A stretch of DNA of 64,000 nt from Thermodesulfobacteriota bacterium (lineage in GTDB: Bacteria > Desulfobacterota_D > UBA1144 > Nemesobacterales > Mycalebacteriaceae). Location: NCBI GenBank assembly GCA_965205855.1, contig OZ242184.1, forward strand, positions 886,570 to 950,569, written 5' to 3'. A model generated the notes under the pieces. The model ran no database searches, was not told the DNA's origin, and saw only the letters and a list, made by a program, of their open reading frames with translations. The position numbers and the translations under genes are program-made. This document shows positions 1-64,000 of this stretch, piece after piece (positions within the stretch are counted from its first letter, which is position 1; the number at the start of each line of letters is the position of its first letter).

Positions 1-1
1 C

Positions 2-913
2 TCAAAGCGGAATATGTCCGTTGACATTTTCGGAGAGAAATTCTCAATGCCGATTTTTGTGGCTCCGACTGCTTTTCACGGGCTTGCATCACCCGAAGCG
101 GAGATTGCAACTGTAAAAGCCGCAAAAAAGGCACAAACGCTTATGATTCTCAGCACTCTTTCAAACACAACCCTTGAGAATGTGAAAAAAGAGACGTCCG
201 TTCCGCTTTTGTTTCAGCTGTATGTCTACAGAGACAGAAGTGCCACGGCGGAGCTTGTGAAAAGAGCCGAACAAGCGGGATACAAAGCAATTGTTGTTAC
301 GGTGGACGCGCCCATTCTCGGAACGCGCGAACGCGATGTGCGCAACGACTTCAAACTTCCCGAAGGACTGACCATAAGAAACATGACTCCGATGCAACTT
401 GAGAAAATGAGCAAGGAATCCGGCTCCGGTCTCGGCAACTACTTTGCCTCGTCAATAGACCCTTCCCTTTCGTGGAAAGACATTGAATGGCTCAAAAGCA
501 TAACAAAACTTCCCGTTCTCGTGAAGGGAGTTGTTCATCCCGAAGACGCGAAGATTGCGCTTAAAAGCGGAGCGGACGGAATTGTGGTTTCAAATCATGG
601 CGGAAGACAGTTGGATACAAGCCCGGCGACAATAGACGCGCTCCCCGATGTCGCAAAGGCTATGGACGGAAAGGGATTGCTGTTTGTGGACGGCGGGGTA
701 CGGCGCGGAACCGATGTTTTCAAGGCGCTTGCACTTGGAGCGGACGCCGTTCTTGTGGGAAGGCCTGTCCTGTGGGGACTTGCCGCAAGAGGCGAAGAAG
801 GAGCTTCTGCGGTGCTTGAAATCCTCAGAGCCGAGTTTGACAAAACGATGATGCTCTGCGGATTCTGCTCCGTGGATGAGATAAAACGAAAGGGAAAAGA
901 GATTCTGTTTTAG
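2..913 (+). CDS. FMN-dependent alpha-hydroxy acid oxidase/dehydrogenase (glycolate oxidase / L-lactate oxidase family); 5' end lies outside the window (frame open to nt 2).
   Basis: The ORF aligns from about residue 60 of family members (SMPIFVAPTA...; KGVVHPEDA; VSNHGGRQLD; VDGGVRRGTD) and is open upstream to the window edge. Confidence 0.75.
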   Translation, partial: SKRNMSVDIFGEKFSMPIFVAPTAFHGLASPEAEIATVKAAKKAQTLMILSTLSNTTLENVKKETSVPLLFQLYVYRDRSATAELVKRAEQAGYKAIVVTVDAPILGTRERDVRNDFKLPEGLTIRNMTPMQLEKMSKESGSGLGNYFASSIDPSLSWKDIEWLKSITKLPVLVKGVVHPEDAKIALKSGADGIVVSNHGGRQLDTSPATIDALPDVAKAMDGKGLLFVDGGVRRGTDVFKALALGADAVLVGRPVLWGLAARGEEGASAVLEILRAEFDKTMMLCGFCSVDEIKRKGKEILF

Positions 914-923
914 TTTCCTCAGA

Positions 924-1271
924 TTAAAGCAAATTATAAATCAACATAAATACATAGCGCATATTCGGGCTTGTTTTCTGCATGTTAAGTTTTGGCTGAA
1001 GGTTGTTTATGCCCCCGAAAAGAGCGGCGTTGTAGGCTCCCGCTACAATTTTGAACTCTTCAAAATCAACCACCGGCTCATCAGGCACCGAAAGCGGGCG
1101 CACATTCCTTTCCGCTCCGGTGATTTTAATGCCACCCCCCTCAACCCTGGCAAGAAACCATCTCTGAGAATCCGGCAACATATACTCTATGCCGTCTCCG
1201 ACTTTTTTCTTCAATAGTTCCCACTCTTTTTCGGGCGAATCGCCGAAATCCAATTTTCTGTCTTTAAGCAT
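924..1271 (-). CDS. Hypothetical protein, 115 aa, with no motif I recognise.
   Basis: A clean ORF lying between two confident genes. Confidence 0.4.
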   Translation of the reverse strand: MLKDRKLDFGDSPEKEWELLKKKVGDGIEYMLPDSQRWFLARVEGGGIKITGAERNVRPLSVPDEPVVDFEEFKIVAGAYNAALFGGINNLQPKLNMQKTSPNMRYVFMLIYNLL

Positions 1272-1333
1272 TTTACACTTCCCTTTTTCAGTTGTTTGGC
1301 TTTAATATAACTGACCTATACAATTAGCCGAGT

Positions 1334-2704
1334 ATGGAAAATCAAGAACTGACAGAATCCGTAAAAAAACACATTAAAAACGGAAACAGGGCGGGAATTT
1401 TCCACGCGCTCTCTGAAATTCATCCTTCTGAAATAGCAAAGATTATAGACCCTCTGGAGACCGAAGAGCAGTCTTTTGTGCTTTCCTCCCTCGGAGTTCA
1501 AATATCTTCGGAAGTCATACCAGAGATGGACGAGAATGTCCGCGAAGAACTGCTTTCCAGACTTGATGAACAGCAGATAGCCGATATTGCCGGGAATATG
1601 GATTCGGACGACGCGGCGGATCTCATACAGGAACTGCCTGAAGAAAAAGCCGAAGAGGTTCTTTCCAAAATAGACCCCGAAGAGCTCAGGGAAGTTGAGC
1701 CTCTGCTCAAATACCCCGATGACTCCGCGGGCGGAATCATGCAAACAGAAGTTCTCACTGGAGGCACGGAGTCACCGGTCAGGGAAACCGTTGAGCGGAT
1801 TAGAGAACTCTCCCGTTCAAGAGAGATTGAGGAATACCAGAGAGTCTATGTGGTTGACGACCTGGACAAACTGGTTGGAATGGTCTCCCTTGGAAAACTC
1901 GCGATTTCGGACTCGGCGGCACCTCTGCGCGACATTATGGAGTCGGCAGAGATCACCCTGTCTCCGCTTACGGATCAGGAGGAAACCGCCGTTTTGTTCC
2001 GGAAATACAATCTGCTTTCCGCTCCCGTAATAGACGAAGACGGAAAACTTCTCGGCAGAATAACCGGCGACGACATTATGGATGTCATATCCGAGGAAGC
2101 CGAGGAAGACATATACCAGTTGGTCGGACTGGGAGACCATTTACACCCGATACATACTCCCACCGCGGAAAGAATTAAAGTCAGAATACCCTGGATTATT
2201 CTTACGCTTCTGGGAGAGCTTCTCATAGCGTTTGTGGTTCTGCACAACTTCCAGGTTACGCTTGAGCAGTTTGCCATCCTTGCCGCTTTTATGCCGGCGA
2301 TTATGGCGGCGGGCGGAAACGTCGGGGTTCAGACAAACACGGTTATCATAAGGTCGCTGGGAATGGAAACCATCAGAGGTAGCGGGCAGATATTGTCCAT
2401 CCTCCTCGCTGAAATAAAAGTCGGGTTCATCCTGGGAGTGATATGCGGAGTTATAGGGGCCATTACAGTGGAGCTTATAAATACCAAACCGGAACAGATA
2501 GACAACCTCGCGGTTGGCGCCACGGTTTTTATAGCCATGATTTCGGCAACAGTCGCCACATCTTCAATAGGGGTTTTTCTCCCGATAGTTTTGAAAAAAC
2601 TTAACATAGACCCCGCGGCTTCATCCGGGCCCTTCCTGATGATGTTCAATGACATACTTGGTTCGGTTTTCTACCTCTTTTTGGGAACATTGTTGCTGTT
2701 TTGA
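1334..2704 (+). CDS. mgtE: Magnesium transporter MgtE.
   Basis: It has an acidic MgtE-N domain, tandem CBS-like region and a C-terminal 5-TM MgtE membrane domain, at 456 aa. Confidence 0.85.
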   Translation: MENQELTESVKKHIKNGNRAGIFHALSEIHPSEIAKIIDPLETEEQSFVLSSLGVQISSEVIPEMDENVREELLSRLDEQQIADIAGNMDSDDAADLIQELPEEKAEEVLSKIDPEELREVEPLLKYPDDSAGGIMQTEVLTGGTESPVRETVERIRELSRSREIEEYQRVYVVDDLDKLVGMVSLGKLAISDSAAPLRDIMESAEITLSPLTDQEETAVLFRKYNLLSAPVIDEDGKLLGRITGDDIMDVISEEAEEDIYQLVGLGDHLHPIHTPTAERIKVRIPWIILTLLGELLIAFVVLHNFQVTLEQFAILAAFMPAIMAAGGNVGVQTNTVIIRSLGMETIRGSGQILSILLAEIKVGFILGVICGVIGAITVELINTKPEQIDNLAVGATVFIAMISATVATSSIGVFLPIVLKKLNIDPAASSGPFLMMFNDILGSVFYLFLGTLLLF

Positions 2705-3414
2705 CAAACCGCAATATAAAAAGCTGCGAGGCTTTGGTTATAAAAAAAACTCCGCTCGGCGAATCCGATATCGCGGTTGTGTTTTTCACAAAAGAGTTCG
2801 GCAAGCTCAGAGCGACGGCAAAGAATGCGGTTTCGAGCAGAAAAAGATTCGGCGGTCGGCTTGAACTTTTCACCCGTCTGAAAATTGAACTGAGAAAGAC
2901 CCTCGCGGGTACGACAACGCTGGAAAGCGCGGAATTGATAAAGAGTTTTGAAGATGTGGTAAAAGACATGAGAATCTTTCTCAAGGCAAACTGCATTGTT
3001 GAGTTTATAGACGCGGCACTACCGGAAAACGAAGAGCCGTGTGAAATAATGTTCACTGAAGCGCTGAAAGCCTTTTCATCAATGGAAAAAGGAGACGGGA
3101 TTGCGGCGATGATAAAATTCCAAATGGTCTCTCTTGAAACCCTCGGATACGGAGCGGATTTGTCGCGTTGTGGCGAGTGCGAAAGAAATGATTTCGCACG
3201 TGGGTCGCTGGTTTTTTCGACCGGTCTTTTCCTGTGCGACGAGTGCGGACGCAAAGAGGTAGCAAAGCCCGCGAAGAAAATCATGCGCGCAAACGCCCTC
3301 GTAGAAGACGAAGACGCGTTTGAAACCATCAACTGCCTGAACGCTTTCTTTCAATATCAGACGGGAAAAATATTGAAATCCGCGAAAGTTCTGGAGAGTA
3401 TGTTGCTGATATGA
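2701..3414 (+). CDS. recO: DNA repair protein RecO.
   Basis: It has an N-terminal OB-fold-like region and a C-terminal Cys4 zinc motif (CGECE...CDECG), at 237 aa, with a 4-nt overlap with mgtE. Confidence 0.7.
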   Translation: MTNRNIKSCEALVIKKTPLGESDIAVVFFTKEFGKLRATAKNAVSSRKRFGGRLELFTRLKIELRKTLAGTTTLESAELIKSFEDVVKDMRIFLKANCIVEFIDAALPENEEPCEIMFTEALKAFSSMEKGDGIAAMIKFQMVSLETLGYGADLSRCGECERNDFARGSLVFSTGLFLCDECGRKEVAKPAKKIMRANALVEDEDAFETINCLNAFFQYQTGKILKSAKVLESMLLI

Positions 3415-4622
3415 GCGCTGCAAAGTTAAAAAAAAATTCTCCCGTTTCGGTTCCAGGGTTTCTGTTCAGTTCGCTTTCGTGCGGAATAAAAAAAGGCGGA
3501 AAGCCCGATCTCGCGCTTATCTATGCGGAGAAACCCGCGGTCACGGCGGCGATATTCACAAAAAACAGACTCAAGGCCGCTCCGGTTCTTCTGGGAATGA
3601 AGCGCGTAAAACAGGGAAAATGCCAAGCGCTTTTGATAAACAGCGGACATGCGAACGCGATAACCGGAAAGGAAGGCGGCAAAGCGGCGGAATTGACCAC
3701 ACGTGCTCTCGCGGGCAAATTAAAAATTCCCCCCGGCCTTGTCATACCTTCGTCAACGGGACTGATTGGCGGAAGGTTTCCTTCCGGAAAAATTGTAAAA
3801 GCGGTTCCGCGCCTGATTTCACAACTTTCCGCAAGCGGAGCAGACAAAACGGCGCGCGCGATAATGACAACCGACCGGTTTTCAAAAATCTCTTCAAGAA
3901 AAATTAAAATCGGCGGACTTGCGGGAACCGTCTGCGCAATTGGAAAAGGCGCGGGGATGATTGCGCCTGACATGGCGACAATGCTTTGTTTTGTTCTGAC
4001 CGACATAAATATTTCAAAAACTTTCTCCGGAAAAATATTGCGAAAAGCCGCCGATGGCTCATTCAACCGCATAATTGTGGACGGCGATATGTCAACAAAC
4101 GATTCGGTGTTTCTTCTTTCAAGCGGAGAGCTGGGAAACAAAACCCTCGCGCCCGAAAGCACGGACAGCAAACGTTTTGACAAAGCCGTTTGCGAGGTGT
4201 GTTTTGACATCGCGCAAATGATAGTCAGGGACGGCGAAGGGGCGACAAAGACCGCGCGTATTGAAGTTGAAGGAGCAAAAAATGACCGTGATGCGGATAA
4301 AGTCGCGAGGGCTGTGGGTGGGTCTGTCCTTGTAAAATGCGCGCTTTTCGGAGAAGACCCTAATTTTGGCAGATTTGCTGCGGCTGCGGGGAGGTCCGGA
4401 GCGAATTTCAATCCCGCAAAAATGGATATTTTTATCGGCGCACTGAGGGTTGTAAGCGGCGGAAAAGAAATGACAAATGCTGAAAAAAAAGCCGCGGAAA
4501 TAATGAAAAAGGATGATTTGATAATAAAAATCCGCCTTTTCGAAGGAAAAGGAAAAGCGTTTACGCTTGTGTCAGACCTATCACTTGACTATGTGAAACT
4601 GAACTCGGAATATAGGAGTTAA
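3411..4622 (+). CDS. argJ: Bifunctional glutamate N-acetyltransferase / amino-acid acetyltransferase ArgJ.
   Basis: It carries the ArgJ fold signature with the autoprocessing ATML site (PDMATMLCFV), at 403 aa. Confidence 0.85.
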   Translation: MSAAKLKKNSPVSVPGFLFSSLSCGIKKGGKPDLALIYAEKPAVTAAIFTKNRLKAAPVLLGMKRVKQGKCQALLINSGHANAITGKEGGKAAELTTRALAGKLKIPPGLVIPSSTGLIGGRFPSGKIVKAVPRLISQLSASGADKTARAIMTTDRFSKISSRKIKIGGLAGTVCAIGKGAGMIAPDMATMLCFVLTDINISKTFSGKILRKAADGSFNRIIVDGDMSTNDSVFLLSSGELGNKTLAPESTDSKRFDKAVCEVCFDIAQMIVRDGEGATKTARIEVEGAKNDRDADKVARAVGGSVLVKCALFGEDPNFGRFAAAAGRSGANFNPAKMDIFIGALRVVSGGKEMTNAEKKAAEIMKKDDLIIKIRLFEGKGKAFTLVSDLSLDYVKLNSEYRS

Positions 4623-4627
4623 GTGCC

Positions 4628-4650
4628 GCCTGAAAATCAGGCAATTATTC
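4628..4650. terminator. Candidate bidirectional terminator hairpin between convergent argJ and pyrD.
   Basis: The sequence GCCTGA-AAA-TCAGGC forms a short stem-loop followed by an A/T-rich stretch; the stem is weak. Confidence 0.25.
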
Positions 4651-5742
4651 CGTCCCCACAATTTCCGCAACAGAGTCAACCCCCTCCCTTTCCATAAAAC
4701 GCGCGATGCCCCTGTTGATTTGAGACGCGACACCGGAGCCCTCTCCCCTTATTGCCGTAAATACCTGAACGGCATTCGCTCCGGCTTTGATTTTCTCAAG
4801 AGCGGTTTTCGTATCCTTTACCCCGCCAGAGCCGATAATTGTCATTTTCCCTCCGGTCTGCGAGCGGATGTATCTAATCCGGTTTGTTGAGAGTTTTCTG
4901 TAACCCTCATCATCACCGCTTATTCCGCCGCTTTCGTCCTTCCATCTTGCGCCGTATTTTGATTTTATCCCGGAAGAACTGGTTGTGTTCGTGGCAATAA
5001 TGCCCGATGCGCCAGTTGTTTCAACCGCTTCAATCACCTCGTCTGTTTCAGAATGTGAAATCTCAGGAGATATTTTCACATAAACAGGAATTTTTTTGTC
5101 TTGTGAGGCAATTGTAACGACACTTTGAAGTATTTGATAAAGTGCATCTCTGCGCTGTAAATCCCTTAATCCCGGCGTATTCGGGGAGCTGACATTAACG
5201 GCGAAATATGACGCGAACGGAAGCAGTTTCCGAGCAACCGCCGCATGGTCTTTCGGAGCGTTTTCCGATGGAACTCCTCTGTTGAAACCGATGCTTATTC
5301 CTATGGGAATTGGGAACGGAGCAGTGTTTTGAAGGTTTTGGGCAACCCCCCCTGCGCCCGGGCTGTTAAAACCGAGCCGATTCAGGAACACTCCGGGGGC
5401 CAGAGAGAAAAGGCGCGGTTTCGGATTTCCGGGTTGGGGATGAAGGGTTACCGAACCAATTTCCACGCAAGAAAAACCGAGAGCGTAGATACCGGAAATT
5501 GCCCTTCCCTTTTTGTCCCAACCCGCCCCGACAATAAGCGGGTTTTCAAGGCGCAGACCGTCAATCTCAACCTCAAGCCGCTTATCTTTGAACCTTCTCC
5601 CGCTGTTTGCGGCAAGCTCGGCAAGCAAAAGCGTAATTCGCGTTTTAGCGGCAAAATGCAACCCTTCAACTGCAAGAAAATGAAGGGTTTCGGAATCTAA
5701 TCTGTCAAGAAACGGGCTTACAAAATTTTTATAGATTGACAT
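4645..5742 (-). CDS. pyrD: Dihydroorotate dehydrogenase (quinone), class 2.
   Basis: It has an N-terminal membrane-association helix and a TIM-barrel with FMN-binding motifs (GFNSPG, IIATNTT, GGV). Confidence 0.85.
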   Translation of the reverse strand: MSIYKNFVSPFLDRLDSETLHFLAVEGLHFAAKTRITLLLAELAANSGRRFKDKRLEVEIDGLRLENPLIVGAGWDKKGRAISGIYALGFSCVEIGSVTLHPQPGNPKPRLFSLAPGVFLNRLGFNSPGAGGVAQNLQNTAPFPIPIGISIGFNRGVPSENAPKDHAAVARKLLPFASYFAVNVSSPNTPGLRDLQRRDALYQILQSVVTIASQDKKIPVYVKISPEISHSETDEVIEAVETTGASGIIATNTTSSSGIKSKYGARWKDESGGISGDDEGYRKLSTNRIRYIRSQTGGKMTIIGSGGVKDTKTALEKIKAGANAVQVFTAIRGEGSGVASQINRGIARFMEREGVDSVAEIVGTE

Positions 5743-5751
5743 TTCAACCCT

Positions 5752-6837
5752 CTACACATTGAAACGAAAAAGCATAATATCCCCGTCACAAACTTCATAG
5801 CCTTTTCCCTCGGCTCTCATTTTTCCGGCTTCCTTCGCCGCCGATTCGGAACCGGCGACGATGAAATCTTCATATTTTATTGTTTCCGCCCTTATAAAAC
5901 CTTTTTCAAAATCGGAATGAATAACTCCCGCCGCCGCAGGCGCCTTTGTTCCCAGTTTTATAGTCCACGCCTTCACCTCCTTGGGTCCGGCGGTGAAATA
6001 GGTTATAAGTCCCAAGCCTTTGTAAGCCGCTTGCACAAGTTTTTCAAGTCCTGTTCTGTCAATGCCCATTTCATTGAAGAACTCTTCCCTTTCTTCAAGG
6101 TCAAGCCCTGATATTTCTTCTTCTATTTTCGCGCAGATGTTCACTACGGGGCTTGAGGTTTTCTGTGCGTGAAGTTCCACCTGTTTTGAAAATTCGGACT
6201 CCCGCGCCACATCATCAATATTGCACACATACAAAACCGGCTTCGCGGTCAGCAAAAAAAGTTGCTGTTCTTTCTCAATCTCAAGCCAATCACAATGGCC
6301 GCGGACGGAATTGCCGTCTTCAATAAACTCTCTCAGTTTTCTAACATCAGACAGCTGTTTTTTTATGTCTTTGTCGCCGCTTTTGGCTTGCGTAGCAAGT
6401 TTCTGTTCTTTTTTTTCCAGAGTTTCAAGATCTTTCAATATCAGTTCGGTCTCAATTGTCTCAATGTCACGCCCGGGATTCAAAACGCCGTCAACATGCG
6501 TAACATCACCGTCCTCAAAACATCGGACGACATGAACTATTAAATCCATCTCGCGTATATGAGAAAGAAAAGCGTTGCCCTTGCCCTTGCCCTCGGACGC
6601 GCCCTTCACAATTCCCGCGATGTCAACAAACTCGATAAAAGCCGGAACCATTTTTTCGGGTTTCACAAATGACTGTATTTTTTCAAGCCGCTCGTCAGGA
6701 ACCGCAGCAACACCGATGTTCGGCTCTATTGTGCAGAAAGGGAAGTTTGCTGCTTCCGCGTTTCCGTTAGAAAGAGAGTTGAAAAGTGTTGATTTGCCCA
6801 CATTGGGAAGCCCTACCACGCCGCATTTGAGTCCCAT
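5752..6837 (-). CDS. ychF: Ribosome-binding ATPase YchF (Obg-like).
   Basis: Walker A (GLPNVGKSTLFN) and a TGS C-terminal domain are present. I trimmed the start to MGLKCG at 6837 because the longer track ORF overlaps tRNA-His. Confidence 0.85.
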   Translation of the reverse strand: MGLKCGVVGLPNVGKSTLFNSLSNGNAEAANFPFCTIEPNIGVAAVPDERLEKIQSFVKPEKMVPAFIEFVDIAGIVKGASEGKGKGNAFLSHIREMDLIVHVVRCFEDGDVTHVDGVLNPGRDIETIETELILKDLETLEKKEQKLATQAKSGDKDIKKQLSDVRKLREFIEDGNSVRGHCDWLEIEKEQQLFLLTAKPVLYVCNIDDVARESEFSKQVELHAQKTSSPVVNICAKIEEEISGLDLEEREEFFNEMGIDRTGLEKLVQAAYKGLGLITYFTAGPKEVKAWTIKLGTKAPAAAGVIHSDFEKGFIRAETIKYEDFIVAGSESAAKEAGKMRAEGKGYEVCDGDIMLFRFNV

Positions 6838-6870
6838 AATTTTTTCTTTCCTGGTATTTCCCTTTAAAAG

Positions 6871-6949
6871 TGGGGTGAATGACCGGATTTGAACCGGCGA
6901 CCTCCGAGGCCACAACTCGGCGCTCTAACCATGCTGAGCTACATCCACC
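6871..6949 (-). tRNA. tRNA-His (GTG), with encoded G-1 and CCA.
   Basis: A hand-folded cloverleaf has the anticodon loop TTGTGGC, an extra 5' G pairing with discriminator C, and an encoded CCA. Confidence 0.8.
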
Positions 6950-6956
6950 ATATTTT

Positions 6957-7031
<75 letters not shown>

Positions 7032-7054
7032 AATATCGTATCAAATTCCGCAAG

Positions 7055-7131
7055 TGGTCGGGGCGAGAGGGCTCGAACCTCCGACCCCGGCGCCCCAAAC
7101 GCCGTGCGCTACCAAACTGCGCCACGCCCCG
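7055..7131 (-). tRNA. tRNA-Pro (TGG), with encoded CCA.
   Basis: A hand-folded cloverleaf has acceptor CGGGGCG/CGCCCCG, anticodon loop TTTGGGG and a GGTTCGA T-loop. Confidence 0.75.
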
Positions 7132-7208
7132 AATCCGATGCGGTTTTTCCTATTATACATTGAGAAAAAGACGGGACAATGAAAAAAAACAACTGCGGAA
7201 TGCGCATT

Positions 7209-8105
7209 TCAGTTTTCCATTCTGAATTTTTTCCAATATCTGACAAGCCCGCCGGTGTTCATCCCCACAGTGTCGGTCTTTCTGTATGTTTCGAGAAGGT
7301 CTTTGCCGTTTGTACTTTCAGTCACGCGCTTGTCAAGAATGTCCTGAAACTCACGGGTGATTTCGTCTTCGGACGTGCCACTTTCCACTTTTTCACCGAT
7401 CCAGGATGAAAATTCCTCAAGATTTGCGGATAATTCGTCCAGATGCGCTACAACATCGGTCGCGGGTCCAAAATGTGTCGGACAAAGGGTTTCGGGCGCG
7501 ATGCCGCGAATGGTTTTTATGGTTTCCTGCCAGAGTTCTATGTTGATTTCGGGCGGCGGAGTCGGAGGAATCACCGCGCCGCCTTCTATTCTGACACCCG
7601 TGGCGTCTCCCGTGAAAAGAGTTCCGTCTTCTTCGCAAAGGTAGCAGTGGTGGTGCCCCGCATGACCGGGAGTGTCAAAAGCCCGTATTTTTAAATTGCC
7701 TACCGAGACCGTGTCGCCGCCGTTGACAACACGAACTTTGTCCTCCGGCACGGGAAGTACTTCGCCCCAAAGCGTTTTCATTTTGTCTCCGAAAACTCTA
7801 GTGGCAGAGGATACAAGACGTTCGGGCGCGGTTAAATGCACCGCTCCGTTGGGATGAACATACACCCGCGCCCCGTTTTGAGCGTACTTCCACGCGCCGC
7901 CACTGTGATCAAGATGTATGTGAGTTACAAAAACGTGTTTTATATCCCCAAGCGACAAGCCAAGCCGCTCAAGATTTTTTTCAACATTCTGAGATGTGGA
8001 TTCCGGACCGCTCTCTATCAGAACAATGCCATCCGAGCTTTCAAACAAGTATGAGGCGATAACCCGCGGAGAAAGAAAATTGTGGTCTATTATCTTTGCT
8101 CTCAT
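7209..8105 (-). CDS. Metallo-beta-lactamase (MBL)-fold metallo-hydrolase.
   Basis: It has the HxHxDH motif ([10 protein letters not shown]) and downstream His/Asp ligands. Confidence 0.75.
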
Positions 8106-8152
8106 AAATTACAATCTACTATCAGAAGTTTTTTTTACAAGGCGCAAAAACC

Positions 8153-9037
8153 ATGACCCCGATACTCAAATTGAAAACTACGAAAAAATCCGCCGATATA
8201 TGGATAAAACTTGAGAATATAAGCAACTCGGGAAGCTCCAAGGAAAGAATCTGCTCCGCGATAATTTCTGATGCGGAAAACAGAGGGAAACTCCATCCCG
8301 GCAAAACAACCGTGGTTGAGGCGACAAGCGGCAACACGGGCATCGCGCTCTCGCTTGTGTGCGTCGAAAAAGGATACCGCACGACTCTTTTCATGCCCGA
8401 AAACACCGCCGCCGAAAAAAAATCCCTTGCCAGGCTGTTCGGCGCGGAAATTGTTGAAACCCCCTCGGATGAGTCCTTGCGGGGGGCGATAAGAAGAGCC
8501 GGAAAGTTTGCCGCTGAAATGCCGGATGAGCGTTTCTTTGCCAATCAGTTCTCAAACCCGTTGAACCCCGCAACGCACAGGACACAAACCGCGCGTGAAA
8601 TAATCGCTCAGGCAAAACAAAAGGACACCGGTGCAATAGACGCTTTTATAATGGGGGTCGGCACCGGCGGAACAATTACGGGCGTGGGGCTTGAGATTAA
8701 AAATGTATTCCCGAACGCCGAAGTCGTCGCCGTTGAGCCTGAATCTTCGGCGGTTCTCTCCGGCGGAAAGCCCGGGAAACACTCAATTTCTGGCATAGGA
8801 ACGGGTTTTATTCCGGATATTCTGGACACCGGAGCATATAACCGGGTGGTTACCGTAACGGATGGTGAAGCATTGAAGGGAGTCTCCGAACTTGCCCTTA
8901 ACAACGGGATCTTCGCGGGAATTTCATCCGGCGCGAACTATGTCGCCGCATTGAAAATGGCGGAAGAACTGGGTCCGGAAAAACAGGTTTTCACCATCGC
9001 GTGCGATTCGGGAAACCGTTATATTTCAATGAAATAA
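8153..9037 (+). CDS. cysK: Cysteine synthase (O-acetylserine sulfhydrylase), PLP-dependent.
   Basis: Fold-type II PLP motifs (SGNTGIAL, GVGTGGTITG, SSGAN) are present, at 294 aa. Confidence 0.8.
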   Translation: MTPILKLKTTKKSADIWIKLENISNSGSSKERICSAIISDAENRGKLHPGKTTVVEATSGNTGIALSLVCVEKGYRTTLFMPENTAAEKKSLARLFGAEIVETPSDESLRGAIRRAGKFAAEMPDERFFANQFSNPLNPATHRTQTAREIIAQAKQKDTGAIDAFIMGVGTGGTITGVGLEIKNVFPNAEVVAVEPESSAVLSGGKPGKHSISGIGTGFIPDILDTGAYNRVVTVTDGEALKGVSELALNNGIFAGISSGANYVAALKMAEELGPEKQVFTIACDSGNRYISMK

Positions 9038-9100
9038 AACACGTCCCCACCATAAAGGTTGAAACACATTGTCGCGTATGATATTTTCACAAAATACCCA

Positions 9101-11047
9101 ATGAAAAGTAGCATATTCAAGAATATATTCATCTGGTTGCTGATTTTTGTCGGTCTCGTAGCGTTCTATCAGTTCAGGGGAATGCCGCAAGACAAGCCGC
9201 TGGAAATATCCTACAGCGATTTTCTCGCCCATGTTGAAAACGGGAAAATCAGCAGTGTGGAAATAACCCTTGAAGATAGCTTAATTCAGGGCTCATTTAC
9301 AAAAGGATTTATCCCGCTGCAAGAGGCATTGCCTGAAAACGCCGCGTCTGTACAAGGCGCTGAAGCGAACAAAACCGACCGGTCTGTTACTTTCAAAACA
9401 TTCGGTCCCGTGGAAGAGAACTACCTGCTTCAAACTCTCAGAGAAAACGGAGTAAAGTTCAGTTACGCGAAAAATTCGGGTAGAAGCTTCGGGCAGATTT
9501 TAATAAGCTGGGGACCGTTTCTGCTCCTTATAATACTTATGGTTTTCTTTCTGCGCCAGATTCAGGCAGGCGGCTCAAAAGCGATGTCCTTCGGCAAGAA
9601 CAAGGCTAAAAAACTGGACACTGAAAACAACAAAATAACATTTGACGATGTGGCGGGAATCGAAGAAGCAAAAGAGGAAGTCGGAGAGATAGTAGACTTT
9701 CTGCAAAACCCGGCAAGGTTCACTTCAATAGGAGGCAAAATTCCGAAAGGGGTGTTGCTTGTTGGGCCCCCCGGAACGGGAAAAACCCTTCTCGCCCGCG
9801 CGATTGCGGGAGAAGCCAACGTTCCATTTTTTCTGATAAGCGGAAGTGATTTTGTTGAAATGTTTGTTGGCGTCGGCGCTTCAAGGGTCAGAGACCTTTT
9901 CGCTCAGGCGAAAAAGAGTGCTCCATGCATAATATTTGTGGATGAACTTGACGCGGTCGGCAGGCACAGAGGAGCTGGTCTTGGAGGAGGCCATGATGAA
10001 AGGGAGCAAACCCTCAACCAGCTTCTTGTGGAAATGGACGGCTTTGAAAACAACAGGGGAACAATAGTTATGGCGGCAACAAACCGTCCCGATGTTCTTG
10101 ACCCTGCGCTTCTGCGTCCGGGGAGGTTTGATAGACAGATAGTTGTTTCCAGACCCGACTTCAAAGGACGCAAAGCCATACTTCAGGTTCACTCAAGAAA
10201 AACCCCTCTGCAAACAAATGTGGACCTTGAGGTAATAGCACTGTCAACTCCGGGGTTTTCCGGCGCGGATCTTGAAAACCTTGTGAATGAGTCGGTTCTT
10301 CACGCTGCGCGCAATGGAAACAAGATGGTCTCAATGGAAGACTTTGAATACGCCAAGGACAAAATAATGATGGGTTCGGAAAGAAAAAGTCTTGTCATAA
10401 ATGAGAAAGAGCGGAATATCACTGCTTACCACGAAGCCGGACACGCCGTGGTCGCAAAACTCACTCCGGGCGCGGACCCAGTGCACAAGGTAACAATTAT
10501 TCCGCGTGGAATGGCTCTCGGCCTCACGCAGCAGATACCCAAAGAAGACACATACACACAGTCGCGCTCTTATCTGAACACTTTGATAATGGTGCTGCTC
10601 GGCGGGCGCGCAGCGGAAGAAATCATCTTCGGAGAACGCACAAGCGGAGCCGGAAACGATTTGAAAAGAGTTACCGAAATAGCCAGAAAGATGGTCTGCG
10701 AGTGGGGAATGAGCGAAAAAATAGGCCCCATATCACTCGCGAAAACCGAAGAGCAAGTTTTCCTCGGAAAAGAGTTTGCGAAAGCATTCGACCACAGTCA
10801 GCGGACCGCCGAAAAAATAGACATGGAAATCAAAGCGATTGTGGAAATGAACTATGGGAAAAGCAAAAGGGTTTTGAACAACAACATAGAACTGCTCAAA
10901 TCGGTTGCCAAGAGGCTTTTAAAAAAAGAAAGCATCACCGGCAGGGAAATAGACGAAATAATGGAAGCCTCAAACCTTTTCGTCAAACATTTTAAAGACA
11001 GAAAATCCTCAGAAATGGAATCGGGGCCGCAACAAGCCCGCGCATGA
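9101..11047 (+). CDS. ftsH: ATP-dependent zinc metalloprotease FtsH.
   Basis: It has an N-terminal TM region, an AAA+ module ([14 protein letters not shown], second region of homology) and HEAGH zinc site. I prefer the ATG at 9101 over the TTG track start at 9059. Confidence 0.85.
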
Positions 11048-11937
11048 TAAAACACATGATATCAACAGTCCGGAACATCAAACCGACGCCTGCCGTTTTA
11101 AAAACAAAGAGCGGGGATATTCCAATGTCCAAACCCCTTGTGATGGGAGTGCTGAATCTGACCCCCGATTCTTTTTACGCGGAAAGCAGATGCGCATCCG
11201 TTGACGAATCGCTTTTCAGAGTTGAAAACATGCTTGATGAGGGAGCGGACATTGTGGATATGGGAGCCGAATCCACACGCCCCGGTTCAATTCCCGTTTC
11301 CGAGAAAGAGGAAACCAAACGGCTGATACCGGTTCTTGAACAGTGCGTGAAAAAATTCGGAGATTCAATTTTTTCCGTGGATACAACCAAAGCCGCCGTC
11401 GCACAGCGCGCTCTTGAAAGCGGCGCTTCAATAATAAATGACATAAGCGGTCTTGCGTTTGAGCCTTCCATAGCAAAATGCGTAGCAGAGGCGGACGCAG
11501 CCATTGTTGTTTCCCACACACCTGAACGCCCGGGCAAAATGCAGTCCCGAACGGACTACACTTGCGTCGTACGCGATGTCATAAAATCCCTGAAACAATC
11601 CGTCGAAAAAGCCGTCAATGCCGGAGTGCGGATTGAGTCCATTGTGATTGACCCGGGAATAGGCTTCGGGAAAACGCAAAATCAGAACCTTGAAATACTC
11701 AACAGACTTGATGAATTCTTTGAAATTGGCCGCCCCGTCCTCGTCGGGACATCCCGCAAGTCTTTTATAGGCGGAGTTCTCGGAGGACTTCCGGCTGAGG
11801 AAAGGATTGAAGGAACCGCCGCGACCGTGACGGTAGCGGTGACGAAAGGCGCTCAAATAGTGCGCGTTCATGACGTAAAAGAAATGGCGCGCGTGGCTAC
11901 AATGTCATACGCGATAAAAAGCGGGATGGCGGCATGA
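11044..11937 (+). CDS. folP: Dihydropteroate synthase.
   Basis: Pterin-binding motifs (VMGVLNLTPDSF, IVDMGAESTRPG, DPGIGFGK) are present. An internal ATG at 11125 (MSKPLVMGV) may be the true start; the 11044 start overlaps the ftsH stop (ATGA). Confidence 0.8.
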   Translation: MIKHMISTVRNIKPTPAVLKTKSGDIPMSKPLVMGVLNLTPDSFYAESRCASVDESLFRVENMLDEGADIVDMGAESTRPGSIPVSEKEETKRLIPVLEQCVKKFGDSIFSVDTTKAAVAQRALESGASIINDISGLAFEPSIAKCVAEADAAIVVSHTPERPGKMQSRTDYTCVVRDVIKSLKQSVEKAVNAGVRIESIVIDPGIGFGKTQNQNLEILNRLDEFFEIGRPVLVGTSRKSFIGGVLGGLPAEERIEGTAATVTVAVTKGAQIVRVHDVKEMARVATMSYAIKSGMAA

Positions 11938-12752
11938 GTCAAATTATCGAAATTCTATCGCTGAGTTTTCTCGCCGGCTTTAACATAAAAGATGCCATAG
12001 ACTTGCTGCTAGTTACGGTGATTCTCTACAAACTGATATCACTGCTTGAAGGCAAGCGCGCGATACAGATGATAGTCGGACTGTGTTTGATCTTCGTTCT
12101 CTATCTGGTGTCCGGCGAACTCGGTATGTTCACAATAAACTGGATTTTGAGGGAGTTTCTGAGTGCCATAATAATAATAATCGTGGTGTTGTTCCAAAAT
12201 GACATAAGAAAGGCTTTGTCGAGCATCGGAGGTAGCTCACCGCTGCGGAAATTTCTCAAGAAGTCCGATTATAACGAAAAAACGGTTGATGAGATAGTCA
12301 AGGCGGCAAACTATCTGGCAAACAACAAAATAGGAGCCATTATCGCGATTGAAAGAACAAACAGTCTTATGGATTACTCGGAAGGAGGAATAGAAGTCAA
12401 CACATCGGTTTCATCCGAAATTCTGATAAGCATATTCAATCCGGATTCTCCTCTTCACGACGGCGGTGTACTTATTCAAGAAAACAAAATCACTTCGGCA
12501 GGCTGCTTCTTCCCCATAGACACAAATCCGGACATCCCCAATCACCTTGGAACCCGTCACCGCGCCGCTTTCGGCCTGTCCAATGAGACGGACGCAGTCG
12601 TTGTTGTTATTTCGGAAGAAAGAGGGGAAATCTCCGTAATGATTCAAGACAAGAGAAGATTCAGAATAGATGTAACCGCCTTGAGAAGCACCCTCAATTT
12701 GTTGCTTCAATTAAACTCGGAAAGCACGGGGGCAAAGGAAAGCAAACCATGA
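11934..12752 (+). CDS. cdaA: Diadenylate cyclase CdaA (c-di-AMP synthase).
   Basis: It has three N-terminal TM helices and a DisA_N/DAC domain with LHDGG and GTRHRAA motifs. Confidence 0.85.
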   Translation: MSQIIEILSLSFLAGFNIKDAIDLLLVTVILYKLISLLEGKRAIQMIVGLCLIFVLYLVSGELGMFTINWILREFLSAIIIIIVVLFQNDIRKALSSIGGSSPLRKFLKKSDYNEKTVDEIVKAANYLANNKIGAIIAIERTNSLMDYSEGGIEVNTSVSSEILISIFNPDSPLHDGGVLIQENKITSAGCFFPIDTNPDIPNHLGTRHRAAFGLSNETDAVVVVISEERGEISVMIQDKRRFRIDVTALRSTLNLLLQLNSESTGAKESKP

Positions 12753-13771
12753 CCCCAACAAGTGAAAAAGAAAACAAGCGCGGAGAGAAAATGATAAAAA
12801 ATCGCGCCGTGTCGCGGTTTTTTTCAAAAAATATGCCTTCTCTGAGTTTGGGACGTCTTGCTCTGGCATTTGCTGTCGCGAGCATTATGTGGTTCACCGC
12901 AAACTATAAATCCGATTTAGAAAAAGAGCTTGAAATACCGATTAACTACCTGAATTTGTCCGACAACCTTGTTATAAGCAACAAGCCGAATCTGCCAAGA
13001 TACGCAAAACTGAGAATCAAGGGAACGCGTAGCCAGGTTTCTGGGGTCGCAAAAACCAATGCGGCAATCAACATAGATATGGAAAACGAAGGGACGGGAG
13101 TTTTTCGCCGTCAGGTAAGTCCCGAATCTATCAGTCTTCCACGAAACGTGAAGATAATCAGAATAAGTCCGCGTGAGATTATTTTTGACATCGACACGAT
13201 TCTTGAAAAATTTGTTTCGGTCAAACCCGTCATAGGCCGACCTGGCAGCGGATACAGAATTGACAACAAACCGCAAGTCAAACCCTCCGCGGCAAAAATA
13301 AAGGGACCGAAAAAAATTATTCAGGATATCAAAGAGATTCTTACGAGCCCAATCTCCATTGACAAAGAAAAATCGGGTTTTTCAATAGATGTCGGACTTG
13401 TTTCCCCCGATTCGCGTGTTGAACTGAGCAATATAAAAACTGTCAAGGTAACGGTGAACATATCCGAATTAAATATTGAAAAATCCTTCCGGGATCTGAA
13501 AGTGGAAGTTCACAACGCTCCGAAGACCGGAACATTCAGGGTAAAGCCCGACAAAGCGAAGATAAAATTTGACGGGCCCGAGTCTATTATCAACAGCCTT
13601 CACAGCGAAGACATAATCATATTTCTGGATGCCTCCAACGCCGGAAAACTCCCCGCTGGCGGAGAGGCGGTCTACCGCCTGCGTTCCACATATCCGTACG
13701 ACGACAAAATTCAAGTAATAGAAATCACTCCTAAAAACGCAAAGATAATAAGAGAGGAGACGGAAAAGTAG
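12749..13771 (+). CDS. cdaR: CdaA regulatory protein CdaR (YbbR-domain protein).
   Basis: It has an N-terminal signal/TM region followed by repeated YbbR-like beta domains, and sits directly between cdaA and glmM. Confidence 0.7.
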   Translation: MTPTSEKENKRGEKMIKNRAVSRFFSKNMPSLSLGRLALAFAVASIMWFTANYKSDLEKELEIPINYLNLSDNLVISNKPNLPRYAKLRIKGTRSQVSGVAKTNAAINIDMENEGTGVFRRQVSPESISLPRNVKIIRISPREIIFDIDTILEKFVSVKPVIGRPGSGYRIDNKPQVKPSAAKIKGPKKIIQDIKEILTSPISIDKEKSGFSIDVGLVSPDSRVELSNIKTVKVTVNISELNIEKSFRDLKVEVHNAPKTGTFRVKPDKAKIKFDGPESIINSLHSEDIIIFLDASNAGKLPAGGEAVYRLRSTYPYDDKIQVIEITPKNAKIIREETEK

Positions 13772-13772
13772 A

Positions 13773-15137
13773 GTGCCGCCGGAAAAACTGTTTGGAACCG
13801 ACGGAATAAGAGGAATCTCCGGGGAATTCCCCGTGAACGAATCCGGTTCCCGCGCTATAGGATTCGCGGTAACGAAGGTGTTGAAAAAACAAGCCAATGT
13901 TCCTCGAATCGCGGTCGGAAGAGACACAAGAAAGCGCGGTGATTTGCTTCAACGGAAGATTTGCACGGGAATTGCCTCATGCGGAGGAAAAATCATTCGC
14001 GCGGATATCTGCCCCACTCCGGCGATTGTGGCTCTCGTTCTTGAGAGCCGCGCGGATGCGGGAGTTATGATTTCCGCCTCTCACAACCCGCCCGAATACA
14101 ACGGCTTCAAAATATTCAACTCCAAAGGCTTAAAGATTGGCTTGAGCGAGGAAAGTGAAATCCAAAAAAAGTTTGAGAAATTGAAATACGACACCCCAAC
14201 TGACGGTTTGAAAACAATACCGGAAGAAAAACCTGACTGGGAAAAAACATACTCTTCCTCTCTTGATACGTCAGCGCGGGAAGGACGCGACTTTTCGGGA
14301 ATGACAATCTGCCTTGACTGCGCCAACGGCGCAATGTTTAAAATAGCACCGAAGGTTTTTGAAAAAACCGGAGCAAAAATGTTTCTGACAGGTACAGAAC
14401 CTGATGGCAAAAACATAAACAAAGACTGCGGAAGCCTTGAAACCTCACTGCTCGGCAAGATGGTCAGGGAAAGCGGAGCCGCTTTCGGAGCGGCCCTTGA
14501 CGGAGATGGAGATAGGGTCGCTTTTTGTGATGAGAATGGAAACGAGGTAGACGGAGACATAATCATAGCCCTTTTTGCGCGAGAAATGCTGGAAAATGGC
14601 GCGTTGAAAAAACCGCTTGTGGCAACGACGGTTATGAGCAACAAGGGGCTTGAAATATTCCTGCAAAAAACGGGAATAGAAATAGTCAGAACGGATGTGG
14701 GAGATAGAAATGTGTCTGATATTATGAGGAAAGAACTCATAAACTTTGGAGGTGAAAAATCCGGTCATCTGATATTTTCAGACTATTCAACCAATGGAGA
14801 CGGATTGCTCGCCGCCCTGCTGATCGCGGATATTGTAAAGAAAAAAAACAAACCTTTTTCGCAAATACTTCCCCAATTTGAACTTTTCCCTCATATTCTT
14901 GCCAATTTGCGAGTTGCTCAAAGAGAGCCCTTCGACCAAATGCCCGGACTCACCGAAGAGATTCCGAAGCTTGAACAATACCTCGGCAACGGGGGAAGAA
15001 TCCATATGCGCTATTCCGGAACGGAACCTCTCGCGAGAATCCTTGTGGAGGGAAAAAACCACCGGGCTGTTAGGGAAGCCGCGGACAAAATCGTCGATAT
15101 TGTGGAGCGAAGAGTCGGAGCGGGGCGGAGAAACTAA
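13773..15137 (+). CDS. glmM: Phosphoglucosamine mutase.
   Basis: It carries the phosphohexomutase signature with the active-site SASHNP motif, at 454 aa. Confidence 0.85.
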   Translation: MPPEKLFGTDGIRGISGEFPVNESGSRAIGFAVTKVLKKQANVPRIAVGRDTRKRGDLLQRKICTGIASCGGKIIRADICPTPAIVALVLESRADAGVMISASHNPPEYNGFKIFNSKGLKIGLSEESEIQKKFEKLKYDTPTDGLKTIPEEKPDWEKTYSSSLDTSAREGRDFSGMTICLDCANGAMFKIAPKVFEKTGAKMFLTGTEPDGKNINKDCGSLETSLLGKMVRESGAAFGAALDGDGDRVAFCDENGNEVDGDIIIALFAREMLENGALKKPLVATTVMSNKGLEIFLQKTGIEIVRTDVGDRNVSDIMRKELINFGGEKSGHLIFSDYSTNGDGLLAALLIADIVKKKNKPFSQILPQFELFPHILANLRVAQREPFDQMPGLTEEIPKLEQYLGNGGRIHMRYSGTEPLARILVEGKNHRAVREAADKIVDIVERRVGAGRRN

Positions 15138-15139
15138 AG

Positions 15140-15871
15140 TTGGTCGGGTTGAATATCAATATAGACCATATTGCCACTCTCAGACGGGCACGAGGCGGAG
15201 AGGAACCGAGTCCAATCAGAGCCGCTCGCGTAGCGGAGAAAGCCGGAGCGGCAGGCATTGTAGCTCATCTCAGAGAAGACAGAAGGCACATAACGGACAA
15301 TGACCTTTACGGGTTGAAAAAATCCGTAAAAACAAAGCTCAACATGGAAATGGCGGCTACCGATGAAATGCTTGCAATAGCCCTGTCCGTGCTTCCTGAT
15401 ATGGCAACCATTGTGCCGGAAAAAAGAGAGGAACTAACAACGGAGGAAGGTCTTGATGTCGCGGGAAATCGGTTGAAAATCAGGCGCGTTGTCTCAGCCC
15501 TTTCGGAAAGCGGAATAACGGTCAGTTTGTTTATAGATCCGGTTTTTGAACAAATAGAGGCGGCGGCGGATGCGGGAGCGAGAATGGTCGAAATACACAC
15601 GGGCGCGTTTGCTAATCAGTGTTTGGAAAAAGAGAAAGAAAAAGAATTTCAAATGATAGAAAAATCAGTTCCATACGCGCTTGACATGGGTTTACAGGTT
15701 TCAGCCGGGCACGGACTTGACTATGAAAACACCAAAGCAATAGCATCATTGGAAGGAATTAAAGAACTGAACATCGGATACGGAGTAGTATCAAGAGCGG
15801 TTTTTTACGGTATGAAACGCGCGGTTGAAGATATGGTTGCCATAATCGCGAAAGCCTCGGAGAGGAAATGA
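15140..15871 (+). CDS. pdxJ: Pyridoxine 5'-phosphate synthase.
   Basis: It has the N-terminal NIDHIATLR and HLREDRRH signatures, at 243 aa. Confidence 0.85.
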   Translation: MVGLNINIDHIATLRRARGGEEPSPIRAARVAEKAGAAGIVAHLREDRRHITDNDLYGLKKSVKTKLNMEMAATDEMLAIALSVLPDMATIVPEKREELTTEEGLDVAGNRLKIRRVVSALSESGITVSLFIDPVFEQIEAAADAGARMVEIHTGAFANQCLEKEKEKEFQMIEKSVPYALDMGLQVSAGHGLDYENTKAIASLEGIKELNIGYGVVSRAVFYGMKRAVEDMVAIIAKASERK

Positions 15872-16245
15872 TACTCGGAATCGGAACCGACATTGTGGAC
15901 AACAAAAGAATTGCCTCTGTGGTTTCAAAACATGGAGACAGATTTATAAAAAAACTTTTCTCCGCGCGTGAGAGAAAAATTTTTCAAAAATTCAAGGGTG
16001 ACGAACAAAAACTGGGAACGTCTTTTGCCGCAAAGGAATCTCTTGTAAAAGCCATGGGAACCGGCTTCAGGTACGGAATATCTTTTTTAAACATTGAAGT
16101 GCTGAGAGGCAGACACGGGAAACCTCTTATCAAACTGTCCGGCAAGGCGGAAGAAGTTGCCCGGGCGATGGGAGTGAAACGTATACACCTGTCCATGTCA
16201 AACGAAAAATCACACAGTCTGGCGGTTGTCATTCTTGAAAGTTAA
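15868..16245 (+). CDS. acpS: Holo-[acyl-carrier-protein] synthase.
   Basis: It has the N-terminal GIGTDIV motif, at 125 aa. Confidence 0.8.
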   Translation: MILGIGTDIVDNKRIASVVSKHGDRFIKKLFSARERKIFQKFKGDEQKLGTSFAAKESLVKAMGTGFRYGISFLNIEVLRGRHGKPLIKLSGKAEEVARAMGVKRIHLSMSNEKSHSLAVVILES

Positions 16246-17512
16246 AAAAGACCCCTTTAAATACCTGGATTCGCTTGAACAACACACCGTAAAGCCCGGG
16301 CTTGAAAGAATCTCAAACGTTCTGAAAGCGGAAGGAAACCCGCATCTTGCCCTGAATACGGTTCTCATAGCCGGGACAAATGGAAAAACCTCCACCGCAT
16401 CAATACTGGCGGAAATTCTTACGGCGGGCGGTTTTTCAATTGGGCTTTACACTTCCCCGCATCTCATACGGCTCGGGGAAAGAATAAAAATATCCGGACG
16501 GGAAATTCCGATTTCCGTTCTTGGAGAATTGCTTTGCCGGGCACGCCGCCTTTCGGAAAACCTGAACCTTCAGATGAGTTATTTTGAAACACTTACCGCC
16601 GCCGCTTTTATTTATTTTAAGGAAAAAAGAGTTGATGCCGCGGTTTTTGAAGTTGGAATGGGAGGAAGGTGGGACGCGGTAAATGTCGCGCAACCTGTGG
16701 TGTCGGCAATTACCAATATCTCAATGGACCATATGCGGTATCTGGGAAGTACATTGGAAGAGATTGCTCTGGAAAAGGCGGGAATAATAAAACGGGAAAC
16801 TCCTCTTGTTACCGCTGCCGGAGAAGTGGCCCTTGGCGTGATTGAAAAAAAATGTGAAGAAAAACGCGCTCCGATTTTCAGAAACGAAAAAGAGTTTTTC
16901 TGCAGTGAAACTGAAAATGGAGCTTTTAATTACGCCGGACCACGGTGGACGGTGAATAACATCCGACCGGAAATAAAGGGAAGTTTTCAGCGGGCAAACG
17001 CCTGCGTCGCGCTTGCCTGTGCAGAGGTAATAGACCGTCTCAAAGGTTTTAACATTCCACCGGAGCGGGTGAGAAAAGCTGTCGGACAAACCCGTGTCGT
17101 TGGGAGAATGGAGTATGCGCGGACAAATCCTCCCTTCATTATAGACGGCGCTCACAATCCCGCATCGGCGCGGCACCTTGTGGAATCTCTCGGGGAACTT
17201 CACCGGGGGCTGCGGTTTGTTTTTGTCATAGCAATGTCCGGAGACAAAGACCACGCGGAATTTATAAAACAGATAGCACCGGTCTGCTTGCGTCTGATAC
17301 TCACCCGAAGTCCGGACGGGAAAAGCGCGCAACCGGAAACTTTGAGAAAATTCGCGCCGACAAACACTGAAACAGAAATAGCGGCAACACCCGAACGCGC
17401 GCTTGAAAAAGCCCGTCAAACCGCCCTGCCCTGTTGCGTAACCGGCTCTTTGTACTTTGCCGGAGAGGTGAAAAAACTAATTTCACGACCCGATTTTTCA
17501 ATCGAGGTTTAG
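16226..17512 (+). CDS. folC: Bifunctional folylpolyglutamate synthase / dihydrofolate synthase.
   Basis: It has the Mur-ligase-type P-loop (GTNGKTST) and an FPGS C-terminal domain. Confidence 0.8.
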   Translation: MSFLKVKKDPFKYLDSLEQHTVKPGLERISNVLKAEGNPHLALNTVLIAGTNGKTSTASILAEILTAGGFSIGLYTSPHLIRLGERIKISGREIPISVLGELLCRARRLSENLNLQMSYFETLTAAAFIYFKEKRVDAAVFEVGMGGRWDAVNVAQPVVSAITNISMDHMRYLGSTLEEIALEKAGIIKRETPLVTAAGEVALGVIEKKCEEKRAPIFRNEKEFFCSETENGAFNYAGPRWTVNNIRPEIKGSFQRANACVALACAEVIDRLKGFNIPPERVRKAVGQTRVVGRMEYARTNPPFIIDGAHNPASARHLVESLGELHRGLRFVFVIAMSGDKDHAEFIKQIAPVCLRLILTRSPDGKSAQPETLRKFAPTNTETEIAATPERALEKARQTALPCCVTGSLYFAGEVKKLISRPDFSIEV

Positions 17513-18256
17513 AAATTGACACATCTTGGAAACCCTGTTGAACGTCAGGTCTCCCAGCTCGTGTTCAAGTTCGTTTTTTCCGTATTTTGTTGTGAGAATT
17601 ATTTTCCCCACCGCGCTGTGTCTTGCCAAAATCAATCTTTCAAGAATACCCTTTTCCCAGTCGGTAAGACCGCGCCCTCCGAACCCAACGCCATCAACCA
17701 CAAGCAACTCGACATTGAGAAACCGGCGGAGAAAGGCACGTTCCGAAACCCCTTCACCTCTGTCCTTTATTTGAAGTATAAAATCACCGAAATCTTGAAA
17801 CAGACAGTCTATGCCCTGTTTGAGTGTCTGATCGGCGACCGTGGCGGCGGCAAGATAGGTTTTTCCGCGTCCCGGGGGGCCTGTGAGTACAAAACCCTTT
17901 GCCACCGGATAGGAGTCTATAAAACCACGAATGTAGCTGCAGGCCAAAGCTGACTCCTTTGTGCCCAAATCTTCTACTTTGGCAGACACCATAGCAGACG
18001 GTATGCGCGCTTTGTTGTATTTTTTAATATTGCCGTAAAGCGCCGAGCATTGATCACAGGGAACAACGCACCTGTAGTTATCTTTGTCTCTTTGAACCAT
18101 AACGCCCCGTCCTTCGCATTGTTCGCAATTTTTTTTGCATTCACAAACACTTGCGTGCGCGAAAGGTTTTTCCTCGCCCAGGATAAAACCTCCCCCGCCG
18201 CATCTATCGCACGTCTTCACTTTCCATCCCGTTTGCCGAAGAAAACAGCCCGTCAA
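17498..18256 (-). CDS. DnaI/DnaC-like AAA+ helicase-loader homolog with an N-terminal Cys-rich zinc module.
   Basis: It has two CxxCxGxG motifs (CDRCGGGG, CEQCEGRG) plus further Cys pairs, Walker A (GPPGRGKTYLA) and an atypical Walker B (LLVVDGVG). Confidence 0.6.
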   Translation of the reverse strand: MTGCFLRQTGWKVKTCDRCGGGGFILGEEKPFAHASVCECKKNCEQCEGRGVMVQRDKDNYRCVVPCDQCSALYGNIKKYNKARIPSAMVSAKVEDLGTKESALACSYIRGFIDSYPVAKGFVLTGPPGRGKTYLAAATVADQTLKQGIDCLFQDFGDFILQIKDRGEGVSERAFLRRFLNVELLVVDGVGFGGRGLTDWEKGILERLILARHSAVGKIILTTKYGKNELEHELGDLTFNRVSKMCQFLNLD

Positions 18257-18884
18257 GACCGGATTCCCTCATAATAATTTCATTCAGACAACCCGCCAAC
18301 GCTTTTTTTCTGTCACCCTTGTTTATAAAGCTCCTTCCAGAAACCGCCTCGCGCGCTTGCTTGTTTACGCGTTCTGTGCGCTCCAGGTCAAAACCCGCAA
18401 CCAGTTCTCTGCACATCCTGTCGCGTAATGTTTCCAAAAAATCACCCACGCTGTTTGCTTTTACTCCAGCTCTGGAAAGTTGTTTGCTGGCTTTTTCAAG
18501 GCACCTCTTCACATTGTCGTCCTTTTCCCTTGCCAGAGCTTTTCGCACATTGCGTGAAACTGCCGCAATCACCGAGTGAACAAACTGTTCCGGCGGCATT
18601 TGCCGGGAAGAAACTTTAGAAATGCCGCCGGCAAGAGAACGGGACTTTATGAAAGATTCCTCAACAAAACGGCTGCATCCCGATATCCGTAGCCTCTCCG
18701 GTCTGGAGCTGTTTTCAAAAGCCTTTTTTATCCCAAGAAGAACATCGCGCTTCGGAACTCCCTCCCGTTTCCACTGTATCAAAAGATAGTCGTCCTCGGA
18801 TGAGATTATCGCCCTACCGACAAGGGAGCAGAAATAGTCTTTTATTTCCCTCATATAGCTGCTTTCGGATATCAAATCGGTCAT
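18204..18884 (-). CDS. Hypothetical protein; possible DnaD-domain primosomal helper.
   Basis: The segment DDYLLIQWKREGVPKRDVLLGIKKAFEN resembles DnaD-domain helices. It is cotranscribed between rpe and the DnaI-like gene with 4-nt and 53-nt overlaps. Confidence 0.35.
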   Translation of the reverse strand: MTDLISESSYMREIKDYFCSLVGRAIISSEDDYLLIQWKREGVPKRDVLLGIKKAFENSSRPERLRISGCSRFVEESFIKSRSLAGGISKVSSRQMPPEQFVHSVIAAVSRNVRKALAREKDDNVKRCLEKASKQLSRAGVKANSVGDFLETLRDRMCRELVAGFDLERTERVNKQAREAVSGRSFINKGDRKKALAGCLNEIIMRESGLDGLFSSANGMESEDVR

Positions 18885-19558
18885 TGGGAAGTCCGCGGAG
18901 CAATCTCTTTCATATCCCTTACCGCTTTGGCTATATCGTCCCGCCCGAATATACCGGAACCGCTCACCACCGCATCCGCGCCGGATTCCACAACCGCTTT
19001 GGCTTTTTCAAAATGCAATCCGCCGTCCACTTCAATAATTGGAACCCCTTCGGTTGGAGGACCGAGAATACCGCGCACTGCTTCTATTTTTTTCAATGAC
19101 GACTCCATAAATTTCTGCCCCGAAAATCCCGGCTCAACGGACATGATAAGAACAATGTCCGCCACCGACAAAGCGCCTTCAATTGAAGAAACCGGAGTTG
19201 AAGGATTAAGAGCGACTCCCGCCATAACGCCAAGCGAACGGATATCCGAAAGCACGGACGAAACATCATCGCATGTTTCAACCTGGACCGTAATGTTGTT
19301 CAGTCTGTCTCCTCCGGCCTTGACAAACGCGCGGATTATCTTCTCGGGATTGTTAATCATCAAATGAACATCCATCGGCGGACACTCAATATTTGAAAGA
19401 GATTTAACCACAGGAAGGCCTATGCTTATGTTTGGAACAAAGCAACCGTCCATAACATCAACATGTATCCAATCTGCGCCGGCATCGGCGACGGCAAGAA
19501 CCTGTTCGCCAAGTTTTGTAAAATCGGCAGCGAGTATTGAAGGAGCAACAATGGCCAT
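18881..19558 (-). CDS. rpe: Ribulose-phosphate 3-epimerase.
   Basis: It has the MAIVAPSILAADF start and Rpe barrel motifs (HVDVMDG, MSVEPGFSGQ). I trimmed the 64 N-terminal codons of the track ORF as non-homologous. Confidence 0.85.
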   Translation of the reverse strand: MAIVAPSILAADFTKLGEQVLAVADAGADWIHVDVMDGCFVPNISIGLPVVKSLSNIECPPMDVHLMINNPEKIIRAFVKAGGDRLNNITVQVETCDDVSSVLSDIRSLGVMAGVALNPSTPVSSIEGALSVADIVLIMSVEPGFSGQKFMESSLKKIEAVRGILGPPTEGVPIIEVDGGLHFEKAKAVVESGADAVVSGSGIFGRDDIAKAVRDMKEIAPRTSQ

Positions 19559-19731
19559 TGCACGATAGATTATATCATAAACCGCCCCGCCCCACCGTAC
19601 CACAACCGGAGTGGTGGGGCGAAAACCCGCGCGCGAATGCCATCTCCGCACCGACACCGGTTTTGCTTGTCCATCTGGTTTCGGCACGGGTTGTGTGATA
19701 GATTTTATTTTAAAGGCGGGAGGCACATGCA

Positions 19732-19929
19732 ATGAGTGAAAAAACGACAATACAGATTCTCAAAGACGGTCCGCTGATTGTGTCCGGAATGTTTGAGATA
19801 ACCGGTTCTTCCAACGAAAAAATCGACTGCCGAGACAAAGTTGCCCTTTGCAGATGCGGCGCTTCGGCAACCAAACCGTTTTGTGACGGAACTCATAAAA
19901 AAATCGGGTTCCAAGAATCAAGAGACTGA
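19732..19929 (+). CDS. CDGSH-type iron-sulfur domain protein.
   Basis: The C-terminal motif is CRCGASATKPFCDGTH, at 65 aa. Confidence 0.7.
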   Translation: MSEKTTIQILKDGPLIVSGMFEITGSSNEKIDCRDKVALCRCGASATKPFCDGTHKKIGFQESRD

Positions 19930-19951
19930 CAGAAGACTCAGGAGGTCTATC

Positions 19952-20506
19952 ATGGCACTTACACCATCCAACATGGTTCCGCTCGGGATGAAAGCCCCCG
20001 ATTTCAATCTTCCCGATGTTATAAGCGGACAGAATAAAACTCTGGGGGACTTTCAATCCAACTTGGCAACCGTTGTGGTGTTTATATGTAACCACTGCCC
20101 TTATGTGAAACATATTCAGAGCGGACTCGTCTCTCTTGCCGAAAATTACATTCCGCGCGGCGTGTTGTTTGTCGCAATCAATTCAAATGATGTTGAGAAC
20201 TATCCCGAGGACTCGCCCGGGAAAATGCTTGAAGAAGCCAAACGGTTCAACTACCCGTTCGCGTATCTATTCGATGAAACACAGGAAGTGGCAAAGTCAT
20301 ATGACGCCGCATGTACGCCTGATTTCTTTGTTTTTGACAAAGATTTTTTCTGTGTTTATAGAGGGCAGATGGACGATTCAAGACCCGAAAACGGAAAGCC
20401 TGTCACCGGCAAAGACATAAAAAACGCCCTTGACCGTATTATTAAAGGGAACCCTCCGGTTGAAAATCAGATTCCGAGCATGGGATGCAACATAAAGTGG
20501 AAATAG
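19952..20506 (+). CDS. Thioredoxin-fold thiol-disulfide oxidoreductase (AhpC/TSA-like).
   Basis: It has a CxxC site (CNHCPY) in a thioredoxin-like fold, with a GGAGG ribosome-binding site 7 nt upstream of the ATG at 19952. Confidence 0.7.
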   Translation: MALTPSNMVPLGMKAPDFNLPDVISGQNKTLGDFQSNLATVVVFICNHCPYVKHIQSGLVSLAENYIPRGVLFVAINSNDVENYPEDSPGKMLEEAKRFNYPFAYLFDETQEVAKSYDAACTPDFFVFDKDFFCVYRGQMDDSRPENGKPVTGKDIKNALDRIIKGNPPVENQIPSMGCNIKWK

Positions 20507-22209
20507 AACCCGCCGAAAAACCCGGTGAGGTGAAAAAAAAAGATTTCATAAGAGAGATTGTTTCAAGCGACTTGGTCTCCGGGAAAAACGGCGGACTGGT
20601 TGTAACACGCTTTCCTCCGGAGCCCAACGGGCATTTGCATATAGGGCACGCCAAATCAATATGTCTTAACTTCTCCATCGCCACGGAAAACTCGGGAAAA
20701 TGCAATCTGCGCTTTGACGATACAAATCCCGGCAAAGAGAAGGGGAAATTTGTCGAGTCAATCAAATCCGATATAAAATGGCTCGGTTTTGACTGGGAAG
20801 ACCGCATTTTCTTTGCCTCGGATTATTTTGACAAACTGTTTGAATGCGCCGTTCATCTGACAGAAAACTCGCTTGCCTATGTGGATGACCTCAGCGCGGA
20901 AGACATTCGCCTGCATCGCGGTACTTTGACCAAACCGGGCAAAAACAGCCCCTTCAGGGAAAGAACAGTTTCCGTAAACCTCGCTCTTCTCCACGAAATG
21001 AAAAACGGGAAGTTTTCCGAAGGAGAAAAGGTATTAAGGGCAAAAATAGACATGACTTCTCCAAACATCAATATGCGGGACCCGGTGATATACCGCATAC
21101 TGGAAACCCCTCATCACAAAACCGGCACAATCTGGAAAATTTATCCGACTTACGATTTTGCCCATCCGCTTTCAGATGCAATTGAGAAAGTAACCCACTC
21201 CCTGTGCACTCTTGAGTTTGAAGACCACAGACCGCTCTACGACTGGTTTGTTGAGCGCCTTGGTGACCTGCTGGGGAACCGTCCGCGTCAGATAGAGTTT
21301 TCCCGCCTTGAGATGAGCCATACCGTTATGAGCAAAAGACAGTTGTCCGAACTTGTTGAGACCGGGGTTACGGACGGCTGGGACGACCCCAGAATGCCGA
21401 CAATTTCCGCAATGCGACGGCGCGGATATCCGCCGGAATCCATAAGGCTTTTTTGCGACAAAGTTGGAATCACAAAACAGAAAAGCTTAATAGAGCAGAG
21501 TTTGCTTGAGCACACGGTCAGGGAGTGTCTGAATAAAACCGCGCTGAGACGGATGGCGGTTTTGAATCCGCTTAAGGTTGTCATAACAAACTATCCGGAA
21601 GATAAAGAGGAGTTTCTGTCTGCGACAAACAATCCCGAAGACGATTCTGCGGGAACAAGACAGCTTCCATTTTCCCGGACAATCTATGTGGAAAGGGACG
21701 ACTTTATGGAAAAACCCCCGAAGAAATTCCACCGCCTCGCTCCGGGCACGGAGGTACGGCTCCGATACGGATATTTTGTTACTTGTGTTGATGTCATAAA
21801 AAACGACAAAGGAGAGGTTGCAGAACTGCATTGCGAATACGATCCCCAGACAAAAGGCGGACACGCGCCCGATGGACGCAAAGTACGGGGAACAATTCAC
21901 TGGGTCAGCGCGAAACACTCCGAACTCGCGCAAGTAAGAATTTACGACAGACTTTTCACGCCGGAAAACCCGTCCGCCGAAGGAAAGAATTTAAAAGATA
22001 TTATCAATCCCGCTTCAATTGAAACCCTGAAAGATATTCCCGTTGAGCTGTCATTGAAAAAAGCAAAGCCCGGAGAAGTCTTTCAGTTTGAGAGGAAGGG
22101 CTATTTCGTCGTTGATAAAGATTCGAGAAACGATGAGATTGTTTTCAACAGAACTGCAACGCTCAGAGATTCGTGGGAGAAAAAGGGCAAAAACGCAAAC
22201 AAAGGTTAA
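20485..22209 (+). CDS. glnS: Glutamine--tRNA ligase.
   Basis: It has a class I HIGH motif in the GlnRS-type context (TRFPPEPNGHLHIGHAKS), VMSKR, and a C-terminal anticodon-binding barrel, at 574 aa. Confidence 0.8.
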   Translation: MQHKVEIEPAEKPGEVKKKDFIREIVSSDLVSGKNGGLVVTRFPPEPNGHLHIGHAKSICLNFSIATENSGKCNLRFDDTNPGKEKGKFVESIKSDIKWLGFDWEDRIFFASDYFDKLFECAVHLTENSLAYVDDLSAEDIRLHRGTLTKPGKNSPFRERTVSVNLALLHEMKNGKFSEGEKVLRAKIDMTSPNINMRDPVIYRILETPHHKTGTIWKIYPTYDFAHPLSDAIEKVTHSLCTLEFEDHRPLYDWFVERLGDLLGNRPRQIEFSRLEMSHTVMSKRQLSELVETGVTDGWDDPRMPTISAMRRRGYPPESIRLFCDKVGITKQKSLIEQSLLEHTVRECLNKTALRRMAVLNPLKVVITNYPEDKEEFLSATNNPEDDSAGTRQLPFSRTIYVERDDFMEKPPKKFHRLAPGTEVRLRYGYFVTCVDVIKNDKGEVAELHCEYDPQTKGGHAPDGRKVRGTIHWVSAKHSELAQVRIYDRLFTPENPSAEGKNLKDIINPASIETLKDIPVELSLKKAKPGEVFQFERKGYFVVDKDSRNDEIVFNRTATLRDSWEKKGKNANKG

Positions 22210-22223
22210 TCTCCCGAAGAACG

Positions 22224-23171
22224 TTAATTGCTTTCCGTCTCAAACCATTCTTCATGCTTTCCGTTTTCCGCGCGCGTGATTTCAAAAAACACTTTCTGAA
22301 GTTTTTTTGTAACCGGTCCGGGTTTGCCGTTGCCGATTTTTCTTTTGTCCACTTCGCGCACGGGAGTTATTTCCGCCGCCGTGCCGGTCAGAAAAACCTC
22401 ATCGGCGGTGTAAAGCTCGTCTCTGGTAAAACGCTGTTCACGCACCTCAAGCCCCTCGTCCGCAGCGAGTTGAATAACAGAGTCTCTGGTTATTCCCTCA
22501 AGCACGGATGTCAGCGGAGGGGTCTTTATAACATCGCCCCGGACGGCAAATATGTTCTCTCCGCTTCCTTCGGCAACATATCCCTCGGCGTCCAGAAGCA
22601 ACGCCTCATCAAAACCCATTGATATGGCTTCCTGTTTTGCCAGAACCGAGTTCACATAGTTGCCGCAAACTTTCGCCTTTGTCATAAAAGAGTTGACATT
22701 CATCCTTGTGAAAGAGGAAATTTTTGTTCTGATACCGTTATTTATTCCGTCGTCGCCTAGATAGGCACCCCAATTCCACGCGGCAATGGCCGTGGACACG
22801 GGATTGTTCTTGGGATACAAACCCATAGAGCCGTAACCGAGAAATGATATCGGGCGTATATAGGCTTCCTGCAGACCGTTTTTCTTGAGAAGTTCAAAAA
22901 TTGCGCCGCGAATTTCGTCTTTTGTATGAGGAATTTTCATACCCACTATGTGAGCGGACATAAAAAATCTGTCTATGTGCTTGCCGAGCTTCAACACGGC
23001 GGGTTTGTCCGGCTTCTTGGGGTTTCTGTACGCCCTTATGCCCTCAAAAACCCCCATTCCGTAGTGCAAAGTGTGGGTCAATATGTGAACATTCGCGCTT
23101 TCCCATGGAACGAGCGAACCGTTGAGCCATATAAGCTCAGGCATATCAATGGTATTTGAAGGTTCTGGCAT
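22224..23171 (-). CDS. ilvE: Branched-chain amino acid aminotransferase.
   Basis: It is a fold-type IV PLP enzyme with EGIRAY and GTAAEITPV motifs, at 315 aa. Confidence 0.8.
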
Positions 23172-23267
23172 TGGGAAGTTCCGCTTGCTTACAAACGGGC
23201 TATTCTAACGACCACCGTCGAAAGTGCAATATGCCTTTTTCTCTTCGTGTGGTAGATTTCGATTTTT

Positions 23268-24515
23268 ATGGCTCAGAAAAACGGCGAAAAAAGAGTTCTT
23301 TTTATCAATCATTCGGTTCGTGACGGGGGTCCGGGAAGGAGTCTTTTCTACATACTGAAACATATTGACCGGAAAGTTATCCGTCCGGTTGTGCTTATAC
23401 CCCGTGACGACATATTCAGCGAAAGGCTGAAGGAAACGGGAATATACCGTGATGTGATTGTTGATTCCCGTTTTCCGGACGGGCTTTTCCGCCCTTACCT
23501 GCAGAAATTTCTCTCTAACTTCAGGTTTTCCTCTCCAGTGTTCACAACGTTTCTGAAGTTCATATACGCCACGGTCAACATATTGCGGATAGCAGCTCTT
23601 GTTTTCACTTTCGGAAATGTAATACGGGAGAGGCGCGTAGATTTGATACACTGCAACGGGACAATAGCAAAAATCACGGGCGCGTTTATGGGCACTATTT
23701 ACAAACGACCGGTTGTTTGGCATGTAAGAAACATACAGCAAACCCGTTTTTTGAAGTTTCTGATAACAAGTCTCGCCTCTTTTTCATCGGTTAAAAAGAT
23801 AATATGCGTTTCACGCGCCACCGCTCTTCAGTTTGGGAACAACCCGAAAGTATGCGTAATACATAACGGCGTGGATATTGAAGATTTTGACTCCAAAGAA
23901 ATGCGCCGGGGTGGGTTGAGAAAGGAGTTTTCAATCAAGCCGGACACAATTGTGATAGGAAACGCGGGCAGAGTGGTTCCGCGAAAAGGATATGAGCACA
24001 TTCTGGAAGTCGCGTCCTCGCTTTTGAAAAGGGAGGGTTTGAAAGAGAAAATCAAATTCGTGATTGTTGGTGATACGCCCGGTTTTTTCGGGGAAAATCA
24101 TCTTTCCAAACTCAAGGACGCAATCGTAAAAATGGGAATGTCGGACAGCTTTGTCTTTACGGGATTTAGAAAAAATGTCGCTACGTGCCTCGCGGACTTT
24201 GACATATTCATTATGCCTTCCAACTACCCCGATCCGTTTCCCCGATCCGTCATAGAGGCGATGTCTTGCGGTATACCGGTTGTGGGTTTCAAGGTGGGAG
24301 GAATAGAAGAATCGGTTGAGAACGGAGTAACGGGGATTTTAAGCCCTCCTGGAGACATAAGCCATATGACCGCGAGCGTAAGCAATCTTATGGAAAATGA
24401 GAACTTAAGAAAATCCATGGGAATAGCAGCCAAACAGCGCGCGGAAAATTTTTACTCGGCGCGGAGCAAAACGATGGAAATTCAGTCCGTTCTTGTTGAA
24501 GCGTCCGAAAAGTAG
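23268..24515 (+). CDS. GT4-family glycosyltransferase.
   Basis: It has a GT-B C-terminal domain with the EAMSCGIPVV ... ENGVTG motif. Confidence 0.75.
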   Translation: MAQKNGEKRVLFINHSVRDGGPGRSLFYILKHIDRKVIRPVVLIPRDDIFSERLKETGIYRDVIVDSRFPDGLFRPYLQKFLSNFRFSSPVFTTFLKFIYATVNILRIAALVFTFGNVIRERRVDLIHCNGTIAKITGAFMGTIYKRPVVWHVRNIQQTRFLKFLITSLASFSSVKKIICVSRATALQFGNNPKVCVIHNGVDIEDFDSKEMRRGGLRKEFSIKPDTIVIGNAGRVVPRKGYEHILEVASSLLKREGLKEKIKFVIVGDTPGFFGENHLSKLKDAIVKMGMSDSFVFTGFRKNVATCLADFDIFIMPSNYPDPFPRSVIEAMSCGIPVVGFKVGGIEESVENGVTGILSPPGDISHMTASVSNLMENENLRKSMGIAAKQRAENFYSARSKTMEIQSVLVEASEK

Positions 24516-24520
24516 AGGTT

Positions 24521-25882
24521 TCAGACAGTCTTTCTTGCTTCCCTTTTACGGAAGAACAGCCTTATCGGAGTGCCCTCAAAACCGAACTCCTCTCTGAGCC
24601 GCCGCTCAATATATTTTGAATAATGAGAGGGAACCCCAGCTCCCGTGGAGTTTGTAAACACAACAAAACTCGGCGGCTGTGAGCGAACCTGACTCATGTA
24701 GTATGCCTTGAACTCCCGACCCCGAAAAACCGACGGGCCGCTGCGCACGGCTTTTTTCAGAAAGTCGTTCAGTTTTCTCGTGGAAATTTTTTTCCGGTGC
24801 CACAAGTGCGCCTGACAAACCTCCTCAAACAATTTGTGAACGTTCTTCCCTTTCAAAGCGGATGCTTTCATCACCGACGAAAAAGAAAGAACGCCTCCAA
24901 GCCGCTCAACTGTTTTTTCGCGGATATCCTTCACTTCCCTTACGTTTTCGGGCGCGAGGTCCCATTTATTCAAAACAACCACCGCCGGTTTTCCCCTGTC
25001 CTCTACGAGAGATGCAAGACGTATGTCCTGCCGTGAGGGGCCTTTACCAGCGTCTATCATTAGCACCGCAACATCACACGCTGCTATGCTTCTTATCGCT
25101 TTCAAGGTTCCAAGACGCTCAACCGAATCTCCTATTCTCGCCCTTTTACGCACGCCCGCGGTGTCCGTCATCACATATTTTCGCCCTCCGTATTCAAGCG
25201 GGACATCAACGGCATCGCGTGTGGTTCCGGGTTCGGAACTTGTTATCATCCTATCGCTTTTCAGTATTGTGTTGACGAGTGTGGATTTTCCCACATTGGG
25301 TTTGCCGAGAACCGCGACCCGTATCGGCGGCTCGCTATCGTCTTTGGTCTGCGCACGTTTCAGGGGCGATAGCGCCGAGGTTATGCTGTCAAGAAGCTCG
25401 TAGGTGTTACGTCCGTGAAGAGCGGAAATCCCGGCGGTTTCCAACTCCCCCATAAAATGAAAATTATTAACAAGTTTCTCGTGCTTTGTATGGTCTATCT
25501 TGTTCACAAAGCAAAAAACCTTTTTTCTGCTTTTTCTTAGCATCCTCATAATCTCCACGTCCTGAGGAACTGGGCTCTCCATTCCGTTGAGAAGCATCAC
25601 AATCAAATCTGCCTCCGCAATGGCGATTTTCACCTGCTCTTTTGCCCCCGACTCCGAGGTATCCCCACCCAGAGACTCAAGCCCAGCCGTGTCAACAACA
25701 GAAAAATCCAACCCGTTCCATCTTACGTCCGCATATATTCTGTCCCTTGTTACACCCGGCACACTCTCCACGATTGCCTTGTCTGTTCCCGTAATCCTGT
25801 TGAACAAAGTTGATTTACCCACATTGGGCCTTCCAACAATTGCAACAAGGGGAACCGGTTGTCTGGCGGATTGAGAAAACAT
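24521..25882 (-). CDS. der: Ribosome-biogenesis GTPase Der (EngA).
   Basis: It has two tandem G domains (GRPNVGKSTLFN and GKPNVGKSTLVN) plus a KH-like C-terminus. Confidence 0.85.
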   Translation of the reverse strand: MFSQSARQPVPLVAIVGRPNVGKSTLFNRITGTDKAIVESVPGVTRDRIYADVRWNGLDFSVVDTAGLESLGGDTSESGAKEQVKIAIAEADLIVMLLNGMESPVPQDVEIMRMLRKSRKKVFCFVNKIDHTKHEKLVNNFHFMGELETAGISALHGRNTYELLDSITSALSPLKRAQTKDDSEPPIRVAVLGKPNVGKSTLVNTILKSDRMITSSEPGTTRDAVDVPLEYGGRKYVMTDTAGVRKRARIGDSVERLGTLKAIRSIAACDVAVLMIDAGKGPSRQDIRLASLVEDRGKPAVVVLNKWDLAPENVREVKDIREKTVERLGGVLSFSSVMKASALKGKNVHKLFEEVCQAHLWHRKKISTRKLNDFLKKAVRSGPSVFRGREFKAYYMSQVRSQPPSFVVFTNSTGAGVPSHYSKYIERRLREEFGFEGTPIRLFFRKREARKTV

Positions 25883-25904
25883 AACGCTGGCACATTATAT
25901 ATTA

Positions 25905-26372
25905 TTGTCCGTTATGCAAAGGAAAAGAGTTTTAAAAACAGGAGCCGAAGCAGGCGCGCCAGTATTAGTTGTCAACAGAAGCCTCAAGGCGGAGCCCCGG
26001 CACCTCCGCCTCATCAAAAAGTGCGCGCGCAAAGCACTTGAGATTCTTTCCCTCAAAGGCGAATTGAGCATAGCAGTTGTTGACGACCCGGAGATGCGGG
26101 AGATTAACCGGACTTACAAAAAAGCGTCAAAAACAACCGACGTACTCTCTTTTGAGCAAGGTGAAAACGGTTTGATAGGCGACGTTATAATATCTTTTGA
26201 AACCGCCCGCCGCCGTGCCGGTCTTTACGGCATCACGATTGAAGAGGAAATAAAGCGCCTCGTTGTCCACGGGACCGCCCACCTTGCCGGACACACTCAT
26301 AAGAGGAGAAAGGACGGCGCAGAAATGCGCGCCGAAGAATCAAAAATTCTCTCCGCCGTCTCAAAACTATGA
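25905..26372 (+). CDS. ybeY: rRNA maturation RNase YbeY.
   Basis: It has the zinc-binding HGTAHLAGHTH motif, at about 150 aa. Confidence 0.8.
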   Translation: MSVMQRKRVLKTGAEAGAPVLVVNRSLKAEPRHLRLIKKCARKALEILSLKGELSIAVVDDPEMREINRTYKKASKTTDVLSFEQGENGLIGDVIISFETARRRAGLYGITIEEEIKRLVVHGTAHLAGHTHKRRKDGAEMRAEESKILSAVSKL

Positions 26373-26960
26373 AACGTCCGGCACGGGCTCCGGTTTTTGG
26401 GGTTTGGCCTCCGACTGTTGCGCTCCGAGGTCTCTCTCTATTTCTTCAATCTCTTTGAGCGTGGGAAGGTCGGAAAGTCTTTCTATGCCGAAAGTCTCAA
26501 AAAACTCCCCGGTTGTTTTATAGAGAAACGGCCTGCCGGGAACGTCCTTTCTTCCGCATATTTCAAGCAGTCGCCTTTCCATAAGAAGGTTGACGACTGC
26601 GGATGAATCCACACCGCGTATTTCCTCCACATCGGCTTTTGTCAGAGGCTGCTGATACGCCGATATGGCAAGTACTTCAAGCGCTGCCTTGCTGAGGCGT
26701 AGTTTCTTTATTTTTTTGTTGAATTTGATTATCTCGCCCGCGTGCTCTTTTTTTGTGCGGAACTGATAACCGCCCGCGACTTTTACAAGCTCAAAACCCC
26801 TGTCCAACTCGTTCCACTCATTGGCAAGCTCCCTGAAAATTGCGCCGATGTCTTCACCGGCGAGTTCGGGCAGATTGTTTTTTACCTCCCCCGGGCTCAC
26901 GGGTGACTGTGATGTAAAAACAACCGCCTCAACCGTTTTCTTTATCAGTTTTTTCTCCAT
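26367..26960 (-). CDS. scpB: Segregation and condensation protein B.
   Basis: It has tandem winged-helix ScpB domains. I trimmed the start to MEKKLIK at 26960; it overlaps scpA by 32 nt. Confidence 0.75.
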   Translation of the reverse strand: MEKKLIKKTVEAVVFTSQSPVSPGEVKNNLPELAGEDIGAIFRELANEWNELDRGFELVKVAGGYQFRTKKEHAGEIIKFNKKIKKLRLSKAALEVLAISAYQQPLTKADVEEIRGVDSSAVVNLLMERRLLEICGRKDVPGRPFLYKTTGEFFETFGIERLSDLPTLKEIEEIERDLGAQQSEAKPQKPEPVPDVS

Positions 26961-27738
26961 CCTTTTTTTCCTCCGAATATAAAAGTCGTATTGAAGAGAA
27001 AGGTTTTTTTTGAAACAACTCCACAATTTCTTTTTTCGCAAGTTCAAGAATCGCCATAAAAGAAATAACAATATGTCTCTTTGATGGCGCGCCGTCCTCA
27101 AAAAGCATATTGAAATCTTCTATAACTTTCTTCTCTTTTATCTTTTCATGTATCTCGGCAATTCGCCGCTCCACCGACACGGGGTCTATGACAAAGGTTA
27201 TGTCTTCGGTGTCATTTTCGTTGATTCTCGCTCTCATCTCACACAGGGAAGCGATAAGTTTCCACACACCGGACGTTGCCGTTTCGGTTTCAATTTCCGG
27301 ATCGCCGAATTCCTCCGCATATCCGTATCCTTTTACAAACACATCCCTGCCCAGTAAATTCATATCAGCCATTTTCATCGCGACATCACGAAACCTCTCA
27401 TATACAACCAGCCGCCTCGCAAGTTCCATGCGAGGGTCGAGCTGCGAAACTTCATCCTCTTCTTCGGTACGGGGTAAAAGCATTTTGGATTTTATAAAAC
27501 CCAGCTCCGCAAGGAGGGGAAGATAAGCCCCAATGGCGTCAAGGTCGCACTCTTCAATCATTGTCAAATGGCGGTTGTACTGGTCGGAAATTTCCGAAAT
27601 TGGAATGTCATAAATATTTATTTCGCTTTTTTTAACGAGAGAAAGCAGAAGGTCCAACGGGCCTTCAAATTCTTCAATATCAACCGTATAAAAGTCTGTA
27701 TGCGTATCGTCGGTCAATTTTTGCTGTTTTTCCGTCAT
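26929..27738 (-). CDS. scpA: Segregation and condensation protein A.
   Basis: It is a kleisin with N- and C-terminal winged-helix regions, at 269 aa, directly upstream of scpB. Confidence 0.75.
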   Translation of the reverse strand: MTEKQQKLTDDTHTDFYTVDIEEFEGPLDLLLSLVKKSEINIYDIPISEISDQYNRHLTMIEECDLDAIGAYLPLLAELGFIKSKMLLPRTEEEDEVSQLDPRMELARRLVVYERFRDVAMKMADMNLLGRDVFVKGYGYAEEFGDPEIETETATSGVWKLIASLCEMRARINENDTEDITFVIDPVSVERRIAEIHEKIKEKKVIEDFNMLFEDGAPSKRHIVISFMAILELAKKEIVELFQKKPFSSIRLLYSEEKKDGEKTDKENG

Positions 27739-27750
27739 TGCAACACGGAT

Positions 27751-28395
27751 TTAAAGAATGCCCTGCACTCCCGATAACAAAACGGTCATCTCCTTTACAG
27801 GCGTCCATAAAACTTTCATAAACCCTTCCCTTGCAAATATAAAAATTCCAAACAGCAGAAGCATCCCGATTTTTTCAAAACGTATGTAAAAATCCGCCAA
27901 CCTTCCCGGAAGAATCCCGTAAAGAATCCTTGAGCCGTCAAGCGGAGGAATCGGAATAAGATTGAACAGCGCAAGGGCGATGCTGTAGAAAACGGTTAGA
28001 ATCAGTACATTCCTCATAAATATCTCCGCACCGGGAGAAAGCAAATTCCCCGTTCCAAAGTCCGCAAGAGCCCTGATTACCCATCCGGCGACAAATGCGG
28101 TCAGAAGGTTTGACAGAGGCCCGGCCGCCGCTATGTATATCATTTCTGTTTTCGGGTTTTTCAGTTTGGAGAGATCCACAGGCACCGGCTTCGCCCATCC
28201 GAACCCCACTATGAACATGAGCACGGTTCCGAGAATATCAAGGTGTGCTATCGGGTTGAGGGTCAGTCTCCCGAGCCTTCTTGCCGTATCGTCTCCAAGC
28301 GCGTCTGCCACAAAGGCGTGGCTGAACTCATGTACGGTCAGCACAAACAGTATGACGACCGACAGAACCACAATTTGCAAAGGGTCGAAAAACAC
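27751..28395 (-). CDS. Site-2 protease (M50) family zinc metalloprotease, short form.
   Basis: It has HEFSHAF (HExxH) in a TM helix plus further TM segments, at 214 aa. Confidence 0.7.
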   Translation of the reverse strand: MFFDPLQIVVLSVVILFVLTVHEFSHAFVADALGDDTARRLGRLTLNPIAHLDILGTVLMFIVGFGWAKPVPVDLSKLKNPKTEMIYIAAAGPLSNLLTAFVAGWVIRALADFGTGNLLSPGAEIFMRNVLILTVFYSIALALFNLIPIPPLDGSRILYGILPGRLADFYIRFEKIGMLLLFGIFIFAREGFMKVLWTPVKEMTVLLSGVQGIL

Positions 28396-28399
28396 CGCG

Positions 28400-30585
<2,186 letters not shown>

Positions 30586-31749
30586 TTATCCCAGACTGTT
30601 TTTCAAACCCTCCGCCCTGTCGGTTCTTTCCCATGTAAATCCTCTCTCCTCGCGGCCGAAATGACCGTACGCAGCGGTCTGTAAATACACGGGTCTGAGA
30701 AGTTCGAGATCTTCTATAATACCCGCGGGTCTAAGGTCAAAATTTTCCCTTATTGCGGACGCTATTCTGCTTTCCGGCTCGGTTGACGTCCCGAAGGTAT
30801 CTACCATTACGGAGACGGGATGTGCTATTCCTATCGCATAGGCGAGTTGAATTTCACACTCCTTCGCGATTCCTGCCGCCACAATGTTTTTTGCTATGTA
30901 ACGCGCCATATACGCGGCGCTGCGGTCAACCTTTGAAGGGTCTTTTCCGGAAAAGGCTCCCCCGCCGTGGCGTGCCCAGCCGCCGTATGTGTCTATGATG
31001 ATTTTTCTTCCCGTAAGACCGACATCCCCCATCGGACCGCCTATGACAAATCTTCCGGTCGGGTTTACAAAAATTTTGGTTTCTTTAGTAATAAGAGACT
31101 CGTCAATCACGGGCTTCACAACCTCTTCTACAATCCCCTCGTATATGGTCTTGCTGTTCGTATCAGCCGAGTGCTGGGAGGAAACCACCACCGTGTCTAT
31201 TGCAACAGGTTTGTTGTTTTCGTATCTGACAGTAACCTGGGATTTTCCGTCTGGCCTGAGAAACGGCAGAACGCCCTTTTTCCTTGCCTCGGAAAGATTC
31301 TTTGACAGCTGATGCGCGCACATAATTGGAAACGGAAGAAGCTCGGGTGTGTCATCATTCGCATATCCAAACATAAGCCCCTGGTCTCCGGCTCCCTGCT
31401 CTTTTCCGGGTCCCGAATCAACCCCCGCTGCTATGTCCTCGGACTGCACATCGGTTGCCACAACAACTGAGCAAGTCCTCGCATCAAAGCCCATTGAACT
31501 GTCCGTATATCCTATGTTTTCCACTGTCTGTCTGACCGTTTCGGGAATGTTAACCCGACTTGAGCTTGTTATCTCGCCCGACACAACGACAAGCCCCGTG
31601 GTTATCAAAGTCTCGCACGCGACCCTGCTGTTGGGGTCTCCGTCGAGCATTCGGTCAAGAACCGCATCCGATATCTGGTCTGCTATCTTATCGGGATGGC
31701 CCTCGGTTACGGACTCTGATGTGAAAATAAAACTCTTGTTGGAGGACAT
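30586..31749 (-). CDS. metK: S-adenosylmethionine synthase.
   Basis: It has the [21 protein letters not shown]-terminus and the GGGAFSGKD motif, at 387 aa. Confidence 0.9.
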
Positions 31750-31782
31750 AATCTGAAAAATGACTCAACGAACTGAAAACTC

Positions 31783-31811
31783 AACATATTGCCTATATAC
31801 CTTTGTGTCAA
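31783..31811 (-). promoter_or_regulatory. Candidate sigma70-type promoter for metK (TTGACA-N17-TATGTT).
   Basis: The hexamers were read on the minus strand about 35-60 nt upstream of the metK ATG. I found no SAM riboswitch-like conserved core in the short leader. Confidence 0.25.
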
Positions 31812-31845
31812 GTTTTCCGGAAACGCAAAAGAGCGCGCGGCGGTT

Positions 31846-32514
31846 TCAGGCGAGAATCTTTGAGACCATGACGTTTTTCTCCCCTTCCGTTCTCTCCTGG
31901 GACGGAGGAATTCGGCTTCCCTTGTGAACCGCCGGGCGCGCGGCCACGCACTCAAACCACTTTTTCAGATTCGGCAGACGGGAGATATCAACGCCCGCCC
32001 TGTCGCAACTGTCCGCCCAGGGCCAAAGCGCCATATCCGCTATTGTGTAGTCCTGTCCGGCGACAAATGGAACAAGAGAAAGTCTTTTTTCCAGAACTTC
32101 ATACAACCTGTTTGTCTCTCTTGTGTATCTGTCCCGCGCGTAGTAGGTTTCCTCCTCGGTAACATAGTGGCGGAAAACATGCGCCTGCCCGTGCATGGGA
32201 CCAACTCCCGACATTTGAAACATAAGCCACTGCATCACAACCGACCTGCCCTCCAAGTCGCCCGGCAGGAATTTACCGGTTTTCTCGGCAAGATAGACAA
32301 GAATCGCACCGGATTCAAAAACGGCGAACCCTCCCATGTCTTCATCAACAATCACGGGTATCCGCCCGTTGGGATTCATTGCGAGAAACTCCGGTTTTTT
32401 CTGCTCCATCTCATCCAGTTTGACAGTGTGAACCTTGTATGGAACCCCTGTTTCCTCAAGCATTATGGAGATTTTTCTTCCGTTTGGAGTCGCCGCTGTG
32501 TAAAGATGAATCAT
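31846..32514 (-). CDS. Glutathione S-transferase.
   Basis: It has an N-terminal thioredoxin-like GST domain and a C-terminal helical domain, at 222 aa. Confidence 0.7.
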
Positions 32515-32525
32515 TGGTAAAACTG

Positions 32526-33329
32526 TCAGCGAACAACTTCTATAACTCTGCTTTCACTGCCGAATCTGCCGGGAACAACATCGCCCGAACTGTCCAGGAG
32601 CTCAATCCGAAAAGTGTATACGCCGCTTTTCAGTCCTTCGACAAAAGCCGGACTCCACTTGGCAAACACCTCGGATGCCACAATGGAATCTCGGGACGCG
32701 CCCTCTCCTTCATGGACGGTCAGCCTCACCCTGTATCCATCTTTGCGGAGAACCGCATTGTGAATGTAGAAATCAACCATTATTCTCTCCGCGTCTTTAC
32801 CTTTATAAGAGCCCTTGGGACGACTGTATATAAGCGCGGGACCGGTTGAAAGGTTTTCAAGCGGATAGGGTTTCCCGAAAGATGAGAAAACACTGAAGTT
32901 TACAATATCGGACGCGCCTTCTGTTTTAACGCTTTCGTGATAAGAGCGCGACGGGAAAACGACAAGAGTATGGGTCCCCGGGCTCAAACCGTCCAGGCGA
33001 ACCGGCTTTGAAACATCGTAGATGGCTTTGTATGGCTTGTTGTCAACAATCAAATGTATATGCTGCCCCCGGTCCGAGTTTGCCACAAGAGTTTTTCTTC
33101 CGGTTCGGGTCTGAACTCCGAGTTTATAGCCGGCAACTTCCAGTTTGATTTTTGGCGACCGCGAGAAAACGGACTTACCGTGCTTCGGATAAACAACCCT
33201 GACCCGCGGGCTGCGGAACTCGGGCGACCTTGTAACCTTGGTAATGCGAACCTGCTCCGCTCCGCGAACATCTGTCGAAAAAACTGCTATAAAAAGCCCC
33301 GATACGGCAAAAAAAAGTAAAAACCTCAT
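32526..33329 (-). CDS. Secreted hypothetical protein with a signal peptide.
   Basis: It has an N-terminal hydrophobic signal ([18 protein letters not shown]) and no recognisable catalytic motif. Confidence 0.5.
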
Positions 33330-33405
33330 ATTTTAGTTTAACACTACAACGCCGTCCGGCGGAAAGAAATTTGAAAAACGCCACCGCCCGTGTAAGTTCC
33401 ACGCC

Positions 33406-34446
33406 ATGGGCGGAGACCGGAAAAAAAGTGGGGGAAACTTCGGCGTTCCGGACTCCGACACCACATTGCTTGACATACCGGCGCGTCCGCGCAGGAACAG
33501 AAAGACAGAGGCGATACGTTCCCTTGTGAAGGAAACAACTCTGTCTGTGCGGGAACTCATCTATCCTGTCTTTATTCACGCCGGCAAAGCGGATGAAGAA
33601 ATAGCCTCAATGCCCGGCAGAAAAAGGTTCACGCCGGACGGTCTTCTAAGGGAAACGGAAAACTGCCTCAAGGCGGGAATCACCTCATTTATGCTGTTTC
33701 CCGTGATTGACGAAAAACTCAAATCCCCGAACGCGAAAGAGGCGGAAAACCCTCACGGGCTTGTTCCCCGAACCGTGCGCAAATTGAAAAAGGAGTTTCC
33801 CGAAACAGTTGTCATAACGGATGTGGCTCTTGACCCGTATTCAAGCGACGGGCATGACGGGATTGTCTCTGCATCGGGTGAAATACTGAACGACGCGACG
33901 GTTGAAATCCTCTGCCGGCAGGCTCTCTGTCACGCGGATTGCGGAGCAGATATCGTAGCCCCGAGTGATATGATGGACGGACGGGTCGGCGCGATAAGGG
34001 AAACGCTTGATGAAAGCGGCTGTACGGACACTTCAATACTTTCCTACACGGCAAAATACGCTTCGTGTTTCTACGGGCCATTTCGCGGCGCGCTTGTCTC
34101 GGTGCCGAAGTCGGGAAACAAACAAACCTATCAGATGGACCCGGCAAACTTGAGAGAAGCCCTCAGGGAGTTGAGCCTTGATGAAGCGGAAGGGGCGGAC
34201 ATAGTAATGGTAAAACCCGCAAGCCATTACCTTGATGTCGTAAGCGCGTTCAAGGAATCAACCGACCTGCCCATTGCCGCGTATCAGGTAAGCGGCGAAT
34301 ATATCATGATAAAAGCGGCCGCCGAAAAAGGGTACCTGAATGAACATAACGCGATTATGGAAAGTCTGACTTCAATCAAAAGAGCGGGAGCGGATATGGT
34401 AGCGACATACTTCGCCCCCGAAGCGGCAAAGATAATCCGGCCTTAA
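33406..34446 (+). CDS. hemB: Porphobilinogen synthase (delta-aminolevulinic acid dehydratase).
   Basis: It has RPRRNRK near the N-terminus and the active-site region (GADIVAPSDMMDGRV; VSGEY ... KAGADM). The true start may be the TTG at about 33457. Confidence 0.8.
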   Translation: MGGDRKKSGGNFGVPDSDTTLLDIPARPRRNRKTEAIRSLVKETTLSVRELIYPVFIHAGKADEEIASMPGRKRFTPDGLLRETENCLKAGITSFMLFPVIDEKLKSPNAKEAENPHGLVPRTVRKLKKEFPETVVITDVALDPYSSDGHDGIVSASGEILNDATVEILCRQALCHADCGADIVAPSDMMDGRVGAIRETLDESGCTDTSILSYTAKYASCFYGPFRGALVSVPKSGNKQTYQMDPANLREALRELSLDEAEGADIVMVKPASHYLDVVSAFKESTDLPIAAYQVSGEYIMIKAAAEKGYLNEHNAIMESLTSIKRAGADMVATYFAPEAAKIIRP

Positions 34447-34463
34447 ACTCCCGTTTCGGTGTC

Positions 34464-35450
34464 TTACGGGTTTATCACAACCTTTCCGAACTGACTTGAA
34501 TTCTCAAGCGCCAGATGCGCCTCGGCAAGTTGCGCCAGAGGGAGAGTTCTGTCTATGACGGGAGACAGAATTCCCTCTGCCGCCATGTCAACCGTATCCT
34601 GCAAAACGCTTTGCGGAGAGTTAAAAACCGTTACGCCAATAATGGAAATATCCCTCATAATCACGGGGCCGAGGGAAAATTTCTCAACAAGCCCTCCTCC
34701 TACAACACCCACAAGAACAAGCCGTCCTCCGGGTTTGAGTATCTTTATGTTTTTCTCCCAGTAAGACGCGCCGACAGAGTCAAAAATCAGGTCAACCCCG
34801 CCTTTGATTTCTTTGGAAAAATCGGATTTTTTGTAGTTGAAAACTTCATCCGCGCCGAGGGTTTTTGCTTTTTCAAGTTTCTCATCGCTGCCCGCCGTCG
34901 CTATGATTTTCGCGCCGAGATGTTTTGCGAACTGTATCGCAGCAGTTCCCGTTCCGCTGCCTGCGGCGTGCACGACAACCGTTTCGCCCTTTTTCAGCCC
35001 GCCCCTGTTTACAAGCCCATAAACGGCTGTCACATAACAGATGGGAAGCGCAGACGCATCATCATGGGAAAGATTGTCCGGAATTTTGCACACATTCACG
35101 GCGGGAACTTTCACATACTCCGCAAAACCTCCCTGCCGGTTCGCGCCTATGATGCCCGTTCCTCTCTCCCCCGCGATTGCCGGATTCACAACCACCCGGT
35201 CTCCCGTGCCGAGGCTTCCGCCTGCCTTGTTTCCAACCTCTTCTATTACGCCCGAAATATCTATCCCGCCGATATGAGGAAGGTCAACGGGGCGAGGGGA
35301 TTTGCCAGATCTTAATCTGGTGTCCAGTGAGTTCATTGCGCATGACTTAACCCTGATTAAAACCTCGTCAGAAGAGATGGAAGGAGTTTTAATATCCTCG
35401 TATTTTATTACTCCAGCGTTTCCCAATTCGTGATATATACCCGCTTTCAT
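34464..35450 (-). CDS. Zinc-binding / quinone oxidoreductase of the MDR superfamily.
   Basis: It has a GroES-like N-domain and Rossmann AAGSGTG. I chose the start at MKAGIYHEL (35450) because GGGAG lies 7 nt upstream. Confidence 0.7.
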   Translation of the reverse strand: MKAGIYHELGNAGVIKYEDIKTPSISSDEVLIRVKSCAMNSLDTRLRSGKSPRPVDLPHIGGIDISGVIEEVGNKAGGSLGTGDRVVVNPAIAGERGTGIIGANRQGGFAEYVKVPAVNVCKIPDNLSHDDASALPICYVTAVYGLVNRGGLKKGETVVVHAAGSGTGTAAIQFAKHLGAKIIATAGSDEKLEKAKTLGADEVFNYKKSDFSKEIKGGVDLIFDSVGASYWEKNIKILKPGGRLVLVGVVGGGLVEKFSLGPVIMRDISIIGVTVFNSPQSVLQDTVDMAAEGILSPVIDRTLPLAQLAEAHLALENSSQFGKVVINP

Positions 35451-35526
35451 TTTTTTCTCCCATACCGTCAAATTTTCCTGTAACTATATATCCGGTCACG
35501 GATTTTGTGCAAAGCGACTGAGAAAA

Positions 35527-36480
35527 TCAACCCTTCGGTTTTCTTCCGAGAGACCAAAGCGTTTCCGCGACACTTGTCTGTAAAGCCCACAAGTCGTAGC
35601 CGCCTTCAAGCATAAAAGCCGCTCCGCAACCACACAGTTCACGGGCAAGGGATTGAACCTCGGACGCGATGGCTCCGAAACACTCGCTTGAAACATTCAT
35701 ACCGGCAAGAGGGTCCGCCCTGTGTGCGTCAAAACCAGCCGATACGAGAATGACATCGGGTTTATACGCGCGCGCCGCAGCCGCGAGTTCATTTTGAAAT
35801 ACGCTCATATAAGAATCGTCTGACTGTCCCGCGGCGAGGGGTATGTTCAAAGTGGCTCCCCTGCCATCTCCGCTTCCGGTTTCCTCTGAGCTTCCGGTGC
35901 CGGGAAAAGCCGGATGCTGGTGGACTGAAAAATAGAAAACATCGCCTCTGCCGTAAAAACTGTTCTGAGTTCCGTTGCCATGATGAACATCCCAGTCAAC
36001 TATCATTACGCGGCCCGCGCCACACTCTCTGAGCGCGAACTCCGCCGCGACAGCGATATTATTGAAAAGACAAAACCCCATCGCACGGTCACGCTCGGCA
36101 TGGTGTCCCGGAGGGCGGCAAAAAGCGAACGCGCTTTCCCTTCCGCCTTTGATAACTGTCTCACACGCGCAAATTGCCGCCCCCGCCGAAAGCGCCGCGG
36201 CTCGCCATGTTTCTCCCCCCGCGCCGGTGTCGGGGTCAAGCTGAAAAAAGGGTTTTCCGTCCGTTTTTTCAATCGTTTCCACATACCTTTCATCATGAAT
36301 CCATGCCAGTTGAGCGGGGGTCGCGGCTCTCAATTGCATACGTTCAACAAAAGGCGACACGCTTGCCAAGTTCAAAAGGGAGTCAATCGCGGTTATTCTG
36401 TCAGGGCTTTCGGGATGCGCGGGACCGTTTTGATGCCCTTTACAAATATCAGAATCAATAAAAACAGCAGTTTGTGTCAT
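35527..36480 (-). CDS. Histone deacetylase-family amidohydrolase (AcuC/HDAC-like).
   Basis: It has CRPPGHHA, DWDVHHGNGTQ and GFD motifs. I trimmed the start to MTQTAVFIDS at 36480. Confidence 0.75.
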   Translation of the reverse strand: MTQTAVFIDSDICKGHQNGPAHPESPDRITAIDSLLNLASVSPFVERMQLRAATPAQLAWIHDERYVETIEKTDGKPFFQLDPDTGAGGETWRAAALSAGAAICACETVIKGGRESAFAFCRPPGHHAERDRAMGFCLFNNIAVAAEFALRECGAGRVMIVDWDVHHGNGTQNSFYGRGDVFYFSVHQHPAFPGTGSSEETGSGDGRGATLNIPLAAGQSDDSYMSVFQNELAAAARAYKPDVILVSAGFDAHRADPLAGMNVSSECFGAIASEVQSLARELCGCGAAFMLEGGYDLWALQTSVAETLWSLGRKPKG

Positions 36481-36576
36481 AGTGCTGAAAAGACTAACAT
36501 AAGATAACAAAGAGCGCTTCTTTACAAAGAAGCGCTCTTTGTTATAATTAATTCTTCTAAAGCGGGAAAGCGTAAG

Positions 36577-36825
36577 ATGAAAAAAGACATTCACCCAGAA
36601 TATAAACCGGTGGTTTTCAGGGATCCTTCAACGGATTTTATGATACTTACAAAGTCCACAAAGACCTCGAACGAAACAATAGAGTGGGAAAACGGCGAGA
36701 CCTATCCGGTTGTGAATGTCGAGATATCAAGTAGCTCCCATCCTTTTTTCTCTGGCAAAGAGCAGCAGTTTTCAAAAGAAAGCCGCGTGGAAAAATTCCG
36801 CAAAAAATACGGCTCGGCAGAGTAA
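36577..36825 (+). CDS. rpmE: 50S ribosomal protein L31 (type B, no CxxC).
   Basis: It starts MKKDIHPEY, with a type-B C-terminal extension, at 82 aa. Confidence 0.8.
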
Positions 36826-36830
36826 CCGCG

Positions 36831-37346
36831 TTATACCGCTTCGGACTCTTTCAGGTATCTGGCGACATCCTCCTGAATTGACTCGTCAACCATTTCACGC
36901 CAGTCATTCTCGTTGTTTTTGATTGAATCCCTTATTTTCGTGGCCGATATCCAGCCGATGTTCTCCGGAGGGAAGAACTCATTCATCTCATATCCGACTC
37001 CCCTGCCCCAGTTAACCGATTCAATATCGGGAATCTGTATCACTTCAACATCATCGCCTTTGCTCATATGGTATTTGCGTATCATGTCAATGGTCTGCGC
37101 CGTTGTAAAAGGATTTGTCGGGTCTGGCGGAATGTCTCTGACCATTATCAGGCACGGAACGCCCTTGTCCAGTTTCTGGCGCACAAGACTTATGTGCCCT
37201 TGATGATAGGGCTGATACCTTCCGATGAATATGGCCCTCTTGGACTTTACCGGCTCAATTCCGGTATGCCCGTGATTTGTAAATTTCCATTCAGACATGA
37301 TCTTCCTTCTTCGCCAGTTTTCGAATTCTGCTGGTGATTCAGACAT
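36831..37346 (-). CDS. (H/T)xGH-family nucleotidyltransferase, NMN adenylyltransferase (NadM)-like.
   Basis: It has a GRYQPYHQGH motif, at about 155-171 aa. The start region is tandemly duplicated. Confidence 0.55.
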   Translation of the reverse strand: MSESPAEFENWRRRKIMSEWKFTNHGHTGIEPVKSKRAIFIGRYQPYHQGHISLVRQKLDKGVPCLIMVRDIPPDPTNPFTTAQTIDMIRKYHMSKGDDVEVIQIPDIESVNWGRGVGYEMNEFFPPENIGWISATKIRDSIKNNENDWREMVDESIQEDVARYLKESEAV

Positions 37347-37398
37347 GATGTTTCTCCTTTGTCAGTTTGTTATTTTGGAAACCCATTCTACTGGTAAT

Positions 37399-38100
37399 TC
37401 AGACAAGTTTCAAAAAAGCGCCGAATACGGACTCCGCGAGTTTGTTAATTCCGTCCGGATAAATCTCCGCGCCCCGCTCAATCTCTTCAATATCAAGACC
37501 GGAGTTTTCAATCTCCAGCCTGTTATCGTTTCTCTCAAGCCATTGCCGCACAATCTTTTCATCCGTCTCAAGGTGGAACTGAAGCGCATACGCCCTGTCG
37601 CCGTATCTGAACGCCTGATTTGGAAAATCATCCGAGAACGCAAGGTTGACCGCTCCAGCGGGCGTTTCAAAACCGTCTCCGTGCCACTGAAAAACCTTTT
37701 CGCTTTGCGAGAAAAGTGAAAATACGGGGTCGGATGCGGCAGAGGGTGCCGCGCTGACATCATACCACCCAATCTCTTTCGAACCACCCGCCCTGACCTT
37801 CGCGCCGAGCGCGGCCGCCATTATCTGCGCTCCGAGACATATTCCAATCACTGGCCTGCCACTTTTGATAAATTCACGCACAAACCGTATCTCCCGCGCG
37901 AGATACGGATACCTGTCGTTTTGATAAACGTTCATCGGTCCGCCCATTATGGCAAGAACGGAAAAGTCGTCCGCATTTGCCGGAGCGGACTCCCCGTCAC
38001 CGAAGTTCACCGTGACGATATCAAAACCGCGTTTGTCCATCAACTTTCCGAGCAGACCCGGAGATTCGTGGCTTACATGCTGAAAAACAAGCGCTTTCAT
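37399..38100 (-). CDS. Class I glutamine amidotransferase-like protein.
   Basis: It has the GATase1 catalytic GICLGAQ motif and a downstream His, at 233 aa. Confidence 0.7.
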   Translation of the reverse strand: MKALVFQHVSHESPGLLGKLMDKRGFDIVTVNFGDGESAPANADDFSVLAIMGGPMNVYQNDRYPYLAREIRFVREFIKSGRPVIGICLGAQIMAAALGAKVRAGGSKEIGWYDVSAAPSAASDPVFSLFSQSEKVFQWHGDGFETPAGAVNLAFSDDFPNQAFRYGDRAYALQFHLETDEKIVRQWLERNDNRLEIENSGLDIEEIERGAEIYPDGINKLAESVFGAFLKLV

Positions 38101-38378
38101 TTTATTTTTTTGTTAATATGCCCGAGGCTCTTTTCTGGCACGACACGGTCTCTCACAAGAGACTTGAGTTCTGCGGCAGATGGAAAACCGCCCTGTTCCC
38201 GCCTTGACCACACAAGATATTTTCCGACAAAGATTCTGAAAACCCCGCCGGAGGAAGGTGCAAGCGCAAAATCGCCTATCTCATCGTCAAAGGTGGAAAA
38301 CAACTCCTGCGCCATCCAGCCCGCTCTGAGAAGCCAGCCGCACCGGACACAATACTCTATTCTTATCTTTACGGGCAC
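38097..38378 (-). CDS. SelW/Rdx-family thioredoxin-like small protein (Cys form).
   Basis: It has the N-terminal IEYCVRCGW CxxC motif typical of Rdx/SelW, at 93 aa, with a 4-nt overlap with the amidotransferase gene. Confidence 0.55.
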   Translation of the reverse strand: MPVKIRIEYCVRCGWLLRAGWMAQELFSTFDDEIGDFALAPSSGGVFRIFVGKYLVWSRREQGGFPSAAELKSLVRDRVVPEKSLGHINKKIK

Positions 38379-38456
38379 AGCGGGCTTAAGATAACCGCGC
38401 GAACTCGTGGCGCAAACGTTTTCGCAATGTGCCTTATCGGGAATGTTCGGGGGAGA

Positions 38457-38532
38457 TGGCTCCGGCGGAGGGATTCGAACCCCCGACCTAGTGGTTAACA
38501 GCCACCCGCTCTGCCAGCTGAGCTACACCGGA
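38457..38532 (-). tRNA. tRNA-Asn (GTT), with encoded CCA.
   Basis: A hand-folded cloverleaf has acceptor TCCGGTG/CGCCGGA, anticodon loop CTGTTAA and a GGTTCGAATCC T-arm. Confidence 0.75.
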
Positions 38533-38563
38533 ACTGAAGAAGATGTGTTAAATTATATTGCCT

Positions 38564-39481
38564 ATGAAAGACAGTCAAGAAAAACCCGTGTCCGCAACGG
38601 AGCCCGAAGAAAAGCCCAAACCCGCAATCCGGTCTGCGCCGCTTGTTGAAGCCTCGCCTCTGCAGCGCTATGTGTCCGAAATCGCTTCCAACCCCATTTT
38701 ATCAAATGAGGAAGAGCGCGAACTCGCCGTCCTCTACAGGGAAAAGGGAGACATAGAAGCCGCGCGCAAACTTGTCGCTTCAAACCTGAAGTTTGTCGTC
38801 AAAGTCGCCGGAGAATACAAAAACTACAACATCAACATTATGGACATTATTCAGGAGGGGAACCTCGGGCTTATGCACGCGGTCAAAAGATTCGACCCCA
38901 CAAAGGGTTACAGGCTTATCTCATACGCGGTCTGGTGGATAAAAGCATATATTCAGAAACACATAATGGACACATGGAGTCTTGTCAGAATCGGCACCGG
39001 CAGAGAGCAGAGAAAACTTTTCTACAAAGTCCGCTCCGCGAGTAGCGCGGCGGGAAGTGGGGCGGAAAAAAATGACGCCGAAATTGCGAACAGCCTCGGC
39101 GTTTCGGAAAAAAGTTTCTCGGAGATGAAGCGGGTTATGGGCACAAGAGATCTATCTCTTCATTCTCCGGTTCAAAATGAAGCCCAGCAGGCACATGTGG
39201 ATTTTCTGACCGACAGTTCCGAAGGGCCGGAAGCTGGTTTTGAGCGCGAGGAAACAAAGAGAATTATCCATAACCACATAGGGAAAGTTCTCGAAAAACT
39301 CAAAGAAAAAGAGAGGCATATAGTTGAAAACAGGCTACTGACGGAAAACCCCGAAACCCTAGACACAATCGGAAGCAGGCTGGGCATCTCGCGCGAAAGA
39401 GTAAGGCAGATAGAACAAACCGCTCTGAAGAAACTCAGGCGGGAATTCGAAAAATACGGCATCACCGCCCCACTGGACTGA
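38564..39481 (+). CDS. RNA polymerase sigma factor, sigma-70 family (RpoS/RpoH-sized).
   Basis: It has regions 2 (DIIQEGNLGLMHAVKRFDP), 3 and 4 (a C-terminal helix-turn-helix, RVRQIEQTALKKLR). The ATG is at 38564; the track used the TTG at 38558. Confidence 0.75.
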   Translation: MKDSQEKPVSATEPEEKPKPAIRSAPLVEASPLQRYVSEIASNPILSNEEERELAVLYREKGDIEAARKLVASNLKFVVKVAGEYKNYNINIMDIIQEGNLGLMHAVKRFDPTKGYRLISYAVWWIKAYIQKHIMDTWSLVRIGTGREQRKLFYKVRSASSAAGSGAEKNDAEIANSLGVSEKSFSEMKRVMGTRDLSLHSPVQNEAQQAHVDFLTDSSEGPEAGFEREETKRIIHNHIGKVLEKLKEKERHIVENRLLTENPETLDTIGSRLGISRERVRQIEQTALKKLRREFEKYGITAPLD

Positions 39482-39505
39482 CACCCGCGCACCGGCAGGG
39501 ACACG

Positions 39506-42115
39506 CTAAATTGACTCAACAACACCGGCGGACATTTCAATCGCTTCGGCAACCCCTTCGGGACGGTCTCCGCCCGCCTGCGCGAGCACGGGCTTTCCGC
39601 CTCCTCTGCCGCCAATCAGCGGGGCAATCTCCTTGATGATTTTCCCCGCGTGAAACCTGTCTGAAATATCCTTTGTAACCCCGACAAGGATAAATGCCTT
39701 TCCCTCGCGCACGCCGCCAAGCACCGCGACCCCGCCTTTAATTTTCGCGCGTATCCCGTCCCACAATTCCCTCAACTCTTCGGGGCCGCAGTCCGGAACT
39801 TCGCGTGAAAGAAACCGCGCTCCGTTAATTTCCTTCATGCCGGATATCATCTCACCGGCGCCTTTCATAAGAGCGCTTTTTCTGCGCACACCAGACTCCT
39901 TTTCGAGCTCCGTGTTACGCTCAAGCAGTTTTCCGATTTTTTCCGCAACCGCTCCCGGAGCAACTCCGAGCATCTTTGCGGCGCGCGCAAGAGTCCTTTC
40001 GTTTTCCAGAGCGCGTTTGTACGCCGCCTCATGGCAAACCGCCTCTATTCTTCTCACTCCCGCGCTTGAAGCGGATTGCGAAACTATGCTGAACATTCCC
40101 GCCTCCGCGGAGTTGGCAATATGAGTTCCGCCGCACAGCTCAACGCTGTATCCGCCGATTGAAACCACCCTGACCCTGTCGCCGTATTTCTCCTCAAAAA
40201 TCGCCATTGCCCCCCCTTTCAGCGCCTCTTCGTAAGAAACATCCGCTCTTGTAACAACCTCGTCCGCGCGTCTTATTTTCTCATTCACCATATCTTCAAT
40301 CCCCTTAATGTCTTCGTGGCTCACGGGCGAGTGGTGTGTGAAGTCAAACCGCAATCTGTCCGGGGCGACAAGCGAGCCCGCCTGTGAAACATGGGTTCCG
40401 AGTTTGTCCCTCAAAACGGAGTGCAGTATGTGAGTCGCGGTGTGGTGCGCGCACGCGGCGCGTCTGCAGCTTTTGTCAACTGAAAGGCGCACGGTGTCTC
40501 CGGGGCGAACCGCGCCTTTTTCAATCACGGCGCGGTGGCGGATAATACCCGCGATGGGGCGGGTTGTGTCAATCACTTTCGCAAAAAACCCGTCCCCCTC
40601 AATGGTTCCCGTGTCTCCCGCCTGTCCTCCGGACTGTGCGTAAAAAGGCGTTGAATCGGTAACAATGTCCGCTGTGATGTCAGAATTTGCGAAAAAAACA
40701 ACCTTGCCCGTCCCTTCGGTGGCTTCGTAGCCGGTAAAAGCCGATGAGAAACCCGCGGAAACAAGTTCCGACAAACCCCCGCCGCCGTCTTCGGTGCCTT
40801 TCCACGACCCTTTTGACTGCTCTTTCTGTTTTGCCATCTCTTTGTCAAAACCTTCCCTGTCAACCCCGATATTTTTTTCCCTGAGCACATCCTCGGTCAA
40901 TTCAAGCGGAAAACCGTACGTGTCGTAAAGTTTGAAAGCCACATCGCCGGAAAGTTTTTCACCGCTTGAAAGTTTTTTCACTTCGCTCTCAAGAATCTCA
41001 AGCCCTCTGTCTGCGGTTTCAAGAAAACCCTCCTCTTCTTTCATCACGATTTGAGCCGCAAACTCGGTTTTTTCCACAAGTTCGGGATAGGTTCCGGCAA
41101 GTGTGCCGGAGACCGCGCCGAGGATTTTGAAAAGAAACGGCTCATTTGTGCCGAGGGTTTTCGCATGGCGCGCGGCTCTTCTGATAATTCTTCTAAGAAC
41201 ATAGCCCCTACCTTCGTTTGAGGGAAAAATCCCGTCCGCGATAAGAAACACAGCGGCGCGCGCATGGTCTGCGATAACGCGCATGCCGCTGTCAATCCTG
41301 CCTCCCTTTCCATCTGTGTATTTTATTTGCGAAAGTTCTTCAATCCGCCCGATTACGGGGCGAATCAGGTCGGTTTCGTAGTTTCCGGGCGCTCCCTGTA
41401 TGACCGCCGTTATCCTTTCAAGTCCCATCCCCGTGTCTATGTTCGGAAGAGGAAGGGGTTTTGTCTCGCCGGATTCATTCTGTTCATACTGCATAAAAAC
41501 AAGGTTCCACAACTCAAGGTAGCGGTCGCAGTCGCAGCCCGGCGCGCACTCCGGTTTACCGCATCCGGTTTTTTCGCCCTGGTCTATGAGAATTTCCGAA
41601 CACGGCCCGCACGGCCCCACATCTCCCATAGTCCAGAAGTTGCTTTCGTCTCCCATGCGCAGAATGTGGGATTGCTCAAGCCCCGCTTCTTTGCGCCAGA
41701 TTTCAAACGCTTCGTCATCGTCCTTGTAGACGGTAACCCAGAGTTTATTTTTGGGAAGTCGGAAAACATTTGTCATCAAATCCCATGCGAAATGCACGGC
41801 GTCCTGTTTGAAATAGTCGCCGAATGAAAAATTGCCGAGCATTTCAAAAAATGTGTGATGCCGTGCCGTGTATCCGACATTGTCCAGATCGTTATGTTTT
41901 CCGCCCGCTCTCAAGCATTTCTGCGACGAGACCGCGCGTTTGCTGGCGGGAGGCTGTTCGAGTCCGAGAAAGATGTTTTTGAACGGAACCATCCCCGAAT
42001 TGGTAAAAAGAAGAGTCGGGTCTTGCACGGGGATAACGGGTGCGCTTCTTACACGCTTGTGGCCGTTTTTTTCAAAGTAAGAAAGAAAAGTTTCCCTTAT
42101 TTCGTTTCCGGTCAT
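39506..42115 (-). CDS. alaS: Alanine--tRNA ligase.
   Basis: At 869 aa it has a class II catalytic core, an editing domain with HxxxH/CxxxH zinc motifs and a C-terminal DHHA1-like region. Confidence 0.9.
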   Translation of the reverse strand: MTGNEIRETFLSYFEKNGHKRVRSAPVIPVQDPTLLFTNSGMVPFKNIFLGLEQPPASKRAVSSQKCLRAGGKHNDLDNVGYTARHHTFFEMLGNFSFGDYFKQDAVHFAWDLMTNVFRLPKNKLWVTVYKDDDEAFEIWRKEAGLEQSHILRMGDESNFWTMGDVGPCGPCSEILIDQGEKTGCGKPECAPGCDCDRYLELWNLVFMQYEQNESGETKPLPLPNIDTGMGLERITAVIQGAPGNYETDLIRPVIGRIEELSQIKYTDGKGGRIDSGMRVIADHARAAVFLIADGIFPSNEGRGYVLRRIIRRAARHAKTLGTNEPFLFKILGAVSGTLAGTYPELVEKTEFAAQIVMKEEEGFLETADRGLEILESEVKKLSSGEKLSGDVAFKLYDTYGFPLELTEDVLREKNIGVDREGFDKEMAKQKEQSKGSWKGTEDGGGGLSELVSAGFSSAFTGYEATEGTGKVVFFANSDITADIVTDSTPFYAQSGGQAGDTGTIEGDGFFAKVIDTTRPIAGIIRHRAVIEKGAVRPGDTVRLSVDKSCRRAACAHHTATHILHSVLRDKLGTHVSQAGSLVAPDRLRFDFTHHSPVSHEDIKGIEDMVNEKIRRADEVVTRADVSYEEALKGGAMAIFEEKYGDRVRVVSIGGYSVELCGGTHIANSAEAGMFSIVSQSASSAGVRRIEAVCHEAAYKRALENERTLARAAKMLGVAPGAVAEKIGKLLERNTELEKESGVRRKSALMKGAGEMISGMKEINGARFLSREVPDCGPEELRELWDGIRAKIKGGVAVLGGVREGKAFILVGVTKDISDRFHAGKIIKEIAPLIGGRGGGKPVLAQAGGDRPEGVAEAIEMSAGVVESI

Positions 42116-42179
42116 TTAATTGCCGTCCGTGGCGCGACAGAGTGAAGTGGGAAAAGACGCACGCGGGGAATTGAGAAAA

Positions 42180-42434
42180 TCACTCTGCGGGAGAAACGAC
42201 CGAGACGGTGTTTCTTTTTCCTTTGCGGAATTTCACAACTCCGTCTGCAAGAGCAAAAAGCGTCCAGTCCCGTCCGGTTCCGACATTGTCTCCGGCGTGA
42301 AAAGAAGACCCTCTCTGGCGGATGATGATGTTTCCCGCTTTGACGACTTCTCCGCCGAATTTTTTAACGCCGAGCCGTTTGCCCGCCGAATCTCTTCCGT
42401 TTCTTGAACTGCCGCCGCCTTTTTTTGTGGACAT
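42180..42434 (-). CDS. rpmA: 50S ribosomal protein L27.
   Basis: It starts [22 protein letters not shown], at 84 aa. Confidence 0.9.
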
Positions 42435-42446
42435 TCTCTGTCTCTC

Positions 42447-42764
42447 CTACCCTTTTATACCGGTTATGCGAACCGATGTGTATCTCTGCCGGTGTCCGGC
42501 TTTAAGTCTGTATTTTTTGCGTCTTTTGAATTTAAAAACGGTAATTTTAGGTCCTTTCTTCTGAGAGACGATTTCGCCTTTAACTTCCGCTCCGTCAACA
42601 ACGGGAGTACCCACGCGCGCCTCACCCTCTCCGTCCGAAACCATAAGCACATCGGGAAATCCGATCGTGTCTCCGGGGCTACCCTCGATTTTTTCTATGT
42701 CAAGAACATCTCCGGATTTGACCAAGTACTGTCTGTTTCCTGTTCTTATTACTGCCTGCTGCAT
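42447..42764 (-). CDS. rplU: 50S ribosomal protein L21.
   Basis: It starts MQQAVIRTGNRQY and is 105 aa, lying 12 nt upstream of rpmA. Confidence 0.9.
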   Translation of the reverse strand: MQQAVIRTGNRQYLVKSGDVLDIEKIEGSPGDTIGFPDVLMVSDGEGEARVGTPVVDGAEVKGEIVSQKKGPKITVFKFKRRKKYRLKAGHRQRYTSVRITGIKG

Positions 42765-42788
42765 AAAGATTGCTCCGCTCTTGGAAGG

Positions 42789-43547
42789 TCAATTATGCCA
42801 CAAAAAGGGATGGAGTGTCAAACTATACGGCGACCGCCTGATAGTCGGGGAGTTCACCCATTGTTTTCCCTCAAGAGCGCGTCCCGTCTTCTTTTTGTTC
42901 ACACCGCCCCATTGTTTGAAGAAAAACGGAACCCCGCTTTCAACGCAGTTGTCCCTGATTTCCGTAACCCATTCCTCTTTCATCGGTCTTGCGCCGGGGC
43001 CGGACTCTCCACCGACAATGACCCAGTCTATGCCTGACAAATTGAGGTTTGGAAACGGGGCAAGCAACGGTTCAAGAGAAAGAAACTTCACGCAAGCATC
43101 GGTCTGTTTTAAAACTTCTGTACGGGAAAGATATTTCTCGGACTCTACGCTTGTTCCCATCCAGATGTTGGAAGTCCAGTGCAGGTGTTTGTTCGCCTTC
43201 ACAACCCTTTCCGGTCTTTTTGTGAGAACCTGAAAAGTGTGTTGAGATGCTTCGTTCATAACTTCAAAAACGGACATAATGAATTTTGCGGGAACATCCT
43301 TGTGGAACAAATCGCTCATTGAATTGACAAAAACTATTTTCGGTTTTTTCCATTTAAGCGGGTCTTTCAAAGTGTGTTCATGAGTGGTGAGTTTGAAACC
43401 GTTTCTGTATTTCTCCATCCCTTGAGCGTGAAGCCGCTTTGCCATCCGCTCGGCGTAGCAGTATTTGCAACCGTGGCTGATTTTTGAACAACCGGTAATG
43501 GGGTTCCATGTTGTGTGAGTCCATCCTATTTTGGAGGGTTGGGTCAT
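42789..43547 (-). CDS. Phage Gp37/Gp68 (DUF5131)-like three-Cys protein.
   Basis: Its N-terminus is [26 protein letters not shown] (C-x6-C-x2-C). The start ATG overlaps the res stop (TAATG). Confidence 0.55.
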
Positions 43548-46090
43548 TACTGTTTGTTGATAACACCGTTTATATCGTCCCGCCAGCTGTCTTCAAACAT
43601 CATCCTGAAAGTAGCGGGCGTCTTATTGATGGCCATTTCGCCTCTGTCAAGGGCGATCCTGTATGTTTTTTCAAGCGTGTCGAGCAATTTTTTCTTGTAA
43701 CTCGTATCTTCGCTGCCTTTCAGGTGGATGCCCTTTGTTTCCAGAATTAGCAGTTTTCCGTTATCTTTTCGGCAGGCCACAAAATCGGGATACACGCGCT
43801 GGCGTCGCCAGCCTTGCAGATAGTACGCTTGTCTTGCAGCTATTCTGTGCCACCAGTAGATGGCGTTGCTCTTATCCAGATAAAGCGCAAAATCCCGCTC
43901 CAGACCGTTAAAACTACTTTCATAAACAGGTTCAAAAAGGTTTTGCTGTATAGGTCTGCCATGTTCGCTCTGTAATGATCTTTCTTGACTGGAAACAAAA
44001 ACCTCGAACGACTTGCTCAATTCGTAGTCCAGTCGCTGGTCGGTCTCAAGGTGAAACCGAATCACATTCCGCCCAACCTTTTCCCGAAACACCGCTTCGG
44101 CCTCGTCGTCTATGGCCTTGTTCACGCGGCGGCTCAATTCTTCGGAAAGGTAAATTCGGTTATTCAACAATTTGCTTTCATCGTGTTTCCTGTTTTTATG
44201 TGTTTGAATAAACCCCTCCGCCATGCGCGCCGCCTGCCACGGATTGGGCACCTTGTCCACAAGCCGCCGAACAAAATAATCCACGCTCAGCCGCTTTTCG
44301 CTGTCAGGGATTTGTTCCGAAGCCTTAACCTGCCCTTGAATGTCCACCGTGGTTTTGATCTCCTGAGTGATGTCTCTATCATCCAGATTCACCGCTGCGC
44401 CCGCGTCAATGGTGTCCCAATCAATCGCGCTTAATATATCGCGGTCGTAATCAATGGGGCGCCAGGTGCGCCCCGCTTTGTGTAACACCTGCGGGAGAAA
44501 AATTTTCAATGGCCGGTATTTACCACGACGTTTGACGGTGGTCGGTTTCGGTGCATCGCCCTCGCCATGCCCGTGAACAAAATCGCCAAGCCCGGTCAGC
44601 CCTTCATTCTCCAGGCCGGCCTTCACGCCTTTGATCGCCTTGCCTACGACCTGATTATAGCAATAGATATAACACTGGTTCAGCGCATCGCCTTGTGCGA
44701 TTCTGCGTGCATGGGGTTGCCGCATCACCCGACCGACCATTTGCGTGATGGCGGTGGTTGCGGTGGTGTTATCCAGCAAGGCAAGCAGATATGCAAACGA
44801 GCAATCCCAGCCTTCTTTCAGCGCGTCTTTGGTGATAATCCAGCGCACCTCGCTTGTCTCGCTCAACAAATCCTCACCCGCAAGTTCCTTGCGTTCCGAT
44901 GATTGAATCCTGATGTGATTCTCCGGCACAGCAAGATTTTGTATCAGGTATTCGCGCGCATCCTCCGAATGAATTTTTCCTTGCCCTCTTTGTTTTGCGC
45001 CCGTTCTTTCCACCCTGACCAAAGCGATGGGTCGGATATGGCGGTTTTCCTGTTCCTGTAATTTTTGCGCCGCACTTTCAAGCTCATCCAGTTTTTCCTG
45101 TGTTTTGGCAAGCGTGTGTTCCCAGTCGGAATTGCTGAAACTGTGAATCTCTATCGGCAGTTTGATCATCTCCTCGTCCTGGAGGTCGCGGCCCGATGTG
45201 TTGACCAGGATATTGCTGATGCCGATTTTCGGCGTGGCGGACAGTTCAAGCACAAAACGGGGGTTGAGCCGGTTGACGGATTTGACAAACTCCTGGTTGT
45301 TTTGATTATTCGGTCCATATGCTTTATGCGCTTCGTCCAAAATCACCGTGGGACGAATCAGTTTCAGCACATTGATCAGGCTTTGCTTAACCCAGTCGCC
45401 GGGTGCATTTTTCTCCAGGTCGGGATGGTGTTCCGAAAGCGTTGCATTGGCCGCCGCGTCATCCTGCTCGGGAAAAAACGACATATACCCGCTGCTGTCG
45501 CGGAATATTTTGAGAAACTCCCTGTTCTTTTGCCGGTTGGCGGAGGGTAGCATCAGCAGCATAATGCAAAGATAGTTTTCGGTATCCTGTCGGGTAAAGC
45601 GGTCGGTTTTTTGCAACAATTTGACCCTGCCGCCAGACATATGTTCGAGCATCTGCCGGTAGGTATGTTCGCGGGTGTGGAACGCCTGGCGGGTCTGCTC
45701 GTAGATCGCCCGGGTCGGCACAATCCACAACACAAAGCCGGTATCCCGCTTGATCCGCTCAAGCGTGGCCACGCCCAACAGCGTCTTGCCGCCGCCGGTC
45801 GGCACCTTCAGGCAAACATGCGGGATGGGTTCGCCGGATGCCGCAGTGCGGGAAATGTAGCCGGGAACTGCCATGTCACCGTCTTGGGAAATGCCGGGGA
45901 GGATATTTTGATCTTTCAGCGCCTTCCAAGCTAAGAGGGGATAGTTTTGCAGTTCTTCAGGAATATCAATCCCCGACTCTTCAAGAGCTTTGCCCGCCTT
46001 TTCACTAGTCAGCCGCGCTTCCTTGAGCGCGTCCAGCCAGCGGTCTAACTGTTCAAGAGCTTGTTGCTGATAGTTTTTCAGGGAGAGCAT
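43547..46090 (-). CDS. res: Type III restriction enzyme Res subunit (SF2 helicase plus C-terminal nuclease).
   Basis: It has Walker A (VPTGGGKTL), DEAH (ILDEAHKA), motif VI (QMVGRVMRQ) and a C-terminal PD-(D/E)xK-like ILETKG. The start is set at MLSLKNY (46090), 1 nt after the upstream ORF stop. Confidence 0.75.
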
Positions 46091-46091
46091 A

Positions 46092-46649
46092 TCACGGATT
46101 TTTTGAGTCAGTACTGTCTGAATTATTTGGCAAATTGATGATTTCAACAGGCACATTCCTTTTACCAACTGCAAGACCGACAGCGTAGTTACGGATAATA
46201 GTTTGATCCATTTCCATATCCGCATAGCCTTGTGGATAGTACGAACCCCTTAGAATTTCCATCTGTTCTACCTTAAAATCTAGCACCTTGGCCATTGAGC
46301 TAAGCATCTCCGTGAGCAATTCCATTTGCTCCTTGCCGAGTCGTTCATAGTGCGAACGAGAATCATTTTCTTCGTTAGGCCTCTTAGCATGCGTTTCACC
46401 ATAATGCTTGCGGAGTGCTGCCCATTTTTCTATAACTTCTTTATGCTTAACAAATTCTATCTCAACCAGATTAATGGCTCCGACATAATCAGGTGATAAA
46501 CGCGCATTTCGTGTACGCATTAACGTCTTGAATATATCCATTTTTCGCGCCTTTTGTTCGCGCCATCTGTCAAGAAGACCGTTAACCCAGACAGCTGCGC
46601 AAGGACCGATTAAGATGGCTGCAATGGTGATGATAGAATATGAATTCAT
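46092..46649 (-). CDS. Membrane-anchored hypothetical protein embedded between mod and res.
   Basis: It has one N-terminal TM helix (IITIAAILIGPCAAVWVNGLL) followed by a charged helical domain. It lies 2 nt after the mod stop and 1 nt before the res start, and is visibly AT-richer than its flanks. Confidence 0.6.
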   Translation of the reverse strand: MNSYSIITIAAILIGPCAAVWVNGLLDRWREQKARKMDIFKTLMRTRNARLSPDYVGAINLVEIEFVKHKEVIEKWAALRKHYGETHAKRPNEENDSRSHYERLGKEQMELLTEMLSSMAKVLDFKVEQMEILRGSYYPQGYADMEMDQTIIRNYAVGLAVGKRNVPVEIINLPNNSDSTDSKNP

Positions 46650-46651
46650 GT

Positions 46652-48208
46652 TTATCTTATACCCTCATATGGTAATTGGGCAAAAGTTATCCCCATCTCG
46701 GTTAATGCTTTTTGTCCCATGAATTTGTGAGTGGCGAACACCACCGCGGTTTTCTTTTTTGCCTTGGCCTGTTTGGCGATGCGTTCGGCGCGGGTGCTGT
46801 TCAAAGCGGAATCCGCACTGCGCAGAAAATCAAGGTTCGGCTCGTAGATCAGGTAAAACATTTTGTCACCTGCTTCATAAAATAAACCGTCTTTGCCACG
46901 CCTTGTTTTCGGGTTGAGTTTATGCGGCGATTGTCCGCTTGCGGTATAGATCAGATGGCGGGCAAAGGTTTCATAGCCCGGCAGGTTCCTGCCGGTGAGC
47001 ATTTTTTCAATGCTGATTTCATCGCCCAGTGTGCAATAGGCAAAACTGCCGCCCAGTCCGTTTTTTAGGTTCTCATCCTTTGCTTTTGGTATGCCCTTTA
47101 TCACACGGCGAACGCGCTCGGCGGTGATTTTGTCGGCGTAGTCTTCGCATTCCACCAAGATAAATTTGCGGTTGCCGCCGTCTTCCTTGTTCAGCGCAAG
47201 CACGGCGTGGGCAGTGGTGCCGGAACCGGCGAAGGAGTCGAGGATAATGGCGTTTTTTGTCGTTGCCAGTTGTAAAATCTTTTTCACAAGGGAAATTGGT
47301 TTGGGGTTTTGGAACTGATTAGAACCAAACACCGTCCTCAACTCGATTGTGCCGTTGGTTGTTGTACCTACATCATCCCACCAAGTGCTAGGCGTTAACC
47401 CCCTTCGGCGTGCCTCTGACAAAAAACGTTTGCGCTGAGGTCTGGAACTATTTCTCTTTCCGAATACGATTCTATTGTCTGCAAGAAGCTCCTCAAATTT
47501 GTTCAAATCGTTTTTCCAGCAATTACCTTCAGTGGGGTAAAATATTTCTTTTGTTTTAGGGTTTCTTATCGGATACATCTGATTAGGTCGAACCCCACCA
47601 GCCTCAAATGGATCCGCCTTCCATGGGCCTCTCGGATCATTATCAGGATTTTTGAATCCTTCTAAAATGGCAGGAAGTTTGAAATCTTTTCTAATGGTTT
47701 TTAATACATTCAGTTGTTTAGCATAAGCTATATTATGAGTGTGTGATATTGATACTAATGCAGGATTTGTAATTGATTTTGTGCTATGCCACACAAAATC
47801 TGCAACAAAATTCTCCTCCCCAAAAATCTCATCCATGACCATCCGCAGGCGGTGCTGTTCATTGTCGTCGATGGAAATAAAAATTACGCCATCTTCGGCC
47901 AGCAATTCTCTTAACAACTGCAATCTTGGCCACATCATGCACAGCCATTTGTCGTGCCGCTCCAGGTCTTCGCCATCCACCGGACTTTTGCCTTTCAGCC
48001 ACGCCTTCATCATCGGGCTGTTGACATTGTCGTTATAGACCCATTTCTCATTGCCGGTGTTGTAGGGCGGGTCGATGTAAATGCAGTTGACGCGGCTGGC
48101 ATAGCGCGGCAGCAACGCCTTGAGCGCGTGCAGATTGTCGCCGTGGATAATCAGATTGTCATCAAGGGAAGGGTTACCCCCCCATTTTTCGCTGAAAGAG
48201 ATTTTTTA
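46652..48208 (-). pseudogene. mod: Type III R-M Mod subunit (beta-class N6-adenine methyltransferase) with its 5' end disrupted at a G7 tract; candidate phase-variable gene in the OFF state.
   Basis: DPPY (motif IV) precedes ILDSFAGSGTTAHAV (motif I). Mod-like sequence (DDNLIIHGDNLHALKA) continues upstream of the annotated TTG (48115) to a TAA at about 48208, with no ATG. An upstream ATG ORF (48291..48151) is in another frame and crosses the G7 tract at about 48177-48183. Confidence 0.7.
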
Positions 48209-48284
48209 GTGTCTATCTCAAGTGTCCTGGACGGAACAGTCAGGTGGTGCGCATAAATGAGTTGCTTCCCTTTGAAATCAATTG

Positions 48285-48448
48285 TCGGCATTGAAAACCC
48301 CGTAAATCAGTTTGATATTGGCTTTGAAGATACCCGATTTACTCCCCCAACCTAAACCCCTCAACCTCCCGATGCACCGCCCCTTCCCGTCTCAATTCAC
48401 TCTCCATCAAACAAACTCTTTCAGAAGCAAAACCAAGTTCAAACTGCG
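48285..48448. repeat. Direct repeat copy A of the thpR 3'-terminal sequence (about 164 nt).
   Basis: It is near-identical to copy B and about 90% identical to copy C over tcagtttgatattggctttgaa...caaactgcg. It abuts the mod upstream ATG on one side and the IS fragment on the other. Confidence 0.8.
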
Positions 48449-48768
48449 CCCGCGGTGACATGGAGAACCGGATCAAGGATCAGCAGTTGGATTTGTTTGC
48501 GGATCGCACCTCTTGTCACCGCTGGTGGCCCAACCAGTGCCGGCAGTTGCTGTCAGGGTTGGCTTACACGTTGATTGAGGGATTGCGGCGCCTTGCACTA
48601 CAGGGCACCGAACTGGCCAAAGCCAGTCCTCACAGGATCAGGCTGACACTGCTTAAAATCGGTGCCGTGATCATCCGCAACACGCGCCGCATCCGCCTAC
48701 TGATGAGCAGTGCTTATCCCCATCAGGCGTTGTTCCGCACGGCAGCCTATCGGCTCAACTCCCCATAA
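48449..48768 (+). mobile_element. C-terminal fragment (about 100 aa) of an IS1380-like DDE transposase; IS remnant.
   Basis: ENRIKDQQLDLFADRTSCHRWWPNQ ... LAYTL ... RLTLLKIGA matches the conserved C-terminus of IS1380-family transposases. There is no N-terminal catalytic part, and it starts exactly where repeat A ends. Confidence 0.55.
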
Positions 48769-48959
48769 ACCCAACCCAGTGCTGCCCCGGCATGTTGATA
48801 AACAATGGGGGTAGGGGGAGTTGCGCCCGAAATCTGTGAACAACGAAAGAATTGATCAAAGAACAGGCAACTGCATCATATGATGCATCGACAGGGATGG
48901 CGCTACCGAAAAATCGACCACCACCGCTTCACTCATGAAATATCCGGGATAGTCTCGCT

Positions 48960-50099
48960 TTATTTTCGGATGAGAAACAGAAATTCTTTATTCGGATCGC
49001 TGGATTCCCGCAACCACTCATTTGTCCATTTCATGGCGGCCATCACATTTTTTTTATACTCAATTTTTGCGCTATCCACAATTTCTCCGTTACGCGTTAT
49101 CACCTCGTTTAATTCCTCCGCGGTTGCTCGTCCACCGGAACTGTAAGAGAGCAAGATCCATCGGCAAGGAGTTTCCTTCAGCAAACGCTCTATGGCTTCC
49201 ACCACAACCAATCGTCCTGATTTGCTTCTACGAAATTCCTCGAACACTGAAGTCGCCACTTTATCGGATGTGTCTTTTCTGCGGAGGGACTTGCCAAATA
49301 GCACGGGATGATCATTTTTACATATGGTCGTCCACAAATGATAATATGAAGCGTACCGAACCCTTGAAGGTGGCATTTTTTCATTGTTTGACCCATACGG
49401 AGGATCAAAATAAGCAAGATCGGCGTCCGCTTCGGGAAGTACCTTAAAAACATCACCACACAGCACCGTGTTTTCGATTTCATTTTTCCACAACCGTGGC
49501 ACTTTCAATTGTAAATTTTTGAATGAACGCGGCGACCAATCTTTTAAATAAGAAACAAAATGACCAAGAGTACTGTCTATCTCATTCAACCCTAAAATCA
49601 GGCTTGTCAATGCCACACTTTTGGAAACGTCATCCAGCATCAAGGCATCGATCTCTCTCCTGATTGCATCAAGTTTTCTTGTATTTTTTTTCTGCCAAGG
49701 CTTTTTGGTTCCATCCTTCTGAATAGCATTATGGCAAGTTCCAGAGCGAACATCACCACCGTAATTCTCAGTAAACCATCCGTCTTCCGGAGGAAGCGAA
49801 TTTAAATGATCAATAAGAGGTTGGTATATTTTCGGGTTTTTTAAGTTTTTCAAATAGCACGTGGCAAAAATTCTTGACCATTCGGAAATATCATTTGATA
49901 CCACGCGATATCCTGCTTGTGCAAAAGATTGACTTACTCTGGTGGAGCCTGAAAAACCGTCAAAAATGCTTTTTGCTCCGGTCTGTTTTGACAGATTAAA
50001 AATATGTGGAAGCAGTTTCAGTTTTGAGCCTGCGTAATTGATGCCTTCGGTTTTTGGAACATCAATCCAATCACGAAAAATTTGAACTTGCCCTTGCAT
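48960..50099 (-). CDS. D12-class (Dam-family) N6-adenine DNA methyltransferase.
   Basis: It has the N-terminal INYAGSKLKLLP motif (compare Dam WAGGK..LL) and FDPPYGS (motif IV), at 379 aa. Confidence 0.7.
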   Translation of the reverse strand: MQGQVQIFRDWIDVPKTEGINYAGSKLKLLPHIFNLSKQTGAKSIFDGFSGSTRVSQSFAQAGYRVVSNDISEWSRIFATCYLKNLKNPKIYQPLIDHLNSLPPEDGWFTENYGGDVRSGTCHNAIQKDGTKKPWQKKNTRKLDAIRREIDALMLDDVSKSVALTSLILGLNEIDSTLGHFVSYLKDWSPRSFKNLQLKVPRLWKNEIENTVLCGDVFKVLPEADADLAYFDPPYGSNNEKMPPSRVRYASYYHLWTTICKNDHPVLFGKSLRRKDTSDKVATSVFEEFRRSKSGRLVVVEAIERLLKETPCRWILLSYSSGGRATAEELNEVITRNGEIVDSAKIEYKKNVMAAMKWTNEWLRESSDPNKEFLFLIRK

Positions 50100-50776
50100 T
50101 ATGTAACTTTAAAGCGGGAAGCCTGCTTGAGTCTAACAATATCATCTTTCACTTTTGCAAGAGCCTCATTCTGGCCGAAATCAGAAGAAACAAGCGCGTG
50201 AGAAAATAGTTGGACCAAGATAGGATTGTGAGAATAATCAACCCATCCATTGGTTATGCTATCAAAATAGTTTAAACCACTTTTTGTATGAGTCCAAAGC
50301 CCTCGCTGGAGGGCATTGGCGGTTGCGCTTCCATAACGCACCTCGCAAATATAAGAATCGCTTGCATCGTAGAAACGATATACTGGGTGCTTTCTACCTT
50401 TCTTTTTTGTTTCTTTTACTATTTTCACCGTTTCAGTTTCAGCGCGGTGGTAATCGAAGACAAGAATATTACACTGTCGATTTTTTTCGTCATAAATTAA
50501 TGGCAAAACATTTACATTGTAAAAATCCGAGAAAGCGGGGTCGGCAAGCACTCGTTGTACATTTTTCTTGCCCACTATTTCATCCCCCTCTTGTGCCAAT
50601 CTCGGAAACATTTTGAAATTCTTGTCGGTTGAAAGTTGAAGGGGACCATCACCATACGCTTTGATGCTAACAGGAAATTCAGCTTCGGTTACTTCATTTA
50701 TTATTTTGATGTCTTCTTCCCGAGATTTGGCTCTGTATAAATCTTTGCCAACATGGATCGAGCGAAAATCATACAT
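50099..50776 (-). CDS. Candidate Type II restriction endonuclease (C-terminal part?), paired with the Dam-like methyltransferase.
   Basis: Its stop overlaps the methyltransferase start. The 225-aa product has no recognised motif, and a 69-aa ORF abuts it 1 nt upstream in another frame. Confidence 0.35.
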   Translation of the reverse strand: MYDFRSIHVGKDLYRAKSREEDIKIINEVTEAEFPVSIKAYGDGPLQLSTDKNFKMFPRLAQEGDEIVGKKNVQRVLADPAFSDFYNVNVLPLIYDEKNRQCNILVFDYHRAETETVKIVKETKKKGRKHPVYRFYDASDSYICEVRYGSATANALQRGLWTHTKSGLNYFDSITNGWVDYSHNPILVQLFSHALVSSDFGQNEALAKVKDDIVRLKQASRFKVT

Positions 50777-50777
50777 A

Positions 50778-50987
50778 CTACTGGTTGATAAATTCGGCTA
50801 TGGCGATTTCTGCCAAATCTCCATGTGTTTTATTTCCAATGAGGCGCATGGTGAAAATGTTGCTCAATGTCAAGATTATTAAATCCGGGCGTTTACTCGC
50901 AAGAAGCTTCAATCTCGAGATGAAATCTTTATATGGATCATTTTTCATGTTTTTCGTTTGATGCCTCTGTTTTGGTATTTTTATCAA
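50778..50987 (-). CDS. Small ORF, possibly the frameshifted N-terminal part of the downstream restriction gene.
   Basis: The 69-aa product ends 1 nt before the ATG of the 225-aa ORF. Confidence 0.3.
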   Translation of the reverse strand: MIKIPKQRHQTKNMKNDPYKDFISRLKLLASKRPDLIILTLSNIFTMRLIGNKTHGDLAEIAIAEFINQ

Positions 50988-51105
50988 CCTTCATTTTTCA
51001 GATCGTCGCATGAGCTTGGGTTGAGATGATTCGGTAGCGTCATCGAGAATTCATGTGTATCAATTGCTGTTCAAGTTTAACCCGTTTTGCCTGTAAATCA
51101 CCCAA

Positions 51106-51335
51106 TCGGCATTGAAAACCCCGTAAATCAGTTTGATATTGGCTTTGAAGATACCCGATTTACTCCCCCAACCTAAACCCCTCAACCTCCCGATGCACCG
51201 CCCCTTCCCGTCTCAATTCACTCTCCATCAAACAAACTCTTTCAGAAGCAAAACCAAGTTCAAACTGCGGCAATTCGGGTAGCTTCATCCTTTTTTTTAT
51301 CCACCCTATCGTAACGTGCGACATAAAATCCCGTT
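51106..51335. repeat. Direct repeat copy B of the thpR 3'-terminal sequence (about 230 nt).
   Basis: It is identical to copy A over about 164 nt and continues to match copy C through ...ataaaatcccgtt. Confidence 0.8.
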
Positions 51336-51461
51336 ATTGTAGGCTGCTGTTATGTGTAACGGAGTTTCATATGAAAATTCTCTGCTATGAGCAATTGTGG
51401 TCACTGGGATTCTCACAATTGCTGGTTGTGCGAGCCAGCCAGATTTGACAATGACTCAGTA

Positions 51462-51872
51462 TTAGTGCTCGCCCTCTTGATTAATTTGTTTCCACAAACT
51501 GCCGATAGCAAGTAGTGCTGGAATAATAAGTAGCACCACTACAATTGGCACACTTGATTTAATTACCTCTACATTTAATGCATATACGGTAATAACATCG
51601 GATATGTCCGTCAATAATCTGACAATTAATATCGCTAAAAGTGCTTTATGAGACTTAAGGAATAAAGCAACTATTATCCCTATAACTACCATTACATTTC
51701 TTGTAATGTAAAGTTGTGTAACATAATTCAATTCGGAAACCTCTGGTATGAAACCACTTGGGTTCATGGCCGTACCAGCTGAGAAGAAAAGCACTAAAGA
51801 TATTTGTATTAGAACAATGACCCATACCCAAATAGGTAAGAATCCATTGGTTTGACCATTTTTGTAATTCAT
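51462..51872 (-). CDS. Hypothetical 4-TM membrane protein (AT-rich cargo gene).
   Basis: It has four hydrophobic segments and low GC relative to the flanks, and sits between repeat copies C and B. Confidence 0.5.
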   Translation of the reverse strand: MNYKNGQTNGFLPIWVWVIVLIQISLVLFFSAGTAMNPSGFIPEVSELNYVTQLYITRNVMVVIGIIVALFLKSHKALLAILIVRLLTDISDVITVYALNVEVIKSSVPIVVVLLIIPALLAIGSLWKQINQEGEH

Positions 51873-52050
51873 ATTTGCAACCTCTTATTTTTACCTAATT
51901 ATCACTTAAACTAAGCAGAGTTTCAAGATATTTTCCGGCATCGGCGGCGTTTTGAGCGCTGCATAAGCAAGTCTCGGTATTAACTCGCACAAATCAAAGC
52001 GACGATTGAAACGATACTGAAATTCTGACAAATAACGCTGTGCGTATTTT

Positions 52051-52258
52051 TCAGTTTGATATTGGCTTTGAAAATACCCGATTTACTCCCCCAACCTAAA
52101 ACCCTCAACCTCCCGATGCACCGCCCCTTCTCGTCTCAATTCACTCTCCATCAAACAAACCCTGTCAGAAACAAACTCAAGTTTAAACTGCGGCAATTCG
52201 GGCAGTTTTATCCTTTTTCTTATCCGCCCTATCGTAATGTGTGGTATAAAATCCCGTT
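52051..52258. repeat. Repeat copy C: the resident 3' end of thpR plus about 30 nt downstream, the source sequence of copies A and B.
   Basis: It overlaps thpR codons for ...HITIGRIRKRIKLPELPQFKLEFVSDRVCLMESELRREGAVHREVEGFRLGE*. Confidence 0.8.
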
Positions 52259-52664
52259 TCTCCGGCTCAAAACCGATTGTCTCAAGTTTTGAGTCAATCT
52301 CGTCCTTGAGACTGAAAAACGCGTCCCCGGATTCCGCAATCACCGCAAGCGTCTGCGTATAACGGCGGAGTATAAGCGCCTCAACCCCGTCCGTTGTGAT
52401 GTCGAGCGGCACAAACCGCTTGCAACAACTTTCAATAACCCCGCACAGTTCGGGAATCAATTCGCGGCGCGTCTCTCCGAGAAACCTTAAAGTAATATGG
52501 AATTTTTCAGACAGCTCCCAACGCACATGGCGGAGCGAGCGTATTGCGGCGGAACGGGATTTTATCACCCTTTTTGCTTTTTCGGGAACTTCAAGAGAAA
52601 TAAAAAGCCGGACGGTAGCGCTGTCAACTCTCAAGCTCAACATTCCAGTATGAGGCATCAACAA
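52083..52664 (-). CDS. thpR: RNA 2',3'-cyclic phosphodiesterase (2H family, ThpR/LigT).
   Basis: It has two HxT/S motifs (HITLRFLGE and HITIGRI), at 193 aa. Confidence 0.8.
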   Translation of the reverse strand: MLMPHTGMLSLRVDSATVRLFISLEVPEKAKRVIKSRSAAIRSLRHVRWELSEKFHITLRFLGETRRELIPELCGVIESCCKRFVPLDITTDGVEALILRRYTQTLAVIAESGDAFFSLKDEIDSKLETIGFEPEKRDFIPHITIGRIRKRIKLPELPQFKLEFVSDRVCLMESELRREGAVHREVEGFRLGE

Positions 52665-53232
52665 AACTTACAAACGGCTCCCATTCTTTGTAGCGGATTG
52701 GGTGCGCGTAAATGTTTGCAAACGGTCCCCACTGCGGTTCGGAGGGAATTGTGAGCAATTTCATCCTTGCCTGTTCGGGAGTTCTACCGCCTTTTCTGCG
52801 GTTGCACGAGCCGCAGGAGCAGACAACATTGTCCCATCTGCTTTCTCCGCCGTGCGCGCGCGGAATAACATGGTCTATCGTAAGCTCGGTTTTGGAAAAA
52901 TGCTTTCCGCAGTATTGGCATTTACCGCTGTCTCTGCGGAATATGTTGAAGCGCGTAAATCTCGGACGCTTTCTGTGAAATCCGCTGTAACGGAGCAGGA
53001 TTATAACCCTCGGCGCTTTGATGATCCTTGTAACGGTTCTCACATAGTCGCCACGCCCTCCGGCGGCAGAGGCGGCGGAAACCTCCGCCCAACTCTCAAA
53101 ATCAAAAGTCTCGTAGGTTTTTGTTACGGCTTTCGCCTCGCCGCAATAGAGCATCACAAATGCCCGTCGCAAATTGGTAACGGAAACGGGCATATAGTTT
53201 TTGTTCAAAACCAGAACCGGCGAACTCAACAT
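52624..53232 (-). CDS. HNH endonuclease.
   Basis: The HNH motif is CQYCGK ... DHVIPRAHGGESRWDNVVCSCGSCNRRKG. It overlaps the thpR start by 41 nt. Confidence 0.75.
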   Translation of the reverse strand: MLSSPVLVLNKNYMPVSVTNLRRAFVMLYCGEAKAVTKTYETFDFESWAEVSAASAAGGRGDYVRTVTRIIKAPRVIILLRYSGFHRKRPRFTRFNIFRRDSGKCQYCGKHFSKTELTIDHVIPRAHGGESRWDNVVCSCGSCNRRKGGRTPEQARMKLLTIPSEPQWGPFANIYAHPIRYKEWEPFVSFVDASYWNVELES

Positions 53233-53468
53233 ATCCCGATATTTTACAGTCGGAAACGGACTATTTCAAAAAAAAACCGGCCGCTGTTGAAAAAAAGTCT
53301 GAAAAGATATAAATAGAACAAAGGCGTTTGCCGGTTATGGATATTACAGCAAATATTGTTTTTCTTGTTAACTTTCTGCTCTGCGCGGGCTTTTTCTCCC
53401 TGCTGTTTGCGCTTTCGAGAACAAACGCGCGCGCGGAAAAAGCCGCCCAAGAGAAACGGCACGGTTAG

Positions 53469-54233
53469 ATGTATCCGGATCTTTTCAAAGCCGGAGACTT
53501 TACGGTCGGCTCATTCGGCGTTCTTGTCGCTCTGGCGTTTCTTGTCGCCTACATCGTTGCGGCGGGAGAGTTGAAAAGAAAAGGCGCGCCGCCCTCCGCC
53601 GCTCAGGACATGTTTGTGTGGATTTCTTTGTGCTCAATAGTGGGAGCAAAACTGTTCTTTGTCACGGAAAATTTCACATTTGCAGAAATAATCTCAGACC
53701 CCGTTCCGGTTCTTTTTTCGCGCAACGGGCTGACTTTCTACGGCGGTCTGCTCGGCGGGATTGCGGGCGGGATATACGCCGCGCGTAAAAACGGCGTGCA
53801 GGTGCGAAAGGCGCTTGACGCTGTGGCTCCCGCGCTTGCAATCGGCTACGCGATTGGAAGAATCGGCTGCCTACTTGTTGGAGACGACTACGGAACGGCG
53901 TCCGACCTGCCGTGGGCAATGGCGTTTCCAAACGGATATCCGCCCGTGGATTTTACCGTTCATCCGACCCAGATATACGAATCGGTTTTAATGTTCGCGG
54001 TGTTCGCCCTGCTGTGGAGAATCAGGAAAACCGCCATGCCCGACGGACGCCTGTTCGCGCTTTATCTCGCGCTTGCGGGCACAGAGCGGTTTCTCGTTGA
54101 GTTTATAAGAACAACCACCCAAAGCGGATTTGCCGGACTTTCAGTCGCGCAAGTCATTGCCCTTGCGTCAGTAACAATCGGATGTGTGTGGCTTGTCGTT
54201 TCCCGCCCATCGGGTTCGCGCCACGAACTATAA
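53469..54233 (+). CDS. lgt: Prolipoprotein diacylglyceryl transferase.
   Basis: It has the Lgt signature (YGGLLGG ... GRIGCLLVGDDYG ... HPTQIYES) and multiple TM helices. Confidence 0.85.
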   Translation: MYPDLFKAGDFTVGSFGVLVALAFLVAYIVAAGELKRKGAPPSAAQDMFVWISLCSIVGAKLFFVTENFTFAEIISDPVPVLFSRNGLTFYGGLLGGIAGGIYAARKNGVQVRKALDAVAPALAIGYAIGRIGCLLVGDDYGTASDLPWAMAFPNGYPPVDFTVHPTQIYESVLMFAVFALLWRIRKTAMPDGRLFALYLALAGTERFLVEFIRTTTQSGFAGLSVAQVIALASVTIGCVWLVVSRPSGSRHEL

Positions 54234-55313
54234 AACAGCCGGAACAATGTCGCGTAAACAGGCCTCAAACTCACGGTTTTCTTCCGCAAGTCCGACCGTA
54301 ACCCTGAGACAGTCCTCGACACCGCCACCGGAAAAATTGCGCACAAGAACGCTTTTTTCAACAAGCGCCCGGTAAACCCTGTCCGCCGCCGCCACGTCCG
54401 GGAAACGGATAAGAAGAAAATTGGAATCACTCCGATAAACGGTAACGCCTTCAACGGCAGAGAGAGATTTGAATATTTTTGCACGCTCCGCCGCGACGGT
54501 TTTCACGTTTTCCTCAAACATCGCGCGGTTTTCAAAAAAGAACATGACCGCCGCCTGCGTGAGCGAGTTTATGTTATACGGAAGCCTGACTTTTGACAGT
54601 TGCGCGGAAAGTTCGGGACGCATAAACAAAACTCCAAGCCGGAGAGCGGCGAATCCGATTTTGGAGAATGTGCGCATAACGGCAAGGTTCTCGTATTTTT
54701 CCATAAGCGGTGTGTTGTCCGCGCCGCAGAACGCGCCGTATGCCTCATCCACAACAACAACCCCCGGAGCGTTTTTTATGACCGATTCCACCCTTCGGGG
54801 CGACAGCAAATTTCCGGTCGGGCTGTTGGGTGAGGCGAGAAACACAATGTCGGGGTCGCATTTCTCAATAGCGTGTTGCATAGCAGCTTCTTCAAGGTCA
54901 AACTCCGGGTCAAGGTTTTCAGAAACAACCTTTCTGCCAAGAGCCGCCGCCGTGAGCGCATACATTGAAAATGTCGGAGACGGAACAAGCACGGTTTGAG
55001 AACCACCGCAAAAAGCCTCCACGGCCATCTGTATCAACTCATCCGAGCCATTGCCGAAAACAATGCCGTCCGGACAAACTCCGCTCCATTGCGACACCGC
55101 CTCTCTGAGACGCGAGCAGTCCGGGTCGGGATAACGGTTGAGCGGAACGCTCGAAAGGTTTTTCAGAATCTCGCCGCGCTCTCCCACGGAAAGCGGAAAA
55201 GGGCTTTCGTTGCCATCAAGCCGTATCCGGCACTGCGGTCTTGAGGAGTCGTAAGCCGAAAGGTCGCGCACGGAGCCGCGAACCCTGTGCAGAAGTTGTT
55301 CAACGCCCGCCAT
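54228..55313 (-). CDS. hisC: Histidinol-phosphate aminotransferase.
   Basis: It is a class II aminotransferase of 361 aa with the FSKIGFAALRLG PLP-Lys region, directly downstream of hisD. Confidence 0.8.
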   Translation of the reverse strand: MAGVEQLLHRVRGSVRDLSAYDSSRPQCRIRLDGNESPFPLSVGERGEILKNLSSVPLNRYPDPDCSRLREAVSQWSGVCPDGIVFGNGSDELIQMAVEAFCGGSQTVLVPSPTFSMYALTAAALGRKVVSENLDPEFDLEEAAMQHAIEKCDPDIVFLASPNSPTGNLLSPRRVESVIKNAPGVVVVDEAYGAFCGADNTPLMEKYENLAVMRTFSKIGFAALRLGVLFMRPELSAQLSKVRLPYNINSLTQAAVMFFFENRAMFEENVKTVAAERAKIFKSLSAVEGVTVYRSDSNFLLIRFPDVAAADRVYRALVEKSVLVRNFSGGGVEDCLRVTVGLAEENREFEACLRDIVPAVL

Positions 55314-56607
55314 TTGAGAAGTTTTTCTTCCTTGTGGTTACGGAAAGAGCGTGAGCGGAAAGCCCTTCGGCGAGGGCGAGGTTGACCACTGTGTCCGAGA
55401 GGTTTTCAAACCCTTTTTCCGTAAGTTCGGCGACACTCGGTGTTTTCACAAAATCCGCGGCGGAAAGAGGCGAAGAGAACCGCGCCGCGCCGCCCGTAGG
55501 TAGCACGTGGCTTGAGCCGCAAACATAGTCGCCAAACGCCTCGGTGGTGTTTTTCCCCATAAAAATGGCGCCGGCGTGCCGTATCAGAGGCAGAACCGAA
55601 CGCGGAGATTTAACGCAAAGCTCAAGATGTTCGGGAGCGACCGCGTTTGCGATACGTGCGGCCAGATTGATGTTTCTCACAACAAAGATTCTTCCGTTGT
55701 TTCGTATCGCCGCAAGAGCGATGGCGCTTCTTTCAATCCCGTGCGCCATTTCGTAAAGCGCGGATTTAACCTTGGCGGCGTGGGACGCAGAGGTTGTAAC
55801 AAGGGTCGGGGTCGCCATTTCATCATGCTCGGCTTGGGCGAGCAAATCCGCGGCAATCCACCGCGCGGGACATGAACCGTCTGAGATAACAAGCACCTCG
55901 CTGGGCCCGGCCATCATGTCTATGTCTGTTTCGCCGTAGACGAGTTTCTTCGCAATCGTAACATAGATGTTTCCTGGACCGACAATCTTGTCCGCACGGG
56001 GAACCAAGCGTGTTCCAAAAGCGAGCGCGGAGATTGCCTGAGCGCCTCCGATTTTGAAAATACGGTCAACACCCGCAATACCTGCCGCGGCAATCGTTTC
56101 GGGATTTAACTCCCCCCCGCGGCACGGTGTCGCCATGACTATTTCACGAACTCCGGCGACCTTTGCCGGAACAGCCGTCATGAGAACGGTTGAGGGATAC
56201 GCCGCTTTTCCTCCGGGAATATATATCCCGACTCTGTCAAGCGGCCGGACAACCCAGCCCAGTTTGTTCCCGTATTTGTCCCTGTGCTCATGAGAGCGCG
56301 GCAGTTTTTTTTTCTGGTATTCCGCTATGCGGCGGCGCGCGGTTTTCAAATCCCTTATGACGGATTTTGCAACCTTTGCAGTCGCCATCTTCGCTTCGTC
56401 CGGCGAGACCTCAACCGTCCGGGAGTTTACGACCGTGCCGTCAAATTTTTTTGTAAGCGAAAAAAGAGCCCGGTCGCCTCCGGTTCTTACGAGTTCAACA
56501 ATCTTCGCAACAGAGGCAACCTCCCGCGTACTGAACGGAGAAGCCGTCTTGCGTATCCGGGCAATCTGTTTCTCAATGTTGGAGAAATCTATTTTGACAG
56601 TTTTCAT
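55300..56607 (-). CDS. hisD: Histidinol dehydrogenase.
   Basis: It has the HisD zinc/NAD motifs, at 435 aa. Confidence 0.85.
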   Translation of the reverse strand: MKTVKIDFSNIEKQIARIRKTASPFSTREVASVAKIVELVRTGGDRALFSLTKKFDGTVVNSRTVEVSPDEAKMATAKVAKSVIRDLKTARRRIAEYQKKKLPRSHEHRDKYGNKLGWVVRPLDRVGIYIPGGKAAYPSTVLMTAVPAKVAGVREIVMATPCRGGELNPETIAAAGIAGVDRIFKIGGAQAISALAFGTRLVPRADKIVGPGNIYVTIAKKLVYGETDIDMMAGPSEVLVISDGSCPARWIAADLLAQAEHDEMATPTLVTTSASHAAKVKSALYEMAHGIERSAIALAAIRNNGRIFVVRNINLAARIANAVAPEHLELCVKSPRSVLPLIRHAGAIFMGKNTTEAFGDYVCGSSHVLPTGGAARFSSPLSAADFVKTPSVAELTEKGFENLSDTVVNLALAEGLSAHALSVTTRKKNFSNGGR

Positions 56608-56619
56608 ATCCGCGCCGCA

Positions 56620-56907
56620 TCATTCTCCGGTGTGAGCACCCTCCCCGAATCCGCTCTCCACAAAGCCGGATATCTGCTCGGAGGCTTCCTGAGCATCGCC
56701 GCCCGAAACCCTGATATCAATCTCCGTGCCTCTTGTGGCGCCGAGGGAAAGAATTCCGAGAATGCTTTTGCCGTCCACTTCGTATCCGTTTTTAATTATC
56801 TTCACATCCGATGAAAATCTGCTTGAAAGTTTGACAAAACCCGCCGCCGCTCGCGCGTGCAAACCGAGGGTGTTGACAATTGTGAGGGTTTTGTTTATTG
56901 AATCCAC
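56620..56907 (-). CDS. ptsH: Phosphocarrier protein HPr.
   Basis: It has the active-site His in TLGLHARAAAGFV and a regulatory-Ser region (GKSILGI). I set a GTG start at 56907 with AGAGG 8 nt upstream; the ATG track start would add 14 non-homologous residues. Confidence 0.65.
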   Translation of the reverse strand: MDSINKTLTIVNTLGLHARAAAGFVKLSSRFSSDVKIIKNGYEVDGKSILGILSLGATRGTEIDIRVSGGDAQEASEQISGFVESGFGEGAHTGE

Positions 56908-56992
56908 TACTGTTGCCTCTGTAAAAATACGATGACGGATTATACACAATTATACGGCAAGCATTAAAAACCGTGGCACGGCAAGTTACAAT

Positions 56993-58078
56993 GTGAGCAG
57001 TATGAGCATCAAAGAAATATGTGGCAAGGTAATGGACTGCGAAAGACTGCGCGGCGATGACGGACTTGAACTCCTGCGCGGTGCGACCCTGACGCAACTC
57101 GGTGGCCTTGCGTCTTTTTGCAGACAGAGGTGCAACCCCGGCAAAACCGTAACCTTCATCTGCGACACAAACCCGAACTATACAAATGTGTGCGACACAG
57201 AATGCCTTTTCTGCGCCTTCTGGAGACCCGCGGATGCGTCGGACGCCTACACTCTTTCAGTGGACAGGCTCATTGAGATGATGAAAACATCTTATCACAA
57301 CGGAGCCACAACGGTTTTGCTTCAGGGCGGTCACAATCCCGATATCGGAATTGAGTATTACGAGAAAATTGTGAGGCGCGCGAGAGAGGAAATTCCCGGT
57401 CTTCATCTTCACGCCTTTTCCGCGCCGGAAATAGCGGCAATCGCGAAATACGAGGGCATCAATACGCGGGATGTGCTGTGGAGACTCTGGAATGCCGGAC
57501 TCAGAACAATCCCCGGCGGTGGCGCGGAGATACTTTCCAACAGAGTGAGAAAAAAAATCAGCCCGCTCAAGATAGATGCGGACAAGTGGATTGGAATTAC
57601 AAAAGAGGCACATGAAACCGGATTCAAAACCACCGCGACAATGATGTTCGGTCATTTAGAGCGGGACGAAGACATTGTGGAGCATCTCACGAGGGTGCGC
57701 GATTTGCAGGATGAAACGGGCGGTTTTCTCGCTTTTATACCCTGGATATTCAAGCCTTCCAACACCTTCCTTGAGCGCAAAATTTCCGCCGAAATAGGCG
57801 GGGAACGCTATTTACGTGTGCTTGCGGTGTGCCGAATCTTCCTTGACAACTTCAGATTTATTCAGGGCTCGTGGTTCACTCAGGGGTTTAAAATCGGGTC
57901 TGCGTCAATGAATTTCGGCGCGGACGACCTTGGGGGAACATTGTATGAGGAAAACGTGCTCAGATGCGCGGAGAACAGAATAAAGGCGAGTGCCGGAGAG
58001 ATTTCCGGAATGATAGAGCGCGCGGGCTTCAAGCCGGCGCGGAGAAACACTTTTTATGAAATCATACCCAAACCCTGA
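56993..58078 (+). CDS. Radical SAM enzyme of the MqnC/MqnE/CofH family (futalosine-pathway menaquinone biosynthesis).
   Basis: It has the CDTNPNYTNVCDTECLFCAF cluster motif and a MqnC-like length of 361 aa. Confidence 0.65.
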   Translation: MSSMSIKEICGKVMDCERLRGDDGLELLRGATLTQLGGLASFCRQRCNPGKTVTFICDTNPNYTNVCDTECLFCAFWRPADASDAYTLSVDRLIEMMKTSYHNGATTVLLQGGHNPDIGIEYYEKIVRRAREEIPGLHLHAFSAPEIAAIAKYEGINTRDVLWRLWNAGLRTIPGGGAEILSNRVRKKISPLKIDADKWIGITKEAHETGFKTTATMMFGHLERDEDIVEHLTRVRDLQDETGGFLAFIPWIFKPSNTFLERKISAEIGGERYLRVLAVCRIFLDNFRFIQGSWFTQGFKIGSASMNFGADDLGGTLYEENVLRCAENRIKASAGEISGMIERAGFKPARRNTFYEIIPKP

Positions 58079-58821
58079 TGGCTGAGCGTATACAGAAACT
58101 GCTCGCGGGCGCCGGAGCGGGCTCGCGGAGACAGGCGGAAAAGTTGATAAAATCCGGCGCGGTTTTTGTCAACGGAAAGATTTGCAAACTCGGAGACAAA
58201 GCGGAGCCGCATGACGCCATTACAATAGACGGAAGGGAAATTGATTGTAAAACAGACCCGTCCGAAAAACTCGTAATCGCATACAACAAGCCCGCCGGAA
58301 AAATCGTGAGCAGAAGCGACCCTCAAAACCGCCCCGTTGTTTTTGATGATTTGCCCCCGTTAAAGAAAGCCCGCTGGGTTTGTGCGGGGCGGCTGGACGT
58401 GAATACATCGGGGTTGCTGCTCTTCTGTTCGGACGGACTGCTTGCGCACAGGCTTGCTCATCCCTCAAGCGGAATTGAGCGCGAATATATGGCGCGTGTG
58501 CGCGGAAACACGGGTCCGGAAACGATTAATAAACTGCTCGCGGGCGTTGTTCTTGACGGCAAAAAGGGGCAGTTTGAAAAAATTACAGCAGTTGCCTCAA
58601 AGAACAAAAGCAACAAATGGTTCAAGATAATTGTACAAGAGGGAAGAAACAGGTTTGTCAGAAGAATGTGGGAAAGTTGCGGGTGTTCGGTCAGTCGCTT
58701 GATAAGGGTCAGGTTCGCAACGGTGAGGCTTCCGAAAAAATTGCCCACGGGAGCGTCGGTATTTCTTGATGGGAAGGAAATCCGGAAGATTTATAAAGCC
58801 ACGGGGGTTAATACGGGTTAG
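58078..58821 (+). CDS. rRNA pseudouridine synthase, RsuA/RluB family.
   Basis: It has an N-terminal S4 domain and a catalytic GRLDVNTSGLLL motif. Confidence 0.8.
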   Translation: MAERIQKLLAGAGAGSRRQAEKLIKSGAVFVNGKICKLGDKAEPHDAITIDGREIDCKTDPSEKLVIAYNKPAGKIVSRSDPQNRPVVFDDLPPLKKARWVCAGRLDVNTSGLLLFCSDGLLAHRLAHPSSGIEREYMARVRGNTGPETINKLLAGVVLDGKKGQFEKITAVASKNKSNKWFKIIVQEGRNRFVRRMWESCGCSVSRLIRVRFATVRLPKKLPTGASVFLDGKEIRKIYKATGVNTG

Positions 58822-58848
58822 GCAATTTGCGTGCCGTCGCGGGTGGAA

Positions 58849-59415
58849 TCACTTCACCCTTTCAACATAACTTCCGTCCCTTGTATCAACCCTTATGATA
58901 TCCCCAGGGTTGACAAAAAGCGGGACGTTAACCTTCGCTCCGGTCTCAAGAGTCGCGGGCTTTGTCGCGGACGCGGCGGTGTCTCCCTTCACTCCCGGTT
59001 CCGCCTCGGTAACTTTCAATTCCACAACCGCCTTGGGAAACTCAACTCCACGCGGCTCCCCGTTGATGAAGTTGACCTGGACCTCCTGGTGCTCGCTGAT
59101 AAAATCCGCCATGCTCCCAACCTGAGCGGCCGAAAGCTCCCATTGGTCAAACTTCTCGCTGTCCATAAAATGGTAGGAAGAACCGTCCGAATACAGAAAC
59201 TGCATTGCCGTTTTTTTTATGTCAGGAGTATCAAATTTGTCTCCCGAACGGAATTTTTTTTCCTGTACCGCTCCCGTAACTATGTTGCGCACCTTTACCG
59301 TTACGATGGGACTACGTTGAGCCATCTTTGAGTGCTGATACTCAATGATCTCCCAAATCCCGTCATCGGTCTGTATTTTCATTCCTCTGTGAAAATCGTT
59401 TGTTTCAACAACCAT
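58849..59415 (-). CDS. efp: Elongation factor P.
   Basis: It has three OB/KOW-like domains and the conserved G (KGDTAASATKPA) region. I trimmed the start to MVVETNDF at 59415. Confidence 0.85.
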   Translation of the reverse strand: MVVETNDFHRGMKIQTDDGIWEIIEYQHSKMAQRSPIVTVKVRNIVTGAVQEKKFRSGDKFDTPDIKKTAMQFLYSDGSSYHFMDSEKFDQWELSAAQVGSMADFISEHQEVQVNFINGEPRGVEFPKAVVELKVTEAEPGVKGDTAASATKPATLETGAKVNVPLFVNPGDIIRVDTRDGSYVERVK

Positions 59416-59437
59416 TTTATTCTCCGGACAAGTGAGA

Positions 59438-61240
59438 TTACTTTCTCTTGAACATCTTCTCAAGACTGCCGTAAGTAATTCTTACCGCGACCGGCCTGCC
59501 GTGCGGACAGAAATGGGGAGACTCGCATTTGTCCATATCGGAGAAAAAAGTATTTAACTCCTCCTCCGCCGTTATGTATCCGGCACGGATGGACCGGTGA
59601 CACGCCATTGTGGCGAGAATGTGCTCGGTTTTTTCGTCAAGCTTGTTGGAAAGTTCCGGACAGTCGGCCTCTTTCAGTTCGGTAAAAATATCGATAAATA
59701 GGTTTCTACCACTTACGCACGGCAAAATGGCGGGAAGCGCACCAAGTCTGATGGCATCTTCTCCAAACGCTTCTGCGCCAAACCCTATTCTGCTCATTTT
59801 CGGTTCAATCTCCGCAAACAGGATGATATCTTCGGGACGCATCTCTATAATCTCCGGTATGAGAAGCCTCTGAGCCTTCAAGCCGCCGTCGTTGAGGTAA
59901 CTGTTTTTAAGCCGCTCAAAATTGACTCTCTCGTGCGCTGCATGTTGGTCAATCAGCACAAGTCCCTCTTTTGACTCACAGATAATGTAAAGCCCTGCTA
60001 CCAGCCCGATACGGTTAAGTTGGGAGAAAAAACCCCTCTCCGCAGGGGAAGAGATTCCTTGCGGATTGCCGGTTCGCGGTGGCTCCTCCAAAGCTGTGAA
60101 ATCCAAATCGGGGGCTTTGTTTACCGGTGGCTTTCCGTAAACCTGAGCACCGATAGACTGCCGTGCCGCGCGGGAGCCGGAACCGTACCGTTCGGATTCG
60201 GGGGTCTCTCTCATCGGAGATGTTTGCCGGGGAGCGGACGGTTCCGGATAACCGGTAATCCACGGAGCGGATGAAAGGAAAGCCTCCACCGCCGCGCGAA
60301 CTGACGCGGCAACCGCGGCGGGAGACTTGAAACGAACCTCGTGTTTTGTGGGATGCACATTGACATCAACCTCCTCCGACGACAGGTTGATAAAAAGCGC
60401 CCCTTGCGGATAACGCCCCCTTTCAAATGTGCGCCCGAAGGCGCCTATCACAACCTTGTTGACAAACCTGTCCCGCACATACCTGCCGTTAACATAGCAG
60501 TAAAAATGCGTCATTGAGGAAAATCCGTCCAAAGGGGAACAGAGAAATCCCTTTATTTCAACTGCGCCGCCCGTGGCTTCAATCTCATACGGCTTTATCT
60601 TTCCGAGCACATCCCCGACTCTGCGCTCAAGGTCGCCCGGAGAAAAACTGAAAATGCTTTTGCCGTTGTGCAGAACCTCAAAGCCAACTTCGGGATTTGC
60701 CAGCGCGATGGAACGGATAACTCCGGCGCACCTTGAAAGCTCGGTTTCATTTGTTTTCAGAAATTTGAGACGCGGACGCGTGTTGAAGAAAAGAGAGCGC
60801 GCCTCAACGGTTGTTCCTGCGGGACAGCCCGTGTCCTTCACACCGCCTGATCTTCCGCCCTCCACAACTATAAGGGTTCCGGTGTCGCAATCGCGCGGGC
60901 GTGTCTCAAGAGAGAATCTGGACACAGCGGCAATGGAGGCAAGCGCCTCTCCCCTGAACCCAAAGGTGGACACAGAGGCAAGCTCCTTTTCGTTCTTTAT
61001 CTTGCTTGTGGTATGCCGTTCAACGCTCAACACAGCATCTTCGCGCGACATTCCGCAACCGTCATCGGCAACCCTTACAAGGCGTTTTCCACCCGAATCA
61101 AGCTCAACCGAAATCCTTTTCGCTCCCGCATCAACGGAGTTCTCAAGAAACTCTTTGAGAACCGACGCGGGTCTTTCAATTACTTCTCCGGCAGATATTT
61201 TGGAAATAAGGATATCGTCAAGTTTTTGAATGTGGTTCAT
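59438..61240 (-). CDS. mutL: DNA mismatch repair protein MutL.
   Basis: It has an N-terminal GHKL ATPase (ELLENSVDAGA, GFRGEAL) and a C-terminal dimerisation domain, at 600 aa. Confidence 0.85.
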   Translation of the reverse strand: MNHIQKLDDILISKISAGEVIERPASVLKEFLENSVDAGAKRISVELDSGGKRLVRVADDGCGMSREDAVLSVERHTTSKIKNEKELASVSTFGFRGEALASIAAVSRFSLETRPRDCDTGTLIVVEGGRSGGVKDTGCPAGTTVEARSLFFNTRPRLKFLKTNETELSRCAGVIRSIALANPEVGFEVLHNGKSIFSFSPGDLERRVGDVLGKIKPYEIEATGGAVEIKGFLCSPLDGFSSMTHFYCYVNGRYVRDRFVNKVVIGAFGRTFERGRYPQGALFINLSSEEVDVNVHPTKHEVRFKSPAAVAASVRAAVEAFLSSAPWITGYPEPSAPRQTSPMRETPESERYGSGSRAARQSIGAQVYGKPPVNKAPDLDFTALEEPPRTGNPQGISSPAERGFFSQLNRIGLVAGLYIICESKEGLVLIDQHAAHERVNFERLKNSYLNDGGLKAQRLLIPEIIEMRPEDIILFAEIEPKMSRIGFGAEAFGEDAIRLGALPAILPCVSGRNLFIDIFTELKEADCPELSNKLDEKTEHILATMACHRSIRAGYITAEEELNTFFSDMDKCESPHFCPHGRPVAVRITYGSLEKMFKRK

Positions 61241-61244
61241 AAAT

Positions 61245-61430
61245 TCAGAACGCCCCGGATACCCTCAAAACTGCTATGATCGCAATCACAGCAACGGGAA
61301 CAACAACGGCGGCAAAAGCGAAAAGTACATAGAAAAAAAGAGCGCGGGAAGCATTTTTGCCGTAAACATCACCGGACTGCTCTTTTAAGGAAGCAAATAG
61401 CGACAGAAAAAATCCGCCGTCCGAGCTCAT
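61245..61430 (-). CDS. Possible small membrane protein (61 aa).
   Basis: It has a single hydrophobic helix and weak support. Confidence 0.25.
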   Translation of the reverse strand: MSSDGGFFLSLFASLKEQSGDVYGKNASRALFFYVLFAFAAVVVPVAVIAIIAVLRVSGAF

Positions 61431-61744
61431 CTTTTTTCGTTTCTCCTCTCGGCTTTGTCTTTGGCAAGAGTATCCACCACCGAGTCAATTGAAATAGCCA
61501 CAAGAGTAATAATCTCAACGGTTCCCCTTGAGCAAAGCTCAACCGACACCTGACCTATGGTTTCATTGTCCGGGGCTTCGACGATATTGACAAAATCGTA
61601 ATGACCGAGAGTGGCATACTGCTCAATAACCTGGACACCGAATTTTTCAAGCTCCCTGTCAACTTCTTTGATTCTCTCCGGCCTTTCCTTGACTGTTTTT
61701 CTTCCTTCGGGCGTTAACTTGCTGAGTAGAATATAGATTGACAA
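61427..61744 (-). CDS. GYD-domain protein.
   Basis: It has a GHYDFV motif, at 105 aa. Confidence 0.6.
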   Translation of the reverse strand: MSIYILLSKLTPEGRKTVKERPERIKEVDRELEKFGVQVIEQYATLGHYDFVNIVEAPDNETIGQVSVELCSRGTVEIITLVAISIDSVVDTLAKDKAERRNEKR

Positions 61745-61800
61745 AACCCTTTCCGTTCCTGTGATATAGTCTTATTTTAATTGTATCGGTTCTTTGCCAC

Positions 61801-62907
61801 ATGACAACAAGGAAAATAAATTCACTCACTCTTACTGCGTTCTTTTTTATGGTTTCGGCGTTTTGGATTGCGGATGCGCACGCTTTGTCGCGCATCGGCA
61901 TTTTCGGCGGGCGGCAAAGCACGGACATCACCGTTGAAAGCTTCAAATGGCAGTCTGGCGGAATCGGCAGAAAAGCGGTTTTTTCGGAAGTAACGCTCCG
62001 CAACAACAGCAATCTGGACTATTCCTCGGTCACATTGAGAGCCCGGCTTCTGGTATCGGGAAAGTCAAGAGGCGGCGTTCGGGGCAAACTGAACACCGCT
62101 TTGAAAGCCTGGGAGATGAAAACATTCAAAAATGTGCGTCTCGGAAGAATGAACTTCAATGCGGACTCCGTCTCGCTTGAGGTTGTCGGCGCAACTCTCG
62201 CGTCAGAGGACGGAAAACGGCGAAACCCTCTCAAAATAACGGATTGGGAATGGAAAAGCGGAGGGCAACAGATGGGAAGCGGAACAATTGAAAAAATTGT
62301 CATAAAAAACCCGTCAAATACTCCGTACGGGAAAGTGCGCATTCTCATAGTTCAGAAAAGAGCGGGAAAAAGACTTCAGGCTTATCCGGTAACGATAAAT
62401 AAAATCGCCCGACCCGGCACGGAGACGGTTTATGAAAACGTGAATCCAGGATTTATCCACCCTTCGGCCGACGAGATTGAAGTCTCCATCGTCTCCGCAT
62501 ATCCGGTCTCGGAAAAACAGATAGCTTTGATGAGCGAAAGAGCCGGAGAGAAAAACACAAAGGCCGTAAAGTTCGGTGGCAAAGCCAAGGCCGTTCCGGG
62601 TTACGATATTGTGGTAAGAGAATTCGAATGGGGAAGCGGAGTCGCCGGTTCGCTGGGGGTTGTCAAATCTCTTGTCTTGACAAATAGAAGCGCTGTCCGA
62701 TATGCGGAAGTTTCCATGGCGGTGGAGTTTCTCTCAAGAAAAGGAACGGTTGTTAACACAAAAGTTTTCAAGATAAAAAAACCACCGACACCCGGAGAAA
62801 CCGTCACTTTCAAAAACTTGAAATTGGGAATTCTAAATTACTCTCCAGAAAAAAGACTGATGAGAATATATGTTAAAGGTGGCAAGAACACAGACTTGGA
62901 ACAATAA
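61801..62907 (+). CDS. Secreted protein with three tandem ~110-aa internal repeats.
   Basis: It has a signal peptide and repeated motifs (EWKSGG/DWEWKSGG/EWGSGVAG ... TFKNVRLG/TFKNLKLG). Confidence 0.55.
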   Translation: MTTRKINSLTLTAFFFMVSAFWIADAHALSRIGIFGGRQSTDITVESFKWQSGGIGRKAVFSEVTLRNNSNLDYSSVTLRARLLVSGKSRGGVRGKLNTALKAWEMKTFKNVRLGRMNFNADSVSLEVVGATLASEDGKRRNPLKITDWEWKSGGQQMGSGTIEKIVIKNPSNTPYGKVRILIVQKRAGKRLQAYPVTINKIARPGTETVYENVNPGFIHPSADEIEVSIVSAYPVSEKQIALMSERAGEKNTKAVKFGGKAKAVPGYDIVVREFEWGSGVAGSLGVVKSLVLTNRSAVRYAEVSMAVEFLSRKGTVVNTKVFKIKKPPTPGETVTFKNLKLGILNYSPEKRLMRIYVKGGKNTDLEQ

Positions 62908-62910
62908 AAA

Positions 62911-63129
62911 TCAGTCCGTTACAAGAGATGCCTTTTTCATAATATCCGCTAAGCTTTCGCTAAACGATTGAGCCCCGCTGAGAGGAATCACTATGCATGA
63001 ACGACCGCCGCTCACTTCGGTTATGCGTACATATTTTCCCTTATGGTTTTCTTTCAAGTCAAAAAAGAACTTTTTCTGTTCTATGTTAATCTGTTTACTG
63101 ATATGGTCTTTTTCAAAATTTCCGCTCAT
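62911..63129 (-). CDS. PUR-alpha-like nucleic-acid-binding protein (DUF3276-like).
   Basis: It has the KQKFFFDLKEN ... GKYVRITE pattern, at 72 aa. Confidence 0.45.
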   Translation of the reverse strand: MSGNFEKDHISKQINIEQKKFFFDLKENHKGKYVRITEVSGGRSCIVIPLSGAQSFSESLADIMKKASLVTD

Positions 63130-63239
63130 TGTTCACTCCCGCTAATTAAGACACTCTGACAGAAATTCTATACTACAAGCAAGCGGAGAAAAATCAAACC
63201 GGCTTGGCAGCCGCGGAAAATGAATTTATATTGCCATAT

Positions 63240-63686
63240 ATGGCGAAAATTAAGATAGAAATGCCGGATTTTTTTCTGTTTTCCACCGATATTACCGTAA
63301 GAATAAACGACATCAACTATGGAATGCACGTTGGGCATGACTCATTTCTTACAATAACCCATGAAGCACGGGTCAGGTTTCTGAGAAGTCTCGGAGCGAC
63401 CGAAGGCGATGTGTTTGGAAAAGGAATAGTGTTGTCTCACGCGGCCCTTTCATACACAAACGAGTCTTTCTACGGAGATGTGATAACGGTCAAAATAGGA
63501 GCCGGAGAGTTTAGTAAATACGGGCTGGAGCTTTTCTATCTGCTTTCCGAAAATACGCGCGAGACAGAGATAGGCAGAGTGCGAACCGGAATTGTCTTCT
63601 TTGACTACAAGAAACGGAAAGTGGCGCGCGTGCCGGCGAAATTCGCGCAAATGATTTCCAGTATCCGCGCGGCCGCGGACATTTGA
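63240..63686 (+). CDS. Hotdog-fold acyl-CoA thioesterase (YbgC/4HBT-like).
   Basis: It has a 4HBT-like fold signature. The ATG at 63240 is preferred over the TTG track start at 63204. Confidence 0.6.
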   Translation: MAKIKIEMPDFFLFSTDITVRINDINYGMHVGHDSFLTITHEARVRFLRSLGATEGDVFGKGIVLSHAALSYTNESFYGDVITVKIGAGEFSKYGLELFYLLSENTRETEIGRVRTGIVFFDYKKRKVARVPAKFAQMISSIRAAADI

Positions 63687-63689
63687 CGC

Positions 63690-64000
63690 CTATTTGCCAT
63701 TCGGGTAATCAACCCTGAACGCAATAAACAGGTTGCCACCCCTTCTCCGGACAAGAAACCGCACCGGCTTGTTTTTATCAATGTCTTTTATCTTTGCGTT
63801 GTAATGGTCTACGGATTTTATCTCATCACCGTTCACCTTAAGCACAATATCCCCACGACGAACACCGGCATCCCACGCGGGACTGTCTCCGCGCACGTTG
63901 ACCACAACAACACCGGAGCGCGAATCCAGAGCGTAACGTTCCGCAAGACCCTGAGTAACCTGAGCAACCCGTATTCCGGTTGAGGAAGATGGCTCTTGCT
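63690..64000 (-). CDS. C-terminal PDZ domain of a larger protein (likely HtrA/DegP-type protease); its 5' end lies beyond the window.
   Basis: It has a PDZ motif (GDSPAWDAGVRRGDIVLKVNGDEI), and the frame is open to the window end. Confidence 0.5.
   Translation of the reverse strand, partial: QEPSSSTGIRVAQVTQGLAERYALDSRSGVVVVNVRGDSPAWDAGVRRGDIVLKVNGDEIKSVDHYNAKIKDIDKNKPVRFLVRRRGGNLFIAFRVDYPNGK

Follow-up and report, generated by a model that had tools for sequence, protein, structure and literature searches.

Successive insertions with long target duplication as the best fit for a tandem module array at the 3′ end of thpR

The 3′ end of thpR in a Thermodesulfobacteriota bacterium is present as three direct copies that mark off unrelated cargo modules in a tandem array, with the intact end of the gene kept. 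With a probability of roughly 55%, the array arose when foreign DNA was inserted illegitimately at the thpR end twice in succession, leaving a long target duplication each time. The best fit is the process described as "insertions with long target duplication" (Nobusato, 2000; Furuta, 2010), acting here at a permissive defense hotspot. The array would then be a clear new example of a known, poorly understood route by which defense genes enter genomes. The window referred to below is the whole 64,000-nt stretch that was analyzed (GCA_965205855.1 OZ242184.1:886570-950569).

Three copies of the thpR end in a defense hotspot

thpR encodes an RNA 2′,3′-cyclic phosphodiesterase on the minus strand (52083..52664) and is recognized by the Pfam families LigT_PEase (1.6e-17) and 2_5_RNA_ligase2. 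Its stop codon, TAA, lies at 52083-85 and its candidate starts on the minus strand are 52664 and 52643. The latter is the likely start, since the database copy P0001 has 186 aa. P0001 matches the ThpR of the window at 100%, and the ThpR proteins of relatives are 61-66% identical.

Copy C (52051..52258, minus strand) is the functional thpR 3′ end, made up of the last 175 coding nt and 32 nt downstream, and is the left member of a 208-nt duplication that stems from the insertion of a small membrane-protein gene, mem136. Copy B (51106..51335, minus strand) is a displaced thpR 3′ fragment that starts at thpR nt 406 and includes 54 nt of the native sequence beyond the gene. A second duplication, that of insert 2, has the final 164 nt of this copy as its left member. 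Its right member is copy A (48285..48448, minus strand), which extends from thpR nt 472 to +54 and runs on into native downstream sequence. In a self-BLAST, A (48285-48448) and B (51106-51269) agree at 164/164 positions (100%, E 3e-81), B (51128-51335) is 91.3% identical to C (52051-52258) over 208 nt (E 1e-80), and A (48307-48448) is 93.7% identical to C (52051-52192) over 142 nt (E 8e-57). A and B have in common 22 extra downstream nt that are absent from C. Self-BLAST and a repeat search found no further thpR-end copies in the 64-kb window. The original prediction is borne out in these respects: the three direct copies are real, C is the true gene end with about 30 nt beyond it, A and B are near-identical and about 90% identical to C, each copy is followed by a different module on the minus strand, and the modules form a tandem array that leaves the thpR end intact.

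The interval between thpR and rplU had also been described as an island, and two relatives show that it is variable. Loci L001 and L005 share hisD-hisC-lgt-HNH-thpR with the window on one flank and (DUF5131)-rplU-rpmA-alaS on the other. Between thpR and rplU the cargo differs: a Type III restriction-modification (R-M) system here, another Type III R-M system in L001, and Mrr with an AAA_15/21 ATPase in L005. The right-hand conserved backbone (42447..43547, minus strand) consists of DUF5131 (43547-42789, minus strand), at whose ATG the similarity to L001 resumes exactly, and rplU (42764-42447, minus strand), with similarity to L005 resuming 59 nt upstream of it. Thus, the thpR-rplU interval is a variable defense hotspot between core genes. 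L001 and L005 each contain the thpR end once, lack repeats and represent different species. Database searches returned no conspecific genome and no empty site with rplU beside an intact thpR; the only relatives recovered have a ThpR that is at most 66% identical.

The resident cargo of the hotspot is a Type III R-M operon (43547..48284, minus strand; Pfam N6_N4_Mtase, DUF6680 and ResIII). It comprises mod (ORF 48115-46652, minus strand; N6_N4_Mtase), a DUF6680 gene (46649-46092, minus strand) and res (46225-43547, minus strand; ResIII). The ATG of this operon had been placed inside copy A, which is wrong: in-frame stops intervene, and the real ATG of mod is at 48185, 100 nt past the end of A. 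A G7 run follows this ATG and shifts it by one base relative to the reading frame of mod.

Two inserts and their junctions

Insert 2 (48449..51105, minus strand) is a 2,657-nt fragment of a foreign chromosome that carries valS′, an R-like gene, a methyltransferase gene and an IS1380 remnant. The valS′ segment (51105-51031, minus strand) corresponds to the last 75 nt, or 25 codons, of valS and matches a donor-like valS. The R-like gene (50948-50099, minus strand; 282 aa) is broken by an extra G at 50778, and the D12-class N6-adenine methyltransferase (MTase) gene (50099-48960, minus strand) is assigned by Pfam MethyltransfD12 (1.6e-22). The 282-aa protein has no match in Pfam, NCBIfam or PDB; its gene adjoins that of the MTase and co-occurs with it widely, a context that points to the putative R of insert 2. 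From 51114 to 48950 the window matches locus L029 (5835-7998), and also L031, at 98.7% identity across 2,165 nt; the 28 differences include the 1-nt insertion. These loci have the arrangement valS, R, M, udg and a GC content of 58.8%, whereas the module has 40.8%. Judged from this similarity, the R-M system of insert 2 appears to be a nearly unchanged copy from an unrelated bacterium of 59% GC.

The IS1380-family remnant is inverted (48449-48949; Pfam DDE_Tnp_1_4, positions 332-431 of 435). Its transposase part (48460-48768, plus strand) represents the last 102 codons of the gene, forms one end of insert 2 and breaks off within the gene where the junction lies. Neither this remnant, which abuts the thpR-proximal edge of copy A, nor the foreign valS fragment that opens the module after copy B had been noticed earlier. 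With one end inside valS and the other inside the transposase gene, insert 2 is a random-looking chromosome fragment rather than an element with defined ends. At the left junction (51106..51114, minus strand) the recipient has CAATGCCGA and the donor-like sequence CAATCCCGA, an 8/9 match (CAATsCCGA) in which CCGA is exact and which is followed by a TGATTT patch. At the right junction (48443..48448, minus strand), CGCA(GT), 4-6 nt, is common to the thpR copy and to the transposase codons for (Y)-C-A; donor-side sequence is missing on this IS side, where the junction is only partly resolved. The 5′ limit of copy A is a junction, not a deletion, and A is not a degraded copy, because the crossed junctions of insert 2, which map 164 nt apart, give exactly the A/B duplication.

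Insert 1 (51336..52050, minus strand) has the same geometry, with a 208-nt duplication. Its 715 nt consist of a 157-nt head, mem136 and a 126-nt tail, and hold no R-M genes. The head contains a promoter-like site at 51926-51898 (promoter scan). mem136 (51872-51462, minus strand; 35% GC) has a conserved leader of ~21 nt. The gene is 90.7% identical to its homolog in L025, 90.2% to that in L027 and 86.8% to that in L026, all in unrelated contexts, and so far as these comparisons go it seems to travel widely. The tail is 80% identical to that of L025. The right junction (51323..51335, minus strand) is an 11-13 nt match, AACGGGATTTT(AT), common to the end of the mem136 tail and thpR codons 136-140. 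The same 11-13 nt also end the homologous tail in L025 (6689-6699), which lacks thpR. On the left, donor-side sequence is missing and the junction is only partly resolved. Three of the four junctions in the array lie in short chance-like matches (8/9, 4-6 and 11-13 nt). The limits of the copies coincide with the junctions and differ between the two inserts (+32 vs +54; thpR nt 406 vs 472), which argues for target duplication rather than a fixed att site.

Order of events and competing explanations

The ancestral order would have been thpR, at least 54 nt of native downstream sequence and the Type III R-M operon. In an older event, the 715-nt mem136 fragment may have joined on the left at +32 after the thpR stop and on the right at thpR nt 406, inside the 11-13 nt match. 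With its right junction upstream of its left one, the insert would end up with the same 208 nt on both sides, C completing thpR and B becoming a dead fragment. In a very recent event, the 2,657-nt fragment would have joined the B fragment within short matches on either side, at +54 after it on the left and at its thpR nt 472 on the right. The donor of the insert could be an unrelated co-resident bacterium or a relative of that bacterium carrying IS1380 next to the methylase gene. This second event would have duplicated 164 nt, now the tail of B and A, which are still identical, as expected for a fresh target duplication. C and B differ by 8.7% and mem136 from L025 by 9.3%, compared with 0% between A and B and 1.3% between insert 2 and L029, and by these divergences the time order appears coherent, with insert 1 probably the older. 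Each insertion and its duplication may have arisen in one step, for example at a widely staggered break or by bridging of sister duplexes at a fork, although a one-step mechanism for crossed-junction insertion is hypothetical. The DNA may have entered by uptake of free DNA, and the site may be reused because it is permissive in a compact genome.

A different origin is suggested by the history of the copies themselves. Polarized with six relatives, C and B carry seven derived changes each. Those of the functional copy C include non-conservative ones, and no amino-acid change falls in the last 25 thpR codons of either copy. C and B thus look like alleles that diverged under similar constraint, and their equal numbers of derived changes are no less compatible with import of a thpR allele than with divergence in situ. 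A module could have arisen downstream of the thpR of another cell in the same or a sister population and entered by homology-facilitated illegitimate recombination (HFIR), with a RecA crossover within thpR or upstream of it and an illegitimate join inside the recipient's thpR, so that hotspot alleles were stacked rather than replaced. Alternatively, a circle with one thpR-end copy could have integrated by a single Campbell-type crossover. Taken together, these two forms of import are possible, if rather unlikely. Microhomology of the kind seen at the right junctions is a prediction of HFIR, relatives differ at the hotspot, and in E. coli conjugation single crossovers of circular DNA duplicated the homologous locus over 109-950 bp, more often than true HFIR occurred (PMC3240628). 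For insert 2, however, import would need an extra, unobserved conspecific intermediate, and an illegitimate event at this site would have to be invoked in any case, since the left junction of the insert already connects to foreign DNA through microhomology. The complete identity of A and B and the two gene-internal ends follow more simply from a single event, and database searches found no conspecific donors. Capture of adjacent genes by ISEcp1-type elements is well known, and the IS1380 transposase reads toward a right end at ~48949 that abuts the M-R-valS′ block; the match with L029 ends there, 10 nt past the M stop codon. One-ended transposition of this kind, followed by a rearrangement that duplicated the site and truncated the IS, is nevertheless very improbable: transposition would duplicate ~5 bp instead of 164 nt and has no need of the 8/9 target match in which the block terminates on its far side, the break within the IS gene coincides exactly with the limit of the repeat, and the window holds no full IS1380 copy. 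The chance that an assembler strung together variants of a polymorphic hotspot from different strains is even slimmer. The sequence comes from a 1.4-Mb contig of metagenomic origin, and L029 and L030 are near-duplicate regions in one contig of a related data set. Concatenated alleles, however, would repeat whole shared flanks instead of joining a module tail to the middle of thpR, and the junction microhomologies, truncated IS and valS fragment are biological signatures.

The original prediction favored site-specific integration into the thpR end or an integron-like cassette array. Elements with a replacement gene end could have integrated serially and later lost their integrases, leaving cis-mobilizable remnants; each module is indeed flanked by direct repeats of a gene 3′ end, and the intact end is regenerated. 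In the icd case of e14 and phage 21, replaced and displaced gene ends are similarly alike, and the 91% identity found here resembles it. Decay to integrase-less CIMEs and tandem accretion at a gene-end att site are documented (PMC5704250). This history is improbable here on several grounds. As had been predicted, a Pfam and profile scan of 42.4-53.3 kb found no integrase gene and no tyrosine or serine recombinase, and the island also lacks tRNAs, Rfam matches and attC-like folds. The only tyrosine recombinase in the window, where the scan outside the island covered 20 further ORFs of 250-460 aa in 1-35.5 kb, is an Xer-like 311-aa gene 20 kb away (28400-29335). Insert 2, a piece of chromosome whose two ends each fall within a gene, is near-identical to a non-mobile locus in another bacterium, and the repeat limits vary by module and match the microhomology junctions in position. 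Such repeats are missing from relatives that share the thpR context, and the thpR-end repeat was not found in the viral and metagenome collections searched. An integron-like array served by an integrase encoded elsewhere is already effectively refuted. The conserved mem136 unit does start only ~21 nt before its ATG and is therefore promoterless, as in a cassette. However, IntI, attI and Pc were not found beside the array (island and ORFs of 1-35.5 kb scanned), and the repeats are gene fragments with no attC-like fold (folding z -1.8 to +1.1). Module heads and tails have no motif in common, inspection of the module ends revealed no canonical GTTRRRY/RYYYAAC pair, and the stem in the mem136 tail is not conserved in L025.

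Capture of defense genes and comparison with known systems

Beyond the two insertions with target duplication, the thpR end might serve as a recombinase-free capture platform that fixes random fragments of neighbors' chromosomes by crossed microhomology joins, with the repeats then mobilizing modules through RecA; this broader idea is speculative and unlikely. If true, the long direct repeats would let RecA loop out or amplify modules, or pass them on as homology-tagged circles, and the site would be a homology-based counterpart of the integron for defense genes in a small-genome symbiont. Kobayashi's group reportedly proposed the same life cycle for R-M units and never saw a completed cycle.

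The array resembles defense-island hotspots between core genes in that conserved flanks surround thpR-(DUF5131)-rplU and cargo differs by genome. The usual account of such hotspots is element integration or replacement by flanking homology, whereas the scars here show stacking by illegitimate joins. ICESt1 at fda, and e14 and phage 21 at icd, likewise regenerate a gene end and leave displaced end fragments (PMC5704250). The thpR array differs from these in having no integrase and no fixed att limits, inserts that are chromosome fragments, and junctions that are chance-like microhomologies. Double illegitimate recombination and HFIR during DNA uptake in Acinetobacter, Streptococcus and Pseudomonas (SPDIR; bioRxiv 10.1101/2023.11.22.568220; PMC3240628) also join foreign DNA at microhomologies of a few to ~10 nt, and duplicate 109-950 bp of the recipient locus when circular molecules recombine. 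Those are laboratory events, mostly with short patches or a long homologous anchor, whereas the inserts here are natural, kilobase-sized and carry apparently functional defense genes.

The closest parallel is the insertion of R-M units with long target duplication (Nobusato et al. 2000, Gene 259:99; Furuta, Abe & Kobayashi 2010, NAR 38:2428). Furuta et al. (2010) described R-M units with target duplications of 46-423 bp and no mobility genes; these duplications often extend across a stop codon and thereby keep the target gene whole (PMC2853133). Their cases required R and M homologs in an insert of <20 kb between repeats of >30 bp. Insert 2 holds a D12 MTase and a putative R, and the inserts of 2,657 and 715 nt are flanked by repeats of 164 nt (100%) and 208 nt (91.3%), respectively. 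Common to both are repeats that are copies of the target and span the stop codon, the absence of an integrase, and low-GC cargo. The thpR array differs in that two events occurred in tandem at one site, the first with a non-R-M gene, and in that insert 2 additionally carries part of a foreign housekeeping gene and the remains of an IS. Its second duplication copies an already dead gene fragment, and its pre-insertion state is reconstructed rather than observed. Because a near-identical donor-like locus exists, the junctions of insert 2 are readable as two-ended microhomology in crossed order.

The thpR ends and the layout of the island

The thpR gene is a minus-strand ORF with a TAA stop at 52083-85; its product belongs to the Pfam family LigT_PEase and matches a 186-aa database ThpR (P0001) at 100%. 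The original prediction of three direct copies of the thpR 3′ end is confirmed by a repeat search and self-BLAST of the island, and the observation is well beyond chance. Copy C (52051-52258), proposed to be the real gene end plus about 30 nt, indeed holds the final 175 coding nt of thpR and 32 nt downstream. Copy A (48285-48448) is identical to 51106-51269 of copy B (51106-51335) at 164/164 positions, B matches C over 51128-51335 at 190/208 (91.3%), and A matches C at 133/142 (93.7%). A further 22 downstream nt are common to A and B and absent from C. The same searches found no fourth copy within the 64-kb window.

Read on the minus strand, the island begins with HNH and thpR, which ends in copy C. 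There follow a 715-nt insert (insert 1, 52050-51336) with the 136-aa membrane-protein gene mem136 (35% GC), copy B, and a 2,657-nt insert (insert 2, 51105-48449) with a 282-aa restriction-like (R) gene, a D12-class adenine methyltransferase (M) gene and an inverted IS1380-family transposase remnant. Copy A is followed by Type III mod, DUF6680, res, DUF5131, rplU, rpmA and alaS. The architecture was predicted correctly: tandem modules in a variable island, ordered by thpR ends that were regenerated. The start of mod is not inside copy A as had been claimed: stops intervene and the ATG lies at 48185, followed by a G run (seven G in all) that leaves it one base out of frame with the mod ORF. As read, this ATG frame (48177-48185, minus strand) stops after three codons; with one G removed it reads MGGNPSLDDNLIIHGDNLHALKALLPRYASRV... 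and joins the frame of the 487-aa mod ORF. Either mod is in a phase-variable OFF state or the homopolymer was misread in sequencing.

At the other border, the gene for the 202-aa HNH protein (52624-53232, minus strand) extends past the start of thpR: the overlap is about 40 nt with the TTG start given by the ORF-finder, or about 20 nt if thpR starts at the likely ATG at 52643. The HNH-thpR pair is kept throughout the clade. The HNH domain scores best with IscB/Cas9-type HNH models, far below their cut-offs.

The thpR-rplU interval in related genomes

The closest relatives, whose ThpR proteins are 61-66% identical, are labelled Ca. Mycalebacterium or Thermodesulfobacteriota MAGs of the class Ca. 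Dadabacteria, and they share the backbone hisD-hisC-lgt-HNH-thpR ... (DUF5131)-rplU-rpmA-alaS. DNA similarity to one related locus, L001, ends at the thpR stop and restarts exactly at the DUF5131 ATG (43547), which places the right border of the variable region on a start codon; similarity to a second, L005, restarts 59 nt upstream of rplU. At 43547 the stop of res and the start of DUF5131 share one base. The similarity of DUF5131 to the 'radical SAM mobile pair protein A' model is weak and far below the cut-off. The cargo of L001 comprises an alpha/beta hydrolase, a different Type III R-M system on the other strand and two unknown genes, that of L005 Mrr, a 155-aa gene and an AAA_15/AAA_21 ATPase, and neither locus contains thpR-end repeats. 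Across the clade the interval is thus a defence hotspot of variable content; the repeat array occurs in this genome only. Neither a ThpR search at one genome per species nor an exact-protein look-up of HNH and ThpR returned a conspecific or an empty site. A DNA-pattern search for the repeat in viral and metagenome contigs found nothing, and the profile of the ThpR family recovered no conspecific from metagenome contigs (matches ≤34% identical).

Sources of the two inserts

The cargo of insert 1, mem136 (51462-51872), has lone copies in unrelated contexts at L025 (6001-6411), L026 (6001-6411) and L027 (5001-5411) that are 87-91% identical in DNA. The predicted membrane protein has 682 homologues at 72-88% amino-acid identity (87-91% in DNA) and matches no Pfam, NCBIfam or other family and no solved structure. 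The gene stays at 34-40% GC within unrelated genomes of 39-52% GC and always occurs alone, next to ilvD/rhodanese, Fic/TetR, or an IS3 remnant and DMP19. The cassette gave no match among plasmids, phages or viral contigs. From its distribution, mem136 looks to be a very small gene that has been transferred widely. The conserved unit begins only about 21 nt upstream of the ATG, and the 126-nt tail of insert 1 is common to L025 only, at 80% identity. L025 also carries two 100% identical 140-nt MITE-like elements (4427-4566 and 6418-6557) with 19-nt terminal inverted repeats, one of them directly past the mem136 stop codon.

The source of insert 2 can be traced more closely. P0410, which falls in one 90% cluster with the R-like protein, led to the donor-like loci L029-L031, on contigs of 2.47 and 0.32 Mb in ENA ERZ25069296; the order in L029 is valS, R, M and a convergent UDP-glucose dehydrogenase gene. 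Window positions 51114->48950 are 98.7% identical to L029 5835-7998 across 2,165 nt. The first 75 nt of insert 2 (51105-51031) encode LGDLQAKRVKLEQQLIHMNSR*, the ValRS C-terminus of an L029-type bacterium; as valS is a fragment here and complete in L029, the transfer was directed into this genome. Similarity stops 10 nt past the M stop; the joint of M with the IS1380 end reads AAAGCGAGACTA|TCCCGGATATTTCATGAG. Next come a presumed IS end of about 180 nt and the final 102 codons of the inverted IS1380-family transposase (Pfam DDE_Tnp_1_4 positions 332-431 of 435; 4,411 homologues). Insert 2 is therefore a fragment of a foreign chromosome, with both ends inside genes, and not an element with termini of its own.

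The 28 differences between insert 2 and L029 include an extra G at 50778, outside any homopolymer, which splits the R-like gene into 68-aa and 225-aa pieces; the L029 copy is intact. The methyltransferase is whole, with two amino-acid differences from L029. It therefore seems that, after transfer, the putative restriction gene was inactivated and the methyltransferase gene kept. The 282-aa R-like protein has no family or solved-structure match.

The L029 locus as a whole has 58.8% GC, against 40.8% for the module. Some 100 nt ahead of the valS stop its GC falls from about 55% to about 41%, and the valS end may itself have been brought in together with the R-M module. A 12.8-kb region (LptF/G ... 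valS, R, M, udg ... ileS) is present twice in the 2.47-Mb contig, as L029 (ctg24227, 260827-273675) and L030 (2357810-2370658), with many differences in a position-by-position comparison. Either the region has undergone a large duplication, or the contig joins haplotypes of two strains.

Junctions, mechanism and known systems

The donor-like sequence allows the junctions of insert 2 to be read. At the left junction the recipient sequence, preserved after copy A, is ...TTTTCAATGCCGA|CAATTGATTTC and the donor-like sequence ...GAACAATCCCGA|TTGGATGATTTAC; the switch falls within CAATsCCGA (8/9; CCGA exact), with a TGATTT patch shortly after. At the right-junction position full-length IS1380-family homologues read ...Y-C-A-R-G-(D/E)-M-E-N, and a donor with the M-IS1380 joint should read TA(C/T)TGCGCCCGCGGTGAC there. 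The thpR copy at this point, as in B, is AAACTGCGGC, and TGCG, or ACTGCG if the Tyr codon is TAC, is common to both (48443-48448). In recipient coordinates the left junction lies at +54 past the stop and the right one at thpR nt 472, 164 nt upstream of the left. Junctions crossed in this way put the same 164 nt on both flanks of the insert, which accounts for the A/B repeat, its exact limits and its 100% identity. The limit of A is the junction itself, so A is not a copy truncated by the IS.

Insert 1 shares this geometry, with its left junction at +32 and its right junction at thpR nt 406, yielding the 208-nt duplication of C and B. The last 11-13 nt of the mem136 tail, AACGGGATTTT(AT), double as the first bases of copy B; as the L025 tail also ends ...ACAATAACGGGATTTT with no thpR near, the right junction, too, falls within a short match. 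The head of insert 1 (157 nt, 52050-51894) has no relative among the sequences fetched, and three of the four junctions are readable. The 13-mer AACGGGATTTTAT of the insert 1 junction recurs inverted in thpR (52553-52565, plus strand, against 52246-52258, minus strand, about 295 nt apart). With B it has three exact copies in 1.25 kb, compared with 0.2 expected at ≤1 mismatch in the whole window; the extra copy may be a coincidence of two conserved peptide motifs (IKSR / KRDFI).

The island has no integrase gene, as noted originally, and no resolvase or intact transposase gene between rplU and HNH; the site-specific or integron-like mechanism proposed with this observation is not borne out. No tRNA or Rfam family occurs near the island, no terminator explains the repeat, and the module heads and tails have no motif in common. 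Tested for an attC-like structure, the repeat and module tails fold no better than shuffles (z -1.8 to +1.1), and the mem136 tail stem is not kept in L025. A 17/20 inverted repeat (48896-48915 / 51025-51044) is at chance level, its arms coming from the IS end and the valS fragment. Such results speak against a fixed att site and attC-type cassettes, as do the different copy limits of the two events. The 20 further ORFs scanned upstream contain no recombinase except a 311-aa tyrosine recombinase (28400-29335, minus strand; Phage_integrase and Phage_int_SAM_1), Xer-like by size and domains, which adjoins ahcY/metK. A 252-aa protein with an IstB-like (IS21 helper/DnaC-like) ATPase domain (E 2e-11) is encoded at 17498-18256 (minus strand). 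The repeats are unlikely to be an assembly artefact, as concatenated alleles would not join a module tail to mid-thpR or give microhomology junctions.

The insert 2 event is very recent, given a divergence of 0% between copies A and B and of 1.3% between insert 2 and L029. The corresponding values for insert 1 are 8.7% (C/B) and 9.3% (mem136 against L025); judged by these distances, either the insert 1 event would be the older or C would be an imported allele. The differences between B and C are concentrated in the first half (15/18; binomial p = 0.008), with all amino-acid changes within the first 33 codons and a dN/dS of about 0.5, on few sites. Polarised with six relatives, seven changes are derived in B and seven in C; among the latter, in the functional copy, are K->R, M->I and E->K, at positions that are invariant elsewhere. 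This symmetry fits two alleles of separately diverged lineages no less well than decay in situ. Homology-anchored import, by homology-facilitated illegitimate recombination (HFIR) or a Campbell-type crossover, is therefore a serious rival, for insert 1 at the least. Had both duplications arisen in situ, insert 1 would have come first and insert 2 would then have entered behind the already dead fragment B. The second duplication would then have copied a dead fragment, and selection for an intact thpR could not account for it; target duplication would thus be a by-product of the mechanism.

The best-supported account is that foreign DNA was inserted twice in succession at a permissive defence hotspot, each time through microhomology and with a long target duplication. 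Resting on one genome and a reconstruction, it offers a well-resolved example and not a new principle. The locus records that a defence module of working size passed very recently between unrelated, apparently co-resident bacteria, and that a compact genome reuses one permissive site.

Among known systems, e14 and phage 21 at icd resemble the thpR array in outcome. The tandem accretion of integrative elements and cis-mobilizable elements (CIMEs; PMC5704250) likewise resembles it in outcome, but the features tested here do not support membership. The closer parallel is insertion with long target duplication (Nobusato 2000; Furuta 2010, PMC2853133): the insert here carries R and M genes and is <20 kb, the repeats are >30 bp and span the stop codon so that the target gene survives, and there is no integrase. 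Such repeats measure 46-423 bp and accompany all R-M types, mostly in naturally competent species (Furuta 2010, PMC2853133). The junction microhomologies link this process to double or homology-facilitated illegitimate recombination (SPDIR; PMC3240628). The mechanism of insertion with long target duplication has been open since 2000 because the incoming DNA was never there to compare. The thpR array is unusually informative because its near-identical donor-like locus (98.7%) exposes three of the four junctions and the nature of insert 2, an arbitrary chromosome fragment (valS end, R, M and IS remnant) with microhomology joins at both ends, crossed by exactly the duplication length.

What the first reader, a model, noticed from the sequence alone, without database searches (positions are those of the whole stretch)
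48960..50987. Dam-like methyltransferase with a probably frameshift-split restriction gene (orphan-ising Type II module)
A 379-aa D12-class N6-adenine methyltransferase (xYAGSK ... DPPY) is preceded by a 225-aa ORF whose stop overlaps the methyltransferase start. The 225-aa ORF in turn is preceded, 1 nt away and in a different frame, by a 69-aa ORF. Together they total about 294 aa, the size of the DpnII/MboI-type enzymes that usually partner Dam-like GATC methyltransferases. The 225-aa frame has a TAG only 9 codons upstream of its ATG, so a single-nucleotide indel near 50777-50805 would explain the split. The restriction gene then looks inactivated while the methyltransferase is intact.
Basis: inference. 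Interest (0 to 1): 0.5.

Follow-up and report, generated by a model that had tools for sequence, protein, structure and literature searches.

The report
Restriction gene broken by one base

Summary
On the minus strand a 379-aa D12-class adenine methyltransferase gene (48960-50099) follows a 225-aa ORF (50099-50776), which follows a short ORF ending at 50778. The two ORFs are one 282-aa gene. About 3,900 homologues are single proteins of about 282 aa that read ...AEFINQ-Y-MYDF... across the junction. A 98.7%-identical copy in another genome differs by one indel, an extra G at 50778 (CAGTA[G]TATG). That base creates TAG, and native Met58 follows 1 nt later.

The Dam/DpnII/GATC reading is not supported. 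The methylase scores 17 bits against a Dam cut-off of 114.85. The nuclease has no DpnII match, and MutH and Sau3AI rank low. Specificity is unknown.

The 2,165-bp module (40.7% GC; window 48.8%) is foreign. It carries a hitch-hiked valS tail and joins at a 9-bp microhomology. Among 80 species genomes R is broken in 6 and M in none.

This is a new member of a known kind. I could not check reads.

The parts
48960..50099 (-). M gene: intact 379-aa D12-class (alpha-type order: NYAGSK ... FDGFSGS ... DPPY) N6-adenine DNA methyltransferase
   Evidence: ORF. Pfam PF02086 E=1.6e-22. PADLOC MTase_II PDLC03342 E=6.9e-162 over residues 12-379. 6,457 homologues, mostly 373-387 aa, at 100% coverage. Only 2 amino-acid differences from the L003 copy that partners an intact R gene.
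50099..50776 (-). R gene, 3' fragment: codons 58-282 of the restriction endonuclease. Holds the beta-sheet core with invariant D79, S94-x-K96, Q104 and T107. Starts at the native Met58 codon.
50778..50948 (-). R gene, 5' fragment: codons 1-56 plus the new TAG stop (50780-50778). Encodes the three N-terminal helices, including the invariant GNKTHGDLAE motif (E47). The TTG at 50987 listed by the ORF finder is an upstream over-extension.
   Evidence: All homologues start at the position of the ATG at 50948. Secondary structure is from the AF2 model.
50778..50778 (-). The lesion: one extra G (C on the + strand) inside Tyr57, turning CAG TAT ATG into CAG TAG T ATG. It is not in a homopolymer.
   Evidence: It is the only gap in a 2,165-nt alignment at 98.7% identity with L003, L004 and L005. 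The 82 R genes caught by a motif scan at this junction have 6 bases between the Asn55 and Met58 codons; the window has 7.
50099..50103 (-). TAATG: the R stop and M start overlap by one base (translational coupling signal).
   Evidence: The overlap is -1 or -4 nt in 65 of 82 family loci, and the gap is 1-5 nt in 15 more.
48950..51114 (-). Horizontally acquired 2,165-bp patch carrying the R-M module. Its GC is 40.7%, against 48.8% for the window.
   Evidence: 98.7% identical to L003-L005 (host flanks about 60% GC) and 98.3-98.8% identical to L006 over the parts L006 keeps (host about 47% GC).
51040..51114 (-). Hitch-hiked 3' tail of a valS gene (24 codons plus stop: QCRLGDLQAKRVKLEQQLIHMNSR*), carried in with the module.
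   Evidence: In L003 the same sequence is the end of the called 970-aa valyl-tRNA synthetase gene.
51106..51114 (-). Insertion junction at the microhomology CAATGCCGA. This sequence is shared by the thpR-mod intergenic region and mod start (CAATGCCGA) and by the valS tail (CAATCCCGA).
   Evidence: Three-way comparison of repeat copies A and B with L003.
51128..51335 (-). Direct repeat copy B: a duplicated 3' end of the thpR/ligT gene plus the downstream intergenic region, flanking the module upstream.
   Evidence: the repeat finder family D1. Alignment A2.
48307..48514 (-). Direct repeat copy A: a partial duplicate of the thpR 3' end, flanking the module downstream and leading into the Type III mod gene.
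48460..48768 (+). C-terminal remnant (102 aa) of an IS1380-type DDE transposase, between the module and repeat copy A.
   Evidence: Pfam PF13701 DDE_Tnp_1_4, E=8.3e-34, profile positions 332-431 of 435.

Best explanation
This is a classical two-gene Type II restriction-modification operon with gene order R then M and an overlapping stop/start. It arrived recently by horizontal transfer as a naked 2.2-kb patch.

R is a PD-(D/E)XK nuclease. Its conserved residues sit in the canonical order: E47 on a helix, D79 at the start of the second core strand, and S94-x-K96 on the third. M is an alpha-type D12-class N6-adenine methyltransferase.

One inserted G in codon 57 of R creates a TAG and shifts the frame. 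The gene can now give at most two pieces, residues 1-56 (carrying E47) and residues 58-282 (carrying D79 and K96). Restriction is therefore most likely lost, while M is unchanged.

What is shown: the split, the exact lesion, the identity of R as a restriction-enzyme family member, the intact M, the foreign origin of the patch, and the R-specific decay across the family.

What is inferred: loss of cleavage activity, continued methylation, and a role for the lesion in letting the module settle in this host. The operon has no controller protein and R is translated first, which could favour R-null alleles when the module enters an unmethylated genome.

The recognition sequence is unknown. It should contain an adenine.
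For: Split and lesion. 3,884 homologues are single ORFs of about 282 aa and are continuous across the junction. One extra G at 50778 is the only indel against a 98.7%-identical intact copy.

Operon. M follows R directly in 84 of 86 loci. Stop and start overlap in 65 of 82 loci. Genomic contexts are unrelated.

M is intact..

Foreign patch. GC is 40.7% against 48.8% for the window. Near-identical copies sit in genomes of about 59% and about 47% GC. The patch carries a valS tail and joins at a microhomology.

Asymmetric decay. R has nonsense or frameshift lesions in 6 of 80 species-representative genomes, and M in 0 of 78 (Fisher p=0.028). L006 carries the same patch with a 639-nt deletion of the R 5' part.

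Assembly quality. No split housekeeping genes were seen elsewhere in the window, and the lesion is not in a homopolymer.
Against: I had no read data, so a consensus error cannot be excluded. The neighbouring Type III mod gene also carries a frameshift, in a G7 run of the kind that assemblers get wrong.

R shows almost no further decay: 8 synonymous and 5 non-synonymous differences from the intact copy, one of them (H259Q) at a conserved His. The lesion is therefore very recent, or it is an artefact.

Neither activity was measured.

In an independent sample of 69 metagenomic R genes only 1 was disrupted, so R decay is not frequent everywhere.

In L006 the M gene carries an in-frame MITE insertion. 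R loss is therefore not always followed by retention of an untouched M.
Confidence: 0.8

Rival explanations
1. Assembly or consensus error: the real genome has an intact R gene and a fully active R-M system.
For: I could not inspect reads. A second frameshift lies 2.6 kb away, in a G7 homopolymer of the Type III mod gene. R has no other disabling change.
Against: The extra base is a G between A and T, not in a homopolymer. Other ORFs in the window look intact. Independent R lesions exist in other genomes of the family. The gene callers behind the public protein collection also recorded the 225-aa product (P0002).
Confidence: 0.12
2. One reading: a Dam-like GATC methyltransferase paired with a DpnII/MboI-type enzyme.
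For: The MTase is in the same Pfam superfamily (D12 class) as Dam, DpnM and M.MboIA. The only solved relative a profile search finds is DpnM.
Confidence: 0.04
3. Non-polar or still-functional split. The lesion places a stop 1 nt before the native Met58 codon (UAGUAUG), so ribosomes could terminate and restart. That would keep translation flowing along the R frame into the overlapping M start. It would also make R(1-56) plus R(58-282), which might reassemble into a weak enzyme or act as a dead DNA-binding protein.
For: Three independent R-null alleles put their first stop 0-3 nt before the Met58 codon: the window (TAG T ATG), L050 (TAA TAC ATG) and L066 (TAA ATG). A post-hoc calculation gives P about 0.003 for at least 3 of 9 lesions falling within 2 codons upstream of an internal Met. 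Stop/start overlap of R and M is conserved. The window and L003 allele has no obvious Shine-Dalgarno sequence before M. Residue 57 sits at a helix-to-strand boundary in the model.
Against: The statistic is post hoc. The other lesions (L030, L046, L056, L079, L193 and the L006 deletion) are elsewhere. None of 69 further metagenomic R genes had a stop at codons 56-57. L066 has lost M altogether. Y57 is conserved and is lost in the split. No expression data exist.
Confidence: 0.12
4. The 69-aa ORF is an independent small gene, such as a controller (C) protein.
For: It lies upstream of R in the same orientation, as C genes do.
Against: Its sequence is the N-terminus of every full-length homologue. 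It gives only weak below-threshold matches and no helix-turn-helix family hit. Its residues 14-69 are 100% identical to residues 1-56 of the intact 282-aa R protein in L003.
Confidence: 0.01

Closest known systems
ThaI and NaeI (solved Type II restriction endonucleases of the EcoRV-like PD-(D/E)XK branch; PDB 3ndh, 1ev7)
   Different: Sequence identity is only 11-12%. There is no sequence-level relationship to any solved structure, and Foldseek finds nothing significant. The (D/E)xK position reads S94-x-K96. From memory, Cfr10I and NgoMIV also have S-x-K there and recruit the acid from elsewhere; I did not test this. ThaI (CGCG) and NaeI (GCCGGC) recognise sites without adenine, so as far as I recall their partner methylases modify cytosine. 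This system has an adenine methylase, so its target must differ.
EcoRV R-M system (D12-class M.EcoRV plus an EcoRV-fold nuclease)
   Different: No detectable sequence similarity. The gene arrangement and protein sizes differ (R 282 aa and M 379 aa here). The specificity here is unknown.
DpnII / MboI with Dam-like M.DpnIIA / M.MboIA
   Same: The MTase belongs to the same Pfam D12 superfamily.
   Different: It fails the Dam family threshold. R is unrelated to the DpnII family in sequence. By fold it is far closer to ThaI and NaeI than to the GATC cutters MutH and Sau3AI.
Solitary ('orphan') methyltransferases derived from decayed R-M systems
   Same: As assembled, the MTase has no functional partner nuclease. 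R-specific decay recurs in the family.
   Different: The R remnant is nearly pristine, so this is at most the first step. PADLOC scores the MTase as MTase_II (E=6.9e-162), not as its orphan-MTase model (E=5e-9). Oliveira et al. 2014 (PMC4176335) concluded that solitary genes rarely arise from in-situ degradation of complete systems, so such cases are a minority route.

Membership tests
Type II (IIP-like) restriction-modification system | Separate R and M genes that are adjacent and co-oriented | tested here: met
   R is followed directly by M in 84 of 86 family loci. Stop and start overlap, or lie 1-5 nt apart, in 80 of 82 loci.
Type II (IIP-like) restriction-modification system | M is a SAM-dependent DNA methyltransferase with catalytic motifs | tested here: met
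   PF02086 E=1.6e-22. PADLOC MTase_II E=6.9e-162. DPPY and F-x-G-x-G (FDGFSGS) are present and invariant in the family.
Type II (IIP-like) restriction-modification system | R belongs to a recognised restriction-endonuclease family or fold | tested here: met
Type II (IIP-like) restriction-modification system | Site-specific cleavage that is blocked by the cognate methylation | not testable with these tools
   This needs biochemistry or methylome data. K-mer avoidance in 1.38 Mb of host DNA gave no clear candidate site.
Dam / DpnII-MboI (GATC) systems | MTase reaches the Dam family model threshold | tested here: not met
   TIGR00571 scores 17 bits against a cut-off of 114.85. The family profile against the PDB finds DpnM only at E=0.007 over 67 residues.
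Dam / DpnII-MboI (GATC) systems | Nuclease belongs to the DpnII/MboI sequence family | tested here: not met
Dam / DpnII-MboI (GATC) systems | GATC specificity | not testable with these tools
   GATC O/E is 0.81 in host flanks, which is not distinctive.
PD-(D/E)XK nuclease superfamily | alpha-beta-beta-beta core with conserved E ... D ... (D/E)xK | tested here: inconclusive
   E47 (helix 41-57), D79 (start of strand 80-84) and K96 (strand 90-99) are invariant and in the canonical order. The middle acid position is Ser94, not D/E. The fold match is strong. I could not inspect active-site geometry because no coordinates were available.
Solitary (orphan) DNA methyltransferase | No functional cognate nuclease | tested here: met
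   R is split by the insertion at 50778. This holds as assembled; reads were not checked.
Solitary (orphan) DNA methyltransferase | MTase maintained long term without R (conserved orphan lineage) | tested here: not met
   The R remnant differs from an intact copy by one indel, 8 synonymous and 5 non-synonymous changes. Nearly all relatives keep R.

The most novel reading that the evidence does not exclude
R-null mutations in this family may not be random. They may be favoured at the two codons just before the internal Met58, because a stop there lets ribosomes restart at once. That would keep the translationally coupled methylase expressed: a 'safe' way to disarm a restriction enzyme without losing protection. 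It may also leave a truncated, catalytically dead R(58-282).
Probability: 0.12. Interest if true: 0.5.

Novelty: new member of a known kind. Interest (0 to 1): 0.25.

Why it matters
By itself this is routine: a restriction gene knocked out by one base next to its intact methylase. Three things give it modest value.

First, the nuclease family is very widespread. It occurs in 493 species-level genomes across many phyla at 72-84% identity, and there are about 3,900 proteins. Yet it has no Pfam or NCBIfam model, no solved structure and no name in any record seen. The confident model and the conserved E47/D79/S94-x-K96 residues now describe it.

Second, the same 2.2-kb patch is seen at 98-99% identity in three genomes of different GC content. 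One copy is intact, one is frameshifted and one is deleted. Donor-gene scraps and a microhomology junction are still visible. That is a clean snapshot of how naked R-M modules spread without a mobile element and how they decay on arrival.

Third, it bears on the debate over whether solitary methyltransferases come from in-situ decay of complete systems (PMC4176335).

Tried and rejected
Sequence search of the repaired R against the PDB gave no hit.

The afdb50 fold library was unavailable.

The first AF2 run, with a shallow alignment of 73-85% identity, gave a poor model (pLDDT 66.8). I replaced it with a run on a diverse alignment.

Palindrome avoidance in 1.38 Mb around 82 family loci was meant to guess the recognition site. 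Only the usual CTAG depletion and a broad, non-specific depletion of many 6-mers appeared. Inconclusive.

Exact-protein look-ups meant to find the window's own contig or sister strains all returned nothing (P0002, P0271, the HNH protein and DUF5131). The frameshift could therefore not be checked in an independent assembly.

R was searched against plasmid and phage collections with no match. Only 4 distant relatives turned up among 2.9 million viral contigs. The module is not visibly carried by known mobile elements.

A full-text search for conserved peptides of the family found nothing relevant.

Rfam and tRNA scans of the window found no RNA element at the locus.

The promoter and terminator scan was at background level.

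A metagenome scan that was agnostic at codons 56-57 yielded 69 R genes with only one pseudogene. It neither supports nor kills the idea that lesions cluster before Met58.

A suspected IS1595-like remnant at 51906-52031 got no Pfam support.

I considered programmed +1 frameshifting at CAG-UAG-U and rejected it on sequence grounds, because P-site re-pairing is not possible. This is inference only.

Full report
**1. The observation**

The three minus-strand ORFs are exactly as described. They are a 379-aa ORF at 48960-50099, a 225-aa ORF at 50099-50776 and a 69-aa ORF (TTG start) at 50778-50987. The DNA reads ...GAA TTT ATC AAC CAG TAG T ATG TAT GAT TTT... at the junction. At the R/M boundary it reads ...ACA TAATG CAA..., so the stop and start share one base. 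Pfam calls the 379-aa product a D12-class N6-adenine methyltransferase (PF02086, E=1.6e-22). Neither upstream ORF has a significant Pfam or NCBIfam hit.

**2. The two upstream ORFs are one gene**

I joined them conceptually into a 282-aa product, starting from the ATG at 50948. This product matches 3,884 database proteins. The best 120 are nearly all 279-284 aa, 73-80% identical and cover 93-100% of the query. In the alignment every full-length homologue reads ...AEFINQ-Y-MYDFRS... across the junction, and every one starts where the window has MKNDPYKDF. The 69-aa ORF is therefore the N-terminus of the protein and not a separate gene. The TTG start is an over-extension, and the true length is 282 aa rather than about 294.

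**3. The exact lesion**

The methylase search turned up a 99%-identical methylase on another contig (P0272). Its loci (L003, L004, L005) carry an intact 282-aa R gene directly upstream. Window 48950-51114 aligns to L003 over 2,165 nt at 98.7% identity with a single gap. The gap is one extra G at window 50778: CAGTA[G]TATG against CAGTATATG. It converts Tyr57 (TAT) into TAG and shifts the frame. The native Met58 ATG follows 1 nt later.

The insertion is not in a homopolymer. The 82 R genes caught by a motif scan at this junction have six bases between the Asn55 and Met58 codons; the window has seven. After repair, R differs from the intact copy by 8 synonymous and 5 non-synonymous changes, one of which (H259Q) hits a conserved His. 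M differs by 6 synonymous and 2 non-synonymous changes. The lesion is therefore recent.

Other ORFs in the window look intact. I could not inspect reads, and the window's own contig is not in the look-up index. A consensus error remains possible, at about 10-15% in my estimate.

**4. What the gene is**

PADLOC, whose R-M models I understand to derive from REBASE (my recollection, not checked here), matches the full-length protein to a Type II REase model (PDLC03568, E=2.3e-140, residues 5-281 of 281). It matches the methylase to a Type II MTase model (PDLC03342, E=6.9e-162). Pfam, NCBIfam and PDB sequence searches find no related family or structure for R.

An exhaustive search of 1.84 billion cluster representatives found 277 related clusters. 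An alignment reaching down to 27% identity leaves G43, E47, G67, D79, S94, K96, Q104 and T107 invariant. With that alignment AlphaFold2 gives a confident model (pLDDT 94.5, pTM 0.90). A shallower alignment had failed.

**5. It is an R-M operon**

In 84 of 86 retrieved loci the same approximately 380-aa D12 methylase follows R directly on the same strand. One exception ends at a contig edge. The other (L066) is a fully decayed R gene. The R stop overlaps the M start (TAATG/TGATG or ATGA) in 65 of 82 loci, and lies 1-5 nt away in 15 more. Genomic neighbourhoods are unrelated. The family occurs in 493 species-representative genomes, and the 80 best loci are almost all MAGs from many phyla. It is absent from the plasmid and phage collections and almost absent from viral contigs.

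**6. Not Dam/DpnII**

**7. Origin and surroundings**

The 2,165-bp patch is 40.7% GC in a window of 48.8% GC. The same patch sits in a genome with flanks of about 60% GC (L003) and in one of about 47% GC (L006). Its upstream 75 nt are the last 24 codons plus stop of a valS gene, and in L003 they form the real end of valS.

In the window the patch is joined to the thpR-mod intergenic region at a 9-nt microhomology (CAATGCCGA against CAATCCCGA). It is bracketed by duplicated copies of the thpR 3' end and by an IS1380-type transposase remnant. No integrase or transposase travels with the module.

In L006 the same patch has lost 639 nt: the sequence just upstream of R together with codons 1-189. 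Its M gene there carries an in-frame 139-nt MITE.

**8. Family-wide pattern**

Among the 80 species-representative loci, R is disrupted in six:
- L030, nonsense mutation.
- L046, frameshift near codon 20.
- L050, Q56 to stop.
- L056, nonsense mutation.
- L066, Y57 to stop, plus two more stops.
- L079, frameshift near codon 247.

M has no stop or frameshift in any of them (Fisher p=0.028). An independent metagenome sample gave 1 pseudogene among 69 R genes. R-specific decay is therefore real but not common, in line with the view that in-situ degradation is a minority route to solitary methylases (PMC4176335).

**9. Mechanism and rivals**

The best reading is a recently imported Type II R-M operon whose nuclease was disarmed by a +1 insertion while the methylase was kept (confidence about 0.8).

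One feature stands out. Three independent nulls (the window, L050 and L066) place their first stop 0-3 nt before Met58. Post hoc, this is unlikely by chance (P about 0.003). It suggests that stop-and-restart lesions may be favoured because they keep translation running into the coupled M start. The other lesions lie elsewhere, and I give this idea about 0.12.

An assembly error gets about 0.12, GATC/DpnII identity about 0.04, and an independent small gene about 0.01.

**10. Verdict**

This is a new member of a known kind (a Type II R-M system with an R pseudogene) and is of low to moderate interest.

Noticed in passing
window 48116-48291 (minus strand); G-run at about 48175-48181: The adjacent Type III mod gene is also frameshifted. 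Its first 46 codons (MPTIDFKGKQ...) are in one frame and the rest (from ...NPSLDDNLIIHGDNL, ORF 46652-48115) in another. The switch is at a run of 7 G. With 8 G the repaired N-terminus aligns in one piece (residues 1-169, up to 67.6% identity) to intact mod genes. This could be phase variation, decay or a homopolymer assembly error. Since Type III restriction needs Mod (established knowledge), both R-M systems of this island may be off.
   Followed up: partly
window 48307-48514, 51128-51335, 52051-52258: There are three direct copies (77-100% identical, about 208 nt) of the 3' end of the thpR/ligT gene (true gene 52083-52664, minus strand). They bracket successive inserts: a 136-aa membrane-like ORF, the Type II module with an IS remnant, and then the Type III system. 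It looks like a repeatedly used insertion hotspot. How the duplications arose is unexplained.
   Followed up: partly
window 51106-51114 and 51040-51114; L003 8987-9061: The module brought the last 24 codons of a valS gene with it. It is joined to the host at a 9-nt microhomology that overlaps the Type III mod start codon region. This is the signature of illegitimate recombination rather than a dedicated mobile element.
   Followed up: yes
L006 9587-11486 (ENA ERZ25069296, contig ctg24225_1813x_c): The same patch (98-99% identical) sits in a genome of about 47% GC. There it has a 639-nt deletion that removes the sequence just upstream of R together with codons 1-189. It also has a 139-nt MITE (14-bp terminal inverted repeats GAGACCTTTGCACG, 5-bp target duplication AAAAG) inserted in frame in the methylase, which becomes 427 aa. 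This copy also carries extra L003-like flanking sequence on both sides.
   Followed up: partly
L050 about 10166-10174; L066 about 10163-10171; window 50774-50780: Three independent R-null alleles have their first stop 0-3 nt upstream of the internal Met58 codon: TAA TAC ATG, TAA ATG and TAG T ATG. Post hoc P is about 0.003. It may reflect selection for knockouts that allow restart and do not block methylase translation.
   Followed up: partly
L066 10001-10840 (Spirochaetaceae MAG OZ245363.1): An R pseudogene with three in-frame stops and no detectable methylase gene within 10 kb. This looks like the end state in which the whole system is lost.
   Followed up: no
window 46092-46649 (minus strand): A DUF6680 gene (E=5.9e-47) sits between the Type III mod and res genes. 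Its function is unknown and the placement is unusual.
   Followed up: no
window 42789-43547 (minus strand): A DUF5131 (phage Gp37/Gp68-like) gene immediately follows the Type III res gene with an overlapping stop/start. It may be part of the same defence island.
   Followed up: no
L003 and L004 (same contig ctg24227_4548x_l, positions 257675-278814 and 2354658-2375797): The intact R-M module and about 20 kb of flanks occur twice on one 2.47-Mb linear contig with nearly identical gene content. This could be a large duplication or an assembly of two strain haplotypes.
   Followed up: no
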